DNA of 64,000 nucleotides from Podarcis vaucheri (lineage: Eukaryota). Position 1 is the stretch's first letter. Each line of letters opens with the position of its first letter. The DNA lies in the NCBI GenBank assembly GCA_965113315.1, contig OZ220370.1, one strand, 5' to 3'. The notes below the pieces were generated by a model. That model saw only the letters and a list, made by a program, of their open reading frames with translations, was not told where the DNA came from and did not search any database. The position numbers and the translations under genes were made by a program. Below are positions 1 to 64,000 of the stretch, one piece after another.

Positions 1-1831
1 GCAGCTGTGCATGGGGAGATAAGGGTTAACCTTTTCTTCCTGCTGTGAAACAATGGGACACTTGACAATGGGAACTTTCCTTCCTAAGAGCAGCATAGAT
101 AGCATTTTTGGCCAAATTGCACTCTACCACACACTGTGGTCCCAATGAAAACTGGGCCCACATGTACCTATTAACTTAAACACACAAGCACACACATAAT
201 TGCTAATGACACATCTAGTACCATGTCTCATTTGGCCCTCGGTTATCCAAAAACACTATCAATTAAAATAGATTCTCATGGTTCATGTTGACAAAGAAGC
301 CTGATTATACTTCCTTTTGAAAGAAGGGTAGAGGCTAGTGAGTGGAGCTGGGGGAGTGGGGAAGAGAGAACTGGAAATATGTGAATATAGGAGGAGAAAT
401 ACACACTTCCTTCTTCCTGCTGTGTACCACTGCATCTGAGGAAAGTGAGCAGAAAAGGAGACCAAGGCTATGGTGCCATGAGAAAGGGTTGCAAGTGTGT
501 CAAATTCTAGATATCTCTTCCTATCCACCTTCCATGAGAAAAACCACCCAGGGCCCCTCCAGATCTCCTTTTTATCACACATCATGATAAGCCATGCTCA
601 TGATGCTACTGGGGCAGTTACACCCAACCCTGATTTCAGTACTAACTTCCGACTGGAATCCTTTAACTTTATGTACCACAAATGTTTTTCGTTATTTCTG
701 TCCCACTTTTTTGTGCTATAGCCACTCCGAACAGCAATAATATGATAGCATTGTGAAAGCACCTCAGAAGAAACTAAAGTGGAATAAATTCACCACTATT
801 ATTGTGCCAAGAACACATTGAAGAATGCTGTACACCCACAATAAAATAGGAACACCCATGAGATAGCCATTTCAAATGATATTGAGACCAATACCTGCAG
901 TTGACTTATACAGTATATAAGTTGCTGCTTTTTACAAAGTCAGGCCATTGACCTTGTATGGTCTGCAATGACTGGCATAACCTCTCTGGGGGCTTTGACA
1001 AGTCTTTTCCAGCCCCTGTCTGGAGATGCCAGTCCTACCACGGTTCTGCATACAAAGTCTGTGCTGTATCACATAATTATATTTCCATCCCCCCAAACCT
1101 CTAAAAAATAAACCTTCCCCACCAGCTCAGCAGATAGGTCCCCTTGTAAGAATAGTTTCATTGTTTCTATTCTATCAATTTTTCTATTTTGTATATCTAC
1201 AAAGTGTAAATAAACATGATGCAAATGTTCATGGAGAAAGGAGGAAGAGAACATCTGAAAAGGAAAGTTATTTGGCAGAAATAATATTTCCCCCCATCAT
1301 TTCAGAGAGCATTGTACAACAATAGTTATAACATGTACTTGTGAAATGTGTATTGCAGTATTGTTGTATTGCCCTTAACAGCCTACACTTTTTTTTTTGC
1401 TGTTCAATGATAAATTAAATTATATGCAATTTCTTTCCACCAGACAATCACCATGACTGATAAGTGGGGTTGAAGAGATGGAGAGAATGAATTTGTGGGA
1501 TCAGAGGATGGGAGGGAGAAAGAATCCATGAGAGAGAGGAGAGTTTCAGGGAGGGAGGCCGGCTTATTTCTGAAATCAGATTAGATCAGACATAAGCTAT
1601 TTCCTGATTTTTCACCTATTTTTGAGCCAACCTGACATGATCTGGTGGTGGTGGAAGAAGTCATTCATCTCTATTCAGACACAGCCTTCTAAATGCTGTA
1701 AGTCGCTTGCAGATATCCAGGTAACAAGCAACGAACAACAAAAATAATAACGTGTTCTTGCTCAGTATCCTTGTATTTTACTGCAAATGGAAGTGTCATG
1801 ACTAGCGGTTTTAGATGTTCCTAGTAAAATG

Positions 1832-2954
1832 GGAGAAATGGGAGTGCCTTATCACCTCATCTGTCTCCTGAGAAATTGTCTATGTGGGACAGGAAGCTAC
1901 AGATAGAACTGGATAAAGAACAACTGTTTGGTTCAAAATTGGGAAAGGAGTATGACAAGGCTGTATATTGTCTCCCTGCTTATTTAACTTATATGCAGAA
2001 TTCATCATCCGAAAGGCTGGAATAGATGAATCCCAAGCCAGAATTAAAACTGCAGGAAGAAATATCAACAACCTCAGACATGCAGATGGCACAACTTTGA
2101 TGGCAGAAAGTGAGGAGGAATTTAAAAACCTTTTAATGAGGGTGAAAGAGGAGAGCACAAAATATGGCCTGAAGCTCAACATCAAAAAAACTAAGATTAT
2201 GGCTACTGGTCCCATCACCTCCTGGCAAATAGAAGGGGAAGAAATGGAGGCAGTGAGCTCCATGATCACTGCAGATGGTAACAGCAGCCACGAAATTAAA
2301 AGACGCCTGCTTCTTGAGAGAAAAGCAATGACAAACCTAGACAGCATCTTAAAAAGCAGAGACATCACCTTGCCGACAAAGGTCCATAAAGTTAAAGCTA
2401 TGGTTTTCCCAGTAGTGATGTATGGAAGTGAGAGCTGGACTATAAAGAAGGCTGGATCGCTGAAGAATTGATGCTTTTGAATTATGGTATTGGAGGAGGC
2501 TCTTGAGAGTCCCATGGACTGCAAGAAAATCAAATTATTATTATTTGTTTGATGCTATATTGTTTTTAATATTCGGTTGGAAGCCGCCCAGAGTGGCTGG
2601 GGAAACCCAGCCAGATGGGTGGTGTATAAATAATAAATTATTATTATTATTATCATTATTTTATCCATTCTGAAGGAAATCAGCCCTGAGTGCTCACTGG
2701 AAGGACAGATCGTGAAGCTGAGGCTCCAATACTTTGGCCACCTCATGAGAAGAGAAGACTCCCTGGAAAAGACCCTGATGTTGGGAAAGATTGAGGGCAC
2801 AAGGAGAAGGGGACTACAGAGGACGAGATGGTTGGACAGTGTTCTCGAAGCTACCAACATGAGTTTGACCAAACTGCGGGAGGCCGTGGAAGACAGGTAT
2901 GCCTGGCGTACTCTGGTCCATGGGGTCACGAAGAGTCGGACATGACTAAACCAC

Positions 2955-2987
<33 letters not shown>

Positions 2988-2988
2988 G
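1832..2988 (+). mobile_element. 5'-truncated, degraded BovB (RTE clade) LINE
   Basis: RT C-terminal peptides (GRNINNLRHADGTTLMAESEEE, KAMVFPVVMYGSESWTIKK, LRLQYFGHLMRR), (CAA)n tail, and imperfect TSD TAGTAAAATG / TAGTAAGATG. Confidence 0.92.
2534..2660 (+). mobile_element. L2-type 3' tail stub inserted inside the BovB copy
   Basis: Interrupts BovB colinearity (compare with the copy at 55954-56376). Terminal stem-loop CCGCCCA...TGGGTGG followed by (TTA)n. Same family as 33930-34055. Confidence 0.75.
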
Positions 2989-3159
2989 TAGTAAGATGAA
3001 ACACACATAGGCTGCAAGCAGCTCTTGGCTGTTTTCTGTACAGCCTGCCAAGTTCCCGGGGAGCCCCATTAACTCCCTCCAGCTCATCGAGCAGCAACTG
3101 GATGGCTAAGAAAAACAATCACTCTCCATACTGCTAATAAGCATTAGGATGGTGATTTA

Positions 3160-3500
3160 AGCTGCTTGATTGTAATAAAACCTCAAAGCAGTTTACAAAA
3201 CAAAACACTTAAAATATCAACAAAAAGACAGTTAAAAACAGGTATTAAAAAATTCAAACACTGATTATAATCAACAATCAGCTAAAAACAGATTAAAACA
3301 TAAGTATCTTCTGCGTGTCTAGATTAGCTTGCCCAAACAAAAAGGTTTTAAGCAGGCACCTGCCATATGTCTACAGGCAGGGAGTTCCTCTATACAGGCA
3401 GGAAACCACACTAAAAAATGATTTCTTACAATTGAAGAACAAGCATTATATGGCACCTGTAACAGTGCTAGTCCCACAGACTGGAGTGGGTGAGTGGGAA
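3160..3500 (-). mobile_element. Old L2-like 3' remnant
   Basis: Degenerate tail (cctcaaagcagtttacaaaa), A-rich tract and GGCAGGGAGTTCC motif typical of antisense L2 ends. Similar remnants at ~22050-22330 and ~23330-23600. Confidence 0.4.
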
Positions 3501-4712
3501 TATATAAAGGAGATCCCAGTGATCAAAAGATTACTGTCCCCATGCTACTAATGCAAAATTGCAGGGTAGTGTACCTCCTTCCAGAAATCCCAGAACTATC
3601 CATGCCACTGTTTTCATTTTGCTTTTGCCATTGCAGACAGTGATCTTGGCTGCATCAGGATCATTAGAAGGCTTTAAAGCCTCTACTCCCCAGTGATCCA
3701 ACTAAATATGCCAACTAAATATGTTTTGTTTCATCAGCCATTTACTATAAGTTCTTGTTCAGAAAATATATGAGTAACTTACTGAACAACTTGATTTAAG
3801 TAAATTGTTAAATAATTCATTTTGTTTATTTAAAGATGTCATTCTATACCTGCTTACCCGGGAGTAATCCATATTGGATTCAATAGGACTTACTTCTGAG
3901 TGGCATGTATAGGATTTCATAGTAACCCCTCTTGTTTTAAATCAGTGCAACTTGAAGGCTAGTGAGTACTGATGAGATGTTCCTAATGCTAGCTCTCAGT
4001 TGGAAATAATTTAAGATAAAGCAAGACCCCTGCCTTCACTATACATAACAGCTCCACATGGATTGCTGGTGAAAATGCTTAGGTGTCTGATGGAGGCTGC
4101 ATGCATCATCCATTAGTATGACATGACAAGGTTACTCAAAATAAATGAGTTAAGATTTCTAAATGCATATCAACCCAAACACTTATTATGTAGTACTATG
4201 TCTAACCACAACGGGACCACTCAGCATGAAAGGCTTGTGGATTACAAACATAGCCTATGATGATCCCATTCTTCCTACAGCTTTATACAAGCACAAGTGG
4301 GTTTTTTTGCTGCTTCAGAATACATTGCTGCATTACTCCCTTATTATTCTCATTACAGTAATGCTGAACTAACAGTGGCTGACGCAGCAGTAAATTGGCC
4401 CACAGACCACTGAAGTACTACAATATCTGACAGCACAAATACATTGTAGTCCTATGCACAATGAACAGTTTATGCAGATTACTACTAAAAGAAATACAAT
4501 TGCAGACCTAAATCTCATATTTATTGTCTATATTCAATTTTCCAAATAGATTTACTATTGATGATATTCACTGAAAATAAACTTCATGAACAGCTACGTT
4601 AGTTGGCTGTATCAAAAATAGCAAGAAATTTTTTTGGTACTATTAAGCCTAATGAATTCAGATACAATGAAAAGGATTCTGACCCGCATACATTTAGCCA
4701 CAATAAAATTGT

Positions 4713-4802
4713 TGGGCTGGTATCCAACATTAGTCATACTCAGTGGGCCAGTTATTGATTTACTGAGTCTACTCTGAGTATGACTAACACTGGACACCAC
4801 CC
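4713..4802. mobile_element. Short palindromic MITE-like element
   Basis: Inverted arms TTAGTCATACTCAG...CTGAGTATGACTAA; a related degenerate copy lies at ~22778-22856. Confidence 0.6.
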
Positions 4803-7614
4803 TTAGTCTTTTGCTGTTGTTTTACTAAAAATAAATACATTAATTGTTAAATTTGTTTGACTTATTGAAGTTTAAGCAAAAATACATTGAAAAACTGGAA
4901 GATGTTTTTGTCACCCATCAAAATTAAGCATCTTCCTTTTGCAATGCCCTGTTGCATTCTCCCTGTTGCATGCAGTGACAGTACGTCAGAGCAGGCTCAG
5001 CCTCCGAACAGCACAAAGTATCCCTAAATTTCATCTGAAATTTCTTCCTGTCCATGAATACTCCATAATTTTCCATTCCTTCTTATACTGTAAGGTTTGA
5101 TAATGGACAACTTCGCACTAGAATGTATTAAAATAATAATAATACTGAGCCAGAATGTGTGTGTATGTGATATTCAGTGAACATATTATTTTTCTTGGAC
5201 ATTCATAGCACTCTTAATTTATTTATTAGAATTTTCAATTACCTCATTCAAATGCCCCATGTTAGATAACACTTTAAAGGTCCACATAAAACCATTGCAA
5301 TAAGCATCTATTAAAGTATGTGGGTGAAATTCAACAGAGCAATGAAGAAATTGTTCTGTCATTTCTGCTTGCTTGATGAAATGACTCCCCCTCTGTCCCT
5401 TGTACCTTGGTCGAGGTGGGGAAGTCTTCTGACTCTCAGAGTGGATTTTTTTTTGGGGGGGTGAGTCGTAGGGGGGAAGGACAGAAAGCCCCTTTACACT
5501 AGCAGGGGTCCTCAAGCTGGCTTCTACTAGTGGAACAGGGTAGCTGAATCCAGCCTTATATTTTATTATTATTCTATTTTCAATATTTATAGCCCATTCA
5601 GATGTGAGAATGGACCAAGTTATAGGGACAGATAGGACCTTTAGTAGGCGCTGCCTTTCTTCCTCTCTAGGACCTGGCAAGGACCCTTATTGATCAACAC
5701 TGGATTTGTGAGGTGACAGCACCTTCCTCACCATCCCATTGTGATTTGAAAATGAGGGTTCTGATATTTGAACATACAGCATCTCCTGTTAAATTGCTGC
5801 ACATGTTACTAGGAGTGGAGCAAGAGATTCAAAATCTTGTTCTAGCCTTTCCATAATGACAGTGCTGTGATTGCATGCAAATGTGTCTGTATGCTCATCT
5901 GCGTAAAATATTATTTATGTAGACTGTGGGCTCCAAAAGAAGAGTAAGTTTTGAAGTCAGAGCCCAAGCTGAAAATGCTTGAGTAACTTTGCCATAAAGG
6001 TTTGTATGCTCGTTGTTTATATCTGCACACACTCTGAGAATGCAGAAATTAATTCTGCAAATTAAGAATTTAAGGGTTCTTAAACTATTTGTCTAACCAA
6101 TTTTCAAGGGGTGCGGTATCAAGAATTTTGGTATCAATGAAGAGTGGCAACACATATAACTTTTCCTTGATCCATTCTGAGAAAAAAATGTATCTCTTCC
6201 TAAAATGCCTTAGGTTTTAAAGGTGGTAACAATTCTGATCCCCCCATTTATATCTCTGTATCTTTTCCAGATATTATATAGCAACAGGTATTCTTTTTTA
6301 TGAATTCCTGTATAAAATGTCATGACAGTGTAAAAATACAATAAAATAGATGCACCTTCACAAGCAATGCTTTCAAAGAACAAGATATTGCTATATGATT
6401 TAACTATGGACAGTTTGTGCAAACACTGCACTGGATTGCTCTTTCAATTAGAAAAAGGGGGAAGAAAGATGTATCATACACATGTTTAATAAGCTGTTTT
6501 ATTGTTTTTAAAACAATATTACAAAAAGCCTAATTCCTGCAATAAAAACAAATGCTATCCTTCTTCTTTCCTTAAGATACACAGTAGAATCCAACACCTT
6601 GCACCTTCAGTCCAATAAATGAAACATAAAACTTGAGATATGTCTTGCCTATAAAATGACTCATTCAGAAAATGCAAACCATATTCCTTTCAGATCTAAA
6701 GAACAACTTTCCCACATGTATTGCCAGAGTTTGCTGCAAAAATGGCTTTTAGGTCAGCTGTCCCAATGTGGGATGTGAAAAGATATAAAGATCAAATGTA
6801 CTTGTTCCAAGCACATATTGCATCAGAGGCCACCCCAAAAAGTCCCTGACTTCCATAAAAAGTGTTCTGGGTATCAAACTGATTCAATAGGCAGGTAAAC
6901 TCAGAAGCCGCAACTTAGAATGCATAGAAACTGCCCCCATAGCTCTTGGATTTCACCCACTGCATTTATTGCCAAGGTGTTAGTATTCTACCACCTAAAA
7001 TGCATTAATTCTTATAAAGCACCCACCTACACACAGCCACTCCCCAAAAGATCTGCTGGCATCAGAATAATATATTGTGTGTGTTACGTTCTAAAGTTTA
7101 ATGGGTTATCAAGTCCAAACTGCCTGCCCTACAGTAGGATCCCTTTCACAAAATGGATTCATCTTGCGAGCTGTACCTATTGCTCAAGGGGATATGGGGC
7201 TAAGGAGTACAGTGTACCTTTCCTGTAAAAGGTATCAATTTCCAATACAACATTGCACAATATTTCTCACAATAACACTACATAAGCGGGCATACAATAA
7301 AAGAAGTAATTGCAATGAAGCAGTACACACATAAATCTAAATCACATACGTAACACATTCCATAACAGCACATACAACAGCCACATACAGTTATCCATTT
7401 TCTATTAAAACAAGCCGAACAGAACTTTTAATATCAGCTAGTCTACCACAGTATGAAAACCAACTGACAACTTTAGCACAGTATATATATATATGCAGAT
7501 AAAGAGATATATATTCTGTAGCAGGTGTAGCAGGTATAGCAGACTAGGTGCACTGCATACATTATGGACTACAAGACCCATCATTCAGTGAGGTTGTTCT
7601 TCCTAATTGTGTTT

Positions 7615-7740
7615 CATAGAATTATAGAATCGCAGAGTTGGAAGGGACCACGAAGGTCATCTAGCCAGCGCAACCCCCTGCAATGACGGAATCTCAACTA
7701 AAGCATCCATAACAGATGGCCATCCAACCTCTGCTTAAAC
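7615..7740 (-). mobile_element. CR1 3' end remnant (older subfamily)
   Basis: tcatagaattatagaatcgcagagttggaagggacc...ccatccaacctctgcttaaa. Related copies at 62620-62778 and 31441-31485. Confidence 0.75.
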
Positions 7741-10700
7741 ATCACATTTGCTTAAGTCACATTTCAAATTTCAAGTCAACCAATCTGCATTACCCGTTTT
7801 GTTTCCATGCATCTGCACCCTCCGAACTCCTATTCATGAAACTCTTGTCTATGCATATGCAACTCCTGTCTCAAATGTACACACCTCAGCTTAACTGTGA
7901 AGTAAGTGTAGCATACATTTTTTTGATCAGATAGAAGCTGGTAAGGGCTGATGGGCATTGTATTGAGTGTACTATGTATTGTACATGTACATGTATTGAG
8001 TGTACTATGTTTGCTAGCCGTGGTCTAGAAAGCAATTGAGGAAATGGTTCTCCTTTCTTATTCTGAGAATCATGGCTACTTACATCCTAAAATAGCACCT
8101 CATGCCATTAGCAGTTTGATTTAAACTCAAATTTGCTTATTCCCTTCACTATTCACATCTTGCACTAGGTAGTCCTATATTGATAGACTGTTGCCAGAAT
8201 GCCCACTATCCGGTTGAACAATCAAGGCTTTTTGTGCCAATCATGACATCCATCTTGTGTTGGTAAATTCTGTTCACATTCATTATCCACAAAAGTTATT
8301 TCTTGGGAAGCACTTATGCAGTTCCACCAACTATCAATTATTATTTTCCCCCGTATCAGGTATAAGCTACTGTTTTCCAACTTGGCTCAGAGCAAGGCTT
8401 GAGAGAGATGAAAACTAAAATTTCATATATTCCTAAAATGAATTTATGGCCCATTAGCTGTGGCATACAACTATTTCTATAACTGATTTATTGCAAGAAT
8501 GGCTAAGTCTCCGTTAAACAACTAAATGAATAAACTTCAGTTGCAACTATACTTAATGCTTAATGCTGAAGTAAATACTTTTACATCCTGATATTTCTGC
8601 AGAAATATGTTGAGGATCATGTTAAGAAAGTAACATTTTCCACATACTGCAACAAGGAGTTTCTATAATTTAGTTCATTCTTGAACTAATGCTGCAGGAA
8701 TCAGCACTAAACTTTGATTATACCAGACCACTGGCACCCATCTACATCCCAATTTCTTGCCGTAAAAGGTTAACCACTAAGTGTGAAGTGAAAAATATTA
8801 GCTACTAACAGATAGATATCTATCAACCACATCCTCCTGCAGCACATTTGAAAGGAATTAAAGAATATGGGGTTTGGACAGAGCTGTTTTATTTAGTACA
8901 TTTAAAAAAAAAAAAAATCAGTGAAAGCAGCTTGACCTGTCTATAATGACATAAAACTTAACTTTACTTCAGAATTAATTTAAAACACATACTGTAACAG
9001 GATTAAGATTGCCATAGGAGTGACATCAGAGTTCACATTAGAATCTGATCCATTCTATCATCAGATGTTGACCACCTGACTATTCAGTGACATCTTTCTA
9101 TCTCACATGCAGCAAATAAGCAGATTACACATTATGTACACTGCAATTTCAAGGGAAGCACGTGGAACCCAAACACTAACAGCATCTCCATCAATCCTAT
9201 GATTTTTCAAAATACTTTTATTTAAAGTAAGATTTCCTTTTAATAGTTTATACTCTCTTGCCTGTCTCCAAGTTACTATTACTATCCAACTGTCTATCCA
9301 AGACCATCATTATTCTCTACCCCCAACAGATAAACAAAAGGAAAACAAGTAGGGACAAGGGTAAGTAATACATCCCAACACACAAAACATCAAATTCATT
9401 TTAAGGAGATAAAACAGCTCTCGGTGTATTCCTTAGTTACTATATAAGTAATTTTGAAGCAAAGTCCTATCCCGCCTCACAGCAACCAATTTAAAAGTTG
9501 GCTTTTGTGCTAACATTTTGCTTGAAAACTAATATTTATACCCTAACCCTATGCATGCCAAATTGGAAGCTGTAGTGTTCAAGGGAGTTTACCTATGGAA
9601 ATCATATAAAGGGTTATGACTTTGCTTATTTATCAATGAGGGCAAACCACAGCATTTCCAGTTTTGATTAGATACAATCAGTCAGAACCTTTTAATATTT
9701 TGCAAACCTTAAAACGCATGCTAATAACTGTGCATTCACCGTTACTACACAAACCTGCAGTGGTCTGTGTATTAGTATTTAACAACCAGTCTGCAGTGCT
9801 GAGCAGAGTCATGTCACCTAAAGGAAAATTGCAAAGAAAATGAAAAAGCTAGTACCTTTTCCACACATGTCCCAAAAGAATACGTACAAAAATGTACAGA
9901 AGTTTTCCATTTCTTTTTAAAATTGCTAACTAATTAATTAAAGGGCAGTGCTTCAGGCAGTGTTCCTGCAGTCTACAATCTCTAAAATATAACCTTGATT
10001 CAACATCCAGACTAATTTTTGTACTCCTTTTTATTTTTCCTCATTTCCTCATGCACCCACTATCCCCTGCTTTGGGGGATACCTTGCCTGATAAAGACTT
10101 CTGGGGAAATCACAATTTCATAACATATTGGTTGGTCCTATTAAAGGAGTTCTTTTTCTCCTTACCAGTATACCACTTTTCTCTTTACTTGGAGCCATCA
10201 CATTAAAACTTAACTTCGATGTGTTTATCAACAGGAAAAGTTTTCTGGATTTTGTTAAGATAAAACAGTATGCTTACATTCCAATTTTAAAATCAGAAGT
10301 CAGTGGTGTATGTGCACACAAAAAAAGATAAACAGCACAGTCCTCTGCATGTCTGGAATCAAGTCTCTGTGTTTAAAGATCTTTATTCACAGGTAAGTAT
10401 GCTATGACTACATCCTCAATCAGATGTCTTTATCCAAAAGGCAGTGGTCAGTCATTAATATTGACTAAGGTTGCCATCCTAAAGATACAAATTTGCATTA
10501 TTTTAATTTAGGGAAAGGGGACAAAAATGGTCTATTTGACAAAATACAATGCAGCTCCATTAGATTTAGAGGGAATGGAGGCTAAAAGTATAATCTGATA
10601 ACCCAAATAGTCTTCATTTAGAACTCAGACCAAAAAAAATGTTTTGGGTAAAGGGCATGGGAATGGTGGGTAAATGGATAATTCATTTGATAGATGTTTC

Positions 10701-11050
10701 TCATCACTGTCATTGCTATAGTCAAACTTCAGTAATTGCCCATGAATAACCACTGGAATGTTATCTAGTTATACAGTATTTCATATCTAATAGAAAGGTA
10801 AGGCCTGGCAATCTGAGGTGGTAAACTAGTGTGTAAAGGCTCTACCATTTCAGTTTCAAGATGGGAGCTCCTCCATCCAAAATAATAGTAAAATCCACCA
10901 GATAGAAAGCTAGCTGACAGGAAGCTGAAGGATACTTTCCCTGACATGCTGCTTTGTCTATGTGCAGAAGACTGTTGTTGTATGAAGGAGTGTTCTGTCA
11001 TGAAAGCCCCCACCTTTAGTCCGAAGTGGCATAGTCCAGACACACATTTA

Positions 11051-11335
<285 letters not shown>

Positions 11336-12728
11336 TCATATACATTATTACTTCCTTAGTTTGCCTTACATTTTTGAGTCATTTCATACACTCATTTCAT
11401 AATGGCTCTGTATAATACACAATCCTTAACAGATTTAAAATACATTTATACCTGCCTGTCTAAACATTTTTATAAAGCACAAAATTAGAGACAAAAATTA
11501 AAATGCATTGAAAAGTACATCCCAAGTGCAATACAGTCACACTGTTCGCTTGCATATAATTTACCACCCAATTACGATTTAATGGGCCTCCAAACCAAAT
11601 AAAACACTTGAAGCAATAGTTGAACCTACGCTCAACTGACAAGGAATGAGATATTCCTGATGTATGTGTTTACTCTGGCAAACTACTTAATTGTTCTTCT
11701 GTTTCCGTTGAAACAAATGCAGCATTAAAACATTATTATGTCTGCTCTCTTGTTTGCTTTGTGGATTACATAAAGCGTGCCCAATTGAAAAGGGATAAGG
11801 CCAATATACAGTGAATCCATAAAGGCATTAGTATGCCTTAGCACTTTGCAGTACTTGAACTGTCACTTAAAGTGAAACAAGAACAGAATCAGTGCAAATT
11901 GTCAATATTTTATAGAATATATTGCCTCTCTTGTATCTTAACTGTGCTTACGATTCCTGATCATAATAGCTTTTATAATACTCAACTTCCATTAGATTTA
12001 TACTGAATAGAAGATCTGCATACTATAGTCAAGGGGCAATGTTCAAATCATGTACTCTAGAATAAGGGCCCTTCGGCATGAGGAAAGTTTTGGAACACTT
12101 GATTCATTTCTATGTAATGAAGTATCAGTTTGCATTAAGCCCAAAGTTTACAATATGCTAACAAATTTTGCTTTCATAATATTTTTGGATTAAATATTAT
12201 CAGGAAAAGTTTGCACAGTATACTTGAAGTCCACCAAATCAGTTTAACTTTGGTTGCAAAGCTGTGCACCTCCTTAAGAGTAAACCCCACTCAACTCAGT
12301 GGAATTTACTACCAAGGAAGCGTGCACAGAATTCCATTGCACATTTTCTAACATAAATATGTATTTTACTTTCCACATTTATATTGCTTTCACACTACAA
12401 ATTTTCTCACTAATAATGCTCCATTTAAAAATTACCAGTTGGAGTCCTTTTAAATGCTAGACTGCTTGGTGTTACTTTCATGACCAAATCCAAACAATTT
12501 TAAAATACACAGAAGTGTATAAATGAATTATAAAACATTTTAGTGCTGAGCAGAACCTTTATTTAAAAGTGCATATTTAAATTACTTCTCAAAGCAGTGA
12601 AACAATATTCTCCAGTTTAAAATTAACAACAATCAAATATCATTCATATGTCTTTCACGTGGAGTAAAATAACTTCATTCTAAGTAGTTTTTCCCCCTAC
12701 AGAAAGGCCACTTTGATCTTATCCTTAC

Positions 12729-12778
12729 CTGCAAATGGATGAAACAGCAACATCTGAACTGGTTTGGGATTTTTGCAC
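12729..12778 (-). CDS. EYA1: EYA1 50-nt exon, open in two frames: VQKSQTSSDVAVSSICR (in frame with MEMQ) and CKNPKPVQ-MLLFHPFA (ATG at 12753)
   Basis: Acceptor ccctggtttgcag|GTGC and donor GCAG|gtaagg. MLLFHPFA resembles the recalled MLLFPQVA start of the short EYA1 isoform. The other frame resembles EYA4 VKKTCTESDVSQSQNSR. Confidence 0.9.
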
Positions 12779-14606
12779 CTGCAAACCAGGGACACAAATA
12801 GAAGCCTCTGTTATTCTACGTTCATGTCAGGTCTTAATCTAACTAAACAAAGAAATCTTCCTGAGGATGGTAATGCTGTCTTTTAACCAAAAGAGAAGGA
12901 GGGGGTTACTGCTGCAGTGAAAGACATATTGTCTTTAAATTGAAGCCTCAACTGTTGTTTCCTCCAGCAGGTCTATCCCCCCCTCCCTTGCCATGTCATG
13001 GGGAAGGCAGCCAAATGACGGGATAGTGATTCATCACTGGCCTATGACAGCTGCACACTGGATTTCCCCTCCCCCAATCAACATGCAAAGCAGTCTTGCT
13101 AAGGTAGTTTAGGAAGAGGTGCCTGGGTAAGGTAGCTATTAACAGAGAAAATATATCTAGCAAAGGGAAGAAGCTCCCTAATGCTTTCCCCCCAGCATCC
13201 TCTGAAGATCTTTCAGTTTTTGTTATCACTGGCTGAAACACATCACCCTCCCACTCCTTTAACTCTTGACAGTCTCTTATCCTTATCATGTTAGTTTTCA
13301 TCCCTCCCTCTTCCTTCCACTCTGTCAGTTAAGTTTGCAAGTCCAGTTTCCAGCCAACTTTGAAGACTGCAAACCAACGCTGAAGGATTTAAAGTCAAAT
13401 GAAATGCTATGCTCCTATAATTTGACTGAAAGTTCCCGAATGTTTATGTTTATCTAGGCCAGAAATTCCCCTTCCTCTTATCTGCACCTCTCCCTACAAT
13501 CAAGTTAAACTAAAAAAGAAGAGCATACACTTCAGAATGAATGAATACGAGCAGTACGCAAAAATGTATTTCTAAAATGAACTCCGTGGTCATGAATTGC
13601 TCTTTTGCATTCTCTGTGAATGTACACTCTTTGGACTAGGGTGGGCGAGAGATTCAGTAATGTTTGAAATCTAGACCCTCACTGGTTTAGTGCAGTGCTG
13701 TTGTATGTTATTAAAAATGTGTAAGGTTGTGTTTAAATGAATAGCCTTTGATACCAGTTTCCACACACATACACACACACGCCAAAAAAGCCACTAACAA
13801 CTGCCAGCAGGTGATAAAGCCCAGGTGAAGACTGGCTGCTGGCTTGAAAGCACAAACAAAACTTCCCCAGCAAGGATATACATTGTCTAAATGTCTGAAT
13901 TCAGAATTCCACCCAACCTGAACTGACATCTCTTACATGATCACAGAACAAAGACAAGCAAGATGAGGCATTTTAAGTGCCATAAAAGTCATCCAGGAAA
14001 ATCTCACTTGTGTGCCTCTAGTTTTTGTTATTTTTAATCACAGACAGAATTACTACTTTAGCAGGAGTACACCACTCGTATAAGCAGCCAGACAACATAT
14101 AATGTTACACACAATAGCAAAAAGCATGTACTAACACAGATAGGAAAACTGTAACTCTCCCCCCACCAAAGGTATTTAAAATGCTGCATAGTGTGCTTTT
14201 TAATAGACCATAGCAAACCAAATCAAACTGGAGTATGAAATGTGTATTTGCAACAGCTAAGGCATTTTTTAAAAAGGAAAATACAAAGGACCCAAGTGTA
14301 AGATGGAAACTTTTTACTCTTAACCCTAGACACTGCGGTGGAATGGCTTCAGGATATGTTCTCTCCTTGTACTTCTGTACACCTTTAATAAATTATAGGA
14401 GGGAACGATGCATACTTTACAGTTATCTCTTATTAACAATATGGAGGGCCATTTAAATACAATAATTTTAATTGAACTTCTAGTAATATGTATTAATGTT
14501 TTGTATATTATTTTGCTGATGTTTTAGAATATACCGTAATTTGTCAGTTACAGACAACAAAAATTGTTCTGAAAATATTCTATTACCTCTGTCTTTAAAT
14601 AACTAC

Positions 14607-14608
<2 letters not shown>

Positions 14609-14666
<58 letters not shown>
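14609..14666. repeat. (GT)n(AT)n microsatellite
   Basis: Seen directly in the sequence. Confidence 0.95.
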
Positions 14667-14668
<2 letters not shown>

Positions 14669-15596
14669 TATGCTGCAGATATTAGCATATCTTTTTAAGA
14701 TTCTATAAGCTGTGAGAGTTCATATCCAAGACCTTCATTTTCATTCGTCATACTTCAGTTACAGTCCTTTTCCTATTAAGGATTATTTAAACCATGTGTT
14801 GTGTGTTATGGTATTTAAAAATGATTCTTTAATCAAAATAACTTTAAAACTACTAATCCTTACTTAGATTGGTCAAGTGAATCCACATAGTGGTACAGGA
14901 AAAATAAATCTACTCTCAAGAATGCAAATGCAGACAACAATTAGACACAGATGTTGGTGAAATTAGTTACAATTTACAAAATGCTACACTTTACATGCTT
15001 TCGGTTTTTTATGCAGGATGCGAAATTACAGTGCAGTGAGTAACTGCACTTAGGATGCCTAGTTTTTGGAAAGCAACATATGTATGAATAGCATTTCACC
15101 GTTACTGCTACTTTAATATGTCTGCATCTACTGTCATCTAATACGCCTTACCAACAAAGTATATGGTCTTCTATGGCTCATTAATTATTACACAAGTAGG
15201 AAGATTACAGCAATAATTAAAATCTACTCAAGAAAGAATACTTTAAAAATGGGAGGGAGAATTGCTACAATGAGCAAATGTCATGCACAGGGAAATCAGG
15301 CCAACAATATTTTAAATAAAACTTTCTGCTCCTTACGAAAAATCACATGATTACTACTTAGGAAGTGGCTTTAAAAGGCTAAAAAATGTTTGATTAACAT
15401 TGCCTCTTAGTATTTCTAAAATGAAAAAGAAAGGATTGCGATGGCAAAGCTACTAGCATCTTAAATAACACCAAAATGACACTTAAGTATCTTAAAGCAG
15501 TAACGTCTAATTCTGATTAGTTAATGAGATCTTTTAATTTTGGGTTTTTTCTAATTAAATTTATAATTCTTCACAGATGTAGGTTTTGTTGATGTT

Positions 15597-15928
15597 NNNN
15601 NNNNNNNNNNNNNNNNNNNNNNNNNNNNNNNNNNNNNNNNNNNNNNNNNNNNNNNNNNNNNNNNNNNNNNNNNNNNNNNNNNNNNNNNNNNNNNNNNNNN
15701 NNNNNNNNNNNNNNNNNNNNNNNNNNNNNNNNNNNNNNNNNNNNNNNNNNNNNNNNNNNNNNNNNNNNNNNNNNNNNNNNNNNNNNNNNNNNNNNNNNNN
15801 NNNNNNNNNNNNNNNNNNNNNNNNNNNNNNNNNNNNNNNNNNNNNNNNNNNNNNNNNNNNNNNNNNNNNNNNNNNNNNNNNNNNNNNNNNNNNNNNNNNN
15901 NNNNNNNNNNNNNNNNNNNNNNNNNNNN
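15597..15928. other. Assembly gap
   Basis: Run of N. Confidence 1.
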
Positions 15929-17512
15929 TTCTAAATCTCAGCACCATAGAACAAATAAAATGTAGGTACTTGTCTAAATTATTGGTTTTCCAGACTTTTT
16001 TTCACTTGCTAAAAGCAATTCTTATAAAATGACTATAATTTAGAACATTTCTTCCAGCTGAAAGAAAAAAATCAAAGTAAAAAATGCTATGCTTATTCAA
16101 ACAAATATAGCTCACATGTGAGTTAGTAACTTACTTTCAACCACAGTTGTGATCTAAACCAGAAATCGTAAAGACAATGGGAACTTTCTAATCATATTTT
16201 TTTATATCTGAAACTGCATTTCCCCCCGCAAAGTTAACATCTTCAACATAACATTAGCTACCTCCAAATGCTAAAGTATTTAAATGCACTTTTTAAAACC
16301 ATGTGCTTTAAAAATGTAACCATATTATTAAAACTAGATTAAATTAGTGCATCAATCCCCCAAACAGATTATAATGATAATCTCCCTAAATACATCTGAA
16401 ATTTTGACATATCACTGAAATTTAAAAACAGAAGACATATGTCACTGTGACAATGCTTCTGAAACAGCATAAATGTAACTTTGAAGTTGCAATCTTAAAG
16501 TCTCTTATTTTGTACACAATGGTACTTACTTCCAAGTAAACATGCCCAGCATTGCATTGTATGTTGCACTTTGTGTAACAACTTTTTAGTTACTATTAAA
16601 CATTCAACAAAACCCCACTCATTTGGATCTGTGTTAACCCCCGCTGCGACCACCACAATTGAAACAATGGCTTGCTTTTTTAAAAAAAATCTGTCACTGT
16701 GCTGGGTTTTCAGCTTCCTAAAGCTAAAGATAGGTCATTAAGCAACAAAGCTGAACCTCAGGTAATGCCAAAATTCCATTAATATGTGTTTCATACACAC
16801 GCAGCGTCATGCATTTATGAAATCCATAATTCTCTTGAGGCTAGTAGAAAGAAACCTCCAAGAAACCTTAAAATGCAGATTCCAGAAAGTATGCATGAAG
16901 GGGAGGGGGAAGAGAGACAAAAAAACAAAACAAAACAAAACAGTCACACACACACACACCCCATTCTGATGATCTAAAAAAAATTATCCTAAAGCTGACC
17001 ATCTGGACTTTCCTTTCATTAAAAGATAAACTTACATTTATTATCGGCTTTAAAAGTGACTTCTGCACTCACCCTCCCCATTAAAGTGCACCTAAAATTT
17101 GGGCTTGAGGGTAATTTTATATAATTTGATGTCTGGTTGTTGTTTTGGGGGTTTTTTAAAGAATATTTTGACGTTCATAAAACAGCTTCAAGAAAAACAT
17201 TCTTATAAATTTCGTGAGTAAGGAGATTCATAAACATGATGTAAAGTATGCTTGGGCTTTAAAGAGGTCGTTTCCTAATTCGAAGTGTTGAGTTTCCAGC
17301 AGTACCTAACGTCATATATAATATTGTCAGGGAGCTGTTTATTTTGCCATTTTGATAAAGCCCTCCTTTAAGGTTCAGCAGAGCTTTGCCAGCATTTAAA
17401 CATATTAAGCAGGATTTCCTGCTTCGGCAAGAGCTGTCAGTCTCTGCCATATGTCCCCCTTTCTCTGTTCTTCTGAATTCTTGTGCCTTTTAGCCAGGTC
17501 TATAAAAATTCA

Positions 17513-17533
17513 TGGAATATATATATATATATG

Positions 17534-17573
<40 letters not shown>

Positions 17574-17591
17574 AATATATATGTGTGTGTG
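17513..17591. repeat. Compound (TA)n microsatellite punctuated by GGAA, ending in (TG)n
   Basis: Seen directly in the sequence. Confidence 0.9.
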
Positions 17592-17788
17592 TTCTTTATT
17601 TTCAGTGACCCTCGAACACTTTAGAAAACCCAAATACAAGGCACAAAACGCAAGTTGAACAGAAATAAAGAGCTGAGAGCCACGTAGCATCTGATTTGTG
17701 GGGAGGCTACGAAGCGAACCGGGAAACACAATTAACTGCAAAAAGTGACGTATATTAGATATTAATTGGAGGTGGGAGTTGGGGGGGG

Positions 17789-17817
17789 GAGATAGAGATA
17801 GAGAGAGAGAGAGAGAG

Positions 17818-17860
<43 letters not shown>

Positions 17861-17862
17861 GA
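17789..17862. repeat. (GA)n/(GAAA)n polypurine microsatellite
   Basis: Seen directly in the sequence. Confidence 0.95.
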
Positions 17863-17929
17863 AACGTGCAGGAGATCCAGGCGTGGAAGATTACTGAGAT
17901 TCTTGGAAAAGTACAAACTTGTTTTGCAA

Positions 17930-19115
17930 ACAGGCCACGGACGAAGGTGCTTTTCGTCTGAAAGCAAAAACAAAAAAAGTGTCCTCTCTCCCTGTTTTGC
18001 AAGATGGGGCAGCTGTTGTCAAATCCATGCAGTTTTTGAAACAGCCGGGTTCGTACTTACAGTGAACGGCTTTGCTGCATCCACCAAGTATTATGGGCTG
18101 CCTTCACGCTGGCGCTTAACTTAGAGCCCAACCAACCGTTGCTCACATAGTTTTGTTTTGGTTGGGTTTTTTAAATTCCTGGGTGAAAAGCTCTCTCTCT
18201 CTCTCTAACTTGCCCTGGTTTGGGCTTAAAAAAAAAAAAAGTTTTTACTTTTTATTTTATTTTTTAAGTTCCCCCTCGACCAGAAGCGCAGCTCAGTCTG
18301 GAGGGGAAAAATCCGAGCTGAGAGCAGAGGGTGGCTGAGGAGCGAGCGAGAGACTGACTGGACTGACTTGACTTCTGTTGCTGTTGCTGCCGCCGCGGGC
18401 TGTGCCTGCCAAGCGAGAGTGTGTGTGTGTGTGTGTGTGTGTGGGAGAGAGAGAGAGAGAGGTGGGGTGGCTGTGGGGAGCGGAGCTGAGGGAGGGCGCT
18501 GTGTCTTCGGCGAAGAAATTGAAAACAGCCACCGAGGGCTTTCCCAGGAAGGCTTAAAGTCGGAAGTGGCACCGAGGGGCCCGTCTCCGGCAGCGGCAGC
18601 ACCCAGCTCTGAGGAGGACGCCGCCGCCGCCGCCGCTCCGAAATTCCCGCTCAAACGCCGCTTCGGGAAGAAGCCGCGGCGCGCGCGCTCTCTCTCTCTC
18701 TCCCGCTCGGCTCCTCAGCGAAGGCGGCCGGAGGTATTATCTGTGGGGAGGCTGAGCAGACAAAGGAGCGGCAGCCCAATCTTCATCTCTTCCCCCTCTC
18801 CATATAGGTGGTTTTACATTTTATTTTTTTGCCCAGTCTTGTAGGTCTGCCTCGAGGCTTCTCTCTCTCGCTCTCTCTCTCCCCTTCTCCCCCCTTTTGT
18901 TTATTTGTAATGCAAACCACAGCTATTCTCTTGTCCTTAAAAAATAAATAAATGCTAACACAATCGAACCGAGAGAGCCCTGGGCTGGCTTGCCTCAGAG
19001 GCAAACCTTTGCTGGCGAGCAGTTTGGGTATGCAAATGAAGGATCCCGCGGTATGTGAATAAACAGCTGTGGGGGAAGAATGCGGCCCGAGCGCGCCCTG
19101 TCAAGAAGCGCGCGG

Positions 19116-19161
<46 letters not shown>

Positions 19162-19520
19162 TGCTTCTGAGGCACCATCACCACCAAACCATTTATAGCT
19201 TCGGAGAGGAGGCACGGGAAAAGCCAGATCCGCACCTTCCGAGCGAGAGAGAGCATAATTAGCTTTCCTCAGCCGAGAGCCTTGGGGGATATGGGGGGGG
19301 GCGGATTTAAGCCCCTCTGAACGGGGCAGTTTCTTTTAAGTGAGGTTTCTTACGAGAAGCCCGAAGCGGACGACAAACCGCGGGATCCAGCCGGGAGAAG
19401 CTTCATAAGGAAGGGGACGATCCAGTCCACTCTTTACAATAATAATAATAATATCACGCAACATTCACGTCTGAACTCGACTTGGGCGCGCGTAGCAGAT
19501 TCGTCCTCTGCTGCGTAAGG
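17930..19520. promoter_or_regulatory. EYA1: CpG island / EYA1 proximal promoter
   Basis: Dense CpG and GC content against an AT-rich, CpG-poor background. Minus-strand TATAAAT at 19197-19191 lies about 29 nt before an Inr-like TCA (19170-19168). Octamer ATGCAAAT at 19030-19037 and ETS-like CGGAAGTG at ~18561. Confidence 0.8.
18061..19168 (-). other. EYA1: EYA1 proximal first exon (5' leader); the 5' boundary is approximate
   Basis: Strong donor TTCACT|gtaagt at 18061/18060 inside a CpG island. Blocks such as AGGACAAGAGAATAGCTGTGGTTTGC and GCCACTTCCGACTTTAAGCCTTCC resemble the recalled mammalian EYA1 5'UTR. Confidence 0.75.
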
Positions 19521-22500
19521 AAAGGGGCAAAAATATCCACATAAAAAGTCAGTTCAGAAATATTTAACCTACACTAAACCCTGCCCTGTGCCAACATCAA
19601 GCAATCTGACACGATAACCACAAACCTTTCAACAGTTCATAATGTGCAGATACAAATGATGGTGGGCAAAATGAATCATTTAAACACACTTCGACTTGGA
19701 TTTCATTTTTAGAGCAATTGCACCTCATCCTTATTCATACTTGGTGGTGCACAGTGTCTTTTTACATTAATTGTGTTTTTATCTGTCCTTTGTGTACATA
19801 AAAACTCAGGCTAGGAAAGAATCTAGTGGGAATATTTTGGGTAACTGATGTCTTTTTAAAAGAATGATATTTTAATACAATTACCGTTCTTCGAAAAATC
19901 GAACTACACATCACCAGAGAAGCAGTGCCTCCCACCCACAATAACAGAGTTATTCTGAGCTATTTAAACCAATCTCACCATAAGATATACATTTATAAAT
20001 AAGCACAGCCTCCTCCACAATACAGTACAAATAATTTTCTCACAAGGAGATAAACACTGAATTGTATACATAGCTTACTTATACAAGTTCAAATGCCCTA
20101 ACTAAAACTGGTTTCCGACTCACATTCATAATTTTGTCTCAGAGTCTGTTATCATATATTGAGTATAGCCTTACCTTCCATTAACAAACTTTGTGATTGA
20201 AAACAACTCTCATAAATAGAAAATACCTTCTGGCTGCAATGTCCAGCTGATACACATTCTGAAGAAAATCTATCAATAAAACTTTCCACCAAGCAAAAAA
20301 GTTGTGCCTAACAGTCTTAAGCTGATACACCAAGGGTCTCTATTTGCTTAGCGCTGGCAAAGAAAAAATAAAAAAATCATGGGATAGACACCTACCATAT
20401 ATGGAAGGTTAAGGTCAAAATCCACATATTTCTATTGGATCTGTTCATGGAGCCAGTATAAACAGAGATGCTTGCCTTCTTTATATCGCTTAAACGTCAT
20501 ACTCAAAGTGTTCTTTATAATGGTTCATTAAACTGCACTAGAAATAAATTTATTTGCAATATTTTAATTTTATTAGGCAAGATTTTACTAAAATCAAATC
20601 CTTATATTTACTATGACACAAGGAATAGCCATTGCTCTGGGCTTTATTTTCATTCTAAGCAATCTGTTAAAAGAATATGTTATTGATGTTTATCAGCATA
20701 AATTTGTTTCTCCAGCACACTGTTAAAATGAGAACATTAGAAAAGTTAGTACACATTGTATGTAGATAACTATTAAACCTTGCTTTCTTCCCCAGAAACA
20801 CACAACTGCTGGAAATAATTTTGCAAATATGCAAAGAATAAAAAAGTGAGGTAATGTACCAAACCTGATATATTTCTACTATACAAATACAATACTAACC
20901 CAGTCTCCCCCCCCCAAAAAAATACAGTTTTATTAACTACATTAAGGCTGCAAGCCTACATACACTTACATGGGAGTAAGTTTTACTGAACTCAGTGGGG
21001 CTTACTTCCGAGTAGTCATGTATCAAATTGCTCTTTCAGAAGTTTTAGAATAGATACTAAAGCAATTGCTTTCCATGGTTAAAAATTTGTACTGAAATCA
21101 TTTGAAGGTTACACAATGAATTCAGTCTGAATGTATCCAATGTCAAAATCATTTATACTCAAATATGTATTTACAGTGGTTGACAGACAAGTAGCTAATT
21201 TTATGTACAAGATAGATATATTCAAGTCTGGAAAGACTAATCTACCTTGGATTTGCAAGAGATTCATTGGTGAACATTTTAATAATCCTTTAGTAAAGCA
21301 TTCATTCATACTTCATACAGTGAGTGGAGATATAAAGGATCATAGCTTTGTAGGTCTGTGTTAAACTCCTGATCTGACTATTTGTATATAATTATTTGAC
21401 AAAATGCCAGTAGAATCTGAAAAAAATACCTGTTTCAGCATAAGCATTCCTTTTTAAATGTAATTTACAAACCACAGATTTGCTATTGGAGGCCAATTTT
21501 TCAGCAAGGGTAAAATAAGCTCTGTTTGATTTCACTATGAGCCTTATTTATATTATCTGAAGCGCCCTTCTTGACTTTATATGAGCAGATTCCTGGGTTC
21601 TGCATAGGGAAATGTGTTAATTTTCATACATTGTTTCTGCTCTTAATGTCACCAAGGTCCAATCAACCCTCTCCAATTCACAGTTCTTGCACACAACTTA
21701 TCTGGCACTAAATTATATTAATATCAGTAGGACTTAATCCAACACATGCATTTAAGATCAAGGTGCTGGACAATGATCCTGAAACTTTATAGCCTGTGAT
21801 CCCAAGCAAGGACATGCTCTTCTACTAAAATCAATGGAAATTATTTCTTTATATGCCTTTTTAAGCTTGAGAAGTCTGAAAAAAGCATTCTAAAATCCCA
21901 CTGACATGCTACATATTATTTATTTGTCTAATAATTTTTCAGACATGTTACTGGAGAAGACTCCTCCTGAGGAGACATAGCTGGGGTTTTGTTTTGTTTT
22001 GTTAAAAAAAATACAAAATACAATAAAGCAATAAAAAAATCAAATGGTGTCAATTTTTTTTAACCACCCTCCAATTCAGAAATTTCCAAGCAGTTCACAA
22101 TAACTCATAAGACATAGTAAAATAACATTAATCAATAAATATAGCAGAGAAAAAGTTTTTTTTAAAATTCAAATCACATGCCAACTGCTGGTTTGAACTA
22201 GAAGTTTTCACCTGACTCTTAAAAATCTACAGGGAAGAACTCTAGCAGGCTCCTCTAGGAAAGGAAAGCATAGAACAGGCCCCACAACCAAGAAGGCCCT
22301 GTTGTATGTCCTCCCCAACAGACACAGAAGTTGGTCCTTTCCTGCAAATCGCAGCAAATGAATTTCGAAAGCCAAAGAGTTTGATATTTAGCAGCATTTT
22401 GCATCACTTGCAAAAGGTGAAACAAAGGCAATACATTTGCTTAAGGCATCTTCAAATTATATCCTGCCATCTCTGAAATCCTTAAAGAGCAATTTACTCC

Positions 22501-24652
22501 ATAAATAGTCCTTGTTTAACAGAATCTGGTAACTATGTACTGGAATGCAAATTTTGCAGTATGCAAATGTTACAAATTACTTCCCTCCCACTCATCTTAA
22601 GGAGCTGATTTAGATACCTTCAAAAGATTGTTCATTCCCAGTGTGATATTCTATTTTTTATTATTATCTTTGAACAGAAGCCCTCAAAGCTGTATCAAAA
22701 AACTGCTTTTGAAACTCCACTGTGCATAATGGATCTTGACTCTCCTAGTAAGAAATACATGTCAGAATATGTGTGTGTGTCATACTCAGAGTAGACCCAC
22801 TGACATTAATAGACATGAGTAATCTCATTCTGAATATGAATAATGTTGGCTACAACTATGATTCTATGAACCCATAGTTTTGACGTTTGACTCTTTACTC
22901 TCTGTTCCTCTCTGAATCTTTACTCTCTGTTCCTAAATTACTTATCTTGATCCACCAAGGCAGATCATGTGTATGGAACCATAATTGCACATATGCCAAT
23001 GCAGTTAACAAAAGGAAGCAAAAGCAATAGCTCTGCATCAGATTTTGGATGCACCTTGATTGGTCAAGAAAGTGGTTCTCATCTTCATTTGCAACTTCTC
23101 ACCCTATCCTAATCAATGTAATACAGGAGACTGTGTGTTTCACCAAAAAACATTGGTTTTTGGTGTTAGAAGTCAAGGAAGAAATTCTTTATATCATGGT
23201 TAGGGAACCTGTGGACTGTAACTCCTATCAGCTTCAGCCAGCATAGCAAATGGTCAAGGATGGTGGCAGCTTTAATCCAACAACACCTAGAGAGCCACAG
23301 ATGCCCAGTCCTAGCTTTATATTAAGTAATTAATTTAGAATTCTTGACAACCTGCTTTTTAGTCAAAAGACTTTCAGAGTGGGTTGCATCCATTAAAACC
23401 TCTAAAAATGAGGCTTTGCGTCAGATGAATCTTCTTGGGAAACAATTCTATAACCTGGGCATCACAAAATACAAGTTTCACCACCCATATTTCCTCTAAT
23501 GATAGTGAGACCTGAAGAAGAGCCTCCAAGGAAAATTATAATAGGAAAGTTCATGTGGGGAAAGATGGCCTTTCATGTAGTTTAGTCAGCAGTTTGTGGG
23601 CTTTCCTTGGGTCTTTCTCTGGGAATCTTAAAATACACCAACACTCCATGTAGTAGATCTATTGTTTCCTTCTTTTTAGATCCGTCTACCTGGCTCTATG
23701 CTTGTAATAACAGCAAGATCTCTGGCAACTGACAGCTCTTTACTTACACTTAAGGAAAAGGGGGACAAGGAACTCTAGTTATTGGAAAAGGCTCACTGGG
23801 ATTTAGTGATAAAATGTGCAAGCCACTGTCTGCAGTAGAGTTTTGAGGTTGAGAAGGCACGGCTATGTCATTGTATGTTCACTATAATGTGACCTGATAT
23901 CAAAACAATGTTCTTGGAGGCTGTAGGTATTGTCTGTGTCACGCCATTGTAATTCCATCAAGTAAAACATCTTTAGCTTTAAAAGCACTAGTTCTCTCAA
24001 ACACAATGTTTGTGTCACCGTAGAAATCACTTAATAATGAACAATAAAATCCAGTTCAGAGCACACAGATTCAGTTAAGTAACTTTATTCTTTTGCATAG
24101 TTCCACTAGGGTCTAAAGCTCCTGAACCAAGCATTGTATACTACTTAAATGACTGTAAGACCAAGATGAAAACAGATCAGGAACATTATAGGCTCCATAC
24201 AAAACACTGTTGATAATGATTTATATTAACATTTTAATGCATTCTCAATATGAGAGGGGGGAAACATAATATAATAATCATTTGCTACATGAGTTGACGG
24301 TAATTTGGTTATTCATTTTAATAAAGCACTCAACACAGATAATAAGCACGCTTTGTGACTAGATCATAATTATTATGGGTATATGCTTCCAAATACATTT
24401 AATTGTGTGAAAAACAACAGATTGAATTATACTTCCTAGAATAATCAGATCTATTCCAATACTTTATTGGCTCCTTGGCCTTCACAAAAACTATAAAAAC
24501 AGAAGTTTTGCATGCCATGCATGTGGTTTTGAAATGTTAGCTAGCCTTTTAAAAATTACTTTGAAATCAACAATAAAACAGATTATTTTTCTTTGTAAAA
24601 TTGAATAAAAATTAGCAATGTGTGTAGTGCAGCCAAGGCTAAGTACTTTTAA

Positions 24653-24742
24653 GGCTGCAATCCTATATACACTTACCTGGAAGTAAGTCCCATTTAACTT
24701 AATGAGGCTTACTTCTGAGTAAACATGCACAAAATTATACTG
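24653..24742. mobile_element. Representative copy of a dispersed ~85-bp quasi-palindromic element
   Basis: GGCTGCAATCCTAT...GTAAGTCCCA...GCTTACTTCTGAGTAAACATG. About 10 related copies occur across the window (see findings). Confidence 0.75.
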
Positions 24743-25585
24743 TAATACAGGGTTTTCTAGAATTCGGTCATTAATTTCGGAGAGTCTTAAGCAAATGCTT
24801 AACTGTCATCAAAGTCAATTGTATTTTTAAGTGCCTAACTTGGACTGAATTGTACTTGGTGGCCTAAAGTATTTTCTTTTTTCACCAAGGAAAGGGTTAG
24901 GCAGCTATTTCAGAAAAGTACATTGCTGCCCATGACATAAATTTCATTAATTATTATTTCCAAGAGTGTTGCTTACAGTACTCTTCCCTGGAGGCAATTT
25001 AAGGCTGTGCAACCAATTTGTCCAAATTCAAACTGAACCAGCCAATTTGTACAGATTTGTGCCAAATTTGGATCGGATTGACACAGCTACAAAACACTAC
25101 AGAGTGGGTTGCATGTGCCCAAATAAATTTGTGACAATTCGTGCCAGTCTGAAACTAAATATTAGTATCTCTAAAGCTAGACTTTCTCCACTGCTGTAAT
25201 TATTAAGCACGCCATATAAGAAGAATGCTGGGTGAGGAGAGGAAGGAAAGCTGGACAGCTCTAGCTTCCAATCCAGGGCTAGAATCTCACCAAATACTCT
25301 CCAATCACAGTGCTTGGACAGAGGGATGGTGGTGTCAAAATGCAGCAAGCTCACCTCTCTTTTAATAAGTCCTGTCTCTTAGGTGTCAATCAGCCAAAGG
25401 CCTGGTTAAAGAGGGACATTTTCTCCTGGCGCCTAAAAGGTGTATAATGAAGGCGCCAGGCAAACCTTCCTGGGGAAAGCATTCCACAAATGGGGAGCCA
25501 CTGCAGAAAAGGCCCATTCTCTTGTTTCCGCCCTCCCGTTTATTAGTACTTTTGTGTGTGTAAGTCTTGTAAGTACATTGTACAC

Positions 25586-25832
25586 CAGGGGTCAGCAATC
25601 TTTTTCAGCAGGGGGCCAGTCGACTGTCCCTCAGACCTTGTGGGGGGCCGGACTATATTTTGGAAGAAAAAAAATGAACGAATTCCTATGCACCACAAAT
25701 AACCCAGAGATGCATTTTAAATAAAAGGACACATTCTACCTTATGTAAAAACACACTGATTCCGTCTGTGGGCCGAATTTAGAAGGCGATTGGGCCTGAT
25801 CCAGTCCCCGGGGCTTAGTTTGCCTCCCTATG
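25586..25832. mobile_element. Non-autonomous hAT-type DNA transposon
   Basis: Starts CAGGGGTCAGCAA, ends TTGCCTCCCTATG. Perfect 8-bp TSD TTGTACAC at 25578-25585 and 25833-25840. Confidence 0.85.
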
Positions 25833-28454
25833 TTGTACACAGTCAGTGCACAAGCAGCACACATGCAATGCAATAATACTTGCATGAGTGTATTTTTTAT
25901 TTTTATTTTTGAGTACACACACACACACACACACACACACCTGGAACTACCCATTTTGAAATTTGACAGGATTAATCCCTTCTTGAGGGGCAACCGTATA
26001 TCCCAAGTCCATGCACCAATGTTAAAAACAAAGAAAGTTATGGCTGTTTTGGTTTCCCATTCCCAGTCAATGGCATTTCAGATTATTTGTTTTTTCCTAC
26101 ACTGTGGTTTGGATCTGTGCGTCAGGTCAGGCTGGATCCTGATTGCCCCGAGTCAGGGCTGGTATAAATAGCTGAATCAGGCTCTGAATCAAATTGTGGG
26201 GCTTGGGGGGGGGGGGAGATGCACAACCACACAACCCAGATCCAATGCAGCAATGTCATTGATCTTTCAGTGTAGTCTGTATTGCGGAGAAAAGCACATG
26301 CTTAATTTGCTGCTATTGCAACCAATCATTTCAGTTTGGATAGTTCATGCCTGGTTATTGTTTGTTTTGGGGTGGATGAACAACACCATCTTGTAGAAGT
26401 GGCAACTGTAAATGACAAAGGAGAATGTCTGAATTAAAAGTATAGTTAGATGGATCACTTGCTGTATACTCCCCCCACCTATTAATTGGTTAATTCCAAT
26501 TAACCATAGTGACTCACTTGAATACTTCATATCATATACGTAATATTATTTTAATTGTATTTACCAGAGATCCATTAGTTTGCCATTGAATACAATGTCA
26601 AAATTCCAACCAAAGTCAATGCAAGCAGGATTTGATCTCAGAGTTAAAGTGTACTGATTACACAGTGGCTGAAATTTGTCCTTTAAATTTTTTAATAATA
26701 ATGAAAAAAATCTAACGAGTTATAATTGGAGAACAATGGTAGGGGTGGAGGAATCCAGCAGCTTCAAAGTTTTACCCCTCCTCCTTCGTTCCAGCAGCAT
26801 TAGCTCTTTTTCTTCAGTTTCACAAATCGGAAAAAGAGTAACCTCTAAAGCTGTTTTAGACTGAAGGTCAGAATTCAAAGGGCTGGTAACTTAATCCACA
26901 GAACACTACAATCACATTGCTATTGGAAACACACTGAGGAGTATTTGCATTCTTGAGGCTTATATTAAGCAATGTCAGTAAGTATACAACCTGTACACAG
27001 TACATTTATACATATACATACATATTAAACACACACAAACATTTATATTAAAAAAATAGAGAGGCGGGGGGGGGACCTTTCCTTAACTTACGGTTGCAAG
27101 AGATCAAGTAGCCTAATGCCACTGAATTTTACTTTAGTGCTCTGGGAGGTGAGGAAACTGGACTGTGTGTTATTTGGTAATTAAAGCAACAGCTTTGGTT
27201 TGTTTTAGCAAATACTTAAAAGGTACCTTTTCCAGCTCAAATGTAAACAAAGGTTAAGATCTTATTTAGTACCATACTTTCATGGTACTAAAAATTTGAC
27301 AAAATAATAAATAAGCACTCGAGAGACAGTTCTATTAATATAGCCTTCTATTAACCCCAGCCATTTCAGTTTATATAGAATTAAATAAAGATTTAACCCT
27401 ATTATGAGAAACTGCTTTTTTCAGGCACAACAAACAACAAAATTTACCTGGAAAGTTGAAACCAAGGTGACATAAATTTCAGGGAGGGGGATTATTTGTA
27501 TATTTATATTGACCTTCATTTATATTCCCACTTCTTTTGCTTCAGTCATATCCCCATCCATTTTGCCAACACAATAATTTTATATGACAGAATAATAAAT
27601 AAATTATATGGAAATTATTATTATTATTTTGCCAAATATGAGTGTCTTCATTTTGTTTGCAAATGGGTCCATTTAAGAATTCTAAATGGCATGTCCTTTC
27701 TTATAATCAATGTGAATTGTTTTTATGTTTCTGTAAAACCAGTTTCAGGAAGTATTATAAAAATCAGGGATTTTGCCTTGAAGAATGGAGTTTTATTCTC
27801 TTGCAGGGTATTAGTTTAGATGAACAAGACTAAATAAAACAACAAACTACAACTGGAAATGACATTTCCTCCAGCATTTGTAAAATAAAAGCTGTTAACC
27901 GTGCTGATAGAGACTGTCTAGGATTCAAGTTACCTCAGGAAAACAAATCACTGAGAAGCAAGGAGAAGGATAATAGTAGTGCAGCTATCATGTCATCCCC
28001 TGCTGGCTGATCTATAGAGCTCCAATTAGCTGAGGCCTAATCGGAAGGCTGTTCACTTTCTTTTCTTGGCCGGTGAGATATGAATTCATTCCCAAACAGA
28101 AACTCCTAGGCAGGGGGAAACTAAACAGAACTTAAAATTACAGATTAAAACGTGAAACTTTCGATAACTTTGCTTTATACAGCACAGTACTCATTCAACA
28201 ATATTAAGGGGGTAATTTAGCCCAGTTTCTAATACAGTATTTACTCACTTTGTTTAAAGCCCATATTTTTCTAGTTTACAGTAGCATGGGGCCCTATGCC
28301 AAAATGCATGCTAGTACTAGTGAAAATGTCTGAAGAACCAGTTTCGTGTAGTGTGCTAAATCCAGGAAGACCTGCATAATCTCCATTTGATTATGCAACG
28401 CAGTGGCTGATCTTAGACTAGCCAGCATATCTCATCGTGGACTACAAAGGAGAG

Positions 28455-28800
28455 GAGCTGTGTGTCAGTGGTAGAGCACATGTTCTGTATGCAAAATGTT
28501 GCAGGTTCAATCCCTGTCATCTCCAGGTAGGATTGGCCATGTCTCCACCTGAAATCCTGGAGACCCACAGCAAGTCAGTTTAGGCCAGGCACTCCCAAAC
28601 TTGGCCCTCCAGCTGTTTTTGGACTACAGTTCCCATCAGCCCTAACCACTGGTTCTGTTGGCTAGGGATGATGGGAGTTGACAATAAAGATATTAAAAAA
28701 AAAATTGTAGTCACAAAACAGCAGGAGGGCCAAGTTTGGGGGTGCCTGGTTTAGGCAATACTGAATTAGAGGGACCAATGATCTTATTTGCTATCCAGTG
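28455..28800 (+). mobile_element. Old tRNA-derived SINE, interrupted by a hAT MITE
   Basis: A box (TCAGTGGTAGAGC) and B box (GGTTCAATCCC). The body resumes after the MITE (AATACTGAATTAGAGGGACCAATG). A related copy lies at ~31889-32030. Confidence 0.65.
28586..28748. mobile_element. hAT-type MITE
   Basis: TIRs CAGGCACTCCCAAACTTGGCCCTCC / GGAGGGCCAAGTTTGGGGGTGCCTG and perfect 8-bp TSD GTTTAGGC. Confidence 0.9.
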
Positions 28801-28810
28801 TTCTTATGTA

Positions 28811-29160
28811 AAGGTAAAGGGACCCCTGACCATTAGGTCCAGTCGTGGCCGACTCTGGGGTTGCGGCGCTCATCTTGCTTTATTGGCCGGGGGAGCCAGC
28901 GTACAGCTTCCGGGTCATGTGGCCAGCATGACTAAGCTGCTTCTGGCGAACCCGAGCAATGCACGGAAACGCCATTTACCTTCCTGCCGGAGCAGTACCT
29001 ATTTATCTACTTGCACTTTGACGTGCTTTTGAACTGCTAGGTTGGCAGGAGCAGGGACAGAGCAATGGGAGCTCACCCCATCGCAGGGATTCGAACTGCC
29101 GACCTTCTGATCGGCAAGCCCTAGGCTCTGTAGTTTAACCCACAGCACCACGCACGTCCC
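28811..29160 (-). mobile_element. Sauria SINE, full length
   Basis: tRNA-like head, (ACCTTT)n tail, degenerate 12-bp TSD TGTTCTTATGTA / TGCTCTTGTGTA. Confidence 0.92.
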
Positions 29161-30644
29161 TGCTCTTGTGTACTCTGCAGTAATTATTGTTCTACTCACG
29201 CCTACCCCACTTAGCACTGCATTGAATTCCACCCACACGTTTAATAAGGCAACTATATGTGTGTGTACACACACACTTCTTTGGATGGAGAGGATTAGGT
29301 AAATCTAACTAGGACTACATTAACATGCACACACAAGAAGCAAACAAATACACAGGGTGTACACAAGGCATAGGAGAAAGATGGCTGAGTAATAAGTGGT
29401 CTGTGTAAGGCAATGGGGTTGTTGTTTTTTTAAAGAATGGGCTGCTCAGAGAGCAGTCACCAATGCTGATGTGTGGAGTGCTGGTGATGTCTTGACCTAG
29501 GACATTGCTCTTTGTTAGGCTGATGATGAGCCTGAACTCCATGCAGGCTTGGGCACGAGTCTTTGTAGAGCTTCCTTGGAGTGTGCTGTCAAGGCTGTGT
29601 CATCTACAAACACCATCTCTTAGATAAGAACCCACCACAGTTTTGTCTCGGAGTGGGGATGTGCCAGGTTGAACAGACCCCTGTTGCTCTTTGAATGGAA
29701 GCATACACCATATTCAGTCAAGCTGAAGGCACAGGACAGCAACAGGGAGAAGGGAGAAGAATAAGCCAAAGAGAGTCTTTATAAGGAAGGTCAACATTCG
29801 TCAACATTCTACATATCTGGATAGACTTGGCAAACCAAAATGGTTTTTATTAGATGCGAAAAGGAAGTACAGTGATGCCTGATAACAAGGAAGAAAGATT
29901 TCTGCTTCAGCAAACCAGGATCCAGAGATGCAGGAACTAAAAGGGAGCCCATAAAAGGACTCTTGACCACCAACAAGGATCTCCACTTCAGCAAGTAGGG
30001 ATCCAGGCAGGCAGAAAACTAGGGGTAGTTGAGGAAAAGCTGCGGAAGAGAATGGAATCAGTCCCCTAGTTCCATGCTGAAATAAAGTGATTTCAGTACG
30101 AGTGGTTTCAAGCAGCAAACTGAAGAATTTGGCTGTGAAGCCTGGTGTTTATATAACTGCCCTAAACAAAATCTCTGAAGCAAATTCCAAAATTGATTTG
30201 CTATAGGGAGGTGTAATTCCTGGGCAGCCTTTCTTGCAGCACGGTGTAACTATGCACTTATTGGCAGGATGGGGTCCCCACCCTGCAGACTTTTCTTTTG
30301 TGGAGGCCAATAGTGTTATGCACTCTTTAGTTAGCATGATTAAATTAAATTTAGACCGGCCTCCTCTCTGGAGCAATGCCCTATTGTAATACTGGCTTGT
30401 CAGGGCTTCATTGCCTGAGGTCCTGTGCATGTGAATTGCAACATCATCTCAGTCGAGGTGACCAATTTCCACCAGGCAGTCATCCAGCAGCCTCCTTGCT
30501 TTTATTGCAAAATAAACCATAGTCAATACTGGAGCGAAGTGCTTCCCAGGCTCTTGCAGCTAGCAGCCTGCCAACACTTCCCTTTTACCTTTAAAGAAAG
30601 ACAAAAACACCTTCTGCAATGATTTCCTTAACGGTGAAAAGACT

Positions 30645-30793
30645 GTGGAGTCTCCTTCTTTGGAGGTCTTTAAGAAGAGGCTTGACAACCATATGTCAGG
30701 AGTGCTCTGATGGTGTTTCCTGATTGGCAGGGGGTTGGACTCGATGGCCCTTGTGGTCTCTTCCAACTCTATGATTCTATGATTCTATGATTC
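30645..30793 (+). mobile_element. CR1 3' stub, same young subfamily as 40551-43288
   Basis: Near-identical 3'UTR with (ATTCTATG)n tail. Confidence 0.9.
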
Positions 30794-31521
30794 CACACAC
30801 AACAACATCACTAACAGAGGGCCATCTGAAACACAGGTAGACAGGCTCCTTGGCTTCCCATGCTTACAAGAAAGCCCAGCAGTGGACGTTGTGAGGCTTT
30901 CAGGAAGCATAGGCTACTGGGAGGGCTGCAGAATGAAAACCTCACCTCTTTGCTATTTTCACATACAGTATCTTTGAAGATAGTTTAAAAAAATATGCAC
31001 GCTATCAATTCAACATGGTTAACTTTTGTATTTGATTTTATGCATGTGTGTGTGTAAAAAAACAAAACAATAAGAGTTTTTGAATTATTGGGGAAATGTC
31101 ATTGGGCTCTTAATGAAATCCATGAGTCTGACCATCTGATATCCCCAGCTTTAGCCAAATCACCTCCCACTTTGTCCCTGTTAAAAGCAGCTGCTAGGAC
31201 AGGTATCACAAAATAAAATTGGGGCCTGCCTTCCTTCATTCCCCTTCCCATAATTCAACAGCAGCAGTTACATCCCACTTACTTAAATATTAGTGCCAGT
31301 GCAGGACTTTCTCCCAGTGCAAATAGCAGCAGCAGTGAAGAAGCACTTTTGGTCAGGACTGTGGTACCTGCTATAATGCTGATAATTATCACCTCACAGC
31401 AATTTCTATTTGCATTTTTTAAATAAAAATGTGCACATTAAATCATAGAACTGTAGAGTTGGGTCATCTAGTCCAACCCCCTGTGCAAATACATATTTAA
31501 CACCAACCTAGTTTGGTCCTC

Positions 31522-31872
31522 GGGATGCAGGTGGCGCTGTGGGTTAAACCACAGAGCCTAGGACTTGCCGATCAGAAGGTCGGCGGTTTGAATCCCCGCG
31601 ACGGGGTGAGCTCCTGTTGTTTGGTCCCTGCTTCTGCCAACCTAGCAGTTCGAAAGCATGTCAAAGTGCAAGTAGATAAATAGGTACCACTCCGGCGGGA
31701 AGGTAAACGGCGTTTCCGTGTGCTGTTCTGGTTCGCCAGAAGTGGCTTAGTCATGCTGGCCACATGACCCGGAAGCTGTACGCTGGCTCCCTCGGCCAAT
31801 AAAGAGAGATGAGCGCCACAACCCCAGGGTCGGTCATGACTGGACTTAATGGTCAGGGGTCCCTTTACCTTT
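31522..31872 (+). mobile_element. Sauria SINE, full length
   Basis: Head GGGATGCAGGTGGCGCTGTGGGTTAAACC, ACCTTT tail, perfect 16-bp TSD ACCTAGTTTGGTCCTC. Confidence 0.93.
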
Positions 31873-33929
31873 ACCTAGTTTGGTCCTCAGTAACAGAGCA
31901 TGCAGAAGGTCACATGCTGAATAACCACCGGCATCTGCAGGAAGGGATGGGTAAGACTGCTGTCTGAAACCCTGGAGACTGTGTGTCAGTCAGGGTAAAC
32001 AATACTGAGCAAGATGGACCACTGTTCCAACACTATTTGGCAGCTTCCAACATACTTACATTCCTGTTCGGCTGCACTGGTTTTTCACTTTGCCATTAAA
32101 TGACCTGAGCAAGCAAACCTTGAATGTCTTCTGCCATGCGAGCACTTGAGGTGCTGACCATCTGCTCGGCAAGACCTTTTTAGGATCCAGCAAAAAGCAA
32201 GATTTCTTCCATGATGCTACTGCTGCTTTGAAACTGTCCCTCCCAGGAGGCTTGCTAGACCAGCTCACTTATAGCTTTTGGCACGCAATGAACATTTTTA
32301 TTCCACCACCCTTTTCATATTTTGACTGTGACAGGTATGGGTTTATTGGCAGGTGCTGCATTATCGTTTTGGTCATTGAGAGTGATGCTTTATATTGTGG
32401 TCATATGTCTTGATTTTTATTGTTATTGATTTCACGTTATTGTAAACTGCCTTGCATAATTTCGGTCAGAATGGTGGTCTAGACATCTTGAAAATAAAGA
32501 AATTAAGTAAATAATCCTGAATGTTTGGGATCATTGAGTCATCTGCTACACGCCTCTATGCATTAACAGTCAGCATTTTCTGAAAATTATTTCTCCCCAT
32601 GGACCGATGGGCTCTGATGCAGAGCAAGTGGCAATCAGTAGATGAAATCCAATGGTTTTAGATCAGCTGAGTCATCAATTGTTTCGTTTTTGGAGCTGAG
32701 TTCTAATTTAGTCACACTGAAGACAAACAAAACTCAGCTAGTTTGATATCAGCATTTCACTTTAACAGAGATTTTCTCAGAAAAACAGTTAAAAGTGATT
32801 AAAAGTGGGACCTTTTTAATTATCCAACAAAAACTATCTTTTAATAATTGTAGCTAACACAAACATTTTCCTTTTCAACTAGCATATACTCTAAACTTAG
32901 AAAGTGTCCAGTGCTACTCTGAGAAAAAAGTTGCAAGAGGTATACCCTATATACAAACTGTACACTGGTACTCAGTCAGAAGCACAAATGCTTAAATTAT
33001 CCTGAATTACATCTTCAGTCCGTAAAACAAGCAAAATTAAGATTATATTTTCACTTATATTGGGCAATTGAGTAATTATTATAATATGCTACTGAAAGAA
33101 ACCAAGCATAAACAACAGATACTTATGCTTCTACTGTATTATTTAGAGATATTTTGAGCAGATCATAAAGTAACAGGATTCATAATTGCGAGCAATACAG
33201 AGGTGCTTACATTGATTGTAACTAATGAGGTATTGTTATAAAGCCTCGGGCATCTTGCCACTTGTTTTGCATAAATAATGTAAGGAATAAACTTGCATCC
33301 TGTTAACGTGGTGCTTTTTTTAACTCGTCTGCTCAAAACAGAGTGAAGGTGTGGGTGTGTGACAATAGACCCATCATGCATGCACAGAATGCTATGCAGA
33401 TGTCTGTAAAAATTAATTGGTGAAGTGTTCATGTGTAGCTGCTCGCCGTAATGGCTTGGCCATCACCGTCCATTTTGAGTCAAGCAGACAAGCTAAGGGT
33501 TGGATCCTGAATTGCCCTTCCATCCACAGCAGGGAATGCAATCCAGCACAGACTCCAGCTGGATGAACACAGGAAGGAGCCTATTTCTGCTAATTCCCCT
33601 ACAGCTAGGGATGGGAGATCCCATTTTCAGCAGACACAGCAACCCTAACTGATTTGAAATGTTTCTTTTTCACAGCAACAAGACAATATTTCCTCCCTGT
33701 CTTCTTAACTTGTCTGTCTATTTTTTTAACTGACCAGGCAGAGAGCCTGTGAGACACTGGTGTGATTCAGCACCAGGCATCAAGAAACAGACTGGAAGTT
33801 AGATTAAGGCTTCCATACATCCTCCACCCCAAATCTTGGAAACCAATTTGTTAAGGATGCTGGGAGTTGTAGTTCTGTGACGGATGAACTACAGTTGCCA
33901 GGATTCTTGGGTGTATGTGTGCTTTAAAT

Positions 33930-34055
33930 ATAATAATAATATTATAATTTATTATTTATACCCCGCCCATCTGGCTGAGTTTCCCCAGTCACTCTGGGCG
34001 GCTCCCAATCAAGTGTTAAAAACAATACAGCATTAAATATTAAAAACTTCCCTAA
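33930..34055 (-). mobile_element. L2-type 3' stub nested in a degraded Harbinger-like MITE (~33808-34085)
   Basis: Reverse complement of the 2534-2660 family; flanks resemble the 36241-36401 MITE. Confidence 0.65.
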
Positions 34056-36240
34056 AAATGCATTTTAAATGTATGGTGTGCATAAGATAGTAGCCTAGAC
34101 GGAAATCTCTAGGACCTAGGAGAGCTCCCAGGCTAAAAGGGATGCTGCTGCCACTGGGGGTTATGGCTCAATACTGGAGAAGTCCTGCGGACAGCTCAGA
34201 CCTCTCACCTTAACTGTGACTTAGCAAAACTTTATAAAGGGGATTCCATCCTGACTTGGAGCATCATACTTCAGCATCTCCAGATAGCCTCCAGATGCAC
34301 CTTCATTGTTCTCTGCAATACTTTTGCTCATTCCCTTCCCTCTGGTGCTCCAAATGCTGCAAAATCAACATTTTTCAGGGACTCTGGGAAATGTCCTGAG
34401 CATCAGAGTCCTTAACATCAAAAATCTGGAGAACAACACATCCCAGGGCTCCTTGTGTCTGGGATCTAACATTTGCCGTATTTACCCATTTGTTCTACTT
34501 GTCATTCATTTAAGAATGTCTAGAAATGGGTCCTATTCGGTTCAGTTTTCCACTAGTCCCGAAATGTTTGCACATCTCAAATGCCCAAACTTCATAGGAT
34601 CAGTGTTATTTTCAAAAAGAGAGATGGGACAGAGAAGCAGGCTATGAATCTTGTTCTTTCAGGCCGGTCTTCCAGATGCTGAAGAACACATACAGTGTGC
34701 TGGCATTGAGTCAAATCCCAGAGAAGATATGGCTGATGCAATCTTGCACTTTGTAAAATGGCTTCAACAAGGGCATTTTAACTGGGTATGTGCAGCTAGA
34801 CCCTTCATATTAGCATGGGGTGGGGTGGGGGAGAGGAATTAGATCCATGTTATTTATTTTTGTGTGTTGAATCCCGACCAATATGATCTCCTAGTAATAA
34901 GTATATTTGGAACAAATGTAATAATATCCACATGGATATAACCCTCAACACCTATCTATGCTTAAATATACTAGTGCATGTTATTGATAAATTGATATTT
35001 TACATGGTATATAAAACCGAGGCACCCTCAAATTTTCCAATCATTTTTAGAACACCTATTTGGGATCATAGCACCTGATAGCTACCTTTTTCTGTGACCA
35101 GGAAGCAGTGAGTGGAGAAAAGCCAAAGAGGGCAATAAAGTTCCCTCACTGGAAATTATGCACAGAAAAGCTGTTTTCTTTTTAAAGTAAAGAATTTAAT
35201 TTTAAAAAGCAAAGGGATTAGATACACACAGCATCCAGATGAATAAATGCAAAATGTAAGGCAAAGAATTGCGTTTTGCAGAGACATATCACCTTACTGG
35301 TAAGTAGCTCTCTGAATAGGTTTCTAAATGATTGATGCTGTTTTAGCTAATTCTGACACTGTCTTGCTTTTTTTGACCTTGGAATGAAAATTCGGTCAAA
35401 ATTCTCAAGAGTAAGTTTGAACCTTTGGCTCCACACCACTCTATCCTGCCATATGAGTCCGTGCCCATTATAGATGTGTGCATACATCTGTGCATATTGC
35501 TTCTTAATATGCACATTTGAAAGGCTACAGGAAGATACCCTTTGGCCAATGTCAGGGTCAAGCTGCACATTAAGCACACTTCTTTCTTTTTTTAAAGGAT
35601 GCTTAACATTACCACTTTTCACTTGGAGGAAAAGCAGCCGATCAGCAGCTGTTGCTAGTGAGAAGAGGCAATCAGACAGAAAACAGTAAATTGCCATCCT
35701 TTCTCCATTCCCTTGCCTTACAATGGGGATAGTAAAAAGGGGCTCTCAAACTTTCTACCCACATGGCTCACTTAGCTGAAAATTACATAGGCCCACCAGT
35801 CACAAAATGGTGGCAGATGGAGGCACAGTTTCCAGGCACCAACAGTAATCTATTTGTTTTGAAAATGCTACATTATTTTCCACAGCATTTCCTTGTGACA
35901 AGCAGTTCCTATATTCTCTTCCTCTCATAATCTTCCCTTTCTATTTCTGTTATTAATAAATAAAAATTAAATGCTAATCTTTGGATTTGATTTCCCCCCA
36001 ACATTGCCTCTTTTTACTTCAGAAAGGGGCAGCCTTCCTTCCCCTACCCTGCCCAACTCTTATGTTTCTCAGACACTTTTACTCAGCATGCAAAGAGTTG
36101 CTGGTGCTGGCATTGTCCCAACCAAACGACTATGGCACAGCTAGTGGGTAAGGCAGCCAAAGGAGGAGACACTGTGCAGGCTGTGGCACTTGAGACTCAC
36201 CTGAAAGTGGCCCATTGGCGGGTCCCAGCTGATAGTTTGA

Positions 36241-36401
36241 GGCTGCATGCACACCATACATTTAATGCACATGCCCTCCCCCCAAAAAAAGAATACTGGG
36301 AACTGTAGTTTGTTGAGGGTGCTAGGAATTATAGCTCTGTGAAGAGTAAAGTACAGTTCTCAGGAGGATGTTCCTTAAATGTCTGTGGTGTGTACACAGC
36401 C
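36241..36401. mobile_element. PIF/Harbinger-like MITE
   Basis: TIRs GGCTGCATGCACACCA / TGGTGTGTACACAGCC and 3-bp TSD TGA. Confidence 0.7.
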
Positions 36402-38052
36402 TGAAAAACACAGTTGTAAAGGATCGGGGGGGGGGCACAGTGGGCGAGGGCACTGACAAACAGAAATTCTCCTGGAAGTTCCCCTGTAATTCCTGCTGCA
36501 AGTCTTGCCGTTTCTGGTAGTTGATGAGAGATGTGAGGAAGTAAGAGAAGGTAGCAACAGCTCCTACTTCACCCACTCTGGGTATCGCACAGTGCCACCT
36601 TCAGAGAAAATGGGCACAGGAGCCTCTGTCCAATTGCTTGCCCTATCTTTCTCTGGGTGCTACAGCTTAGAGGACTGGACATGGACAAATTAGCTCTAGT
36701 AGCAACACTGGATGGGGCCGCACATTTCACCTTTATATAAGAGAGGCATCCAGCCACTTCAGTGGGACTCAGGATGAGCACTGGAATGCAGGTGCAAAGG
36801 CACATTCAGACACCAAACACAACAACATGACCTCTGCATACATAAGTCTGCTTCCACATGTTCTCTGAAGAAAGCAAGATATCCTTACTGACAAACCAAG
36901 ACATTTTCAGAGTTGGAAAAACTGTGCATTGTTTAGCATATTCAAATTCTTTTCTCTAAGGCTTCTGTTTGCTATGCCTTTGACTGAGTTTATTTGCAGC
37001 ATGTATTTTGTTCATTAATTTTGTTTGCATATGTTGATTTAGAGCGGGTTAAACATAGTGTGGACTTGATGCAACTAACCCTCTCACCCAAGTATTTAAG
37101 TAACAAGCTTTTTTTACTTATGTTTTGTAGCAACATGCATACTGCAACTTTCATTTATACTGTAACTTTCCCTTGTCACGCGCTACTGTTCTCCTGTGCA
37201 GAAACCACTGGCAGAAGTGAAAAAGCAGGTCACCTAATGATGACAATGTATTTTAAGCATTACAAGCTCTCTTGAAATCCTACCTTCAGCAACACAGAAC
37301 GGCAGCTAAATAATTCATTGGGTATTGACAAGGTCCGATAAAAGGGAAGGTCTGGATTGCACTGGGACCAATAACTTCTTTTCCGTGTCCACAAGGAAGA
37401 TGCATTTCTGCTTCCTTCCCCTTTTGGAAGATTTACATACTTCTCTCTTCACATTATGTTGGGCTCTTAGTGCTACAGTTCTAGCTGGACAGTGTGAGAA
37501 CTAACTATATCTGCTTTGTCCTGCACATTCATTGAGTGTGACATCATATGCAGCTGATTCCATAGTCATGTAAGACATATTCTCAAATCATAAGGCTTCT
37601 CCAACACACTGAATAAATGCTTCTTCATTGCAGTTTCTTTTGCAATGTCTAGATTTCCCTTCCTCCTACCATAGACATCTAAACTTAGACTGCAGCCTGT
37701 TACAAAGGAGCTTCGATTGTAATCAACATGGCTGCAATGTACAAAAGTGTGGCCCAAATGGAGTTTTAATTTGCTTGTTGGCCCACTGACGTTGCAGTAT
37801 ATGAAAGGCTAAAGTTTATTATACAACCCTTTTTTTAAAAAAAGAGCCCTGCTGCTCTATGATATCATTCATACATGCGTCAGAAAGCATTGTAAATATG
37901 GGAGAAAATTAATTCCTCCCCCCCCCTCCTATGTAATTTGCTCTAAATTGTACTGCAATGACCTGCATCCTTTTGCTGTATATCTATTGTCATGGTACTT
38001 CAAATGCACTTAATAAATTGCACCTTCTATGAAAAGAAAAGGTGATGGATTG

Positions 38053-38192
38053 NNNNNNNNNNNNNNNNNNNNNNNNNNNNNNNNNNNNNNNNNNNNNNNN
38101 NNNNNNNNNNNNNNNNNNNNNNNNNNNNNNNNNNNNNNNNNNNNNNNNNNNNNNNNNNNNNNNNNNNNNNNNNNNNNNNNNNNNNNNNNNNN
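38053..38192. other. Assembly gap
   Basis: Run of N. Confidence 1.
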
Positions 38193-40236
38193 GGTTGAAA
38201 GATGCTGGTGTTGCTATATTTGGCTAATGGTCTAGGGATGCTAGAGTGAAGAAGGGTAATTCACAGGGGTGCATGCATTATTTAATGAATCCCTCCGAGA
38301 TAGAAGAAAGGACAGATCAATGATAAAATGACAAGTTATCATTGCTTACAAAGCACATTTAAACAAACTGAGTAATGTTCAAAGGGGGTGGGGAGAGACT
38401 TTTCAGCTCTCTTGTAAGATAGCCGTATTCTTACTGTCACATGTTCATCCTTCCTTTTTTCAGAGGCATACTTTTGCTACATTATCACTTTATTAAATTT
38501 TGTCTCCATGTCAGAGTGAAAATAAAAGCAAAACCTTGCAAGCTACTGGACAGTTAGGTCTAACTGAAAGTTATAATGGATACAGCATGTATATACGATA
38601 CTAAAAAATTGATAGCTCTGTCATGTGGGACCCATTAACAAGCTTTTTCGGCGGGCAGAGTTTGGGGCTTCGTCTCCAGGAGCACTTAGCTACCCTAGGA
38701 TGCTCAAGCCATGCAGACTAAGTAGTTATCTTATTTACAGGTGATCAGTTATGAATTAATATGAATGGTAAATTGTGCGTCTGAAGTTGGGGCTAAATGT
38801 TCTTCTATGAACAACAGTGATCAAGATACAAGACGTTAATAAAAGGAAAAGGAAGTTATCTAGGATAAATTAATTTCTAAGTAGCATGACAGCAGATGCA
38901 ACCATAAAGTTTCTAATGAAAACAGTGGTTTATATCTGAAGAATATATAACAAAAATATTATGCTACAGTTAGGGTGTGTTTCAAATAAAGGTTCAAGAG
39001 AAGAGACCACAGGCTAAAGGAACAAATAAAAATAAGTTAATGGCTTTTGCACGAAAACAGCAGTTATAAATAGAGTTTTTGGAAATGTATCTCTTTAATA
39101 CTCGACAATGAACTATAACTGCTGCTCCTTAGCTTTCCTGGAAGATGTTTAGAATTTATGCATCTCTATATATTCTCCTTTATAATACAGAAGGAGCTAT
39201 CACACATTGGCCTGGCCATTGTGACCATGTGAGCACGATGCAGGCTCCTGGAGAGGATCTTACAGCTGGTTTGGGACTTGTAGTATAAACCTTGGTTCTA
39301 GCTCATGGTCAATGAGGAGTGAGCTCACTAGGAGCCCTAGTTCAGATGACATGCCAAGACAAAGCTTGGCTTACCTTAGCGTGGTACAGCAGCAAAAAGA
39401 ACCAGTGAAGAGCAAGGGGCCTGTGCACTTGTCTGGAAGACCTCACGCTCTCAAGGTCAAGGTTTGGCTTAGCCTATTGAACCAGGCTGGTATGTCATTC
39501 TTTTTGCACTCTATTTAGACAAATTATGCCAGTTTACTATGAAACTGTTTTAGCAATGTGATCCAAATCTCTGACTGGCTTCATATTTGTCCATTTTCAT
39601 GCATCTAATTTGCCAAAGGACACATTTCCTCTGATCCAATGGCAGCTTCAAAATGGACAAAGATCTCATTCATACTCAGAGATATTCTGTCCACTTTAAT
39701 GCATAGATGGGGTGGCTTCATAGATAACAAAATATACACATGCAGAACTCTCTATAAAAATTCCAATTTCCTAATCTGGGAATAATCCCAGTCTCCTCCT
39801 TTTGCCCCATGTAAAATCTGGACCACTCCCTTGCTCTGAAGTATTTTAAAGCAGGATCATTTAGAAAGCCTCCTTCTGCACGATAAAATTTGGGATGAAG
39901 ACTCTTCAAGAAGGTATACCATACTCCATTCTGGCTCCTGGTCTCAGGGGTCCTCAAAACCCCACGTGATCCCCTGTACTCAGAGCATCCCTTGGTGGAG
40001 AATTTACTCGAAGGGTTTCATTGCCCCCTCTCATTACGGGACTCCACTCATTTCGTTTTATATAAACTGTGATCTCTCCTGTTTTCTCTTACATAGTTCT
40101 TCTGACTCTACTTGTACAATGACCTCTCCTGCTAGCTTTTCCAGCTCCCTCTCCTGCTCCCTCTTTCTGTCTCACCACTATAGATGATAACCCTAGACCC
40201 CTTATGTTCTATTACTCTTCCTCATATGCTCAGGAA

Positions 40237-40372
40237 NNNNNNNNNNNNNNNNNNNNNNNNNNNNNNNNNNNNNNNNNNNNNNNNNNNNNNNNNNNNNNNN
40301 NNNNNNNNNNNNNNNNNNNNNNNNNNNNNNNNNNNNNNNNNNNNNNNNNNNNNNNNNNNNNNNNNNNNNNNN
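40237..40372. other. Assembly gap
   Basis: Run of N. Confidence 1.
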
Positions 40373-40550
40373 AATACTCAGAACCCTTCCAAAAAGAGGC
40401 AAAACACTTACACACTCCCACAGACAAATTAAATGCAGACCATAAAAGAAGCCACTCAGCAGAAACAAACAACCCCCAAACCTCTATTTCTTAAGGGAGC
40501 TCAGGAAGCCTGACTGGGGCACTGTGGTGTCCATGGGTGCCATATTGGGG

Positions 40551-43288
40551 AATCATAGAATCATAGAATCATAGAGTTGGAAGAGACCACAAGGGCCATA
40601 GAGTCCAACCCCCTGCCAAGCAGGAAACACCATCAGAGCACTCCTGACATATGGTTGTCAAGCCTCTGCTTAAAGACCTCCAAAGTAGGAGACTCCACCA
40701 CACTCCTTGGCAGCAAATTCCACTGTCGAACAGCTCTTACTGTCAGGAAGTTCTTCCTAATGTTTAGGTGGAATCTTCTTTCTTGTAGTTTGGATCCATT
40801 GCTCCGTGTCCGCTTCTCTGGAGCAGCAGAAAACAACCTTTCTCCCTCCTCTATGTGACATCCTTTTATATATTTGAACATGGCTATCATATCACCCCTT
40901 AACCTCCTCTTCTCCAGACTAAACATGCCCAGCTCCCTTAGCCGTTCCTCATAAGGCATTGTTTCCAGGCCTTTGACCATTTTGGTTGCCCTCCTCTGGA
41001 CACGTTCCAGTTTGTCAGTGTCCTTCTTGAATTGTGGTGCCCAGAACTGGACACAGTACTCCAGGTGTGGTCTGACCAGAGCAGAATACAGTGGCACTAT
41101 TACTTCCCTTGATCTAGATGCTATACTCCTATTGATGCAGCCCAGAATTGCATTGGCTTTTTTAACTGCCGCGTCACACTGTTGGCTCATGTCAAGTTTG
41201 TGGTCAACCAAGACTCCTAGATCCTTTTCACATGTACTGCTCTCAAGCCAGGTGTCACCCATCTTGTATTTGTGCCTCTCATTTTTTTTGCCCAAGTGCA
41301 ATACTTTACATTTCTCCCTGTTAAAATTCATCTTGTTTGTTTTTGCCCAGTTCTCTAATCTGTCAAGGTCGTTTTGAAGTGTGATCCTGTCCTCTGGGGT
41401 GTTAGCCACCCCTCCCAGTTTGGTGTCATCTGCAAATTTGATCAGGATGCCCTTGAGTCCATCATCCAAGTCATTGATAAAGATGTTGAATAAGACCGGG
41501 CCCAAGACAGAACCCTGTGGCACCCCACTAGTCACTCTTCTCCAGGATGAAGAGGAACCATTGATGAGCACCCTTTGGGTTCGGTCAGTCAGCCAGTTAC
41601 AAATCCACTGAGTGGTAGCATAGTCAAGACCGCATTTTACCAGCTTCTTTACAAGAATATCATGGGGCACCTTGTCAAATGCCTTGCTGAAATCAAGGTA
41701 GGCTACATCCACTGCGTTCCCTTCATCTACCAGGCTTGTAATTCTGTCAAAAAACGAGATCAGGTTAGTCTGACATGACTTATTTTTCAGAAATCCATGC
41801 TGACTATTGGTGATCACAGCATTCCTTTCTAGGTGCTCACAGACTGTTTGCTTAATGATCTGCTCCAGAATCTTCCCTGCTATTGATGTCAGACTGACTG
41901 GGCGGTAATTATTTGGGTCCTCTCTTTTCCCCTTTTTGAAAATAGGGACAACATTTGCCCTCCTCCAGTCTGCCGGGACTTCGCCTGTTCTCCATGAATT
42001 CTCAAAGATGACTGCCAGTGGTTCTGAGATCACATCTGCCAGTTCTTTTAATACTCTTGGATGCAGTTCATCTGGCCCTGGAGACTTGCATACATCTAAA
42101 CTAGCCAAATATTCCTGTACTATCTCCTTAGTTATTCTGGGCTGTGTTTCCTTTGCTGAATCATTTGCTCCAAATTCTTCAGGTCGGGCATTGTTTTCTT
42201 TATCGGAGAAGACTGAGGCAAAGAAGGCATTGAGGAGTTCAGCCCTTTCTGTGTCCCCTGTTTGCATTTCACCATCTTCTCCTCTGAGTGACCCCACTGT
42301 TTCTTTGTTCTTCCTTTTGCTACGAACATACCCATAAAAGCCTTTTTTGTTGCTTTTAACCTCTCTAGCAAGCCTGAGTTCATTCTGTGCTTTAGCTTTT
42401 CTGACTTTGTGTCTACACGTGCTGGCTATTTGTTTGAATTCCTCTTTGGTGGTTTCCCCCCTTTTCCATTTTTTGTACACATCCTTTTTTAATCTTAATT
42501 CAGTTAAAAGTTCTTTAGATAGCCACCCTGGCTTCTTTAGGCACCTTCCATGTTTCCGTCTCATTGGTATTGCCTGACGTTGTGCTTTTACTATCTCCCT
42601 CTTAACAAACTCCCAGCCATCATGAACTCCCTTTCCTTTTAGTATTGCTGTCCATGGGATCTCACCCAGCACTTCCCTAAGTTTTATGAAGTCGGCTTTC
42701 TTAAAGTCAAGAAATTGAGTCCTAGTATGCTTGGCTGCTCCTTTCCGCTGTATAGTAAACTTCAGAAGAGCATGATCACTCGCGCCTAATGCTCCATCCA
42801 CATCTACCCCACTAACCAGGTCATCAACATTGGTTAGGACCAGATCTAAAATGGCTGTTCCTCTTGTTGCTTCTCCCACTTTCTGGACAATGAAGTTGTC
42901 TGCAAGGCCAGTGAGGAATCTGTTTGACCTTATGCTCTTGGCTGAGTTTGACTTCCAACAAATATCCGGGTAATTGAAGTCCCCCATTACTACTATCTCC
43001 CTTCCTTTTGCATGCTTGGCCATCTGTTCCAGGAAGGCATCATCTATGTCCTCCGTTTGGCTTGGGGATCTATAGTAAACTCCCACAATGAGGTCTCTGT
43101 TATTCTTCTCTCCCTTAATTTTGACCCAAATGCTCTCACTTTGGCTTTGAGGATCTAAATCTTGGATCTCTTCACAGTTATACACATCCCTGACATATAA
43201 CGCCACTCCTCCTCCTTTCTTGTCTGGTCTGTTTCTCTGAAATAGATTGTATCCCCCCATTATTACATTCCAATCGTGGGACTTATCC
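40551..43288 (-). mobile_element. Young 5'-truncated CR1 LINE
   Basis: (ATTCTATG)n tail at 40551-40575, uninterrupted ORF2, candidate 7-bp TSD ATTGGGG at 40544-40550 and 43312-43318. Confidence 0.97.
40633..43260 (-). CDS. CR1 ORF2 (partial APE endonuclease plus reverse transcriptase), 875 aa
   Basis: EN motifs [21 protein letters not shown] motifs [33 protein letters not shown]. The N-terminus of the endonuclease is missing. Confidence 0.93.
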
Positions 43289-43700
43289 GGTTCACTTCCG
43301 GTTCACTCAACATTGGGGTCTGCCAATCAGAAAAGTGTTTAAATATTTCTAGGTGCACCATATCCTCTGCAGGTGATTTGAGAGCTGATAAAGATGTAAT
43401 GAAATCCCTAATCTTAGTAATGGTAACTAAGCAAGCATGCAACATGTGTGGGCCAGGCGCTGGTAGAGATCCATGCATTATAATTAGGGATCTAACTATT
43501 TAAAGCAGATGAAACAAGATCCCAAAACTTCTATATAAAATTGTTTGAAATGGCCAATATAAACTTTGGCTTTTACATTCTCCATTCAACTTTAATGCCC
43601 CCGGCTCTTTAGGAACGTTGCTGGACCTGATGTAATATCAAACTACCTCTGAAAAAGTATTCCCTATGATAACTTTCAGTTTTGCAAGCCATTGTATGTA

Positions 43701-43926
43701 CAGTTGTACCTCGGGTTACATAAGCTTCAGGTTACAGACTCTGCTAACCCAGAAAAAGTACCTCGGGTTAAGAACTTTGCTTCAGGATGAGAACAGAAAT
43801 TGTGCCCTGGCGGCGTGGCAGCAGCGGGAGGCCCCATTAGCTAAAGTGGTACTTCAGGTTAAGAACAGTTTCAGGTTAAGAACGGACCTCTGGAACGAAT
43901 TAAGTACTTAACCCGAGGTACCACTG
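43701..43926. mobile_element. Tc1/mariner (pogo-like) MITE
   Basis: TIRs CAGT(T/G)GTACCTCGGGTTA / TAACCCGAGGTACCACTG and TA TSD. Confidence 0.9.
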
Positions 43927-45107
43927 TATGTATAATCAGAAGTATCACATGAGATCAGTGGGGCCTATTCCCATGTAAACAGGCATAGGATTTTAATCTA
44001 AATTCCAAGACTAACAGTACAATCCTAACCACATCTAATCAGAAGTAGGTCCCATAGAAATAAATGGTGCTTGTTCCCAGGTAAGTGGTGATTTAGGATT
44101 CTGGCCTAAATCAGTGCTAAAGGAAAAGGATGTAGTCACATAATTTGGCATTTGTTTTTAAATGAGCACCTTTCATTTCACTCCACTACTTTCATCTCCA
44201 GATGATTGTGGGGAATCCCTCTCCTAAACTACCGTGTGATAGAACAAACGGCATTGTGGACAAGCGTATCTGGAACAAGGTATGGCCAATAAAATGGATC
44301 ATAATTACAACTGGTAACTTTTGTTTTATAACCCACAGTTGCACACATGAAGAGCTAAAAGAAGGAGAATAAAAGATGTATGAGATAAAAGGAATTGTGG
44401 TGTGGGAGGTAAGCACAGAACAATGAACCTTTCCTGGCAAAATTACCTCTCCTCATGTTTGTATTCACTTTCCTTTGCATTAATTCCTGCCAGGTCCTTT
44501 AAACATTCAGGTTTGGCAGCCAATTAGGCATTTGATCACCTTGATATTTATGCTGCCAGATGGCTGAATGGTGGTTTGCACATATCTATATAAAAATTAC
44601 CCCTTTTACCACATCAAATACACATGGCAACTCCTACATCTAACTTTGATTGGTTTCTTTTTATTTCAAAATTATAGATTCTCTCCCCCCCCACCCGCTT
44701 TATTTTATTATTTTGGTATCTGACTCTTTTGTAAGTGTCATGTAACTAGAATTAATATAAGAATGAAGACAAAGTAAACCTGGAAGAGTTTGTTGTTGTT
44801 GTTTTTACTGCAACAGTTTTTAGGAACCACATATAAAGTCAGTGAATGGGGGGCAATTGGTGTTGTTTTTGTTTCATTTGCCTGACAAGAGCCAGCTTTT
44901 AAAATCACTATTGAGATGAAAATATTAAGATAAGTTACTTAAATAATTTAATTTTAAACCTTAGCATATATCATGCTGATATAAATGATTTTAATCCTGA
45001 ATGTATGGTTTTTATTCTATTTTTTAAGCTGCAATTTTTATAGATTTTAACATTTTGGTTGTATTCTCATTATTTTATCTGATCATATATCTGTTTTATT
45101 AACTGAG

Positions 45108-45140
<33 letters not shown>

Positions 45141-45188
45141 GATATATATATATACACACACAAAAAAACAACAACAACACCACACACA

Positions 45189-45423
45189 CAGTGGTACCTT
45201 GGGTTACATACGCTTCAGGTTATATACGCTTCAGGTTACAGACTCCGCTAACCCACAAATAGTACCTCTGGTTAAGAACTTTTGCTTCAGGATGAGAATA
45301 GAAATCGTGCTCTGGCGGCGCGGAGGCAGCAGGAGGCCCCATTAGCTAAAGTGGTGCTTCAGGTTAAGAACAGTTTCAGGTTAAGAACGGACCTCCGGAA
45401 TGAATTAAGTACTTAACCCGAGG

Positions 45424-45427
<4 letters not shown>
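45189..45427. mobile_element. Tc1/mariner MITE, same family, between (CA)n and (CT)n microsatellites
   Basis: High similarity to 43701-43926; the end of the right TIR is replaced by (CT)n. Confidence 0.88.
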
Positions 45428-45489
<62 letters not shown>

Positions 45490-45819
45490 TAATTTGCATT
45501 TTAGCTTTTTACCTTGTAAATGCTTAATGGTGTTTTTTTTTTTAATATAAAGTGGTCTTATACATGGATTAAATAAATAAAGGGCAGTAACCCACTAAAC
45601 AGTTATGTTAGAGCAACTACTTTTTGCTGCACAATGTAACTTCTATACTCTATCTTCTCACCACAGGCCTCTCCATGTCCCTCCTAAATTTGCTCAGAAA
45701 GGTTGAGGGGAGCCTCCAGAGCAGATTTATGGGGCATGTGGGGAGAGAGGAGGGTATGGAAGTTACACTGCACACAAAATTTGTTGCTTAGTGTAACAAT
45801 TTAGTTGGAGACTGCCATG

Positions 45820-45870
<51 letters not shown>
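45820..45870. repeat. (AAT)n microsatellite
   Basis: Seen directly in the sequence. Confidence 0.95.
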
Positions 45871-46544
45871 GCTATCCATCTTGTAGCACCCTGCCTGATG
45901 CCTCATTCTCTCTTGCCACTCCATGTATCAACTGTCCTGAAATCCCAAGACTGGCTTCTTTTCCATTTCTGGATCATGCACAAATATCAGATATCCCCCA
46001 AACCTCTCATTGCCTTACCCTATCTCTTTGCTCTTATCAACACACCCATATCGGACTTTCTCCCATCCAGCTCCATCATCCTCAGGCCTCCTGTTCTCCG
46101 AAATGACTCCACTGCTCGCTCTCTCTTGCTGCTCCTAATGCCTAGAACAGACTTCCATCATACTTCTGTGTGACCAAATCCCCTATTTTCTTCCAGCCCA
46201 TCCAGTGTCGACACTCTCCTTGTCACCAAACTTTACTGTAATATAAGTACACATAATTAAAATGACCCTATACTATTGTTCTTTCCCCACTTTCTCCTTC
46301 CTCTGTTGTTTCTTTTGGGTCTGCTTTTGGATCGTATGCTCCTTGGGGATAGGAGCCTAACCAGTCTGCATAGTAGTACCATGTGCAAAGATGACAAAAT
46401 ATAAATTATTAGTAGCAAAATTAGTGCCAATTGTATTTTACTTGAAAATGCGAATGCTACAAAAATAAGTAAAGCTGCAGTGTTTCGTTTAATGGCGTTT
46501 TCAGATCCAATGGAATAGAAGTGCAATCAGTCAACCTTTTCCTC

Positions 46545-46730
46545 CAATGAGCTCAAGGTAGAAGACATGGTTCTTCTTCCCATCATTTAATCCCCACAAC
46601 AGCCCTGTGAGTAGGTTAGGCTGAGAAGCAGTGACTGCCCCAAGGTCACCCAGTGTGTTTCATGACTGAAGAGAGATTTGAACCCTGGTGTCCCAAGACA
46701 TGTTTCCCCACTCTAACCACTACACTACAT
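46545..46730 (-). mobile_element. Old MIR/Squam3-like tRNA SINE
   Basis: Antisense A box (ctaaccactacactaca), B box (tttgaaccc) and core CCCAAGGTCACCCAG. Confidence 0.7.
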
Positions 46731-49700
46731 GGATCATGGGCAATCAATACCTGACATTTCTGGTTCTGAGCAAACACAGGGTGTGTCAGAAGGAAAATGA
46801 ACTGGTATTTATTCATATACAGTATATTCGTAAATTTGTATTACTGTAACATTTCTTTATGTATTTTTGTAATATGTTTAAGTTGTCTGTTGTTGCTTCA
46901 GTTTTCTGTACACTGCTTAGAGATATTTTAACTATATTAAGCAGTATAGAAATTAAATAATCCACCATCCATCCACATCAAATACAAACACAGCTTTCTT
47001 ACATGCCAAAACCTTGGCCTATTATAGAGGATGAAGACATGGTGTGATGAAGTTATTTGTTTACATGGCTGCAAACTGGAAAGATCCCATTTAAAAACAA
47101 TCCAAAATAGAAGCTTTCTTGTGCACAAGTTCCTCTTGCACAACCACCTATATTGCTCTTATTCTGTATCCTAATAAAAATTACCTTAATCTGAGGGAAA
47201 GACTAGCCATTAAACTTAACAAAGACCATATGCTTTCCATTTTAGATGCATTCAACTGGTCATGAAAGTTTCCTATGAGTTGCAGGTATGGCTCTTTTTC
47301 ACAAGAGTCTCTGCCCTTCTAACATTTTAGCAACATGAGCACATGAATTTAAAACATCTCAGACACCATGATGCATTTCCCTAGCAGAAACTATAAAGAA
47401 AATTCTCATCAGATTTCCTAACAAATTTTAGAGCCGTTTCCTCTGTACATCTTTTTGTACTTCCTAGGGGTGTTTATTTTCTTCAATTATTCATGTAGGT
47501 TTCAGTGAAGCTGAATACTAATAAATTTAAGAGGTGAAACCAGAGGCCTTCACGGCTGCCTGCAGGAGGGCGAACAAAACTCTAAGCTTGCTCCAGAGTT
47601 ATTAGTATTACAGAGCAATACCATACTCACATTACACAGGAACCCAACATGCACTGCTGCTATGCTGGTGGAATGACTGCCAATTCCAATGTGAGTGCAG
47701 CCCAGGAACGGAAGGGGAAAACACACAAGTAGAAAATACAAACATGGACTGAGACCATGAGAGGCGCCCACAACAACCTTGGAAATGTCATCAAGGACAA
47801 CCAATCAGGGCTGTGCTGCTGCCCCACATTCAGAGAGCCCCTCACCCAAGCACACAACCCCACATCTGACACAAACGACAATGCTTGGTCGTTCCTGCTC
47901 CAGCAGCCCTTGTGGCACAGCCAGCAAAACCCCAGGTATTCCTTCCTGCCATCCAAATTGGTGGCCATCACTGTATCTACTTGTAGAGAACTCCCAAACT
48001 TAACTATGCCCTTTGTGAAGAAATCTTTCTAATTTCTGTCAATTAGCAATAATCACGCCTTTCAGCTTTCACTGGATGGCTCCAAGTTCTAATATGGAGA
48101 ATTATAATACTGTAATATGGAGAAAATCTCTGTCTGCTTTCCCCACATCTGTTTGCATGTGTAGTTGTTTGGCCAGCTAGAGATACATATCTGCCTTCTG
48201 CGAATATCTTTAGGCTACGTTCCTGTACCCACTCGCCAGGGAGCAACCTCTCTTAAGCTCAGCAGGTCTTCTTTTGAGTAGGATTGCACTGTGAATCTGT
48301 TGGCTTTAAATATGGTTTAAGAAGCAATTGAAAAAGAGAATTGCTAATCGGCCAAGGCCAGTACGAACTTATAAAATGTAGTCCATAGAAATAGCTGCTG
48401 CTGGATTCATTGAGGGCTTCATATATAAACAAGCACATAGAAAAGCTATCATTTTCTCCCCAACCCTTTAAATACTAATCAATCCACATAAAGATCACAT
48501 AGATTAATCCACTTATCAAAGGAAGCTGCATTTACTAGTACAGTATGTACTTTATGAATAGAAAAAGTGAAAACAAAAATCAGAATAATTTCATGGGCCC
48601 CTGTCAGAAAAGTTATATTCAGCACTTGATTTATGTGATCCATTTATAATATGGCACCCTACTGACTAAACATTGCCATTTACAACAAACGGAGAAATAA
48701 TTTGTTTAGCTGTATAATCAGAGCAGAGGCCACACACAATAAAAGAAAGCATTCTGGTTTTAAAATGAATAAAAATTGATTGTGTCCCTATAAAAAGTAA
48801 ATTGGCAGAGTGTTAATTGCATTTCACATAAACATCTGTAGCAGTCTGACTCGTTACTGTGCTGTAATGCAATACAGGACACTCAGGAATAAATGCATCC
48901 TTCCAGATGAGTTCATAGATATATTCTAAAAGCGCCTGATGAGATTGTAAAAATCTGATTAGTCAGAACTGCTAATGACACTTAAAACAAAGGGAAATCT
49001 TTAAATAAAGTTATTTTGCTTTCCTTCCCTCCTGACAAATTACATGCAAATCAGCATTGATTGAAAAATGTTGCCTTCAAGGTAATTCATACTAATGAAG
49101 AAAAAGGCCATCCAACTTCAGTAAAAAATATAATTGGCAAGTTATTCAACAATTAGTAAAGTCTACTCAGCTTTTCCCTTTGTGGTTTAATGGAATAACT
49201 ATATGAATGCCTGTTTTCTCTTTAAGGTTAAAAGCACATTCTTTTATTTATATGAATATGTATTATGTGCCTTTCTGCCACAAAAACATACAGAGTGATG
49301 CAGAATGGGTTCTAGATTTCTAAACATTACCAGAAACAAACAATAAGATACAATAACAATGACAACAAAATAGTTTCTCCACACCAGATTTTAGGTGCCT
49401 CAGTATCACTTTGCAGCAGAACTACATTACAGAGAGCTTCCATGGATTGGAGAAGTGGATTCCAAAGCTCTACTAGAGTCACCACAGAGAAGGCCCTGCA
49501 ATGTGTCCCACATGTTCTTTCTTCACAGAACAGTGGCATGACTTGTCATTGAATTGTGGGGGTCAATAGATTGTGACTATTCCAAGTTAAATTACTACCT
49601 TCAGGCAGCCTTACAAACAATTCTGCAAAGGTTTTTGTCCACAAACATTTGTACTAGCTGCATTTCCCCTTCATACCTATATTAGGCTACAATCGAAACC

Positions 49701-50033
49701 CTGGTTATCACTGAGGAGCTCACTTGTAATTCCAAGTTTCCAGAAGCTAAACTGTGCTACCTATAGCATGCAAATTTACAGATAATTGGGGAGAAATAGT
49801 AATATGTAATTATCAAGCAAGCATTGTAAAAGTCAATGCCTGCTACTCCTATATTTCTTACCTGCGTATGGCTTATTATTATTATTATTATTAGGGACAA
49901 CCAAGGACAATTGTTGGTATAAGAAATGCAGAAATGCTTGTTGTTGTTGTTTAAAAAAGCTTTTAAAAACTTCCCAAATGCCACCCGTTCCTCCCAAATG
50001 CCAAAAAAGTATTGCAAAACCAGCCCTATTCTA

Positions 50034-50272
50034 CAGTGTGGTGTAGTGGTTAAGAGTGGTGGACTTGTAATCTGGTGAACCAGGTTCACTTCCCTGCTCC
50101 TCCACATACAGCTGCTGGGTGACCTTGGGCTAGTCACACTTCTCTGAAGTCTCTCAGCCCCTCTCACCTCACAGAGTGTTTGTTGTGGGGGAGGAAGGGA
50201 AAGGAGATTGTTAGCCGCTTTGAGACTCCTTCGGGTAGTGATAAAGCGGGATATCAAATCCAAACTCTTCTT
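50034..50272 (+). mobile_element. Squam3-type tRNA-derived SINE
   Basis: A box TGGTGTAGTGGTTAAGAG, core GGGTGACCTTGGGCTAGTCAC, L2-like terminal stem-loop and CTT tail. Confidence 0.85.
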
Positions 50273-50289
50273 TTTCAGTGTGAACTAAA

Positions 50290-50470
50290 TGAAACCAGTG
50301 AAACTAAATGGCAAGAAGTTCAAAACATGCAAAAGGAAGTACCTATTCCCACGGCATACAGTTAAATTATGGATTTTGCCACCACAAGATGTAACGATAG
50401 CTGTCAACTTGGATACTTTTAAAAGTATGTTGAACAATTCTATGGAAGATAATGATATCAATGGCTATTA
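50290..50470 (+). mobile_element. Old CR1-like ORF2 C-terminal remnant
   Basis: Peptide KRKYLF...VKLWILPPQDV...LDTFK resembles the CR1 ORF2 end. Confidence 0.55.
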
Positions 50471-53400
50471 GAAATTATACTGATTTAATTTATGAATCGC
50501 CTTCTACATGTGCCTCAATGCAATTTACAAACATAGCACAAAAAACAACTAAAGATAGTTTTCAAAACAATACAAAATGAACACCTAAGGCAGAGACCTT
50601 TTAATCCATGTGGGAAAACATGTTGACACCAAAATGCCATCTTCTTTTTTTGACGTACAGATAGCAGTCGCCTGTAGAATCTCAATAGGAATGCTGTTCC
50701 ACCAACACAGAGAGACTATACATTTTTCCCAGTATCAGATGTGGTATGCCTCTGAATACCAGTTGCTGGGAGCATGAGCAGAAGGCTAATATTCTGCTCA
50801 TGTCATGCTCATATGGCAGCCTCATATGGCAGGGTTGACCATGGAAAGGACAACAAAGAAAAAGATTTGTGTTGAATTTTGAGAGTGACATCACTGTAAC
50901 CTTGAACTGAGTTTGAACATGTATTTTAATTGCATTTTTAATTTTTTTAACTAATTGGTTTTGCTTTAATTCATTTGTTATGTGTTCAGCTGACTCACCA
51001 GGAGGCATTTGTGGGGGGAAGATAATCCAGGGGCCAAAAAATCCAATGATCAGAGGGGCGAGACAAGCAGGAAGCAGCAAGGTAGGACCAGGAACCACAA
51101 ACGTTGTTACCAGCATCTGATTGCTGCTGGAAGCTCTGCTTAAGAAGGCTGAAGCCAGCTGGTTGTCATCAATGCCTTTTCCTCTGGGTCCTTGAAGACT
51201 GATCAGCTGCACGTGGGGTCACTCCACCTTCTCCCCCTTCAGGCTGCTGTTCAGCAGGTGAAGCTGACTTCTGGCCTATGACACAAACTTCCACAGAACA
51301 AGACATAAATAAGTAAATCACTTTTATCCTCATAACAAATAAGACAAATTGAGAGTTAAGTTGAGAGATAGGGGTTAGTGTGGGACTATTCAGTGAGCAC
51401 TTGGAGGGGTCAAAATATCAAACTGCCATTCCACCTATGTGACAAAAATTAAATAGGACAACGGGTATGACATGCTCGTTTTGCAGTCATTTCATATGCA
51501 ACTCACTATAATGAGATCCAACTGCTCTCAAGATTAATATCTTATTTATATTGATTTTTTTTAAAAAAAGTATGAACACAGAACATTAAGCGTAGTTTGG
51601 TCGCAAATGAAGAACACACACTCCAAAAAACCTTGGGTGGAATTTAACACTGCATTATTACAATTTTTCCGTCAAGGCAAGCTTTTGCTTTCCAGATGGA
51701 ACTCTCTTCCCTCTACTTAACCAGCGTGCTGTTCTGGGGATTCTCTCCACCTTGCAGAGCAGATGTGTGGGAGGCACGGTGGCAAGTCCCATTGTGCTAA
51801 TGGGGTCCTTGTGCTGGCTTCTGCTAGTGCACTGGGTTTGTTGAATTGAGCCCTTTATTTAGATTTATTTTGCCCCCCCCCAAAAAAAAAAGTTAGAGTA
51901 GTGTAGGAAAAAAAATATGGAATATGAGCAGTGCTTTTTTTTTGGTAAAACATGAAGTGCTGGAACCTTTGTATTGATAAACGTGCCATGTGTGCCTGAA
52001 CAGAATGAATGCCATCGGCAGCAAAAGAGAGCGGGGGGGGGGAGAGTTGCCAGCCACAAAAAGGAGCGAATATAAGGATGTAATTCTATCTTCATAAGTG
52101 TGTGCAAATGGAAGGCAGCTTCTGCAACACTCTGGGGCTTGCTGTATTATCCCCCCCAAAAAACCCCCACAACCCTGCAAAAAATTAGGGGTCCCTGCTG
52201 AGCACTCCGGAACTGCACAAGAATTGGGAAACAACCCAAAACTGGACAAAGTAACCTTGCATACAGTGGAGCTCCACTGGAAGACAATATTTCCACCAAA
52301 TTTTGGGTGTTTCTCATATCTCACTACACTTCTGTGTGATAAAACCAACGCTGTCCAGATGGGCACCTGAAGAGACTTTTTTTGGGGGGGACAGGGGGCT
52401 TTAAGTGGAGAGGAGGAGCAGGAAAAGATTGTTTGCACAACTATTGATCACAACCCACAGATTATATCAGTTCATTTCTATATCCATCTATCTATCCACC
52501 TTTTCATCTATCTGCCAATATCCAGTATAGAGAAAGTAGTCATTTTCCATCTACATGTTAGAAATTGTCTGTAAGAACTGACACAGCACTTTGCCAGGGC
52601 AATAAAAGAAAGCCTGACAGCTGCAATTTCCTACAGATATGTAGAAGTCTTGCGTGATCCTCTGGGGAATGTTTCCCTTCTATAGCCTGTGTCAGGAAAG
52701 CTCATTCACTTCTAGAAATACTGGCCTCCATTCCAGCTACATTCACTATTTAGTATATCTATGAAATAGGCTACAGATATTAATAAGCACCAAAATAAAA
52801 ATGGTATATAAATGCACTGAGTGCTTCCCCCGCCTTTCCCTAATGGTTTAGATAGATTTTTATTTCTAGGTTTGTTCATTTTGTCCATTACATTCAAATC
52901 GCTTTGGAGTACAGTGCAGCATAGCGTAAAAGTTGCACGGCAGCTCTTTTACAAACCTGCCTTAAATAACAAATTATATTAAGCCAAGCTAAGCATTGCA
53001 GTTAAAGTAGCCAGCCACTCCTCTGGGAGCGAGACCCACTGGTGCCTTGTGCTGTCTGCTGATGAGGACTAAATATATTATCCGCATTCTCCTCAACATT
53101 CCAGTTTGAAACTTGCATGCCAGTCATTGCGCTACAAGTGAATAAACAGCTGCAGTGAGGCAGGCAGTTTGAAATCTTGAAACATCCATCAGTTCACAAA
53201 CCTGACCGAAGAAGCAATCATGTATTATACGAGTCTGGCAAAAGAAAAGGAGCTCCTGTCTGCCTGTCCAATTGGTGGGACTGAGTTGGAGAAGGAGGAC
53301 ACATACAGCAAATAGGAGCACCTACTCTTATTTCTGAAATTATGACACAACTCTGCTAATTGAGGTTTTTTATGGTTTCTTGCATTTGTTTGGCAGTTGA

Positions 53401-54679
53401 TGCAAAGAAATCTCAAAGAGACAATGGGTAAAACTCAACCATGGTAGTGCAGCAGCCATCTTGCTAGCGGGAGCCCTGTTCCTAGTGTAGTACAACGGCA
53501 AATTCAGGTCTAGGACTTTCCCAGCGCTACCTGAAAATACCAAGAATTTAACTTGGCTGCGTGCAATGCATGTGCTGTACCACTAGGCTACAGCTCTTCT
53601 GCTGTTTCCCAAATAACAGATGTCCTAGAAAGAAAATACCTAGTGAATGTACAAATCTATGTAAATGGCAAGTCATCAAAAAAATTCTTACGCAGAAGTT
53701 CCTGTTACTAAAAAAAAAAAAAAAGGAAACTTATCTCGGTCAGACTTGGAGGCACAGATGAAACAAAGAGGGAAGAGAAATAGAACTTTGAAAATTGGGA
53801 GTTTGAAAATTAGCAGCAGTCATTTGTGCACACACCCCTACAGCTATTGGGAGTCACAGTGTGAGAAAAATCAAGGAAGGAATGCATTTACGTTGTGGGT
53901 AGAAAAAAAAACAAAAAACAACAACAATTGGTTCTGAGAAGAATGAGGCAGGAAGACCCCATCCCTGCAGAAGTTACAACTGCCCCAGCAACTGATTTGC
54001 AGCTGTATTCTTTTCAGCCCCTGGGATTGCAGAAAAACCTTGGGTATACGTAGCCCAGTTCACTTGCAAGTCCACCCATGGGAGGGATCATGTGGACACA
54101 AGTAGTTGGTAGAACTGCCAATGCAGGTGCACTCCAAGTGCAGCAACAGATACATGGTACTGCACCCTAATGTTGTGAACATAAATGAATGGAGGGATAT
54201 AGAACAGAACCAAGCAACTGGGGAGCAGCGAGGATTAATTATGCAGTAAATTAAATACTAGGGGAAATGCCACTGTGCAGTAGACAGCTAGTTAAATTCA
54301 TTTATGGTAGGTTGGGTGAAATCCTGTATCTTATCTCATTGTGCTCTCTTGCTGGACAGCTCCCCTCCTGTCCAGATCATCTTGATCTATATTCCCCCCT
54401 GGACAGCTCCTTGGTGTCTCTATTAAGGTAAGGGTGGTAGGAGTAAGAGAAAGTGTTGTATTCAACATTTTATTTCCTGGATCATATACAGACATAGCTT
54501 GTTGATTGTATTGTGCTTTACAGATATTCCTCCTTATGAGGACATGGGTGCAGCTGTAGACAGCCTGGCAGCTTTCACAGGAAGGAAGCCCCCTCCCCTG
54601 CCGCCACCCCTATTTCTGGCCACAGAAGTGGAGCTGCTAGAGCTGGACTGAGTTTTTCCCCTCCCACCCATGCAGCCTG

Positions 54680-54825
54680 ACTTAATAAACTACAATAACT
54701 TTTATATGCACTGGGTAACAACAACAACAACAACAACACCACAATGTGTGACTTGCTTTATTGCGATATTTGCTTTTTTTTAGGTGACCTGGAACCAAAC
54801 TTGTGATATCTCTAAGGTATGCCTG
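54680..54825 (+). mobile_element. Tigger1-like (pogo) transposon right end
   Basis: ACTTTTATATGCACTGGG...TGTGTGACTTGCTTTATTGCGATATT...GGAACC...ATCTCTAAGGTATGCCTG followed by TA. Closely matches the recalled Tigger1 terminus. Confidence 0.7.
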
Positions 54826-55953
54826 TACACTTTTGTTAGCAGAATTTCCCTTTCCCTTTTGGAAACAGTAAACATTTCCACATTCCAGTTCAGGTTATGC
54901 ATAAGAACCAGTGCCACTGGATGGAGATATTTGTCCCCATCTGCTTCAAAAATTTTAATTTGGAATATTTATAGACTGCTAAACATTATGAAATGCCATA
55001 GCAATGTACAACAATAAAAATGCAATTTTAAAAAGCTCTCTGACGGCAAACTGAATATTGCCTGGATTTATGTTGAGCTTTAGAGTTTGTGGATCAACAT
55101 CTGCCTTCCATGGGAGCTCTCCCAGGTCCTGAAGAGCCAGTCCTTTGAAACCTATTTCCTTTGGTAGGACAAGTCTTGCTCAAAACTGGTGCCATCCAAA
55201 CTTTGTGTAAGCAATGTGGTCTTGCCCAAACATAGCAAATAGTTTCTAATGTGAAAGCCTCTTTGTGCATACAGTTCACCTTGCTGAATAAGCATGAATG
55301 CATATTCAGTATCTACAATGGGATATAGTTTTAAATACTATATTAAGATTGCGTTGTTCACAAATTCTTGTTCTTGAGGGTTTTTCTTAAAGATGTGCCT
55401 CAGAGTTTAGGACAAAAAATGCCAAAGTTATAGATATTAATGCAACTTAGAAGGGCTTCACTTTAGCTGGCTCATGCACCAAATTCTTGAAATGTAGTTA
55501 ATTTCCATCAGTTGCATGCATAGCAATCACTAAGCATCTTCTCACAGTTCATTTTCAGATTCATCTAACAACTATAAAAAGTTTAAAATAATTTTGAAGT
55601 TAGTTTTTAGTCATGCAGATTTATGTGGTCTAGACCAGCTGGATCTCACTAGTATTTGTCAGCAGTGTTCAGAAGGCCACAACTGGGAGATACTTGGCAA
55701 AGATCCAGATTTATGTGCATTCTGCTCTGCCTTAACAATGAATAGCAGCCATCATAATTTTCACAAGGACAGACACAAACAACAAATTAGATGGGTTATC
55801 AGCCACATGCTTCACCTTTAGTTCAAAGCAAGAAACACATGAAGTTTCCTTTCATGTCTTGCAGGGGGTGTACAAATCAGAAATAATTATACCACCTGAC
55901 TTTATATATGTTGTTTTAACAAATAATACTTGTTCTAATGGAAGACAGCCCAT

Positions 55954-56376
55954 GTTGCTGTTTTGTTGTTTAGTCGTGTCCAACTCTTCGTGACCCCATG
56001 GACCAGAGCACGCCAGGCACTCCTGTCTTCCACGGCCTCCCACAGTTTGGTCAAACTCATGCTAGTAGCTTCGAGAACACTGTCCAACCATCTCGTCCTC
56101 TGCCGCCCCCTTCTCCTTGTGCCCTCCATCTTTCCCAACATCAGGGTCTTTTCCAGGGAGTCTTCTCTTCTCATGAGGTGGCCAAAGTATTGCAGCCTCA
56201 GCTTCAGGATCTGTCCTTCCAGTGAGCACTCAGGGCTGATTTCCTTCAGAATGGATAGGTTTGATCTTCTTGCAGTCCATGAGACTCTCAAGAGTCTCCT
56301 CCAGCACCATAATTCAAAAGCATCTATTCTTCGGCGATCAGCCTTCTTTATGGTCCAGCTCTCACTTCCATACATC
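55954..56376 (-). mobile_element. BovB LINE 3' fragment
   Basis: Peptide MYGSESWTIKKADRRRIDAFELWCWRRLLR, CAA tail, perfect 11-bp TSD AGACAGCCCAT. Confidence 0.93.
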
Positions 56377-58981
56377 AGACAGCCCATAAACAGCCTTAAT
56401 TCCAGCCATTTCACAGAAAGGAGTTTTCAACACTGATCCTACACTTGTAAATATTCAGTTCTAACTTTTCAAACGACTTCTACCAACCACACATATGTTC
56501 TCTGTAGCTTAAACCTTTTTCTCATAAATCCCTGCCCACCACCATTGCTCCTACCTTTCTATCATTCATATACTTGACACATTCTCCTCTTTCTTTTCCT
56601 TCAAATCCCAGCTCACATCTGCCATATTTGACCTGTGGTTCAATATATATCAGGGATCTCATCAAACACCCTAGAATCTAGATGCACCATATAAGCAGAA
56701 AGGGCCCAAGCCGGTGGAGGGCATTGGCATCGAGGGCTGGGCTGGTGCACAGTGGGCTTTGTTCACCCTCCATGCCCTGCTCCCCCACCAGCATGCACAC
56801 ACGTGTGCCCCGGGCACCACAGACACACGGTCTGACGCTGGCACAGCAGGATATAAAACAGCCCAGTTATTAAGCATAGAATATCACAGAACCTAGTTGT
56901 ACTCACCTCTGAATGGATGTATAGGATTGCTTTGACAGGTTGCATTCCCATACCCACTTATCTAGAAGTAAATCTCAGTGAAATCCATGGGATTTACTGC
57001 TGAGTAGACATGTGCAGGACTGTTCTGTACTTAACATTTCTATACCAGGCTCTTCTGCCCATAAAACACTCTGAATGGCTTTGCAATGTAACAAATATAT
57101 AATAGGAAATATATATATCAAGAAGCAAAAACAAACAAACAAATCCCCATGTCAATAATGCTACCATCAGTAAACTTGAAAAACCAGCAACAGTAGCCAT
57201 AATGGAAGCCTGGAAACAAAACCAGAACAGAGTTAACCAGGGACTAATTTTGCTGAAAATAGTTTGAAAACTAATGTTTGTTTAAATCAAACGCTATATC
57301 TCATAGCCAATGCTATTTATCACCTGCAAATTCACAAAAGTTAACTGGTTGTTTTTTTAAAGTGGGAATGTCTTTTATATAAAAAATAAAAGCAGTGCAT
57401 GGTATAAACATCTCATATATATGAACACTTTGTTTCTAGCCTGGTTATCTTCAGGACTGCTAAGTCTTTCTAAATTAGTCCAAGCATTTTCTCTTTGTTT
57501 TACCTAATATTTGAAAATGGCAAAAAAAAAAAATAATTAAAATCCCCATGGGTCATTGAAAATTATCCTTTCATTCCAGCCGCCTGTTTCAAGTCAGTCA
57601 AAACATTCCAGACTTCAAAAGGGAGCTTTGCCTGCTTAGGCCATTTTGGTGTCTTTCTATGGTTGGCCTATGAGGGATTGGTTATTTGGATAAATTAATT
57701 TGTGGAGCCTGCTGGCCTTCTAGAAGACCTCAGTGTCTGACTGCAAATTAGTTCTACTGAACATGCAGAAAGCCCTGGGCAGACTAAAAGAAATAAATGG
57801 TGATAAAATCTAATACTACGATGTTTGTAATGTGATTTTATTCTGCCGTAGACTCTGCAAGCAAAGCTAATGTTGAATTAAAAAATTAAATATTATATAT
57901 ATGAAAGCATAAAAATCAGATCAGTATCCTAGTCACAGCAGAGTAGGCAAAGTTCCAGCTTTAAAGTGAAGCTTCCAGCAGGAATCTTTTGCAAGAACAA
58001 ACAAAAAATGTCCCAGTTTCCACAAAATCAACGAGGTATTTACATTACGGATGCACCCTGCTTAAGCCAGGAAGTCACACAGTTGAATTCTGCTTGAGTT
58101 CAGGGCTGTGAATAAACTGCTATGCAGTCATTTAATGCATAGTTGTACAAGTGCCTAAGGATAGTTTATCCTTAAGGAAGAGGAGAGATTTGTGAGCCAA
58201 AACTAACAAACATGGCTCCTCAAGCGGAACAATGGGCCAGAAACTCAGTAAAAAAGAAAATAAACTTTCCTGGCAGTTTGTTTTTTACTATTAAGAACTA
58301 AGCTACAACTTTATCAAGACTTTCCTGAAGAGGTAAAAGATTTCACATACATCCTCATGTTCTCAAGGCTGCTTGAAAGTTTATGGAGGACGGTGTAATC
58401 CCGTTTTACTGTGCTTAATCCACTTTCAAAACAGACACTTGTATATTTGCTACCTAAAGTGCAGCCACACCTGGAAGCAAAGATTTCCATCTAAAGGTAT
58501 GCATTACATACCACATTCCCAATTTTATATTGTTCTCTTCACAGAAAGTGCCATATAATTTGGGCAACAGAGCTTGATACTTCTCCAAACAAAAATTCAT
58601 ATTGAATCACTTACTTTGTTTAATCTGAAGGAGCAAAAATTACATTTCGGTATCAGACCTTATGGGTACTTCAGCAGAACTGCCAACAATACAAAGAAAC
58701 ACAATAGTCCATTTCATAGGACCATGTGGCAGAGGAAGGAAGAATGGGCAGGCCCTACCCTCCAACTAATGCATGCACACTAGATGTGGTGTGATCCACT
58801 ATGTCACCAGGATCACATTACTGGACAGCCACCACCACTTCAGACTCAAACTTTCTCAGGCTACAAACTCAAACACACTTACTAGCGAGAAATCCCCACT
58901 GAATACAGTGATTGTACTGGAAAATGTGCACAGGATTGTGCTGTAAATGTTTTGACACTCCCTTCCCCCTCCCCCCTTTAT

Positions 58982-59326
58982 GGGACACGGGTGGCGCTGT
59001 GGGTTAAACCACAGAGCCTAGGACTTGCCAATGAGAAGATCAGCGGTTCGAATCCCCACGACAGGGTGAACTCCCGTTGCTCAGTCCCTGCTCCTGCCAA
59101 CCTAGCAGTTCGAAAGCACATCAAAGTGCAAGTAGATAAATAGGTACCGTTCCAGCGGGAAGGTAAACGGCATTTCCATGCGCTGCTCTGGTTCGCCAGA
59201 AGCGGCTTAGTCATGCTGGCCACATGACCTGGAAGCTGGCTCCCTCGGCCAGTAAAGCGAGATGAGCGCCACAACCCCAGAGTCGGCCACGACTGGACCT
59301 AATGGTCAGGGGTCCCTTGACCTTTA
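58982..59326 (+). mobile_element. Sauria SINE
   Basis: Same family as 31522-31872 with a small internal deletion; TSD-like CCTCCCCCCTTT on both sides. Confidence 0.92.
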
Positions 59327-60254
59327 CCTCCCCCCTTTTTAAGACCAGGTTTATGCTGCTTTCACTCTGATTTTCTAGTATTTTACAGAATTCAAAAATA
59401 ATAACAAACAAAAGGAGAGGTGGCTGAGTCCAAATAATACATCACTTGTAGAATGTTCACAGTTATTGTTGCAGAGTAGCCTTTGTCTCACCATACTGAA
59501 GACAGACATGGCTGTAATCACTTAATATGAACAGGCATTTCTGAATACAACAGAAGCAAGTAAGCAAGTGAAAGATAAACTAAAACAGATAACTCAGGAA
59601 GAACTCTTAGATTTCTGTTCCTAGGTATATTAACTATTTAGTAGCTGGTTTCCCCACAGTAAAGTGGGTATTAATTAAAGGCTATTGCCTATTCCAGCAA
59701 TAGTATCCAAGGGCTGTTTATCCTAGACAGCCTTTCCCAAATAATATTTGAGGTTGCGGTGGTCTAAGAAACAGGGATCACTATTCCCATGGGAGATTTT
59801 TTTTCTAAAAAAGACCAGTTTTAAGAGCTAAATCTGCAACTAAAGGCTCCCTCTATACTCTGTTGCACAGTATAGCTTTTGATTTAGATTGACAAGACTG
59901 TAGAGCATTTTGTGGAGGGAAATTAGATCTTTTTACAAAATAATTCCTACAAATTTTGTCTTTGTGGATTTTTGTACAAATTCAGTCCAGTATTTCATAT
60001 TTGGCAATTAATTCCTCCCTTTGGGGAATTTTGCATGATATTGTGATTATTGCATAAAGAGTCATTTAGTCTACAGACAATATGCAGTATACAAGAACAA
60101 ATTATTGATTTTTCTTTCAGTTATCTTTTCTTAAATTCCACCAAATGTAGAAAATTCTACTTTCTGATGTTTACACCAAAAGCACTCTGTTTTGTGGTTT
60201 CTTGTTTTTCCAATTTGATCCTTTTAATCTGCCTTAAGAGTACCATTCCATGTA

Positions 60255-60365
60255 TCCGATGAAGAGATCTCTGGCCCATGGAAGCTTATGAATAAATTTG
60301 TTTACCTTTAAGGTGTCAGAAGATTTTCTTATATTGCTGCAAGAAAACAATACCGCTGCTCTTCA
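60255..60365 (+). mobile_element. Penelope-like element terminal remnant
   Basis: tgaaga...cccatggaagcttatgaataaatttgtt...taaggtg resembles recalled reptile Penelope ends; degenerate. Confidence 0.4.
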
Positions 60366-60750
60366 AAAGTTTGTCCCTTGTTCAGCACAGGGCCTAACAC
60401 TGCTTCAAATACACCTAAAACAAAGAACATGAAAGTCTCAGAAAAGCTTATTAACAAAACAAATTAGACTGTTTTAAGGTTAAAATATTGGCTGACTCAT
60501 TGGCAGTAGCACCGTGATTTTTCCTGTGACATTTACACTAAGCATAAAGCAATAACTTTAAAATTAAATACATTTGCAGTTCAGCTTTGATGTAGCCTTT
60601 AACCTCTCATGGTATAATAAATCCATAGCTCCAGATCATTAAGAGCGGGACAGTGCTTTAAGGAGTTTCCAAGCACTCAGTTATGACAAAAATAATTACC
60701 GCTTTAATGGCAATAATTCTTTCCTCAGGGGTGACATGCTGTTTACTTAC

Positions 60751-60846
60751 AGTCTATCCATTTATCCCCGGAGGGTCTTCCATTGAAGATATCTTCTTCC
60801 AAATTATATGTTGGCTGTAAAGCTACAGTGCGCTTCAAACTAGCAC
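60751..60846 (-). other. EYA1: Distal EYA1 exon (96 nt: 63 nt leader plus 33 nt ATG...ACT); ancestral N-terminal exon with an in-frame TAG
   Basis: Acceptor ctctcttctacag|GTGC and donor GACT|gtaagta. The ATG at 60783 lies exactly 33 nt from a phase-0 donor and reads MEDPPGING*T. This matches the architecture of the EYA4 (MEDSQDLNEQS) and EYA3 (MEEEQDLPEQP) first coding exons. Confidence 0.8.
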
Positions 60847-61423
60847 CTGTAGAAGAGAGTAGTGCATAGCTGTATTCATTTGTTGGCATGAAATTAAGAG
60901 CAGATTGTCGTATGTGCAGCTTTCCGTGGAACAACATGTACACACACGTCAGGAGCATTCATCTTCAATGAATTAGACTGATCTTTTAAATAAATATTCT
61001 CGGTGGGTTGGCCATGACAACCAGCATGAGCCCCAACACAGGAAATTATAGCTCTCTTGTTAGTTAGCAGCTGAAGTGAAGAGAGGCAGCCATGAATGGT
61101 TTTTTGTAGCCAATATTTCTGTGCCACTGGGACACAAGAGATGAGGGGCTTTTCTTATTTGGTGCCACGCTCGTTCTTACATTTGCTTCCCACCAGCATC
61201 AGTGACCGTGCCATGTACAAAATGCAACAAAAATGGACCATAAATGTAGACTGAGCTCAGGTTTTAAACATAGGAAAAATCACACCTTTGAGAACATACT
61301 TCAAGCAAAGGAAATTGTTGTACTAATTTGCTAAAGGTTCATATTAGGTCACACTTTTACACATTCAGAAGGAGCCATCTTTGTTAGCCATCATGCAACA
61401 GAACATGGTGTTTGCTGCTATTA

Positions 61424-62103
61424 GGTGATCGCGTGATCCACGCGACGGTCACCTCCAGATTGGATTACGTGGGGCTCTACGTGGGGCTGCCCTTGAGACT
61501 GACCCAGAAACTCCAGCGGGTGCAGAATGCTGTAGCGAGACTCCTTACAAGGTCTTTGCTGCGAGATCACATTCACCCGGTGCTACACCAGCTGCACTGG
61601 CTCCCGGTGGAGTACAGGATCAGATTTAAGGTGCTGGTTTTAACCTTTAAAGCCCTATACGGCCTAGGACCCTCGTACCTACGGGACCGCCTCTCCTGGT
61701 ATGCCCCACAGAGAAACTTACGGTCTTCAAATAAAAACATCTTGAAGGTCCCAGGCCACAGAGAAGTTAGGCTGGCCTCAACTAGAGCCAGGGCTTTTTC
61801 GGCTGTGGCTCCGATCTGGTGGAACACTCTGTCACAAGAGACCAGGGCCCTGCGGGACTTGACATCTTTCCGCAGGGCCTGCAAGACAGAGCTGTTCCAC
61901 CAGGCCTTTGGCCAGGGCACAGCCTGACTCCCTCCCTCGGCAATCTTCGCGGAGCTCTGGCCCAATGGTTGCCAGTGGCCTGAATTAATTAATTTTACAA
62001 TGAATGATTTTAGAGTGTTGTTTATGTTATACTTTTATACTGTTTTATTGTTGTTAGCCGCCCTGAGCCCGGCTTCGGCTGGGGAGGGCGGGATATAAAT
62101 AAA

Positions 62104-62155
<52 letters not shown>
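61424..62155 (+). mobile_element. L2-clade LINE 3' fragment
   Basis: ORF2 C-terminus (TSRLDY, KLQRVQNAVARLLT, LHWLPVEYRIRFKVL, RAFS), terminal stem-loop and (TTA)n tail. Confidence 0.92.
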
Positions 62156-62530
62156 TCAACTAGTGAGGCAATTATCAAAATGTACGTTTTGTAAGGATTT
62201 CAATAAAGAACAGTGTTTGAATGCTGTCGTTAGACATCCCATTGCCTTTTGAACGTATTTGGCAGAGTGTGGCTACTCTGTACTCTAGTAGTTCTGAAGC
62301 TTGTATGGGAAATAAGGTTATTGGGTTTAGGAGTAGAAGAAGTCAACAAGCTTACTTTCCTCTGTTTGCATCAGTCAGAATCTTTGGCACAAATAAATGA
62401 CTCCCTCTAGTAATGCAAGAGTATGTGCACTTTGTTATTCATTTCAGAAACTACTTGGAAGGGTTAACTGAATACCTGATTTATCAGTTTTCCCACTGCC
62501 ATGCCTTGTTTGGTTGGTGGCTTGTTTGGA

Positions 62531-62535
62531 TAATG

Positions 62536-62583
<48 letters not shown>
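62531..62583. repeat. (ATA)n microsatellite
   Basis: Seen directly in the sequence. Confidence 0.95.
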
Positions 62584-62587
<4 letters not shown>

Positions 62588-63506
62588 TAAACTCACAGAG
62601 CAAGCCTAATTCTGGTTAAGAATAATAGAATTCTGTGACCCCTTGGGACTCCTAGGGTTGTCTCGTCCAGCCCCCCTACAATGCAGGAATCTCAATTAAA
62701 GCATCCATGAAAGAGGGCCATCCAATCTCCGTTTAAAAACCTCCAAGGAAGGAGAGTCCACAACCTCCTAAGGGAGTGTACTGTTTAGCACATATTTTGT
62801 AAGAAAATGTATTCAGAATATTGTTGCTAAATAAATACTAAAATAACAGATTTTGCACAAATATCTTCATATATTTTTTTTATGAAGATCAACATAGAAA
62901 GGAGAAATAATGTACCTATGAATGAACACATTTGAAAGTAACATAGCCCCGAAATGAACTGACCATCCCTACTGTTAAGGTTGTGGTCTCTGCCTTACAC
63001 GCATTAGCAAATATCCCTAGTAATAATCTGTTGGATATCGAAGAGAAAAGGGGACAGAAGTGGGTGGGAGATGAAATATGTAAAAGGAAACACAAACCTC
63101 TTAGAATAGCTCAATGTAATGTCTTTTTACATCTTCTCTGCAATGGGATATGGTCACTATTTTGAGCACTGATATGGCTGGCTCCACTGAGTACAAAAAT
63201 AAAAACACAGGATAAAAAACAAAACGATTTATATTCTATCAAGGGACAGGAGGAAAATGCAACCATATTTGGGAAGAAATTAACATTATTTCCGGCTTGT
63301 TATGCTTTCCCATCAATGAGCCATTGCAGACAGGAAGTGGCAATGACTCAAGTAACTAAAGGTGCTACTTAGTTATTTTCAGTGCATGGAAAGTCATTCT
63401 AGACTGGTGGCAGCTGAGAAAGTAGCACTGGCAAACTTGTCCAATCCAGGGTTTATCTCCTCTCTGAATGCATGCCAAGTATCTAGGGCCCCAGGTGCAC
63501 TATATA

Positions 63507-63746
63507 CAGTGATACCTCTAGTTACAACGTAATTTATTCTGGAGGTCCGTTCTTAGCCTGAAACTGTTCTTAACTAGAGGAGTGATTTTGCTAATGGGGC
63601 CTCTTGCTGCCACTGTGCCAACAGCACACGATTTCCATTCTCATCCTGGGGCAAAGTTCTCAACTCGAGGTAACTCTTCCAGGTTAGCAGAATTTGTAAC
63701 CTGAAGCGTTTGTAACCTGAGGCTTTTGTAACTCGGGGTACCACTG
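63507..63746. mobile_element. Tc1/mariner MITE (more diverged copy)
   Basis: CAGTGATACCTC...GGGGTACCACTG with TA TSD; opposite orientation to 43701-43926. Confidence 0.85.
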
Positions 63747-63759
63747 TATGATACACTTA

Positions 63760-63985
63760 CAGTGGTACCTCGGGTTAAGAACTTAAATTGTTCTGGAAGT
63801 CTGTTCTTAACCTGAAACTGTTCTTAACCTGAAGCACCACTTTAGCTAATGGGGCCCTCCAGTGCCACTGCACCACCGGAGCATGATTTCTGTTCTCATT
63901 CTGAAGCAAAGTTCTTAACTTGAGGTACTATTTCTGGGTTAGCGGAGTCTGTAACCTGAAGCGTCTGTAACCCGAGGTACCACTG
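63760..63985. mobile_element. Tc1/mariner MITE
   Basis: CAGTGGTACCTCGGGTTA...TAACCCGAGGTACCACTG with TA TSD. Confidence 0.9.
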
Positions 63986-64000
63986 TAATGCAATTTCATA

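Follow-up and report, generated by a model that had tools for sequence, protein, structure and literature searches.

In the lizard Podarcis vaucheri, the distal exon of EYA1 carries a stop in the leader frame; it probably survives as an untranslated leader exon, and its second ATG (ATG2) is more likely to be what remains of former Asn-Gly codons than a selected start. The stop, the loss of the first ATG (ATG1) in relatives, the intact donor and the obligatory silence of a C>T change in the +1 frame are direct observations. In the proposed mechanism, transcripts from a distal promoter would still splice through this exon to a 50-nt exon, and such splicing would suffice to keep both splice sites. 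Translation of EYA1 would then begin at the main Met of the 128-nt exon (11242) when that exon is included, and at a Met inside the 50-nt exon (12753) when it is skipped. ATG1 and ATG2, both having T at -3, would serve as weak starts upstream of these, and some initiation at ATG2 on skipped transcripts may add 12 extra residues as a by-product.

Exons and reading frames at the 5' end of EYA1

On the minus strand of the window, the whole 64,000-nt stretch analysed, lies the 5' part of EYA1; the VKTEP exon falls outside it, as do any exons beyond position 64000. A search with the translation of the 128-nt exon returned 1,030 proteins, and of the best 120 of the 1,030 nearly all that bear a name are eyes absent homolog or EYA1. 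The distal exon (96 nt, 60751..60846, minus strand, as are all features below) is bounded by an AG acceptor, ...TTCTACAG, and a GTAAGT donor (60745..60750). It was recognized by tblastn and through leader-bearing models, with EYA1 models of baboon and hedgehog matching 60807-60757. These matches identify it as the homologue of the exon that supplies the MEDP... leader in EYA1 models from birds and mammals.

Several further features surround this exon. Compared with one related lizard (X20), its 5' end (60840-60843) falls short by about 14 nt; the loose end of X20 keeps the acceptor AG. Upstream of the exon lie a GC-richer stretch ending in (TTA)n (61430-62160), by eye resembling a retroposon fragment, as well as a (TAA)n tract (62530-62585). 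The intron leading to the 50-nt exon contains N gaps at 15597-15928, 38053-38192 and 40237-40372.

The 50-nt exon (12729..12778) is read in two frames in gene models, as VQKSQ... in frame 1 and ...MLLFHPFA in frame 2, and its frame 1 is identical to that of Podarcis muralis models. It contains a third ATG (ATG3, 12751..12753), the in-frame Met that starts models of an exon-skipping isoform in birds and mammals. The 128-nt exon follows (11119..11246), carrying the main EYA1 start (MEMQ, ATG at 11242). Farther downstream, a 63-nt cassette exon (9755..9817; 78 nt when extended to the alternative donor at 9740) is entered in phase 1. This 63/78-nt exon occurs in lizard and bird models, and a skip product could join there in frame too.

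An alternative upstream exon of Podarcis gene models lies at 19354..19464 (tblastn of P0110 and P0011; donor GTAAGA). It matches Podarcis muralis models at 97% and leads into the 50-nt exon in frame 1, bypassing the distal exon. Lizard models enter the 50-nt exon either from 19464-19354 or from about 12979-12947, the latter being placed by its resemblance to a gecko model. The 50-nt exon therefore needs the distal exon for neither of its frames. The stretch at about 12979-12947 is a weaker match to an upstream exon of Sphaerodactylus, and that at 20398-20249 is a weaker match to one of Pogona, with stops present here; neither has a plain GT donor where checked. The Podarcis muralis entry P0060 includes an upstream coding exon that corresponds to 20213-20175, and within it the window has TAA where P0060 has Gln. 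In-frame upstream extensions such as that of P0060 may be unselected.

Within the distal exon there are exactly two ATGs, ATG1 at 60783 and ATG2 at 60761, in equal contexts with T at -3 and G at +4. Frame 1, starting at ATG1, reads MEDPPGING-stop. Its remnant (60754..60783) comprises ATG1, eight codons and the TAG at 60754..60756, so that what is left is an upstream ORF of at most nine codons. An open frame from ATG1 into the 50-nt exon is absent. ATG2 (60759..60761) arises from the AAT GGA (Asn-Gly) of frame 1, and frame 2 from this point encodes MDR plus two bases, continuing as CKNPKPVQMLLFHPFA in the 50-nt exon.

The preliminary description had proposed that this second ATG opens an overlapping frame, and its minus-strand reading is correct. 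It had also proposed that frame 2 ends in the same phase as the 128-nt exon. This holds as well: frame 2 runs for 61 nt (11 + 50) and frame 1 for 211 nt at the end of the 128-nt exon, both leaving in phase 1, and the phases fit skipping. The second frame is thus open, has its own start and is in phase with the downstream exons. The 50-nt exon also has the features of the skip isoform, with an ATG at 12753 in frame 2 and a phase-1 exit. ATG3 has a poorer context than ATG2, with C at -3 and T at +4; position -3 is a pyrimidine in each of the four ATGs. On transcripts that include the 128-nt exon, frame 2 from ATG2 would run for 27 codons and end 16 nt beyond the point where the main ATG begins. 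ATG2 would then head an overlapping upstream ORF, but ATG3 already creates one in that frame.

The stop base, gene models and substitutions

A central claim of the preliminary description was that the base change creating the stop is silent in the second frame. A C>T change at codon position 1 of frame 1 falls at position 3 of the +1 frame, where it is silent for all 16 preceding dinucleotides, and the same 16/16 applies to CAG>TAG, CAA>TAA and CGA>TGA alike. Silence of the stop base is uninformative because the genetic code forces it. As a sign of selection, being "silent in frame 2" is ruled out by this test of the code.

The C>T change is itself presumed. The MEDP leader occurs in 104 of 356 fetched models among the matches listed, and the residue homologous to the TAG is Lys in 91/104 of these leader-bearing models (birds) and Gln in 13/104 (mammals). 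Starting instead from AAG, for the Lys of birds, the substitution would give Glu>Asp in frame 2 and so would not be silent. The earlier reading of TAG in frame 1 with an unchanged Asp in frame 2 stands for a C>T origin and fails for an AAG one. These fetched models are gene-model predictions, taken from the best 110-120 matches with 15 members per cluster, and they include redundant isoforms, mostly from birds.

An open ATG in the required phase is also common, occurring in 14.6% of 9,039 sampled 33-nt stretches of the window and in 24.3% of 9,003 sampled 96-nt stretches. The observation does not go beyond chance, because the silence is forced by the code, open in-phase ATGs are common and the C>T change is presumed. 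The headline coincidence is trivial, and the finding is mostly ordinary. Among the leader models in the matches listed, 101/104 carry Asn-Gly or Asn-Glu, which are compatible with ATG2, and 3/104, all from Pezoporus parrots, carry Asn-Gln, which excludes it.

Gene models also bear on the use of frame 2. Among the matches listed, 6 of 356 models join ...MLLFPQ(A/V)A straight to VKTEP and skip the MEMQ exon; they come from a cormorant (P0208), dog (P0273 and P0309), goat (P0274) and owls (P0336 and P0338). In each of the six, the first residue is the internal Met homologous to 12753. None of the 360 fetched proteins among the matches listed begins with the upstream frame-2 start expected from ATG2. 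These start counts are moderate evidence, resting as they do on predicted models with uncertain 5' ends. Reading the 50-nt exon in frame 2 while skipping the 128-nt exon corresponds to a predicted isoform already known from bird and mammal gene models. No lizard skip model appeared among the matches fetched. The MEDP leader was likewise found in none of the 36 squamate and 14 turtle models fetched among the matches listed. Its absence from squamate models suggests a wider loss, and turtles too may have lost the leader or not express it. Compared with 1.84 billion representatives, the 33-residue open stretch had one match, an unrelated 643-aa repeat protein matched seven times.

The preliminary description had called for substitution patterns to be compared in both frames. 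The comparison set the lizard against two sparrow models, one giving the whole 50-nt exon in frame 2 (P0102) and the other reading frame 1. Identity between lizard and sparrow over this exon is 15/16 in frame 1 and 11/16 in frame 2. Six base changes are the minimum required, of which five fall at frame-1 wobble positions and none at frame-2 wobble positions (p=0.018 for at least 5/6). Upstream of the internal Met, frame 2 differs at 2/8 residues and frame 1 at 0/8. In this one pair, the substitutions do not spare the frame-2 protein, which favours selection on frame 1 rather than frame 2. Frame 1 is intact in sparrow, and a single pair of this kind does not isolate the lizard branch.

Four of 24 listed runs were compared with 60300-61400. 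Three of them (X17, X19 and X20), from related lizards and tagged as possible RNA, each gave one contig that covers at least 60665-60839; being unspliced through the intron, these contigs were treated as genomic. Conservation of ATG2 in related lizards, on which the two-frame proposal had been staked, is what they display: for ATG2, the TAG and the donor, no difference is listed in 3/3. All three differ from the window at 60781, where ATG1 becomes ATA, at 60778, where the change is silent, and at 60770, where Pro becomes Gln, the residue of many bird models. ATG2 is consequently the only ATG left in the covered part of their exon. Because their exonic differences are identical, the three relatives amount to about one independent comparison.

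The earlier claim that frame 1 is switched off is borne out by the TAG, found here and in 3/3 relatives, and by the ATA at ATG1 in those relatives. Frame 1 is long dead. Either enough time has passed since the stop arose for the frame-1 start to disappear as well, or frame 1 took more than one hit. The ATA beside a shared TAG indicates that the leader was lost in a common ancestor and then decayed further. In the distal exon the frame is lost while the splice sites are kept, as in a coding exon turned untranslated.

The distribution of changes does not single out frame 2. Exonic substitutions occur only in the 22 nt that code in frame 1 alone (3/22 vs 0/73; post hoc Fisher p=0.011), and against the frame-2 part (0/11) the comparison gives p=0.53. 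For the 11 nt from ATG2 to the exon end, the probability of zero changes is about 0.65 at the local rate or, taking the rate of the farther intron, 0.32. Chance can account for the conservation around ATG2. Over the 56 nt that precede both ATGs there are 0/56 changes against 17/175 in the farther intron (p=0.015, post hoc), a count to be read knowing that differences near the ends of contig pieces go unlisted. Since the unchanged part consists mostly of these 56 nt, the constraint is not specific to frame 2.

Alternative readings of the distal exon

The untranslated-leader reading is supported by the 16/16 silence, by the change of ATG1 to ATA with the TAG shared, and by the 3/22 vs 0/73 distribution with its unchanged 56 nt. 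Among the matches listed, all six skip models start internally and none of the 360 proteins starts at an ATG2-type Met. Changes in the 50-nt exon spare frame 1, Pezoporus carries Asn-Gln, and no MEDP leader occurs in squamate or turtle models among the matches listed. Against this reading, none of the three relatives shows a change in ATG2 or its 11 nt, and the RNA sample, which lacks a positive control, yields no spliced distal-exon read.

The RNA result also bears on another explanation, which is possible though unlikely: that lizards no longer splice the distal exon, its sequence being held by an overlapping cis-regulatory element or decaying slowly. A sample of one RNA run (X23, of unlabelled tissue; 12.8 million reads, or about 12% of the run, with no positive control) contained no distal-exon read, a result compatible with expression as well as with its absence. 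Four reads from X23 were less than 90% alike, ended in foreign sequence and were ascribed to a different gene. Conservation extends past the donor into the intron, with 4/89 changes vs 17/175 farther on, which speaks for this explanation. The exon's 5' end, about 14 nt shorter than in X20, and the entry of fetched lizard models into the 50-nt exon from other exons point the same way. However, the donor is unchanged in 3/3 relatives, the acceptor AG is kept in the one relative showing it, and a 5'-untranslated exon would be invisible in protein models.

It is improbable that ATG2 is a selected start, with distal transcripts that skip the 128-nt exon making an EYA1 whose frame-2 N-terminus is 12 residues longer, and thereby keeping the splice sites. 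Some observations agree with it: no stop interrupts frame 2 between ATG2 and the end of the 50-nt exon, its phase suits skipping, ATG2 and the donor persist in 3/3 relatives where ATG1 is lost, the skip isoform exists in bird and mammal models, and ATG3 has the poorer context (C at -3, T at +4). However, the code itself dictates that the stop base is silent, and 0/11 changes are expected by chance (3/22 vs 0/11, p=0.53). Moreover, 0/360 fetched proteins among the matches listed start at an ATG2-type Met, and before the internal Met frame 2 differs from sparrow at 2/8 residues against 0/8 for frame 1. The short ORF of ATG1 overlaps ATG2 here, which would leave leaky scanning as the only route to it, and the X23 sample (about 12% of one run, no positive control) gives no RNA support.

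The preliminary description had gone further, proposing that one substitution killed one isoform while selection spared the other. This is not supported by the relatives, in which ATG1 is also lost. Nor does the skip isoform need ATG2, since it has its own Met in the 50-nt exon (6/6 models among the matches listed), and the 50-nt changes that favour frame 1, along with conservation near ATG2 within chance, speak against sparing. The frame-2 isoform is also dispensable as an explanation of the kept splice sites, because an untranslated leader exon would keep them too. Overall, the earlier sequence observation is confirmed and its interpretation supported in part.

A fuller version holds that the distal exon changed frame in lizards, with frame 1 killed by the stop and, in some lineages, by loss of its start codon, and with ATG2 a working start, so that skip transcripts would give an N-terminally extended EYA1 and inclusion transcripts a 27-codon ORF overlapping and repressing the main start. 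This is very unlikely, and if true, splicing would decide which EYA1 the distal promoter makes. Finally, since the window is a single assembly with N gaps, the TAG might be suspected of being an assembly error or an allele that arose recently and is private to one individual, but three other runs, from two differently coded organisms and one unlabelled, cover 60756 with no difference listed, which essentially refutes this.

Comparison with known EYA1 isoforms and other dual-frame exons

Human EYA1 has three isoforms (a-c) and four transcript variants (PMC3696009), and its isoforms differ at their first exons (PMC3180702). Passages of PMC2674570, PMC8634836 and PMC9004415 do not bear on the EYA1 leader question. 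A published account of a stop or second ATG in the lizard EYA1 leader was not found in the literature searched, which lay largely outside subscription journals. The bird and mammal EYA1 leader appears to have been lost across a group of lizards with the exon donor kept. Such a loss would mean that the leader can be done without and that the constraint on the exon is non-coding in origin, with a modest bearing on how variants are read in this human exon of EYA1, a branchio-oto-renal syndrome gene. If ATG2 were selected, the exon would offer a clean case of a change of reading frame in a conserved developmental gene.

The closest counterparts lie within EYA1 itself. The skip isoform of birds and mammals likewise reads the 50-nt exon in frame 2, skips the 128-nt exon and joins VKTEP, but its models (6/6 among the matches listed) start inside the 50-nt exon and none in the distal exon. 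We take the human isoform with a variant first exon to be equivalent to this skip form, and a 1997 paper reportedly defined the first exons of human EYA1. The MEDP long-leader isoform (human XP_047277480.1, P0234) shares the distal exon, the donor position and the 50-nt and 128-nt exons. Frame 1 is open there, whereas here it is closed by the TAG, and three relatives also lack ATG1.

Beyond this gene, two kinds of system invite comparison. Some dual-coding exons are selected in two frames, as in CDKN2A (INK4a/ARF) and GNAS (XLas/ALEX). The lizard exon resembles them in that one exon is readable in two frames according to the start used. Unlike them, its overlap spans only 11 + 50 nt, both frames lead into the same EYA1 body, and the substitutions favour one frame. 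Coding exons turned into 5'-untranslated exons with short upstream ORFs form a general class. At the DNA level, the lizard exon resembles this class in keeping its splice sites, losing its frame and having downstream starts at hand.

What the first reader, a model, noticed from the sequence alone, without database searches (positions are those of the whole stretch)
60751..60846. Distal ancestral EYA1 start exon carries a stop codon (MEDPPGING*T) but keeps strong splice sites
Seen: a 96-nt exon with good acceptor and donor, 48 kb upstream of the 50-nt exon, with its ATG exactly 11 codons from a phase-0 donor. The ORF track does not show this frame. Spliced onward it would read [34 protein letters not shown], colinear with EYA4 [35 protein letters not shown] (recalled). 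Codon 10 is TAG (60756-60754) where EYA3 and EYA4 have Gln. Inference: a CAG>TAG change removed the 29-aa N-extended EYA1 isoform in this lineage or individual and turned the old start into a 9-codon uORF.
Basis: partly seen in the sequence, partly recalled or inferred. Interest (0 to 1): 0.85.

Follow-up and report, generated by a model that had tools for sequence, protein, structure and literature searches.

The report
Stop codon in lizard EYA1 start exon
In wall lizards, an old alternative start exon of the developmental gene EYA1, still coding in mammals, birds and the coelacanth, carries a real, fixed stop at its tenth codon, so this protein start is lost; what the intact-looking exon does now is untested.

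Summary
On the minus strand, 60846..60751 is a 96-nt exon with a good acceptor and a GTAAGT donor. Its ATG (60783-60781) lies 11 codons before a phase-0 donor, and codon 10 is TAG (60756-60754).

It is the orthologue of a conserved EYA1 alternative first coding exon. 144 fetched gene models from mammals, birds and coelacanth begin with the same 11-codon peptide (MEDPxGINGxS/T), followed by the 50-nt exon peptide and MEMQDL. Codon 10 is Gln in mammals and coelacanth and Lys in birds.

The stop is not an assembly error. Contigs from an independent sample of the same species label, and from a second species label about 1% diverged, show no difference across the exon.

None of 41 squamate models (17 species) starts with MEDP, so the loss may be older than Podarcis. 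The sampling is biased, so this is only a hint.

- Podarcis models still carry the exon-B peptide, from another in-frame ATG at 19464.
- The uORF role is inferred. The one RNA run laid had no reads on the exon, and there was no control that EYA1 is expressed there.

This is a lineage-specific loss of one isoform start, of moderate interest. Two other first-reader notes on this window touch the same exons.

The parts
60751..60846 (-). Exon A: 96-nt orthologue of the EYA1 'MEDP' alternative first coding exon. It has 63 nt of leader, then an ATG, 9 sense codons, TAG and ACT.
60781..60783 (-). ATG1, the ancestral start codon. Context is TCAATGG: T at -3 and G at +4.
60754..60756 (-). TAG at codon 10. 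The same codon is Gln in mammals and coelacanth and Lys in birds.
   Evidence: Unchanged in read contigs X3 and X9.
60745..60750 (-). Phase-0 donor GTAAGT of exon A.
60847..60870 (-). Acceptor of exon A: a pyrimidine-rich tract ending CAG. It implies a further upstream exon, which was not found in 60847-64000.
   Evidence: Mammal models with ORFs running into this exon from upstream.
60759..60761 (-). ATG2, out of frame. By hand across the junctions, it reads MDR.. into frame 1 of exon B. The T of the TAG is the silent third base of its GAT codon.
12729..12778 (-). Exon B: 50 nt. Frame 0 gives VQKSQTSSDVAVSSIC plus AG. Frame 1 has its own ATG (MLLFHPFA).
   Evidence: Bird isoforms beginning MLLFPQAA then VKTEPM.
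11119..11246 (-). Exon C: 128 nt, holding the canonical start MEMQDL (ATG 11242-11240).
   Evidence: It is 100% identical to squamate EYA1 models.
19354..19464 (-). Coding part of a proximal, CpG-rich first exon. It has an in-frame ATG and 37 codons, and its donor is CTC|GTAAGA. Podarcis gene models use it as the start of their N-extended isoforms.

Best explanation
Exon 60846..60751 is the wall-lizard orthologue of a deeply conserved alternative first coding exon of EYA1. In other vertebrates this exon supplies an 11-residue start (MEDPxGINGxS/T). That start is spliced in phase 0 to the 50-nt exon and then to the MEMQDL exon, adding 29 residues (28 plus the Ser before MEMQDL) to the protein.

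In this lizard lineage a single substitution, most likely CAG to TAG, made codon 10 a stop. The change is fixed in at least two closely related species labels. The MEDP-started protein therefore cannot be made.

Nothing else in the exon is damaged. The ATG, the other eight conserved residues, the length, the acceptor and the donor are all intact.

Inferred, not shown: if the distal promoter still produces transcripts with this exon, they carry a 9-codon upstream ORF that ends 3 nt before the exon junction and 57 nt before the canonical ATG. The canonical protein could then be made from them only by leaky scanning or reinitiation. That would turn an alternative-N-terminus transcript into a translationally damped transcript for the standard protein.
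For: Sequence anatomy.

Orthology:
- 144 fetched models start with the 11-codon motif followed by the exon-B peptide and MEMQDL.
- Coelacanth isoform X1 reads ..INGQT at codons 7-11, and the lizard reads ING*T.
- The leader part of the exon is also alike when translated..IIQKKSSMEDP in primates and carnivores against ..IIWKKISSMEDP in the lizard.

Reality and fixation: contigs of X3 (same species label, other study) and X9 (other species label) have 16 and 24 listed substitutions in the surrounding 1.9 kb, but none between 60431 and 60865.

Consistent annotation: none of 41 squamate EYA1 models from 17 species starts with MEDP. Podarcis and Pogona N-extended models use other upstream exons, and snake X1 models start at or just before MEMQDL.
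Against: - There is no RNA evidence that the exon is still used. The only raw RNA run laid (X23, about 12% read) has zero depth from 59405 to 61348, and the 'RNA?' run X20 matched only about 35 nt by chance.
- That RNA run had no control exon, so this neither supports nor refutes expression.
- The absence of MEDP among squamate models is biased by top-120 lists and by 90% clustering.
- Birds, the nearer relatives, have Lys at codon 10, so AAG>TAG is not excluded.
- Reinitiation over 57 nt, past an out-of-frame ATG in exon B, may be inefficient. The uORF picture is a model only.
Confidence: 0.72

Rival explanations
1. Dead relic. The distal promoter or exon A is no longer used in lizards, the stop has no consequence, and the exon is simply decaying or is kept for a non-mRNA reason such as an enhancer.
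For: - Zero RNA depth on the exon in X23.
- No squamate or turtle model with this start.
- Lizard models place their upstream starts in other exons.
Against: - There is only one lesion. The ATG, eight of eight constant residues, the exon length, the phase, the acceptor and a perfect GTAAGT donor are all kept.
- There are no listed substitutions in 435 nt around the exon in either compared sample, which together represent two species labels. This is a weak test: roughly P = 0.05-0.07 as a post-hoc longest gap, by my own calculation.
- The RNA run lacked an expression control.
Confidence: 0.22
2. Assembly or sequencing error, or a private allele of the sequenced individual.
For: None was found.
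Against: Independent contigs from another study of the same species label (X3), and from a second species label (X9), carry the same letters across the exon while differing at many flanking sites.
Confidence: 0.02
3. The stop is recoded, by translational readthrough or by A-to-I editing of UAG to UIG (read as Trp), so the N-extended protein is still made.
For: Exon A and its donor lie in a predicted local RNA structure more stable than shuffles (z = -2.8). One hairpin encloses codons 4-11 and the 5' splice site.
Against: - By my own knowledge, no known readthrough context follows the stop (TAG A).
- The A of the TAG sits in an internal loop of the predicted fold, not in a long duplex.
- There are no RNA reads to show editing.
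- Gene models for Podarcis do not use this start.
Confidence: 0.03
4. Chance ORF: not an EYA1 exon at all.
For: Exon-like acceptor/donor pairs are common in 64 kb.
Against: - Eight fixed residues match.
- The 11-codon length, phase-0 donor, position and strand all match the annotated exon of 144 models.
- My rough estimate of a chance match in the window is about 5e-6.
Confidence: 0.01

Closest known systems
N-extended EYA1 isoform annotated in mammals, birds and coelacanth (for example dog P0047, wallaby P0083, sandgrouse P0091, Latimeria X1 P0398)
   Same: - The exon order is the same: an 11-codon start exon, a 50-nt exon, then the MEMQDL exon.
- The donor phase is the same.
- Residues M-E-D-P-x-G-I-N-G are the same.
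- Codon 11 is Thr, as in the coelacanth.
   Different: - Codon 10 is a stop in the lizard, so the start is unusable.
- No squamate model fetched carries it.
EYA4-type N-terminus (MEDxQDLNExS + VKKT...; the EYA4-like fragment P0043, named EYA4-like from my own knowledge)
   Same: The three-exon architecture is the same, and so are MED..(D/G)(L/I)N at the start. This shows the layout predates the EYA1/EYA4 split.
   Different: It is a paralogue, not the orthologue. In EYA4 this is the main start, by my own knowledge. In EYA1 it is one of several alternative 5' ends.
Podarcis N-extended EYA1 gene models starting in the proximal exon (P. muralis X12/X15/X17, P. raffonei X1/X2/X12...)
   Same: They also read through exon B in frame 0 into MEMQDL.
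   Different: Their start is a lineage-specific in-frame ATG in a CpG-rich proximal exon (window 19464..19354), unrelated in sequence to the MEDP exon. It may be an annotation choice of the longest ORF rather than a proven protein.
uORF control with an overlapping second uORF (ATF4/GCN4 type; named from general knowledge)
   Same: A very short first uORF is followed by an out-of-frame ATG (in exon B). By hand from the per-exon frames, that ATG's ORF runs past the main start.
   Different: - The spacings are tiny: 28 nt to the exon-B ATG and 57 nt to the main ATG.
- No stress or translation data exist.
- The arrangement arose by a nonsense change in a former coding start.

Membership tests
EYA1 'MEDP' alternative first coding exon | Lies upstream of the 50-nt exon and the MEMQDL exon of EYA1, on the same strand. 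| tested here: met
   Exon C is 100% identical to squamate EYA1 models.
EYA1 'MEDP' alternative first coding exon | The ATG is exactly 11 codons before a phase-0 GT donor. | tested here: met
   All 144 orthologous N-termini have 11 residues before the exon-B peptide.
EYA1 'MEDP' alternative first coding exon | Conserved residues M-E-D-P-x-G-I-N-G. | tested here: met
   Eight of eight constant positions match.
EYA1 'MEDP' alternative first coding exon | The reading frame is open from the ATG through the donor. | tested here: not met
   TAG at codon 10, confirmed in independent read contigs. It is therefore the orthologue, but not a functional member as a coding start.
EYA1 'MEDP' alternative first coding exon | Spliced to the 50-nt exon in mRNA. 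| tested here: inconclusive
X23 RNA reads give zero depth on the exon, with no expression control. X20 was a chance match.
Upstream ORF in a 5' leader | An AUG upstream of the main AUG, with an in-frame stop before the main ORF. | tested here: met
   ATG 60783 and TAG 60756. Counted by hand from the per-exon sequences, the stop is 57 nt before the main ATG.
Upstream ORF in a 5' leader | Present in a mature transcript and occupied by ribosomes. | not testable with these tools
   This needs RNA-seq or Ribo-seq of EYA1-expressing lizard tissue.
Decayed pseudo-exon | Several disabling lesions: lost splice sites, a lost ATG or frameshifts. | tested here: not met
   There is a single lesion only.

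The most novel reading that the evidence does not exclude
The stop is old, perhaps squamate-wide, as hinted by the absence of any MEDP-started model in 17 squamate species. On this reading the exon has been kept intact by selection because it was exapted from a protein start into a translational control element. That element would be a 9-codon uORF working with the out-of-frame ATG of the dual-frame 50-nt exon to set how much canonical EYA1 is made from distal-promoter transcripts.
Probability: 0.15. Interest if true: 0.55.

Novelty: new member of a known kind. Interest (0 to 1): 0.3.

Why it matters
EYA1 is a dosage-sensitive developmental co-activator and phosphatase for ear, kidney and branchial arch development (general knowledge). 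Its 29-residue N-terminal extension is conserved from coelacanth to mammals and shared with EYA4, and my literature searches here found no function described for it.

A lineage in which that start is cleanly knocked out by one substitution, while the exon otherwise stays intact, is a natural experiment. There are two possible readings:
- The extension is dispensable in lizards.
- The exon has another role, as leader or uORF, that keeps it.

The finding is also a practical warning for annotation. Lizard gene models fill the gap with lineage-specific in-frame ATGs that may not be real starts.

Tried and rejected
- Run X20, listed as 'RNA?' with a 0.06 word share, looked as if it might hold the exon. 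It matched only 33-37 nt at 60291-60327 with 3 mismatches, which is chance.
- RNA run X23 covered only the highly repeated element at 59000-59400 and nothing on the exon. It had no control for EYA1 expression, so it gives no verdict.
No other squamate exon-A DNA could therefore be read, and the age of the stop beyond the two species labels is unknown.
- The exon-A peptide (9 residues before the stop, 1 after) is too short for any protein search. It was not searched, and it was not read through the stop.
- The joined A+B+C model was neither built nor searched. Only exon C was searched, by reference. Readings across junctions were made by hand from the per-exon frames.
- Three literature searches found nothing on this isoform or on lizard EYA1.
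- The 435-556 nt stretch without substitutions around the exon is not significant as a post-hoc longest gap (about 0.05-0.07), so it is not used as evidence of constraint.
- No human contig was fetched or compared. Human EYA1 proteins appeared among the hits, and only their N-terminal motif was tallied.

Full report
**What is there**

On the minus strand, the window holds the 5' part of EYA1.
- Exon C (11246..11119, 128 nt) encodes the canonical start, [13 protein letters not shown]... It is 100% identical over 41-42 residues to squamate EYA1 models.
- Exon B (12778..12729, 50 nt) reads VQKSQTSSDVAVSSIC plus two bases in frame 0.
- The finding, exon A, is 60846..60751 (96 nt), 47,972 nt upstream of exon B.
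- Exon A's acceptor is a pyrimidine-rich tract ending CAG|G. Its donor is ACT|GTAAGT.
- Its ATG is at 60783-60781. The frame reads MEDPPGING, then TAG (60756-60754), then ACT, then the phase-0 donor.
- No GT lies between the ATG and the TAG, so no alternative donor skips the stop.
- No in-frame ATG follows before the canonical one.

**Is the stop real?**

I laid four runs on 59000-61400.
- X3 has the same species label as the window but comes from another study. Its single contig spans 59306-61269 and has 16 listed substitutions against the window.
- X9 has another species label. Its contig spans 60369-61183, and the label has 24 listed substitutions across the region.
- Neither has any listed difference between 60431 and 60865.

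The TAG is therefore not an assembly slip or a private allele. It is shared by at least two closely related taxa. However, the window is identical to neither P. muralis nor P. raffonei in the exons compared.

**What is it?**

I searched exon C alone, by reference, against protein representatives. I then used full-length hits to pull vertebrate EYA1 models and cluster members.

Among 418 fetched proteins, 144 begin with an 11-residue peptide of the form MEDPxGINGxS/T. This is followed by the exon-B peptide and MEMQDL. The forms by group are:

| Group | First 11 residues |
|---|---|
| Placental mammals | MEDPRGINGQS |
| Marsupials | MEDPQGMNGQS |
| Birds | MEDPQGINGKS or MEDPEGINGKS |
| Coelacanth | MDESQCINGQT |
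| This lizard | MEDPPGING*T |

- All eight positions that are constant in mammals and birds match the lizard.
- The 11-codon length and the phase match.
- Thr at codon 11 matches the coelacanth.
- The leader part of the exon, when translated, also resembles the mammalian in-frame upstream sequence.
- An EYA4-like fragment (P0043) has the same three-part layout, so the architecture predates the EYA1/EYA4 split.

Exon A is thus the orthologue of a deeply conserved alternative first coding exon. Codon 10 is Gln in mammals and coelacanth, Lys in birds, and occasionally Pro or Leu. Gln (CAG) to TAG is the most economical history, but AAG to TAG cannot be excluded.

**How old is the loss?**

The indirect evidence is as follows.
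- None of 41 squamate EYA1 models from 17 species starts with MEDP. The species are two Podarcis, Pogona, Tiliqua, Lerista, Paroedura, Sphaerodactylus, Rhineura, Varanus and eight snakes.
- None of 15 turtle models starts with MEDP either.
- By contrast, most bird and mammal models ranked by the exon-B-plus-exon-C region do start with it.
- In one search the query ranked proteins by exon B plus exon C plus the squamate-type alternative exon. Only Podarcis and Pogona appeared above the birds, and both use other upstream exons.

This hints at an older, perhaps squamate-wide, loss. But top-120 lists and 90% clustering hide many isoforms, so it stays a hypothesis.

1. NCBI models of P. muralis and P. 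raffonei still contain the exon-B peptide.
   - They start at an in-frame ATG in another exon, which I located at window 19464..19354. It is CpG-rich and its donor is CTC|GTAAGA.
   - So 'the N-extended isoform is removed' holds only for the MEDP start. Whether the 19464 ATG is a real start or a longest-ORF artefact is unknown.
2. The uORF role is an inference.
   - Read by hand from the per-exon frames, a transcript A-B-C would have a 9-codon ORF ending 3 nt before the A/B junction.
   - An out-of-frame ATG in exon B lies 28 nt after that stop. Its ORF runs past the canonical ATG.
   - The canonical ATG lies 57 nt after the stop.
   - This would damp production of canonical EYA1 and could not extend the protein.
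   - No RNA evidence was obtained. X23, raw RNA reads with about 12% of the run read, has zero depth from 59405 to 61348. Only one stretch could be laid, so there is no control that EYA1 is expressed in that sample. X20 was a chance 35-nt match.

**Rivals**

- A dead, unused exon remains possible (0.22). Against it, there is only one lesion, and every other feature is intact after roughly 300 million years of conservation.
- Recoding by readthrough or editing is unlikely (0.03). The predicted local fold is more stable than shuffles (z = -2.8), but it does not put the TAG in a long duplex.
- Assembly error and chance ORF are rejected.

**Verdict**

This is a real, fixed nonsense change in the orthologue of a conserved alternative EYA1 start exon in wall lizards. 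It is a lineage-specific loss of one protein N-terminus. It is a further example of a known kind of event, and of moderate interest because the lost N-terminus is ancient and I found no function described for it. The regulatory (uORF) reading and the age of the loss are the open points.

Noticed in passing
window 19354-19464 (-), and upstream to about 19530: A CpG-rich proximal exon holds an in-frame ATG and 37 codons (MLRDIIII...GLL), with donor CTC|GTAAGA. NCBI models of P. muralis and P. raffonei use it as the start of their longest EYA1 isoforms. The run of Ile codons comes from an ATT repeat and differs in length between the three Podarcis sequences.
   Followed up: partly
window 20175-20213 (-): The start peptide of the Ensembl P. 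muralis model P0262 (MRVVFNHKVCQWK, then exon B) is present here. The window has a stop where that model has Gln (..HKVC*WK).
   Followed up: no
window 12953-12994 (-): About 175 nt upstream of exon B, an ATG-led stretch (MAREGGIDLLEETT) matches the start exon of a Sphaerodactylus townsendi model (P0001, MCRRGIDLLEETA then exon B). It is conserved between gecko and lacertid, but in the window it is followed by a weak GTTGAG donor.
   Followed up: partly
window 12729-12778 (-): Exon B is dual-frame. Frame 1 has its own ATG (MLLFHPFA).
   Followed up: partly
window 59000-59330: A very highly repeated element. Summed contig depth is in the millions in both DNA runs, and the RNA run has hundreds to over a thousand reads on both strands, with many internal joints. 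It is probably an abundant SINE-like repeat.
   Followed up: no
window 60700-60775 (-): A predicted RNA hairpin encloses codons 4-11 of exon A and the 5' splice site. The 201-nt region folds with z = -2.8 against shuffles.
   Followed up: partly
proteins P0111, P0175, P0179, P0190 (turtles): Turtle N-extended EYA1 models start with another peptide (MKAQWCQGGSWGGSPDDKM, then exon B). No turtle model fetched starts with MEDP, so the MEDP start may also be unused or lost in turtles.
   Followed up: no
window 9741-9818 (-): An alternative coding exon (GDMTLLSTADWLLNTNTQTTAGLCSN) matches P. muralis isoform X8 exactly over these residues.
   Followed up: no
window 15597-15928, 38053-38192, 40237-40372: Three runs of N (608 bases in all) lie inside the 48-kb intron. 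They were left untouched.
   Followed up: no
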